A DNA stretch of 16,289 nt from positions 1 through 16,289 of the forward strand of contig JBDRKI010000008.1 in the NCBI GenBank assembly GCA_043814095.1, written 5' to 3'. This document shows, in pieces, positions 1 through 16,289 of this stretch (positions are counted from its first letter, which is position 1; each line of letters begins with the position of its first letter). Both the position numbers and the translations under genes were made by a program. The DNA is from Armatimonadota bacterium (lineage in GTDB: Bacteria > Vulcanimicrobiota > JACPDS01 > JBDRKI01). The notes under the pieces were generated by a model. The model saw only the letters and a program-made list of their open reading frames with translations. It was not told where the DNA came from and ran no database searches.

Positions 1-120
1 TTCTGCGGAATAGAATTAGACAGAGACTTAAATGCCGCAATAAATATTCTTAGGTTCGGGCAGAACCTTCGGGCGCTAACGCAGCGGACTGCCGCAAGCG
101 TAGCCCGAGAATCTCCTTGA
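1..120 (+). CDS. tnpB: IS200/IS605-family TnpB (RNA-guided endonuclease), 3' fragment; gene starts upstream of window
   Basis: Frame 1 from base 1 translates FCGIELDRDLNAAINILRFGQNLRALTQRTAASVARESP* (TGA 118-120). CG (end of Zn ribbon) followed by DRDxNAAxNI is the TnpB RuvC-III signature. Not in the ORF track because it is 5'-truncated. Confidence 0.92.
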   Translation, partial: FCGIELDRDLNAAINILRFGQNLRALTQRTAASVARESP

Positions 121-141
121 ATTTATTCAGGAGAGTGTCAA
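1..141 (+). mobile_element. IS200/IS605-family element, right end
   Basis: GAAT (109-112) precedes a bulged hairpin TCTCC-T-TGAA/TTCA-GGAGA (112-134), then terminal TCAA (138-141). This is the GAAT guide / hairpin / TCAA cleavage-site arrangement known from IS608- and ISDra2-type right ends, and it lies directly after tnpB. Confidence 0.85.
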
Positions 142-160
142 TTTGTTGGTTAAATCCATA
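52..160 (+). ncRNA. TnpB omegaRNA/reRNA: 3' scaffold plus predicted guide from flanking DNA (guide starts at 142, TTTGTTGGTTAAATCCATA...)
   Basis: Hairpins overlap the tnpB 3' end: AGGTTC/GAACCT (52-68); a long interrupted stem 69-108 (TCGG/CCGA, GCTA/TAGC, CGC/GCG, GCGG/CCGC); and the right-end hairpin 112-134. TnpB guide RNAs are known to derive from the right end and read into the flank. Both ends of the RNA are inferred. Confidence 0.65.
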
Positions 161-304
161 CATGTTTTAATGGCTTTGTTGGAAGCGCCGACAACATCTG
201 AAGGTCTTAATGATTTTGCAGAAATTCCTGTAAGGGCCGCATACATACCGCTTAATTGATTCCTGTATGTAGATGGAAGAACTTTGATTTTGCTCTGTGG
301 CGAA

Positions 305-333
305 ATTATAGCAAAAAGAGGGGCTTGTGTCCA
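305..333 (-). promoter_or_regulatory. sigma70-type promoter on minus strand
   Basis: Minus strand reads TGGACA (333-328), a 17-nt spacer, then TATAAT (310-305) with an extended -10 TGn immediately upstream. Confidence 0.55.
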
Positions 334-743
334 ATATTTTAAGAAAAAATTTGGCGATTGGACAAAAAAATGCCTGCCGCGAACAGGGATTGGGCAATTA
401 GCGGGAAAATTTCAGATAAAGAAATGATTTTGGGACATAATTAACCTATCCCGCTTTATGAATAATTAAGACGCCAACGGCACCTCGTCATCCCAGACAG
501 GGTCTTGACAATACGCATCCCAACCATAATCAATATCCGCGCAGTAATCCGCGGAAGAATCAATTATTCTTTTCAAAACAAAAGTTAATAATATTTCAGA
601 GAAGACATAGTAAAGAAAAATTACCTAAATGATTTAAAACGAATTTTTAATTCTATGCCCAAAGGATGGCAAGATAAAGCTTTCAAGGGCTTGATAAAAT
701 CGGACGAGATATCGATATCAGAATTGCTTAGATAAGAAGCGAT

Positions 744-2357
744 TTAACGGAATTGGTTCTCGTCAAAATCATTTAAAAAACCGGTTGAAGTAACATCCCC
801 GCCCACAACGGATCTTACCACAAGATGTATCTTTGTTTTAAGTGATTTAGTTAAAGATGCCTGCATGTTTTTTACCTGAGGTGCTTCTATTATTTTAGGG
901 GTTCTTGCAACTGCGAATACCAGAAGATAGTCATTTTTCTTTTTATACCTGAATTCGGTAAGTTCTGCTCCTTTTACGGTTTTATGTAAATTTACCCGCA
1001 GTTGTTTTTCAATCTCATCATGAAATTTTAATTCTTCCGGTGTAAGTTTTTTTCCCACCTCTTCAGGCTGGTAAAGATACTGCTGTGCGTCAGCAACGGA
1101 TGTAATGCTTGATGTTATAATGAGTTTTACCTGCCGTCCGTCCGCGCTGTTTATATTATCCTGTATTTTTTCAACTTCATCGGGTGTTATCTTATGCGGG
1201 GTTCTTACGGTTGCCATTATGGTATGGGTATCTTTGTCTATGAGCACATCGGCAAGCTGGGTGCCCGGGTAGTTTTTAAGCTGGTCAACAAGCAGCTTTG
1301 AGAGGGAATCCGTTTTTTTCTGGTATTCCATGTTTTTTATCTCTGATTCGTCTAAAAATACGGGGCCTTTACTGTCGCTTGCTTTTGAAGACAGGGATTC
1401 AACAATCAGGTAAATTTTAGGGTTTAATTTCTCCCTTAACTCTTGTTGTATTTGAGATATTCTTAAAGGTTCCAGAGGGTGCTGGGTTAGTACGTCAATA
1501 GTTACGTCTATTGAATTTTTCGTTTTAGTATATTCTGTATCAAGAATTCTGGTTCCGGCTATAGAGTTTATCTCTTCTTTCAGTATAGTATTTAATTTTT
1601 CCGAGAACCTGTTCTCGTTTATCATATTTACGAAAGTATAGGTCATAAAACCTGCCAGGATAAACAGTATTATTATGCTGGGAGCGAATTTTCTTGTGAA
1701 AACTGCGGCGGTACCGTTTTGCTGTTCTCTTTTGGGCAGCATTCCCATAAATAAAAAAACAAGCGCTGCCATAAGTTCTATTGATATAAGGTTGGCGAGG
1801 AAGAAGAAAAATGCGCCTGCTGCCTGGGACCATCTTCCTACCGCTAAACATAACCCGCATGCCGCAAGAGGAGGAAGAAGGGCGGTTGCTACGGCTATGC
1901 CTGCAAGGGCGGCGCTTATCCGTTTATACAAAAGTGCGTAAGTCCCGGCGAGCCCTGCCGCCAGGGCAATGATAACATCATATATGTTGGGATGGGTTCT
2001 TGCTAAAATCTCTGTACCGAATGCCGGCCGCATGGGTACCAACCCTATAATAACAGATATGCCTAAAGCAAGGAGTATGCCTAAAATTTCGGCAAAGAGC
2101 GCGTCTCTTGTAAGTTTATTATTTCCCGTTAATAATCCAAGGGCTATGCCGAATATAGGGCCCATAAGAGGGGCCACGAGCATAGCGCCTATAACTACAG
2201 CGGCGCTGTTTGAAAGAAGCCCGTATGAAGCTATTACAGCAGAAAGGCACATCATAAGAAAATACGATTTTTTAGGGGAAGAAAGATCTATAATATTTTT
2301 TCTCAGCTCTTCCTTCGGTTCTATATCGGTATCCGGCAGTATCCTGAATGCGTTCAT
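744..2357 (-). CDS. DUF389 / TIGR00341-family integral membrane protein with extended C-terminal region
   Basis: Motifs IASYGLLSNSAAVVIGAMLVAPLMGPI, EILART.PNIYD..IALAAG.AG, LAGIAVATALLPPL..CG and FLANL..I; about 7 hydrophobic segments; AAGGTG RBS-like sequence before ATG. Confidence 0.88.
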   Translation of the reverse strand: MNAFRILPDTDIEPKEELRKNIIDLSSPKKSYFLMMCLSAVIASYGLLSNSAAVVIGAMLVAPLMGPIFGIALGLLTGNNKLTRDALFAEILGILLALGISVIIGLVPMRPAFGTEILARTHPNIYDVIIALAAGLAGTYALLYKRISAALAGIAVATALLPPLAACGLCLAVGRWSQAAGAFFFFLANLISIELMAALVFLFMGMLPKREQQNGTAAVFTRKFAPSIIILFILAGFMTYTFVNMINENRFSEKLNTILKEEINSIAGTRILDTEYTKTKNSIDVTIDVLTQHPLEPLRISQIQQELREKLNPKIYLIVESLSSKASDSKGPVFLDESEIKNMEYQKKTDSLSKLLVDQLKNYPGTQLADVLIDKDTHTIMATVRTPHKITPDEVEKIQDNINSADGRQVKLIITSSITSVADAQQYLYQPEEVGKKLTPEELKFHDEIEKQLRVNLHKTVKGAELTEFRYKKKNDYLLVFAVARTPKIIEAPQVKNMQASLTKSLKTKIHLVVRSVVGGDVTSTGFLNDFDENQFR

Positions 2358-2361
2358 CTTG

Positions 2362-3144
2362 TCACCTTGCTTTTGCTTTTATATTTATAATCGGCTTTAT
2401 AACAGGCTTCATGGTCTTTAAAAGCCGGTTCTTAAATCCCGGTATGACTATCACTTTATTCTTATTTAAAGCTTCCATGGATTCATTCACGACGTCTTCC
2501 GCGTTCATCCATAATATTTTAGGGATTTTATCCCTATGATCGGATTTATATTCAGAGGTATCATGGAAGCCAGTGTAAGTAAATCCCGGGCAGAGGGCCT
2601 GGACTTTAACTCCGGTGCCTTTAAGCTCTGCGCTTAATCCTTCGGAGAAGAAACTCATAAAGCATTTTGTGGCCCCGTAGTTTATCCCCTTTGGTACAGG
2701 CGTAAACCCGGCCATTGAGGATACATTTATGATTACTCCTTCACCGTGTGATATCATTTTCGGCAGCGCCGCGTGAGTTAAGCGGAGCATGGCCGTTATG
2801 TGCACTGTTATCATATCGGTTTCTTTATCTATGTTGCTTTTATAGAAGTAGCCGGGGGATGTGCCGAAACCCGCGTTGTTTATAAGGATATACAGGTCAT
2901 TCATAAGGGCTATCTGTTTTTCCAGTTTAATTATATCTGTGAGTTTTGAAAGATCAGCAGTAAGAACCTCGGCATTTACGGAGTATTTTGCCTCAAGCCG
3001 GCATGCAAGTTTTTCTAAAAGATTTTTCCTTCTTGCGGTAAGCACGAGATTGTATCCCAGAGAAGCAAGCTTTTTTGCGAATACTTCGCCTATGCCACTT
3101 GAAGCTCCGGTTATAAGGGCGGTTTTTGTTTTTTTATCGTCCAC
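2362..3144 (-). CDS. Short-chain dehydrogenase/reductase (SDR), probably NADP-dependent
   Basis: TGASSGIG nucleotide-binding motif, ARR, NNAG, catalytic Ser (NVSS) and YGATK (YxxxK), LCPGFT.T. GTG start with GGGGGA RBS. Confidence 0.93.
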   Translation of the reverse strand: MDDKKTKTALITGASSGIGEVFAKKLASLGYNLVLTARRKNLLEKLACRLEAKYSVNAEVLTADLSKLTDIIKLEKQIALMNDLYILINNAGFGTSPGYFYKSNIDKETDMITVHITAMLRLTHAALPKMISHGEGVIINVSSMAGFTPVPKGINYGATKCFMSFFSEGLSAELKGTGVKVQALCPGFTYTGFHDTSEYKSDHRDKIPKILWMNAEDVVNESMEALNKNKVIVIPGFKNRLLKTMKPVIKPIINIKAKAR

Positions 3145-3175
3145 GGTATCCCCCGTAAAACAGACTTATTTATTT

Positions 3176-4492
3176 TTAAGATTTAGTTTCTTTATTTTTG
3201 CCTTCTTTTAAAGTTAAATCAACGTCTTCCCAGATATTATTGGTAAGATTTTCAACCTGTTCTGGAGTTTGTTTTCCTCCGGATTCTTTTACCTGTTTAG
3301 CAATGTCTTCCTTTAGTTTCTCTTTATTGAATTTTTCAGGGTTAGCATCAAACCATAGTGCTCTCTGAACTACGGTTTTAAGGTATTTTTCTTTAGGCAT
3401 ATCCGTATGGAATTTATCGGCATCGGACAGTTTTTTGCCTGCCTTAATAATTTCAGCGGGGATCTCATATTTTTCAGGATATTCCCACTGATTTTCTACT
3501 GTCCATTCAGGTTTTGGTTTTCCCTCTTCCTTGATTTGCTCCGGGGTAGGCGGTGGTATTAAGTCGGGAGAAAGGCAGTAACCGGGAACTTCCACTACTG
3601 TTACCGGTTCTTTTAATTCTACAGCTACATCTTCACTTATCATCATGGTCTGTACGCCTTCTGTTTCAGGGCATACAGGAGTACCTGACGGGATCTCAAG
3701 AACATATGCATCGGGGGTTGTACGGGTGATTTCCAGAACAAAAACATCACCTGCCGCTATCCCTTTACCTGTAAAATCTATTCTTGCCCTGCCGAATCTT
3801 ACGGCATCACGTATAAGCGCCACACCTCTTGGATCGTAATTTCTAGCGTTTATCTTTCTTTTATTAGCTGCTGTCAGCGCGTCATAATATGTTTTTCTAC
3901 GTCTTCTTATTTCGTCAATCTGAACTTGGCTAAGGCCGGTTTTTGCTGCTTCTTCAAGTTCCTTGTCATAAGCTTCGCACTCATTCATATCCCGGGATTT
4001 ATCACCGTCTATCCATGTGCCGCTTTTAGCCTGGTCAGCATGAACAAATTCATGCAGTTTTGTAGTGCCCAGTAATTCCGCATTTTCAAACGCGTTTTCC
4101 CCGATTTTGACAGTTCCGCTTTTAGATGTTTCCGCTTCTCCTGTAACCCCAAGATCATACTGTGGTTCGCCTTTAACATTAGTGGCATCAGGCTTATAAT
4201 ACTTATCTGCCAGCTCTATTGCTTCCTGACGGGCCTTTTCAAATTTATCAAGCAGGTCAAATGCTTCTTCTCTGAATTTTCTTGCCTTCTCTTTATCATC
4301 CGCTCTATAAGCTTCTCTCATTTTATCGATTTTATCTTTGATATCTTGTTTTAACTGGTTGCCTTCATCAATTTTATCCTGAATTTCTTGTTTCTGTGCA
4401 GCGGTCGGCGCCTGATATGCGTTAGCTACCTGAGGCATGAGTACTGAGAAGAGAAATATTAAACAAATCAGTAAAATTAATTTTCTTTTCAT
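3176..4492 (-). CDS. Secreted protein: coiled-coil N-terminus, HExxH zinc-metallopeptidase-like domain, C-terminal YC...QxAxW domain
   Basis: Signal peptide MKRKLILL...ANA; HEFVH at 4054-4040 with downstream NECEAY (candidate third-ligand Glu); GYCLSP and VQRALW in the C-terminal half; GGAGG RBS. Confidence 0.65.
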   Translation of the reverse strand: MKRKLILLICLIFLFSVLMPQVANAYQAPTAAQKQEIQDKIDEGNQLKQDIKDKIDKMREAYRADDKEKARKFREEAFDLLDKFEKARQEAIELADKYYKPDATNVKGEPQYDLGVTGEAETSKSGTVKIGENAFENAELLGTTKLHEFVHADQAKSGTWIDGDKSRDMNECEAYDKELEEAAKTGLSQVQIDEIRRRRKTYYDALTAANKRKINARNYDPRGVALIRDAVRFGRARIDFTGKGIAAGDVFVLEITRTTPDAYVLEIPSGTPVCPETEGVQTMMISEDVAVELKEPVTVVEVPGYCLSPDLIPPPTPEQIKEEGKPKPEWTVENQWEYPEKYEIPAEIIKAGKKLSDADKFHTDMPKEKYLKTVVQRALWFDANPEKFNKEKLKEDIAKQVKESGGKQTPEQVENLTNNIWEDVDLTLKEGKNKETKS

Positions 4493-4520
4493 TTATTTAG
4501 CCTCCATCTCTTTATCAAAA

Positions 4521-5072
4521 TTATTTTTTAATGGTAATCTTAACAGTGTTAGATTTAAGATTTCCTGTCCAGGCTTTCATGCCTTCTGCTTGAGCTCTGT
4601 TGCTGTAAACTGCGAATATAGTATAAAGGCCAGGTTCTTTTAAACCATAAGCCTCGGTAAGGTCATAGCCTTTTATATCGAAAAACCCCATAAAATTAGG
4701 TTTTTCTATGCTTTCCCCAGGATTTAAGGTGGTAAAATCCTCAAGTTTAGGTTCACCTGCTCTGATACGCAGCTGGAAGGGAAGCTGGATACCCTTAGCG
4801 TTCTTAATCACGAAATATACCTCGTGCGGGCTCGGTGATTCAAAATTAACTAAAAAACGTTCATTAACCCTGATCGGTTCTTTGCTTATATTAGTCAGTA
4901 TCATTTTGCATAATACGTGTTCGTCTGCATTAAAGGTTGTTTTATCAAAAACAATTTCAAATTTCAAAGGCGCCTCCGTAACAGGTTCCTCCGTCCAAAC
5001 AGGATTTACGGCCATATACAGCATAAATCCAAATACAAGCAGAGTGACAGCCATTTTAATCATGCGTTTCAT
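4521..5072 (-). CDS. Secreted hypothetical protein, Ig-like beta-sandwich resembling M35 metallopeptidase prodomains
   Basis: Signal peptide; pattern LTNISKEPIRV...DFTTLNPGES...DLTEAYGLKEPGLYTI...SNTVKITI; AGGAGG RBS. The ORF is solid, but the family resemblance is by eye. Confidence 0.6.
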   Translation of the reverse strand: MKRMIKMAVTLLVFGFMLYMAVNPVWTEEPVTEAPLKFEIVFDKTTFNADEHVLCKMILTNISKEPIRVNERFLVNFESPSPHEVYFVIKNAKGIQLPFQLRIRAGEPKLEDFTTLNPGESIEKPNFMGFFDIKGYDLTEAYGLKEPGLYTIFAVYSNRAQAEGMKAWTGNLKSNTVKITIKK

Positions 5073-5076
5073 AATT

Positions 5077-5799
5077 TTATTCCTCCTTTTTACTATCAGG
5101 ACATTGATTTTTTTCCATAGAAGGTTTTTTTGTTAAATCTATAGTTTCCCATGTTTCCTTTTTAGATGTTGTTTCTATTTCACAGGTTTTCCAGTTATAT
5201 GAAATATCATAAGTTCTGGGCCCTGTGAGGGCTTTGATTTCAAAACTGTAGATATTTTCGCTTCCCCCGGAAGTTATAACAGTTTGTTCATTGCCGTCGG
5301 GAAGCGCGACTACATCAGGGGATTGGTTCTTAAAATTAATTTCTACCGGGTTTTCGGTCCCCGTTACTTTGAATGTTCCTGTTATGGTTTTTCCGACTTT
5401 GGCAATCGGATCGGTTACCGTAAGAGTTATTTTTATTCTCGGAGCCTTGGATGTAATATCTTCTTTTTCGCCTAATTTAAAAGGCGCGGGATTACTTTTT
5501 TTACCGTCAATTTCCACAATTACATCACATTCTTCGATCCCTTCAGGGACCTCTACCGCGATCGATTTTTCAGCGGCAACTACAATTTTAGCGGTTTTGT
5601 CCCCGAAAAATACCTTGACTTTGCTTTTGTCGGCAGTAAAGCCGCTTCCCCTTATGAAAACCATTTCTCCCGCAGGCGCGGTATCGGGGAATACTTTATC
5701 TATTTTCGGAGTTTCCTGGGTATATCCGCGCACTATTAGAAGCATAGAAAAAATTAATATGAGAAGTATTATAAAAAGTTTTCTTTTCTGAATTTGCAT
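5077..5799 (-). CDS. Secreted IPT/TIG domain protein
   Basis: Signal/anchor peptide, then PKIDKVFP...AGEMVFIRGSGF...VKVFFG...IAVEVP...SNPAPF (TIG consensus), plus a second beta-rich domain; GGGGA RBS. Confidence 0.75.
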   Translation of the reverse strand: MQIQKRKLFIILLILIFSMLLIVRGYTQETPKIDKVFPDTAPAGEMVFIRGSGFTADKSKVKVFFGDKTAKIVVAAEKSIAVEVPEGIEECDVIVEIDGKKSNPAPFKLGEKEDITSKAPRIKITLTVTDPIAKVGKTITGTFKVTGTENPVEINFKNQSPDVVALPDGNEQTVITSGGSENIYSFEIKALTGPRTYDISYNWKTCEIETTSKKETWETIDLTKKPSMEKNQCPDSKKEE

Positions 5800-5934
5800 T
5801 ATTCCCCCATAATTAATATTATCTTTTATATTCTATTATTTAATAAATAGCCCTTTTTATTTTAAGAAAGTCATGATAGGAAAAAAGCATAAATGTACGA
5901 AGAGATAATATATATTTTAATAAAGAGGTGCGAT

Positions 5935-6402
5935 ATGACTTCAAAGAAAAAATCATGGCGTGAAAAATTAAATAATTCTAAAGGTTTGCCTAAAGTATCG
6001 AAATTAACCGGAAAGATGGCCGAAAAATGGGGCAAGGGCACGATAGCTATCCCTGCGCCCTTGGAAGTTGATAATATTATGAAGAAGGTTCCCAAAGGCA
6101 GAGTTACAACCGTAAATGAGATACGTTCAATTATAGCCAAGAAACATAAAGCTACAATAGGATGTCCTATGGTTACCGGTATTTTTGCCCGGATATCGGC
6201 AGAGGCGGCTTGTGAAGCTGAAAAAGAAGGGCAGAAAAACATAACCCCTTACTGGCGCACGTTAAAATCAGGCGGGGTGATAAACGAAAAATACCCCGGC
6301 GGGGCAGAAGCACAGAAAAAACTTCTGGAAAAAGAAGGACATAAAGTAATTAAAAAAGGCAGTAAATTCGTGGTTCTGGATTTTGAGAAGTACCTTTACT
6401 GA
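5935..6402 (+). CDS. MGMT-family DNA-binding / alkyltransferase-like (ATL) protein
   Basis: VPKGRVTT HTH entry and PYWR in place of catalytic PCHR, followed by G.INEKYPGG.EAQ..LLE.EG. Start moved from 5893 to ATG 5935, which follows a GAGGTG RBS. Confidence 0.8.
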   Translation: MTSKKKSWREKLNNSKGLPKVSKLTGKMAEKWGKGTIAIPAPLEVDNIMKKVPKGRVTTVNEIRSIIAKKHKATIGCPMVTGIFARISAEAACEAEKEGQKNITPYWRTLKSGGVINEKYPGGAEAQKKLLEKEGHKVIKKGSKFVVLDFEKYLY

Positions 6403-7898
6403 TTTATTTCATCAAGAAAGTCACAGGTATCTTTATATAATCCTGTTTCTACTTTAATTTCATAACCCAGTTCCAGATGCAGGTCTTTTTCAGAGTTGTA
6501 GGAAGGCCAGAAGGGGAGCTCATCGGAGTTAGGGTTTCCCGTCTTGGCAAAATTAGTCCAGTACATCATAACAGCGTTCGAAAGCTTAAAATCTATATCT
6601 TTATAACCGCTTGTTTTTTCATCTTTTAAAGTGCCGAACACGTAATCTATCTCCACTCCGTGATGGGCTCCGAGTTTTTTACCTTCTTCCGTCATGGGTA
6701 TCCACGTAAACTGGTAAAGATAAGCCTTGTTTCCAGCTCTGTCAACGGATTTGGCGATTACTCTCGCGGGGTGCGCAAACCCGGCAATGGTTAAGAGGCG
6801 GTTTGCCGCGGAAGATGTGTCTTCATCTTTTTTTACGGGGAATCTTTTTAATATCTCAGGAGAGTTTTCCCCGAATAATTTGTTGACCCATCCTTTATAA
6901 TCTTCAACAGTCATGTCTTTTAAAAATATCGTGCCTTCATCAAGGTTGGATCCCACGATTACCGGTATATTATGCTGAGTAGTTTCTTTAAAAGAGATGA
7001 CGGGGTCGTCGGGTATTATCCAGCCGTCGTATACCGGTCCCATATTTAAAGTTTTAAAAAGATCTTCGGTGTCTATACCTGCCGCGTCTATAAGTTCATG
7101 GGGAGTTTTTGATCTCAGCGCTTCCAAAATATCCGGCTCTTTATCACAGCCCAGTTTTGCCGTAATTTCATCGCCTGTTTTCAAAGCCTGCTTTAACCTG
7201 CCGGTAAAATCAGGGGCTATGTACCTGTTAGTTAAGGGGGCGCCGCTTTCTAATATCGCTTTATGGAATAATCCTTTTGTAAGAGGGCTTGTCATAAGAA
7301 TACTTATGCTTAAGCTTCCCGCTGACTCTCCGAAAACAGTCACATTACTTGGATCACCGCCGAATTCCCGGATATTTTTCTTTACCCAGTTTAAACCGGC
7401 TATCTGGTCCATAAGTCCGTAATTTCCGGATGCGCCCTGGCGTGATTCTCTTGAAAGAAGCCGGTGGACCATAAACCCGAGAGCGCCTAGCCTGTAGTTT
7501 ATGGTTACAACCACAACACCGAGCTTTGCAAGGTGATCCCCTCTGTATATGGGCTCTGACCCGGAGCCCCCTATAAAAGCCCCGCCGTGTATCCAGAACA
7601 TCACGGGGAGGTTGTCTTCTTTGGTATGAGCGGGTGTCCATATATTAAGATAAAGGCAGTCTTCGCTTTGTGAAGTTATAGTGGAAGTATGCTGAGAAGA
7701 AGCTTGAGGGCAGGCAGGTCCGAACTGGTCGGCATTACGTACACCGTACCATTGATCGTAAGGCGCGGGCTCTTTCCAGCGCATATTTTCCGCGGTTGAA
7801 GCGGCGAAAGGGATGCCTTTGAACGCCGAAATAACGGATCCTGATTCTGAGGGAGCGCTGCGCAGGACACCTGATTCTGTTTTGGCAAGTAAGATCAT
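6396..7898 (-). CDS. Type-B carboxylesterase/lipase (alpha/beta hydrolase, PnbA-like)
   Basis: FKGIPFA, SEDCLYLNIWTP, WIHGGAF, NYRLG, NYGLMDQ, nucleophile GESAG, acid NLDEG, catalytic His in HGVE. Confidence 0.95.
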   Translation of the reverse strand: MILLAKTESGVLRSAPSESGSVISAFKGIPFAASTAENMRWKEPAPYDQWYGVRNADQFGPACPQASSQHTSTITSQSEDCLYLNIWTPAHTKEDNLPVMFWIHGGAFIGGSGSEPIYRGDHLAKLGVVVVTINYRLGALGFMVHRLLSRESRQGASGNYGLMDQIAGLNWVKKNIREFGGDPSNVTVFGESAGSLSISILMTSPLTKGLFHKAILESGAPLTNRYIAPDFTGRLKQALKTGDEITAKLGCDKEPDILEALRSKTPHELIDAAGIDTEDLFKTLNMGPVYDGWIIPDDPVISFKETTQHNIPVIVGSNLDEGTIFLKDMTVEDYKGWVNKLFGENSPEILKRFPVKKDEDTSSAANRLLTIAGFAHPARVIAKSVDRAGNKAYLYQFTWIPMTEEGKKLGAHHGVEIDYVFGTLKDEKTSGYKDIDFKLSNAVMMYWTNFAKTGNPNSDELPFWPSYNSEKDLHLELGYEIKVETGLYKDTCDFLDEINQ

Positions 7899-8033
7899 CT
7901 TTTATCCCTACCTTAATTTAATAGGTTATCATATTACTTCTTATATTATAAATAATTTCCTTTGAAGGTGAAAAAGGTAAAAAGGAATCTTTTACGAATT
8001 TCTTTTTGTATGAAACGTTCAGGGAGGATAAAT

Positions 8034-8471
8034 ATGGTTAAAAAACATCATTTATGTCTAATACTGCTTGTATCCGCGGTTATATTATCTTCAATAATAC
8101 TGCCCGCGGCCGGCATAGAAGCAGAGACTTATTCAATACTAACCGATGCTCCCGCAGGGCTCAAACCGGGACAGTCGGGTGATATTACCGTTAAGATTAA
8201 GGCAAAACAGGGATTTAAGATCAATAACGCTTATCCGATTAAACTTAAAATGTCCGCGCCTCCTGACGGTATTCAGTATAAAAAGCTTACATTGAAAAGA
8301 GAAGACGGCATGCTTGAAGCCGACGGAAAGATATTTGTATTTAAAGTGCCCGTAACCGCTGTTCAAGCAGGCACATTCAGGGTTAAAGGCGAGCTTAAAT
8401 TCAGCGTGTGCAATGATTCAAGGTGTGTGATTGAAAAGAAAACAATAACCGCGAACATGGTTGTGCATTAA
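8034..8471 (+). CDS. Secreted DsbD N-terminal-domain-like protein
   Basis: ATG 8034 after GGGAGG RBS (preferred over 7962); signal peptide; Ig-like pattern with GFKIN...P and a C-terminal FSVCNDSRC cysteine pair typical of nDsbD-like domains. Confidence 0.6.
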   Translation: MVKKHHLCLILLVSAVILSSIILPAAGIEAETYSILTDAPAGLKPGQSGDITVKIKAKQGFKINNAYPIKLKMSAPPDGIQYKKLTLKREDGMLEADGKIFVFKVPVTAVQAGTFRVKGELKFSVCNDSRCVIEKKTITANMVVH

Positions 8472-8489
8472 AAAAAAATCAAGGTAAAA

Positions 8490-9137
8490 ATGACAAAAAA
8501 AGATGATTTTACGCCTTTAAAGGCTATTATATATTATATACCGTGGACGGGTTTCTTCTGGGGAGTATTTCTCCCTGTAAACCTTATTTATCTCTTTAAA
8601 TATTTTAATAAACCTATTTTAGGCGTTTATACGGCTCTGCTGTGCTGTGCTCTTTTCTTCTTTATTTATTACGGCATTACTAAAAAGATAAATGTTTTTC
8701 CCATAGTAACTTTTTCAATGACTTCCATAGCCTTTATATCATTTTTTTTAAGGCACCATAAGTATCTTTATTACGCGGTGCTCGGCTCAGGTGATTATAT
8801 GCTTGGTACTATTTTCCTTATCACAATCCTTACACCAAAGCCTTTTATTCTTTACTTTGTGGATGAGGATAATCTTAAAAAAATACCCGATATCATAAGG
8901 GATTCAAAGTATTATTTAAGGGCATGGAAGATAGTTACCGCTGTATGGGGATTGATGTATATAAAGGTTTCGTTGGTATTAACTTATTTAAGATTTATCC
9001 ATTCAAAAGATTTTGATTATATAAGCTTTGTAACAGGATGGCCTATGGTATTGATATTATTAATCTTCAGCGTTCTGTTTCCCCATTATTACTGGAGTGC
9101 TAATATAAAGAATATGGAAAAGAAAGACTTAAATTAA
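8490..9137 (+). CDS. Hypothetical integral membrane protein (about 6 TM)
   Basis: Multiple hydrophobic segments; KPF..YF and ..T.VWG patterns; AAGG RBS; co-oriented 18 nt after the previous gene. Confidence 0.7.
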   Translation: MTKKDDFTPLKAIIYYIPWTGFFWGVFLPVNLIYLFKYFNKPILGVYTALLCCALFFFIYYGITKKINVFPIVTFSMTSIAFISFFLRHHKYLYYAVLGSGDYMLGTIFLITILTPKPFILYFVDEDNLKKIPDIIRDSKYYLRAWKIVTAVWGLMYIKVSLVLTYLRFIHSKDFDYISFVTGWPMVLILLIFSVLFPHYYWSANIKNMEKKDLN

Positions 9138-10237
9138 ACAAATAAAAGAACTATAAATGTTATAAACAAGACAAGCTGTACCGCTCCGCTTAAAGATGTT
9201 GTTTCACCTGATCCGTAACTGTTCATGCTTACCAGCATTGTTACCCCCAATAAAACTGCCTGTACCAGGGTTAATGCCAGGATAACAGGTTTGCTTGCTA
9301 TAATGGATATTATAATAATAGCCGGTATTGTCAGGCTCATTGTTGAAAGAGCAGAGCCGAGAGATATATTCATAACCCTCTGCATATGGTCTTTTGTGCC
9401 TGCCAGAATCGCGGTAAGCGCCTCAGGAGAAAGTATTAAAATGGCAACAACAAGAGAAGCAAGTTCTACAGGCAGGTTTAATACATCAACCCCGTAGTCT
9501 ATTATTACGGCTATTTTTTCACCGACATATGCTATTGAGAGCAGTAATAGAAAAAGAAGGATCATATGGTAAGGCATGCCCTTAAAAACGGGTTCTTTTT
9601 TCACAAAAGAAGGCAGAATACTTTTTTTGGATTCGAAAGTAAAGAAGTACCTGTGTTCTTTTGTCTGTATATGGAGAAATATAAGATAAAGCAATGCTAT
9701 GGGGAAAATCAGGAATACCCGGTAAGCATAAAGGGATTCATGATGTATCACCATGGGAAGGAAAAAGGCTATCCCGGCTATTGTTATTATCATTGAGAAA
9801 AATGCTCTGGAGCTTTTAAAATTATAATGCTGGGCCCCGTGTTTTAAGCCGCCGAAGAGCATTGCAAGCCCTATCTGGGCATTAAGTATAATCATAAGTG
9901 TTGCGTAAATTGTGTCTCTTGCCATTGTGGGATTATTCTTTGTATGCAGCATTATAATTGATATCATAATTACTTCAATTGATACCGCGGATAATGTGAG
10001 TATAAGGGTGCCTAAAGGTTCTCCGGTTTTATGGGCCAGAGTTTCAGCGTGTTTTACCACACCTATTGCTCCTATTATAATTACAAGGAAGAACCATAAG
10101 AATTTAAGCAGTGTGAGCCATTTATTGGCGCCTAGATTTGAAATAATGCTTTTATCAAAAAAAAGTATAATAAGGGCAGTTATAGCTGCGAGGATAAGAC
10201 TTTTTTCTTCTTTTATAAAACGGAGTATCTTTTTCAT
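9134..10237 (-). CDS. chaA: Ca2+/H+ antiporter, CaCA superfamily (ChaA-like)
   Basis: HAE.LA...GEP.GTLILTLS...IEV (alpha-1 repeat), ARDT, L.GG.KHG.Q.YN, ILSPE (alpha-2 repeat), MQR..NISLGSALST..LTIP; about 11 TM segments. Confidence 0.88.
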   Translation of the reverse strand: MKKILRFIKEEKSLILAAITALIILFFDKSIISNLGANKWLTLLKFLWFFLVIIIGAIGVVKHAETLAHKTGEPLGTLILTLSAVSIEVIMISIIMLHTKNNPTMARDTIYATLMIILNAQIGLAMLFGGLKHGAQHYNFKSSRAFFSMIITIAGIAFFLPMVIHHESLYAYRVFLIFPIALLYLIFLHIQTKEHRYFFTFESKKSILPSFVKKEPVFKGMPYHMILLFLLLLSIAYVGEKIAVIIDYGVDVLNLPVELASLVVAILILSPEALTAILAGTKDHMQRVMNISLGSALSTMSLTIPAIIIISIIASKPVILALTLVQAVLLGVTMLVSMNSYGSGETTSLSGAVQLVLFITFIVLLFV

Positions 10238-10374
10238 TACTTCCTCTGTTAATTAAATTAGGAAAAAAAATATTTTATCCTTCATAAATTATCTGAAAAA
10301 TCAGAACTAATTAAAATTAAAGGATAATAATTTGCTTTTGCGAATACCATATTGTTTTGTAAATAGGAGGAAAA

Positions 10375-10875
10375 TTGTCTCCTGAAAAAAGAGAAAGCAG
10401 ATTATCCGATATCTTAAGGTTTTTCGTAAGCATTATAATCTGCCAGCTGGCAGGTATAATAGGGGCTTTTTTCACTTCCGCTTCGGTAAGCTCATGGTAC
10501 GTAACTCTCAATAAGCCTTCTTTTACCCCTCCCGAATGGCTTTTTGCCCCTGTATGGACATCCCTTTATTTTCTTATGAGTATCTCACTTTTTCTTGTAT
10601 GGAGAAAATATAAATGCGAGAAGCAGGCAGGGGAGGCCTTGAAAATATTTATGATCCAGCTTCTTTTAAATATTTTATGGTCTCTTGCATTTTTCGGGAT
10701 GGAAGCACCCCTCAGCGGGTTAGTAATTATAATTATTCTGCTTATCTTCATATTAATTACAATCGTAAAATTCTATAATATATCAAAGTCGGCAGCAATC
10801 CTTCTTATCCCGTATTTCTTATGGGTATGTTATGCATCGGTGCTTAATTTCTATCTCTGGAGGCTCAATATTTGA
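10375..10875 (+). CDS. tspO: TspO/MBR family tryptophan-rich sensory protein
   Basis: WY.TLNKPSFTPP.WLFAPVWT.LY.LM, QL.LN.LWS..FFG, A.LLIPY..WV.YA..LN; AGGAGG RBS before TTG start. Confidence 0.95.
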   Translation: MSPEKRESRLSDILRFFVSIIICQLAGIIGAFFTSASVSSWYVTLNKPSFTPPEWLFAPVWTSLYFLMSISLFLVWRKYKCEKQAGEALKIFMIQLLLNILWSLAFFGMEAPLSGLVIIIILLIFILITIVKFYNISKSAAILLIPYFLWVCYASVLNFYLWRLNI

Positions 10876-11288
10876 GGCTCTGGAGCATACATCCCGGGTA
10901 TCTTTCCGGGCAGCGTCTTACTGCCCTCTGGCGTGAAGCCCTCCTTGCGCAAAAGGTTCTTCAGGGTAAGACAAAAGGTTATAAGAATCATCCCCAGCTT
11001 CTAAGATTTAAAGCACACCCATATCCCTTAAAAGCTATATCGGCTTACCTTATTTATGTACATGAAGAAGCAGAAAAAAGGGGATATAATTTTGATAAAA
11101 GCAAGATAAAAGATACTCCTTCAAAAAGAAAGATACCCGTAACAGACGGACAGCTTAAATATGAATTTAAACATTTATGCATAAAGCTTAAAAAATGTAT
11201 ACCTGCCCGTATTAAAACAGTAAAACAGCATTCTTTTTTTAAAGTTATAAAAGGCGGCATAGAAAAATGGGAAAAGATAAAAAGTTAG
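10872..11288 (+). CDS. Pyrimidine dimer DNA glycosylase / T4 endonuclease V-like protein
   Basis: MRLWSIHP.YL....L.ALWRE.LLAQKVL.G.TKGY.NHPQL.RF, EA..RGYNFD.SKI, VT.GQ..YE..HL. The TTG start overlaps the tspO stop (TTGA). Confidence 0.85.
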   Translation: MRLWSIHPGYLSGQRLTALWREALLAQKVLQGKTKGYKNHPQLLRFKAHPYPLKAISAYLIYVHEEAEKRGYNFDKSKIKDTPSKRKIPVTDGQLKYEFKHLCIKLKKCIPARIKTVKQHSFFKVIKGGIEKWEKIKS

Positions 11289-11719
11289 ATAAATATAACA
11301 GTAAAAGAGATGAGAATATATTTGTTGTCCAGGAACATCACTCTAGTCATCTTCATTATGATTTCCGGCTCCAGATGGAAGGCGTTTTAAAATCATGGGC
11401 GGTACCTAAAGGCATATCCCAAGAACCGTCCATAAGGCGGCTTGCCGTACCTACAGAAGATCACCCTCTCGGGTATGCGAATTTTGAAGGGGCTATCCCT
11501 GAAGGGGAGTACGGAGCAGGTAAGGTCATTATATGGGATAAAGGCACATACGAGAATTTAAATGCAAGACAATCCATTGAAGAATCCTACAAGGCAGGAA
11601 AGCTTGAGGTTTTATTAAAAGGGAAGAAATTAAAAGGCGGATTTGCATTAATCCGCCTTAAAAAAAATCCTAAGGATAAAGAAGCTTCCTGGATTATAAT
11701 AAAGATGAAAAATGATTAA
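11267..11719 (+). CDS. Stand-alone LigD 3'-phosphoesterase (PE) domain protein
   Basis: FVVQEH...HLHYDFRL...GVLKSWAVPKG, RLAV.TEDHP..Y..FEG.IP.GEYGAG.V.IWD.G, G.KL.G.F.L; no ligase or polymerase domain attached. Confidence 0.92.
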   Translation: MGKDKKLDKYNSKRDENIFVVQEHHSSHLHYDFRLQMEGVLKSWAVPKGISQEPSIRRLAVPTEDHPLGYANFEGAIPEGEYGAGKVIIWDKGTYENLNARQSIEESYKAGKLEVLLKGKKLKGGFALIRLKKNPKDKEASWIIIKMKND

Positions 11720-13069
11720 TTATTCTTCATCTTTGCCTTTTCTTATCTGTTCCACTGTTATGGTGCTTGGTTCATAACCCAGCTCAATTGCTTTATCAAG
11801 ATACTTAACTGCTTTATCATGATCTTTTTTCTTGTAATATGATAATGCCATATTGTAATAAACCATTCCGGAAGTAGGATCTAACTTAAGCGCCTTTTTG
11901 TAATATTCAATTGCCTTGTCGTATATTTTATTTGCGGCATAAGCCTTCCCGATATTATTATAAGGGTTCATGTTATCCGGCTGTAATTCAATTACTTTCT
12001 CCCATGCGGCAATTGCTTCTTCATCCATCTGTTTCATGTAATAAGCTATGCCCATGTTATTATATGCTCCGACAAAATAAGGGTTTAAAGCTATTGCCTT
12101 TTTATATAACGCGATAGAGTCATCATAGTTCTCGTTTTCCCTGTAAAGGTTGGCAAGATTATAATAAGGGTCCGCGTATCCGGGATTAACTTCCATGGAT
12201 TTTAAATACATTGCTATGGATTCGTCTTTACGGTCTGTTCTGTGAAAAATCAACCCCAGGTTATTATATGGTTTTGCTAAAAGAGGATCCAGCTCAATTG
12301 CCTTTTTAAGCATCTGTTCGGCTTCGGGCAGTTTCCCCATCTTTATATATACCCCGCCGAGATTATTATACGCTTCTGCGGCTCCGGGATTTATCTGGAT
12401 AGCTTTTTCCCAGTGCAGAACCGCCTCGCCGGTTCTGCCGGTTAAGTGGTAGGAACGTCCCAGGTTAATATGCACATTAGCGTTACCGGGATCTATCTTA
12501 AGAGCTTTTTCAAGGACTTCCAATGCTTTATCGTATTGGCCTGTCTCATGGTAGCCCCATCCCAGCTCATTAAGGTAAGTTATATCATCCGGGTCGAATT
12601 CTACGGCTTTTGCCCATGCTCCGACCGCATCTTTGAGCTTGCCCTGACTCGCGTATACTTCCCCTATATTATAATGGGCAAGGGCGTAATCGGGCTTTAT
12701 CTTAACGGCTTTTTTAAAATATTCCAGAGCTTCGTCATAGAGTTTTGTTCTGTAATAAACCATGCCTGTGTTATTTAATGCAGGTGTATTCTTGGGATCT
12801 ACTTTAAGAACTTTTTTAAACAGGGTAAGCGCTTTGTTTAAGCTTTTATTGTGGTAGTAAGCAAGACCCAGCTGGAACTGCGCTTCTGTATTATCGGGGT
12901 CAAGTTTTACCGCTTTTTCGAGTTCTGTTATCGCCCCTTCATAATTTCCATCGGCGATAAGTTTAATACCCGCTTTAAAACAGTTTTCCGCGCTCTCATC
13001 GGAATAAACCGCAGATGATAAGAATAACGCTAAAATAATAAAAAGAGTTATTATAATATTCTTTTTCAT
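11720..13069 (-). CDS. Secreted tetratricopeptide-repeat protein (about 12 TPRs)
   Basis: Signal peptide, then continuous 34-aa repeats (A/PY.NLG..Y...G..DEA....EKA.E.DP) to the C-terminus; GGAGG RBS. Confidence 0.93.
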   Translation of the reverse strand: MKKNIIITLFIILALFLSSAVYSDESAENCFKAGIKLIADGNYEGAITELEKAVKLDPDNTEAQFQLGLAYYHNKSLNKALTLFKKVLKVDPKNTPALNNTGMVYYRTKLYDEALEYFKKAVKIKPDYALAHYNIGEVYASQGKLKDAVGAWAKAVEFDPDDITYLNELGWGYHETGQYDKALEVLEKALKIDPGNANVHINLGRSYHLTGRTGEAVLHWEKAIQINPGAAEAYNNLGGVYIKMGKLPEAEQMLKKAIELDPLLAKPYNNLGLIFHRTDRKDESIAMYLKSMEVNPGYADPYYNLANLYRENENYDDSIALYKKAIALNPYFVGAYNNMGIAYYMKQMDEEAIAAWEKVIELQPDNMNPYNNIGKAYAANKIYDKAIEYYKKALKLDPTSGMVYYNMALSYYKKKDHDKAVKYLDKAIELGYEPSTITVEQIRKGKDEE

Positions 13070-13200
13070 TTTACCTCCGGAAATATTATTGATAATAAAG
13101 TTTCTTTAAATTAAAATGATGTCCTTTGTATATTTAAGATAGAAATAAAAGCAGGTTTTTTCATCTTTAAAGTGTAAATATACTTAAAGAAAAAGTTGAT

Positions 13201-13323
13201 AACTGCCTTGGCGGTGTTTCAATAACACAGGTTGATGTTTCGTCAACCGGATCAAAATGGTCTTTATAGAATTAGAATGAGATCATACTTACATTGCATG
13301 TAAGTATGATCTGCAAGGCAGTT
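13201..13323 (+). ncRNA. Retron msr-msd non-coding RNA
   Basis: Terminal inverted repeat AACTGCCTTG (13201-13210) / CAAGGCAGTT (13314-13323). Unpaired G13211 lies right after the stem, opposite G13313. msr stem-loops GTGTT/AACAC (13214-13228) and GGTTGATG/CGTCAACC (13230-13248, one G-U). Perfect 15-bp msd hairpin AGATCATACTTACAT-TGC-ATGTAAGTATGATCT (13280-13312). The RT start lies 52 nt downstream. Confidence 0.9.
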
Positions 13324-13325
13324 TA

Positions 13326-13350
13326 CGGGGGCGCGTTTAACGCGCCCCCG
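13326..13350. repeat. GC-rich palindrome/hairpin between retron ncRNA and RT RBS
   Basis: CGGGGGCGCGTT-T-AACGCGCCCCCG: 12-nt arms that are exact reverse complements, with the outer 10 bp all G-C. No U-tract follows on either strand. Confidence 0.85.
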
Positions 13351-13375
13351 CATAAATTAAAATAAGGAGAAATCC

Positions 13376-14248
13376 TTGGGTTTTTTAGATAAACTGCTTA
13401 AAGTTTTTGATAAGGGCAGGGATGCCGATGAGCTTTCCCGGCGGCTCGGCATAACATTTGATGACATTGCATCTGTTACGCCTAAATATTCCACATTTGA
13501 GATTCTCAAGCGCGGCGGCGGGACAAGAAAAATCTTATCTCCTGACAGTAGATTAAAAAAAGTGCAGAGGGTTATACTTCACAGGCTTCTCGGGAGGCTC
13601 CCCGTTCATTCTTCTGCTACGGGTTTTAAGAAAAAATCCTCCATTGTAACCAACACAGTTCCTCATATAAACAAAGAAGTTATTGTCAGGATGGACATAA
13701 AAGATTTTTTCGGTTCTACTCCCTCGGAAAGAGTTGAAAAGTATTTTAAAAAGATCGGATGGAATAAAAAAGTGAGCCGTATTCTTACACATATATGCAC
13801 TTATAACGGCGGCCTGCCTCAGGGAGCTCCCACAAGCCCCGTCTTAAGTAATCTTGTAAATTTCCGTCTGGACGCGAGGTTTTCTAAACTTGCGGAAAAA
13901 TTCAAAGCTTCATACACAAGATATGCCGATGATATTACTTTCTCATTTACGGAAGATAACTCCGTAAAAGTAAGGATGCTGATACAGTACGTCAAAAGTA
14001 TTTTAAAAAACGAAGGATACACCCTTCACCAGAAGAAAAAACTGCATATACGGAGAAAACACCAGCGCCAGATAGTAACGGGACTGGTGGTAAATAAAAA
14101 ACCCAGCCTGCCGCGCAAAACCCGCAGATGGCTGAGGGCTGTGCTGAATAACCATTCTAAGAATAAAAACTGCACTCTTTCACCGAAGCAGATTGAAGGA
14201 TGGCGTTCTTTCTCCGAGATGATAAAAAAAGAAACAAAGTGGATTTAA
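13376..14248 (+). CDS. Retron-type reverse transcriptase (290 aa, no fused effector)
   Basis: I.KRGGGTR.I..P...LK.VQR; region X variant NTVPH (13652-13666; consensus NAxxH); MDIKDFF; LPQGAPTSP.LSN; YTRYADDITFS (YADD 13922-13933); retron region Y VTGLVVN (14075-). AAGGAG RBS at 13364-13369 before TTG. Confidence 0.95.
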   Translation: MGFLDKLLKVFDKGRDADELSRRLGITFDDIASVTPKYSTFEILKRGGGTRKILSPDSRLKKVQRVILHRLLGRLPVHSSATGFKKKSSIVTNTVPHINKEVIVRMDIKDFFGSTPSERVEKYFKKIGWNKKVSRILTHICTYNGGLPQGAPTSPVLSNLVNFRLDARFSKLAEKFKASYTRYADDITFSFTEDNSVKVRMLIQYVKSILKNEGYTLHQKKKLHIRRKHQRQIVTGLVVNKKPSLPRKTRRWLRAVLNNHSKNKNCTLSPKQIEGWRSFSEMIKKETKWI

Positions 14249-14253
14249 AAATT

Positions 14254-15039
14254 ATGAAATACATAAATTGCTTTATCATAATCTTATTAACCGCAGTATT
14301 ATTATCTGCAGGTATATACGCGTCTGATATTAAGATCGATAATACACCTTGGAAAAAGATTGATAATATATGCGCGGTAAAAAAAGTAAAAGTAAAAAGA
14401 GCTTCCGATAACAGTAAATACACCGTCTATTTTATAAGATTTAACCCTAAAAAAACAGAGCTTAAAGTTCTTCCTTCAGATAAATACGGGGACAAGATAA
14501 CCGATGTGAAAACCCTGGCTCAAAAAAGCGGCGCCTTCTGCGTTATAAACGGGGGGTTCTTTGATGAGGATTATAACCCCTTAGGCCTCCTTATAACAGA
14601 AGGAAAGATCTTACAGTATATGCCGGAATACGGCAACTTTGCCGTATTCTGCATTAAATACAATAAGCCCCGGGTGCTGCACAGAAGGGATTTTACCTAT
14701 GACGGGGTTGCCGAAGCCCTGCAGTGCAGTCCGCGCCTTATGTCGGACGGGGTTGATACCTCAGGGGTATGTGATCTTGATAAAGAGAGCAGGAGAAGCG
14801 GAATAGGAATAGATAGTCTCGGGAATATAGTTATATACGCTACAGACGATTCCGTATTCGGTGGGACAAGTTTTACTGACTTAAGAAAGATATTCAGGCT
14901 TTCCGATATAAATTTAAGTTCTGTTTTAAGTTTAGACGGGGGCAAATCAACCCAGCTCTATTTTAATCCGGGCAGGAATAAGATAGATATAAAAGGGTAT
15001 GAGAATATGCCCGTCGGGATAGGCTTTTTTAAGAAATAG
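14254..15039 (+). CDS. Secreted phosphodiester glycosidase family protein (NAGPA/DUF2233-like)
   Basis: Start moved to ATG 14254, which exposes a signal peptide (MKYINCFIIILLTAVLLSAGIYA) 5 nt after the RT stop. Motifs INGGFF, PLGL.I..G, ALQ..P.L, RRSGIGID, LSLDGG.STQL. Confidence 0.82.
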   Translation: MKYINCFIIILLTAVLLSAGIYASDIKIDNTPWKKIDNICAVKKVKVKRASDNSKYTVYFIRFNPKKTELKVLPSDKYGDKITDVKTLAQKSGAFCVINGGFFDEDYNPLGLLITEGKILQYMPEYGNFAVFCIKYNKPRVLHRRDFTYDGVAEALQCSPRLMSDGVDTSGVCDLDKESRRSGIGIDSLGNIVIYATDDSVFGGTSFTDLRKIFRLSDINLSSVLSLDGGKSTQLYFNPGRNKIDIKGYENMPVGIGFFKK

Positions 15040-15124
15040 ATCAAAATAGTTAAAAAATCCTATAAAATAATATATTTTTACACTTCTTTCCGTTATTCCT
15101 ATATATAATATATATGTAAAAAGT

Positions 15125-15204
15125 AAAAAAGTTAACAAATTGTTAACTTTTTTTTAATATTTGTAACAATTTGGCAACAATTTGGCAATATAGCTTTGTT
15201 ACAA
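15125..15204. promoter_or_regulatory. Cluster of inverted and direct repeats, probable regulator-binding region upstream of ORF 15246
   Basis: 14-bp perfect inverted repeat AAAAAAGTTAACAA-A-TTGTTAACTTTTTT (15125-15153); tandem 11-mer AACAATTTGGC x2 (15165-15186); inverted pair TTGTAACAA (15161-15169) / TTGTTACAA (15196-15204). Confidence 0.55.
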
Positions 15205-15245
15205 TTAAAGTGTAGATATATATATTATATATAGTTAGGTTATTT

Positions 15246-16289
15246 ATGGATATTTTTAAACACATACATAACAGTACAAAGAAAGCAGTTGATAAAGCTT
15301 CTTCCGCGAAGCGGAAAATGTCTTTTGATATTATTGATGATAAGAATTTTGATAAATATATAAACTTAAGTATAGGGACAAAGTTTCTTACCCATCTTAA
15401 AAAGAAAGATCTTACTCTCTGGAAGATCATTGCGAATAACCAGAGAAAATTAAAAGGCCTTAAGGGAAAAGAATCAGCTTATCTTAAAAAGAAAAAAAAT
15501 ACCTTATTCAAAGTATTCAATGAATACCATGCTAAGAACTCAAGCTACGGTACCTATGTCACAACTACAAACTGTTCTAAAATATTAAAATCATCCCTTG
15601 GATATAATTTCTTAAGGATACTCAAGAAAGATTATCCTGTCCTCCATAAAGGATTCATGCAGAAAGGTTATGACGGGATACAGGATAATACCAAAGTATT
15701 CTTCGCGCATCTTTTTAACAGATACTTTAAATCGGGATGTAATAAAATTGAATTAGGACACCAGTCAGAATACATAAAGAAGATGGTATTCTGGGCTAAA
15801 GGTAAGCATATACAAGTTGCTGAAAAGAAAGATACTAAAAAGAAAGTATATGCCAAACCCGTAAATAAGAATATTGATCCGGTCAGGTATGACCCTGATT
15901 ATCTTAAACTGCTTCTATCATCATCTTCAGGATACAATTTCCTTCAAAAACTTAAAGTATCATGTTCTAAGCTCCATAGAGTATATATACAGCAGAATGA
16001 ACCTAAACTTACAAATTTAAAGAAGTTTGATAAAAAAGCTTACAGGTTACTGGCCGGATTATACGGCAGATACCTTAATTCAGGAAAAGTCCCCAAAACA
16101 GCTTACAGAACACCGCAGGAAGAAGAACAAAGAATAGCCTCTTTTGTAAGAAAGAACCTTAAAACACCTGAAGATATAACTAAATGCATAGAAAAGATAG
16201 AGAAGCTTCCTCCGGAAGAAGCTTTTGTTGCTAAAAAAGTGCTTGGCAATATATTCCTTAAAAAATCACTTATGAACAAGAACCCCGAT
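15246..16289 (+). CDS. Lys-rich hypothetical protein with three internal repeats; 3'-truncated by window end
   Basis: Manual translation from ATG 15246 (AGGT upstream) stays open for 348 codons to the window end: MDIFKHIHNSTKKAVDK...LMNKNPD. Absent from the ORF track because it has no stop in the window. Confidence 0.82.
   Translation, partial: MDIFKHIHNSTKKAVDKASSAKRKMSFDIIDDKNFDKYINLSIGTKFLTHLKKKDLTLWKIIANNQRKLKGLKGKESAYLKKKKNTLFKVFNEYHAKNSSYGTYVTTTNCSKILKSSLGYNFLRILKKDYPVLHKGFMQKGYDGIQDNTKVFFAHLFNRYFKSGCNKIELGHQSEYIKKMVFWAKGKHIQVAEKKDTKKKVYAKPVNKNIDPVRYDPDYLKLLLSSSSGYNFLQKLKVSCSKLHRVYIQQNEPKLTNLKKFDKKAYRLLAGLYGRYLNSGKVPKTAYRTPQEEEQRIASFVRKNLKTPEDITKCIEKIEKLPPEEAFVAKKVLGNIFLKKSLMNKNPD

Follow-up and report, generated by a model that had tools for sequence, protein, structure and literature searches.

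Does the gap between two divergent genes in the stretch of DNA analysed here (16,289 nt in all, hereafter the window) encode the RNA of a retron, and if it does, which genes does this retron work with? Retrons are viewed as three-part defence systems, in which the complex of msDNA and reverse transcriptase (RT) restrains a toxic effector. The original prediction had placed an msr-msd gene for a short msDNA at positions 13201-13323, directly upstream of an RT gene. Based on RNA folding, a covariance model and a comparison with homologous loci, we consider it highly probable, as far as sequence can tell, that 13201-13323 is a retron msr-msd gene and that the 290-aa protein encoded next to it (13376-14248) serves as its RT. 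Here, we describe the element and its RT, and then use their relatives to assess what the retron would produce, to which retrons it is related, and whether an effector goes with it.

The RNA element and its RT

The element occupies the + strand of a 306-nt gap that separates the two divergent genes. It is closed by an exact 10-nt inverted repeat, with a1 (13201-13210, AACTGCCTTG) as the 5' arm and a2 (13314-13323, CAAGGCAGTT) as the 3' arm pairing with it. An inverted-repeat search gives 103 nt between the two arms, in agreement with the claimed 10-bp repeats around about 103 nt. In the minimum free energy (MFE) fold, a1 is followed by the unpaired bases G13211-C-G and then by SL1. The base G13211 is thus the first unpaired one 3' of a1, in the context CCTTG-G-C, and both the sequence and the fold confirm this placement of the predicted branching guanosine. 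SL1 (13214-13228; arms 13214-13218 and 13224-13228) has 5 bp and the loop UCAAU, and SL2 (13230-13248; arms 13230-13237 and 13241-13248) has 8 bp and the loop UUU; both are supported by fold and covariation. SL3 (13249-13263; arms 13249-13254 and 13258-13263) has 6 bp, two of them G-U, and the loop AAA. Two msr stem-loops and a weak third had been claimed: SL1 and SL2 are present in the MFE fold, and SL3 corresponds to the weak third.

Downstream of SL3, a 16-nt single-stranded linker (13264-13279) is unpaired in the fold and carries the family motif YUGARAG. It leads into the msd hairpin (13280-13312; arms 13280-13294 and 13298-13312), a perfect 15-bp stem with the loop UGC that is the predicted template of the msDNA stem-loop. 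The unpaired G13313, the predicted first template base, lies between this hairpin and a2; the msd hairpin, said to abut the 3' repeat, therefore ends one base before it. Folding the RNA had been suggested as a check, and the fold lies far below chance expectation: the MFE of 13201-13323 is -51.8 kcal/mol, while dinucleotide shuffles average -24.8 +/- 3.6 kcal/mol (z -7.6, with 0 of 200 as good). The opposite strand folds more weakly, at -42.5 kcal/mol.

Rfam includes a retron msr family. In a scan of 12500-14000 against Rfam 15 (E <= 10), no retron family was found, and four matches fell below threshold. The best of these, Termite-leu (13322-13403), scored 29.1 bits against a gathering score of 51, and we read it as a generic two-hairpin similarity. 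As a side observation on coverage of the region, contigs from the DNA runs X1/X5 match well at 12944-13225 and 14228-14378 only.

The RT gene (13376-14248, + strand) encodes 290 aa. Its TTG start lies 6 nt after an AAGGAG box, and the protein aligns with its homologues from residue 1. Profile searches gave matches to Pfam RVT_1 (7e-21) and to PADLOC RT_XIII (2.4e-88), the latter ahead of numerous further models for retron RTs; against the NCBIfam model retron_St85_RT the protein scored 236.8 bits, with a cut-off of 235. A Pfam search of the 290 aa showed no extra domain. The motifs YADD (RYADDITF) and VTG (QIVTGLVVN) are present, and the NAxxH motif reads NTVPH in the window RT versus NAxPH in the family consensus; VTG and NAxxH are given as retron-typical in the available text of PMC7736814. 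Homologues are abundant, many of them metagenomic, with 6241 of 8000 scored candidates at E <= 1e-20. The best 119 non-self matches are 278-342 aa long and 49-63% identical to the window RT.

Covariation, conserved bases and the predicted msDNA

To compare the RNA across loci, we built a covariance model, R1, on nine homologous loci, with the window excluded. A plain MAFFT alignment of these nine, again without the window, yielded 34 pairs in RNAalifold, 19 of them with compensatory change. In the window, the R1 match runs from 13201 to 13323 exactly (65.9 bits, E 4.1e-14), and it is the sole one within the 2.5-Mb genome. The proposed check by a covariance model of regions upstream of homologous RTs thus came out in favour of the element, as a model that had not seen the window recovers its boundaries and its helices covary.

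We then searched 167 sources with R1: the window, 160 fetched RT loci (80 from species genomes and 80 from metagenomes) and six loci from relatives in the same phylum. At E <= 1e-5, 33 of the 167 sources match, window included, always on the + (RT) strand and upstream of the RT match. The same RNA architecture is therefore present at 32 related-RT loci other than the window. Two of the loci, L004 and L088, hardly differ from each other, so that 32 of the 33 rows count as distinct. Upstream of the homologous RTs the layout is kept and the a1/a2 sequences differ. The closest named RT loci belong to Planctomycetota and Verrucomicrobiota, plus one from Riflebacteria. Family RNAs are 98-151 nt long, mostly about 110 nt, and the ncRNA of about 123 nt, described as small from the outset, falls within this range.

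In the 33-row alignment, standard pairs fill 94.6% of 1020 cells versus a shuffle mean of 73.2%, although this alignment is model-fitted and so leans to structure, and kinship among the rows inflates the cell counts. Compensatory change occurs at 30 of the 34 pairs, and the covariation score is 0.581. Shuffles average 0.212 +/- 0.011, with none of 500 reaching the observed score, and sliding the partners by 1-3 columns gives at most 0.127. Given this slide control and the RNAalifold result on the MAFFT alignment, we hold the covariation signal to be real. MAFFT alignments in which L010 and the long hairpin of the window were wrongly placed did not enter these counts. Each helix contributes: compensatory change affects 7/8 pairs in a1/a2 (95.3% of cells paired), 6/6 in SL1 (97.2%), 5/8 in SL2, where two further pairs are invariant (99.2%), 5/5 in SL3, the least conserved helix (81.6%), and 7/7 in the msd (95.5%).

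Single bases are conserved as well. The last base of a1, which is paired, is G in 32/32 distinct rows; the column of G13211 is G in 31/32, the exception being the poorly aligned L015; and the column of G13313, just 5' of a2, is G in 32/32. SL2 is the most conserved element, with seven columns (G56, G59, T61, T62, C63, G64 and C66) invariant in 32/32 rows and forming the pattern G..G.UUCG.C, and the linker columns 105-112 show moderate conservation. By analogy with known retrons, these bases are what one would expect of an RNA with a branching G, a hairpin recognised by the RT and a first template base that is fixed, and SL2 is likely to be that hairpin. The prediction of G13211 as branch point gains from this conservation, with the branching chemistry itself carried over from other retrons. 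Altogether, the R1 family, its covarying helices, the conserved G and the retron-type RT downstream bear out the msr-msd layout first read from the letters.

This layout follows the same logic as Retron-Eco1 (Ec86), namely a1/a2, a G after a1, msr stem-loops, an msd next to a2 and an RT downstream. In Ec86, the G directly after a1 is the branch point, and the msd is longer than that of the window. Ec86 differs in having an effector (type II-A3), and it shows no similarity to the window RNA in sequence or at the level of Rfam.

Where the msr ends and the msd begins is suggested by the use of wobble pairs. Summed from the pair table, G-U pairs take up 36 of 152 cells in SL3 (23.7%), 30 of 256 in SL2 (11.7%), 10 of 180 in SL1 (5.6%), 14 of 253 in a1/a2 (5.5%) and 3 of 179 in the msd helix (1.7%). 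In the window, all 15 msd pairs are Watson-Crick, SL2 has one G-U pair and SL3 two in its six. A G-U pair is unusable in a helix that is re-formed as DNA and usable in RNA-only helices; this suggests that SL1-SL3 make up the msr, and that the wobble-rich SL3 forms in RNA only. Since SL3 is a conserved, RNA-only helix, a stop in the linker is favoured: reverse transcription most likely ends within 13264-13279, for a predicted msDNA of about 35-50 nt. Its 5' base would be dC, opposite G13313. The cDNA strand of the msd folds as DNA at -12.7 kcal/mol (z -7.7). The original prediction had the stop at 13250-13275 and an msDNA of 40-65 nt. These ranges overlap with ours and to that extent stand; their upper part is made less likely by the wobble pairs of SL3.

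That upper part corresponds to a reading in which the same retron is reverse transcribed through SL3, stopping at 13250-13263 or beyond and yielding an msDNA of about 50-65 nt or more. No sequence feature fixes the stop, SL3 is the least conserved helix, and the msDNA of characterised retrons remains paired to the template RNA at its 3' end, so that reverse transcription may halt elsewhere than at a border between structures. However, every pair of SL3 shows compensatory change, and its G-U cells would turn into A-C mismatches in the cDNA, a fate that would befall only three cells in the msd; the window's own SL3 would suffer at two of six pairs. We therefore regard read-through of SL3 as rather unlikely, and the stop in the linker remains our preferred reading.

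In the relatives, the msd stem is mostly 7 bp long with a YGC loop, and some stems reach about 25 bp. The template hairpin is thus the variable part of the RNA, as in other retrons.

Signals on either side of the element bear on how it would be expressed. A TTGAC box lies 31-35 nt before the start of the RNA model in 18 of the 31 homologues with enough upstream sequence, a motif found in 0.85% of background 15-nt windows. This fixed spacing leads us to expect that transcription in the homologues starts at or next to a1. The window has no TTGAC box at that spacing upstream of a1. Our best guess for its -10 box is TATACT (13179-13184, + strand), a candidate read from the sequence that is weak and not conserved; a promoter consensus scan gives other candidates at 13089-13117 and 13105-13134. 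Directly 3' of a2, an inverted-repeat search and the fold reveal a GC-rich hairpin of 11 bp (13326-13350, + strand). The 40 nt 3' of a2 fold at -24.6 kcal/mol, versus a window mean of -4.5 +/- 3.2 kcal/mol, and no control window is as low. Among 32 family loci, 24 have a fold at this position that exceeds 95% of same-locus windows in stability. From locus to locus the hairpins are unrelated in sequence, and T-runs follow some of them. Thus, the hairpin at 13326-13350 is likely to be a partial terminator or a 3' stabiliser that raises the ratio of ncRNA to RT. Ec86 is not known to have a hairpin in the corresponding place, ahead of its RT gene and after a2.

Taken in sequence, the proposed mechanism would run as follows. 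Transcription would begin just 5' of a1, a start for which the TTGAC box speaks in the homologues and which is extended to the window by inference. The RNA would then fold into three msr stem-loops and an msd hairpin, all enclosed by the a1/a2 stem, as the MFE structure and covariation indicate. The RT may recognise the invariant SL2 together with the a1/a2 stem. The 2'-OH of G13211 would prime cDNA synthesis opposite G13313, a step modelled on retron chemistry and in keeping with the near-invariance of both bases, and the RT would copy the msd from 13312 to 13280 before halting in the linker at 13264-13279. The product would be a branched msDNA of about 35-50 nt with a 15-bp DNA hairpin, attached to about 55-70 nt of msr RNA. 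The GC-rich hairpin at 13326-13350 probably ends or protects most transcripts, which would leave more ncRNA than RT mRNA.

RT clade and neighbouring genes

RT_XIII is the best PADLOC model for the window RT. We compared the locus with type XIII retrons. This group includes the myxobacterial retrons Mx162/Mx65 and reportedly corresponds to RT clade 10 of Mestre et al. 2020. The two have the same order, ncRNA then RT on one strand. In type XIII retrons of Chitinophagaceae, the SL2 hairpin GAUGUUUCGUC is also found, between the SWIM gene and the RT, and it likewise precedes canonical type XIII RTs in Bacteroidota. An SL2 motif common to both groups points to shared ancestry of RT-RNA recognition. 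In contrast, the full R1 model gives only weak matches at type XIII loci (E 0.002-0.07), and the window's msd is a short hairpin.

The proteins differ as well. The window RT covers positions 134-411 of the 469 in the RT_XIII model (295 bits), and so has no N-terminal extension. The type XIII RTs of L017 (Chitinophaga) and L071 (Hyalangium) are 531-553 aa long and match the whole model at 620-645 bits. Both of these loci carry WGR/HEAT-ARM_XIII and SWIM_XIII genes, whereas R1-family loci have neither: by tblastn, a SWIM partner was found at 0 of the 33 R1 sources versus 58 other loci among the 167 sources, and a WGR/HEAT-ARM partner at 0 of 33 versus 29 other loci. Within the window's own genome (98.97% complete), there was no match to PF04434 or SWIM_XIII, and WGR_XIII gave one match, of 25.5 bits over 57 positions, on another contig.

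A maximum likelihood tree of 165 RT rows separates the two groups. The tree was made with a quick method, midpoint-rooted and free of labelled reference RTs of the published clades, and two loci with matches of <200 residues were left out. R1-bearing RTs fall in one 35-row clade (SH-aLRT 100), which consists of 31 R1-bearing RTs plus L020, L081, L094 and L096. The opposing 130 rows include all 58 SWIM-linked RTs; these are contained in a 79-row clade, with the R1 family outside it. Among the four additional members, L020 and L081 sit on long branches, and L094 has only 3 bases upstream of its RT match. As judged from this tree, the R1-bearing RTs are a distinct clade centred on Planctomycetota and Verrucomicrobiota. 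The window retron is, by these comparisons, a compact effector-less relative of type XIII and not type XIII by its partner genes.

Among stand-alone retrons, Ec107 (Retron-Eco5) likewise consists of msr-msd and RT without a specifically associated protein; on the RT_Ec107-like model the window RT scores 228 bits, below RT_XIII. PADLOC RT_outgroup, at 237 bits in two stretches, is also below RT_XIII. No actinobacterial locus occurs among the 160 nearest RT loci. We found no description of an R1-type RNA in the passages of the retron literature that we compared, those of PMC7736814 included. Neither an ncRNA with the SL2 motif nor an entry for Planctomycetes occurs in the table of the retron census (PMC10849725, supplement 1).

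To look for an effector, we compared the neighbouring genes across loci. An all-against-all BLASTP of flanking ORFs revealed no neighbour gene shared across the 33 R1 loci; the sole cluster spanning several loci is an ABC ATPase in three of them, the near-identical L004/L088 and L144. Downstream of the RT, 37 ORFs from 23 loci include 17 with a Pfam match, almost all to different families: peptidase S9, GH127, BrkB, MgsA, creatininase, DHDPS, peptidase S41, aldolase, LysR, histidine kinase, PIG-L, lysyl-tRNA synthetase, UppS, SHD1, GFO_IDH_MocA and, twice, ABC ATPases.

In the window itself, the gene upstream of the element (11720-13069, - strand) encodes a TPR protein, which we set aside as a candidate effector because its matches are to generic TPR models only. 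The next ORF after the RT (14200-15039, + strand) has a NAGPA domain. It contains a signal-peptide-like start at M19, which would move its start codon to 14254, 5 nt past the RT stop. Neither this ORF nor the one at 15246-16289 has a PADLOC match or occurs in any other R1 locus, and both were rejected as effectors.

Across the loci compared, then, the R1 clade appears without a conserved effector gene beside its RNA and RT. The lack of an effector has precedents. The available text of PMC7736814 describes stand-alone msr-msd-RT cassettes in a branch of clade 2 (Ec107) and in clade 11, and that of a 2026 survey describes accessory-free clade 11 groups, partly in Planctomycetota (PMC13712802).

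Distribution, alternative readings and biological meaning

Of 151 Planctomycetota genomes sampled, 15 contain a match to R1, and one of them has two tandem copies. In the window's phylum R1 was found in 1 of 151 genomes, the window's own. Similarly, 40 same-phylum relatives yielded no close homologue of the RT, with best matches 38-45% identical. The G+C content of the retron region is about 0.38, the same as that of its surroundings. The sparse distribution in the phylum and the matching G+C fit an old horizontal acquisition.

An isolated element with no effector could also be a retron that has decayed or been domesticated, makes no msDNA and survives as a structured 5' leader regulating the RT alone. 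Consistent with such a role, the Shine-Dalgarno box and the start codon of the RT can pair in a small hairpin (13363-13378). However, a mere leader would need neither a near-invariant branching G and first template G nor a covarying a1/a2, the RT ORF is intact with its catalytic YADD, and the msd helix avoids wobble, all of which make this reading improbable. We rate lower still the reading in which a defence RT outside the retrons (DRT/UG-type) uses the RNA as its template and yields some other cDNA. Some DRT systems too consist of RNA and RT only, and the window RT has weak matches to the NCBIfam models Drt2 and Drt3a (about 50 bits), but the retron models score far higher (RT_XIII at 295 bits and retron_St85_RT at 237 bits), VTG is present, and the architecture of a1/a2 plus G is retron-specific. 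Finally, the hairpins might be terminators or other signals of the minus strand, where the consensus scan indeed gives two terminator-like sites, at 13312-13280 and 13248-13230. No minus-strand gene ends here, though, as the TPR gene starts at 13069 and points in the other direction; the conserved G-U pairs can form on the + strand only, which also folds better; and all 33 R1 matches lie on the RT strand. We give this last reading next to no credence.

With 13201-13323 read as a retron msr-msd gene, a wider interpretation can be put forward tentatively, which as a whole we think less likely than not: the window retron may be a horizontally acquired member of a large Planctomycetota/Verrucomicrobiota clade of two-part, effector-less retrons whose msDNA is mostly about 20-50 nt long. 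This length follows from the 7-bp template hairpin of most members. No characterised msDNA is known to be shorter than about 48 nt, and the msDNA of such members would fall below this. If the two-part reading is true, the hairpin after a2 would uncouple the level of the ncRNA from that of the RT, and the minimal retron would act otherwise than by guarding a neighbouring toxin. It would also be a platform of very small size for DNA synthesis inside cells.

In its other respects, the window element is an ordinary example of retron architecture. Its 123-nt RNA and 290-aa RT make it a compact candidate for in-cell DNA production. The msd stem differs naturally in length between members (7 to about 25 bp), which suggests that replacement of the template hairpin is tolerated. 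For the clade, R1 provides a defined, testable RNA model. The clade keeps this RNA in fine detail yet has no conserved partner gene, which prompts the question of what purpose an effector-less retron serves.

Hairpins from the a2 repeat to the RT start codon

Directly 3' of a2, the downstream closing repeat of the msr-msd ncRNA, the window carries a GC-rich hairpin of 11 bp (13326-13350) in AT-rich surroundings. A hairpin of unusual stability occupies this post-a2 position in 24 of the 32 family loci; the sequences of these hairpins are unrelated from locus to locus, and in some loci T-runs lie behind them. The 13326-13350 hairpin may act as a partial terminator or a 3' stabiliser, separating the ncRNA from the reverse transcriptase (RT) gene.

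The minimum free energy fold places a second hairpin (6 bp with a GAAA loop) at 13363-13378, in which the Shine-Dalgarno box AAGGAG (13364-13369) is paired with the TTG start codon of the RT (13376-13378). The hairpin could damp RT translation; the Shine-Dalgarno/start-codon pairing was observed in the window sequence only. A search against Rfam returned a Termite-leu RNA match that spans both hairpins (13322-13403; 29.1 bits, E 7e-4), but this is sub-threshold (gathering score 51), and we take it as a generic likeness between two-hairpin sequences.

Genes surrounding the retron

The next gene after the RT is a phosphodiester glycosidase ORF (NAGPA, PF09992; 14200-15039), whose signal-peptide-like start at M19 would put its start codon 5 nt past the RT stop. 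This ORF is probably co-transcribed with the RT, and it is absent from every other locus of the retron family. Further downstream, a lysine-rich ORF (15246-16289) continues beyond the window end and has no match in Pfam, NCBIfam or PADLOC families. It contains an internal repeat, with a ...GYNFL..LK... block present twice, and G+C falls to 0.29 here. Upstream, two small DNA-repair genes lie side by side (10872-11719): one encodes a pyrimidine-dimer glycosylase (PF03013), the other a protein with a LigD 3'-phosphoesterase domain (PF13298).

The ncRNA in related loci

The family's GAUGUUUCGUC hairpin also occurs in canonical type XIII retron loci from Bacteroidota, where the SWIM and RT genes flank it. 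These loci are L017 (Chitinophaga; 2747-2829), L036 (2778-2860), L056, L062, L027, L108, L029, and L030; their matches to the covariance model of the whole msr-msd RNA are weak (E 0.002-0.07).

Locus L173 (G179:C52), from one Planctomycetota genome, has the ncRNA in two tandem copies (135-250 and 301-413), 50 nt apart and followed by a single 301-aa ORF. Their a1/a2 repeats are identical, while their msd hairpins are different. This is a naturally occurring two-template arrangement.

Follow-up and report, generated by a model that had tools for sequence, protein, structure and literature searches.

[quoted passage not shown] It sits amid ordinary chromosomal genes, and the NAGPA/DUF2233-family gene downstream of it is almost certainly an incidental host gene. 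The locus is identified as a retron by its reverse transcriptase (RT) motifs and by a structured ncRNA closed by the a1 and a2 arms. As judged from comparison with related loci, the ncRNA and the RT are conserved together as a two-part module. Selection acts on each of the two, since the catalytic motifs of the RT are invariant and the helices of the ncRNA keep pairing through compensatory changes.

The msr-msd ncRNA and the reverse transcriptase

The msr-msd ncRNA (13201-13323, + strand) was predicted from inverted repeats and from its fold. The 10-nt a1 arm (13201-13210, + strand) is 100% complementary to the 10-nt a2 arm (13314-13323, + strand). This pairing is found in both the fold and the family model, where the corresponding helix 1 shows compensatory changes in 6 of 8 pairs. 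The GG at the 3' end of a1 (13210-13211, + strand) is invariant in a 14-sequence alignment (A2), and the pair involving G13210 (columns 13-221) is G-C in all 32 rows of alignment A6. This candidate branching G (13210/13211) is presumably the site of 2'-5' priming, as in known retrons. Three msr stem-loops (13214-13263, + strand) are predicted in the MFE fold. Stem-loops 1 and 2 belong to the family consensus, with compensatory changes in 6/6 and 5/8 pairs, respectively, and stem-loop 3 is visible in single-sequence folds only. The msd hairpin (13280-13312, + strand), the predicted msDNA template, is a perfect inverted repeat with a 15-bp stem, compared to a shorter stem of ~7 bp in relatives. 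The corresponding family helix 4 shows compensatory changes in 7/7 pairs. A GC-rich hairpin (13326-13350, + strand) lies between a2 and the RT gene, consisting of a 12-nt perfect inverted repeat with 11 pairs in the MFE fold. Of 32 ncRNAs, 27 have, as scored with a crude rule, a hairpin of at least 8 pairs that starts at most 6 nt from a2. Nine of these 27 hairpins are followed by at least 5 T within 10 nt, a feature not seen in the window.

The whole ncRNA folds at -76.3 kcal/mol, compared to -37.0 ± 3.7 kcal/mol for 200 shuffled sequences, none of which equals it (z = -10.6). In the 32-sequence alignment, which was fitted to the covariance model and from which the pair counts derive, 97.7% of cells pair and 24 of 29 pairs show compensatory changes, a level reached by 0 of 500 shuffles. 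Slid controls of the same alignment give only 32-48% pairing. Covariance model R1 finds a + strand match directly 5' of the RT at 32 of 35 lineage loci; the exceptions are L107 (without upstream sequence), L109, and L032. The model matches none of 133 other retron RT loci and has one copy in the window's own genome. No Rfam family reached its gathering score in a scan of the whole window.

The RT gene (13376-14248, + strand) has a TTG start, with an AAGGAG motif noted by eye ~6 nt before it, and encodes a 290-aa protein without N- or C-terminal fusion. The protein matches Pfam RVT_1 (E 7.3e-21) and shows no further domain. YADD (183-186) and VTG (234-236), as well as N93 and H97 of region X, are invariant in a 43-sequence RT alignment, and position 94 is T in the window and A in at least 90% of relatives. 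The N-terminus aligns with the starts of other 290-aa relatives, and the protein ends after the thumb region without a C-terminal domain. Its top PADLOC matches are all retron RT models, with RT_XIII scoring best (295 bits, covering model positions 134-411 of 469); XI (250 bits), RT_outgroup (237 bits), XII (236 bits), and RT_Ec107-like (228 bits) score lower. The best solved relative in the PDB is the Ec86 RT (E 1e-37). The initial annotation of this locus, made from its sequence, had described an msr-msd structure and an unfused 290-aa RT with retron motifs, and this description is borne out by the fold, the inverted repeats, the RVT_1 match, and the invariant YADD and VTG.

The RT lineage and the search for a conserved partner gene

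The window RT falls within a well-separated lineage of ~290-aa RTs, mostly from Planctomycetota and Verrucomicrobiota. The lineage contains ~80 clusters at 50% identity scoring at least ~207 bits, and its distribution across phyla is patchy. The closest relatives, P0005 and P0070, share 62 and 55% amino acid identity with the window RT, and RT identity among the dozens of stand-alone members is ~45-55%. Of 10 other members scored against the PADLOC RT models, 9 likewise have RT_XIII as their best match. The only genome available from the same order, which is 75% complete, has no RT match.

Two RT trees were built with FastTree. In the first, the compact group forms one side of a branch with support 87, and together with L111, L032, and L135 it makes up a 33-row clade with support 100 and a stem of 0.45. 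A 107-row group (support 88), apart from this clade, contains all 60 SWIM/HEAT-linked rows. The larger tree again places the window RT in the compact lineage; support for the deeper node that joins all of the lineage is 59 there. On sister branches, the RT is fused at its C-terminus to trypsin, TIR, CHAT, DUF1266, or EAD5. A basal sister subclade includes RT-trypsin and RT-TIR proteins that match the full-length PADLOC XI and XII models. Inside the lineage, some branches fuse the RT to HTH_40 (four representatives) or HU (one).

The lineage has no adjacent conserved gene, and the stand-alone state is lineage-wide rather than peculiar to this copy. When all neighbours within ±5 kb at 30 loci were compared with each other by BLAST, no meaningful common family besides the RT emerged. 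For 32 lineage loci, the 88 nearest ORFs were examined: each Pfam family was confined to a single ORF, and PADLOC gave three single matches. These neighbourhood counts exclude the contexts of P0005 and P0070, and the ORFs next to relatives' RTs were predicted crudely, by taking the longest ORF in GC-rich DNA, which may have missed small genes. None of the window genes besides the RT recurs near related RTs, except for four single chance matches (DUF389, SDR, carboxylesterase, and TPR). ABC transporters (L017, L165) and GFO/IDH/MocA oxidoreductases (L021, L099, L108) were considered as partners and rejected as chance neighbours; both are common housekeeping families, with variable distances and orientations.

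SWIM and HEAT partners, which occur at 51 and 47 other RT loci, respectively, are absent from the window and from all lineage loci. When the window's own genome (99% complete) was searched with a SWIM profile made from 24 proteins, no match was found. PADLOC effector models searched against the 17 window proteins matched only TPR repeats and, marginally (2TM, E 9e-5), one gene 9 kb from the retron. The absence of a recognisable cis effector, pointed out in the initial annotation, thus holds for this locus and, according to the BLAST, Pfam, and PADLOC analyses of neighbours, across the RT lineage. That annotation had also considered that homologous RTs might sit beside a known effector that was simply lost here. 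No such arrangement was seen in the close lineage, and adjacency to a known effector appears one step further out, in type XIII RTs with SWIM and HEAT partners.

Genomic context and comparison with known systems

Upstream of the retron lies a divergent gene (11720-13069, - strand) encoding a protein with 11 TPR repeats and, by eye, a signal peptide. Two sigma-70-like, promoter-like sites (13089-13134, + strand), matching 10/12 and 9/12 positions, are located 5' of the ncRNA. A TTGAC -35 element is found 38-42 nt ahead of a conserved CTTGG at 18 of 31 relatives' loci. No TTGAC element occurs at this spacing from CTTGG in the window, and the promoter assignment there is therefore uncertain. At the other end, an ORF at 15246-16289, without Pfam or PADLOC match, is cut by the contig end at 16289, and a Protein Atlas search with it returned no usable match. 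The downstream view of possible partners thus ends with the contig, and the ORFs examined are those of at least 80 aa. The G+C content of the cassette (~0.40) resembles that of the flanks (0.33-0.45). Recent acquisition of the cassette was ruled out on this composition, and the flank-like G+C content suggests long residence.

Among public reads, three runs contain small shares of the window and yielded five short contigs. One DNA contig spans the RT stop and the start of the NAGPA gene. One RNA library gave two contigs, both within the NAGPA gene (14643-14793 and 14860-15098), which are uninformative on RT expression or co-transcription; no contig from the RNA libraries extends over the ncRNA or the RT.

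The nearest described system by RT model is type XIII (Mestre clade 10), for which Table 1 of the SPIRE survey gives Mx162, Mx65, and Ne144 as examples (PMC13712802). RT_XIII is the best model for the window RT, and the ncRNA lies 5' of the RT in both. The two differ in several respects. The window RT lacks the N-terminal extension of ~130 aa of type XIII, with the match starting at position 134 of 469, and the ORFs of SWIM/HEAT-linked RTs carry extensions of roughly 100-300 aa. The SWIM/winged-helix protein (cluster 114) that characterizes type XIII, often together with a HEAT/ARM protein, is absent at the lineage loci. The tree places the window RT in a clade with support 100, separate from the group that contains all SWIM/HEAT-linked RTs, and covariance model R1 matches no type XIII locus. 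Type XI (RT-protease) and type XII (RT-TIR) retrons are related through the basal sister subclade that matches both full-length models, whereas the window RT contains RVT_1 only, without a C-terminal protease or TIR domain.

Retrons that lack an effector have already been published as stand-alone cassettes (PMC7736814), and the initial annotation therefore overrated the novelty of the window retron. The stand-alone (msr-msd)-RT cassettes described so far comprise clade 11 as well as, within clade 2, its Ec107-like branch (Mestre 2020, PMC7736814; PMC13712802). These cassettes resemble the window in consisting of an ncRNA and an RT with no recurrent accessory gene, and the alternatives of a trans effector or another function apply to both. 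The window RT, however, scores 228 bits with RT_Ec107-like and 237 bits with RT_outgroup, compared to 295 bits with RT_XIII. RT_outgroup was taken as clade 11 because the SPIRE survey calls the clade 11 ncRNA models OutgroupA and OutgroupB, and its lower score argues against membership of clade 11. The hosts named for stand-alone cassettes in these texts are Actinobacteria, Bacillota, and Gammaproteobacteria (PMC7736814, PMC13712802), compared to Planctomycetota and Verrucomicrobiota here. A literature search on stand-alone or orphan retrons found no function for such cassettes.

The DRT9 (PMC12489045) and DRT2 (PMC12596737) systems, reported as two-component RT plus ncRNA defence systems, also consist only of an RT and an ncRNA. 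The resemblance is architectural only. Their RTs are of the UG/Abi class, with other priming and another product, and homology was compared through RVT_1 only.

Proposed mechanism, alternative explanations and significance

In the proposed mechanism, the ncRNA would be transcribed from its own promoter, a1 would pair with a2, and the RT would bind the conserved msr stem-loops. The RT would then prime from the 2'-OH of the invariant G ending a1 and copy the msd region from ~13313 back to ~13255. The predicted product is a branched msDNA of ~55-65 nt with a 15-bp hairpin. The GC-rich hairpin after a2 may act as a leaky terminator or a 3'-end stabiliser, and the ncRNA would thereby be present in excess over the RT mRNA.

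The gene following the RT (14254-15039, + strand) encodes a 261-aa protein that matches NAGPA (PF09992; E 6.6e-18). The initial annotation noted that it is co-oriented with the RT and starts 5 nt past the RT stop with no terminator between, and the ORF and terminator scans agree: 5 nt separate the RT stop (14248) from the NAGPA ATG (14254), and the + strand shows nothing resembling a terminator from the RT start through the NAGPA stop. Co-transcription is therefore possible, and NAGPA could in principle be a lineage-specific exported effector of the retron, co-transcribed with the RT. We regard this as extremely improbable. The linkage is unique to the window, as a tblastn search of 173 other RT loci with the NAGPA protein gave no match and no two of the 88 neighbours share a Pfam family. 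Homologues of similar size were found in 14 of 30 related genomes, of which 10 have no RT match and four have both genes on different contigs, and seven NAGPA loci from related genomes matched no window gene except NAGPA. The 5-nt gap is also ordinary, because genes are tightly packed throughout the window (the remaining same-strand gaps are 4, 4, 18, 28, and 31 nt, or overlaps). Moreover, the protein has a Sec-type N-terminus by eye, so that cytoplasmic RT-msDNA would be unable to reach it. NAGPA is thus almost certainly a host gene and a chance neighbour of the retron. Of the two possibilities first raised for this locus, the effector-less retron stands, given the lineage-wide lack of a partner, and the retron type tied to an exported envelope enzyme is contradicted by the missing linkage in relatives, which favours the chance adjacency that the initial annotation had itself named as an alternative.

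A second alternative is that the locus is a remnant of a type XIII or XI/XII-like retron that lost its effector and persists without function. Type XIII as the nearest RT model, the fused effectors on sister branches, and the presence of SWIM and HEAT partners in the adjacent RT clade would fit such an origin. The stand-alone state, however, is common to the dozens of diverged members, the catalytic motifs of the RT are intact, ncRNA pairing is kept through compensatory changes, and 32 of 35 loci keep the ncRNA immediately 5' of the RT gene. Together these features point to selection on a two-part module rather than decay and make the remnant reading improbable. As to the role of the stand-alone cassette, we tentatively favour, at somewhat below even chances, a conflict or anti-phage sensor whose output passes through a factor encoded elsewhere or through the RT-msDNA itself, because sister branches fuse TIR, CHAT, trypsin, and EAD5 to the RT and the lineage is patchily distributed among phyla. 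A stricter version, which we consider rather unlikely, makes RT-msDNA itself the output: the system would have two components and no protein effector, and the msDNA, or an RT product formed in response to a trigger, would block phage or regulate the host. The lineage-wide conservation of the two-part module without a conserved neighbour would be in line with this, as would neighbours that are housekeeping genes rather than defence islands (three PADLOC matches in 88 ORFs) and intra-lineage fusions to DNA-binding domains (HTH_40 and HU) rather than toxins. The DRT9 (PMC12489045) and DRT2 (PMC12596737) papers offer a precedent in RT plus ncRNA defence. On the other hand, no retron has been demonstrated to act in this way in the retron literature examined, the msd is short (7-15 bp hairpin) with no coding potential, and the classical toxic effector domains on sister branches suggest an effector-dependent ancestry.

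Retrons are usually described as three-part defence systems resembling toxin-antitoxin systems. The window is a clean and minimal representative of a large lineage with a conserved ncRNA, promoter position, and terminator-like hairpin, and its relatives reveal possible attachments to the same core (TIR, CHAT, trypsin, DUF1266, EAD5, HTH_40, and HU). The idea of a retron controlling an exported glycosidase was tempting and is now without support. With a defined ncRNA and RT of ~1.05 kb, the role of an orphan retron becomes directly testable. If true, a self-sufficient RT plus ncRNA/msDNA would be the retron counterpart of the RT-plus-ncRNA DRT systems, and would account for the retention of just these two parts, amid housekeeping genes, by dozens of diverged members.

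The retron reverse transcriptase and its ncRNA

The host genome comprises 2.5 Mb in 129 contigs, one of which is entirely represented by the window. The retron reverse transcriptase (RT) is encoded at 13376-14248 (+), with a TTG start and 290 amino acids. It matches Pfam RVT_1 (E 7.3e-21), and every top match in a PADLOC search was a retron RT model, the best being RT_XIII (295 bits, model positions 134-411 of 469). By sequence, the Ec86 retron RT is the nearest protein of solved structure (E 1e-37). YADD (183-186), VTG (234-236) and the region X residues N93 and H97 are invariant across a 43-sequence alignment of relatives, in which region X position 94 is T in the window RT versus A in most others. 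The same genome encodes a second RVT_1 protein (G000:C38:628-1248, locus L184; 146 bits, 358-aa open frame), not related to the retron RT.

In the ncRNA, arms a1 and a2 (13201-13210 and 13314-13323, +) are complementary 10-mers with no mismatch; between them lie three short stem-loops, then a hairpin with a 15-bp stem (13280-13312, +). Beyond a2 comes a GC-rich hairpin (13326-13350, +); folding and inverted-repeat searches located both hairpins. The ncRNA fold is much more stable than shuffled sequences (z = -10.6, 0/200 as good). Five nucleotides separate the RT stop from a NAGPA-family gene (14254-15039, +, 261 aa), and no terminator-like site was found between the two. The ORF, family, motif, fold and spacing data, including the RVT_1 and PADLOC matches and the 5-nt gap, therefore confirm as written the initial annotation of an ncRNA, a small RT and a tightly spaced NAGPA gene with nothing terminator-like between them.

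The upstream regions of related RTs share the layout of the window, with a strikingly conserved msr. RNAalifold predicted 29 pairs from 14 sequences, with compensatory changes in 21, and a covariance model (R1) was built from this alignment. R1 matches the + strand directly upstream of the RT in 32/35 lineage loci and at none of 133 other RT loci; the loci without a match are L107, where no upstream sequence is present, L109 and L032. A single copy occurs in the window's own genome. In the resulting 32-sequence alignment, which was fitted to the model and so favours pairing, 97.7% of cells pair and 24/29 pairs changed on both sides; 0/500 shuffles were as good, and slid controls pair 32-48%. 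Collectively, selection is shown to act on the ncRNA and RT as a two-part module.

In 18/31 loci (L015-L021, L023, L025, L096-L100, L102-L104, L110), a TTGAC -35 element precedes a conserved CTTGG by 38-42 nt, a spacing from which transcription would be expected to start at the a1 5' end; the element is absent at that spacing from the AT-rich window. Judged by a crude criterion, 27/32 ncRNAs have a GC-rich hairpin beginning no more than 6 nt past a2, three of the 27 being loose folds. Nine of the 27 carry a T-rich tail after this hairpin, and the window has no such tail.

A compact RT lineage

The best 120 database matches to the window RT are 278-342 aa long, with 49-62% identity and 93-100% query cover. 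From a sample of 80 genome and 80 metagenome loci, about 30 encode RTs scoring 208-330 bits without a C-terminal extension, mostly in Planctomycetota and Verrucomicrobiota MAGs; the remainder score at most 206 bits. Based on a phylogeny of 163 RT cores, the compact RTs form one group, which together with loci L111, L032 and L135 makes a 33-row clade (support 100, stem 0.45). This clade falls outside a 107-row group (support 88) containing all 60 SWIM- or HEAT-linked RTs. Among cluster representatives at 50% identity, which may be biased towards long sequences, about 80 full-length matches score at least ~207 bits. In a 305-row tree the lineage comprises 112 rows (support 59), with the window RT in a 90-row subclade (support 88). 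Both trees were inferred with FastTree only.

Type XIII partners were recovered at the sampled loci as a SWIM cluster (51 loci) and two HEAT clusters (37 and 10 loci), with Pfam assignments confirmed. The SWIM/HEAT-linked RT ORFs bear N-terminal extensions of roughly 100-300 aa, whereas the window RT has none.

Twenty-nine representatives carry C-terminal extensions longer than 100 aa. The basal 22-row sister subclade includes RT-trypsin, RT-TIR, RT-CHAT, RT-DUF1266 (two proteins) and RT-EAD5 fusions, two of its fusions matching full-length PADLOC type XI and XII models; the fused proteins are P0189, P0194, P0177, P0166, P0186 and P0204. Several other extensions there (100-220 aa) have no Pfam match. 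Within the window's subclade, an 8-row branch has C-terminal extensions of ~195-330 aa, with HTH_40 detected in four RTs (P0154, P0169, P0185, P0191), and another RT, P0147, carries an HU/IHF-like domain (Bac_DNA_binding). These are DNA-binding domains rather than toxin domains. Locus L109:83-1822 is listed with the same fused RTs. Three lineage RTs (P0134, P0135, P0146) have N-terminal extensions of ~425-430 aa without a Pfam match, which may reflect either genuine fusions or start codons wrongly assigned in GC-rich DNA.

Neighbouring genes

The idea that the NAGPA gene is a linked partner was not borne out. A tblastn search with its protein found it at 0/173 other RT loci. Homologues occur in 14/30 related genomes, ten of which gave no RT match, and the remaining four hold both genes on separate contigs. 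With ORFs in relatives called crudely, all-versus-all BLAST at 30 close loci, covering 5 kb on either side, returned no common family but the RT and antisense artefacts. No Pfam family turns up more than once among the 88 ORFs lying closest to the RT at 32 lineage loci, and three of these ORFs have PADLOC matches. The neighbours have housekeeping roles (aldolase, UPP synthase, TrkH, MscL and MurB, for example). The RT is the only window gene that recurs near related RTs, barring four single matches attributed to chance. Gene packing is tight across the whole window, in keeping with the alternative already raised, chance adjacency. No partner gene is conserved, and NAGPA is almost certainly a chance neighbour. 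The earlier statement that no effector is recognisable also holds, and no part of the window looks like a defence island.

Just upstream of the TPR gene, two overlapping co-oriented genes (10872-11719) encode Pyr_excise, a pyrimidine-dimer DNA glycosylase, and a stand-alone LigD 3'-phosphoesterase domain; they look like a small DNA-repair pair. An AT-rich perfect palindrome past NAGPA (15129-15155; 10-nt arms around one base, A run before and T run after), noticed by eye and missed by the GC-based terminator scan, could be a bidirectional terminator. The contig ends 1.25 kb beyond NAGPA, cutting an ORF (15246-16289, at least 348 aa) for which Pfam, PADLOC and Protein Atlas searches yielded no lead and which is unmatched near related RTs. 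A 438-aa protein without a Pfam family (3176-4492, -) has a marginal PADLOC 2TM 'Effector' match (E 9.3e-5, 20 bits), probably by chance, 9 kb from the retron.

Proposed function

By analogy with known retrons, a1 would pair with a2 and the RT would bind the msr, use the invariant G (13210/13211) for priming and, with the msd hairpin as template, make a small branched msDNA. The hairpin after a2 may limit read-through or protect the ncRNA 3' end. No biological output is visible in cis. A role in conflict or defence, acting via an unlinked factor, is favoured by how patchily the lineage is spread over several phyla and by the effector domains fused to RTs on sister branches. A self-sufficient RT-msDNA system, resembling the two-component DRT2 (PMC12596737) and DRT9 (PMC12489045) systems, is considered rather unlikely here.

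Stand-alone (msr-msd)-RT cassettes are described, in PMC7736814, for a clade 2 branch (Ec107-like) and clade 11, with trans effectors or another function left open by its authors. A 2026 survey likewise lists Ec107-like and clade 11 groups without accessory modules (PMC13712802). The window RT scores lower with the PADLOC RT_outgroup and Ec107-like models than with RT_XIII and, judged on these scores, therefore probably lies outside both groups. Stand-alone retron cassettes are thus already known, and the window element adds one more, providing a compact, well-defined test case of moderate interest.
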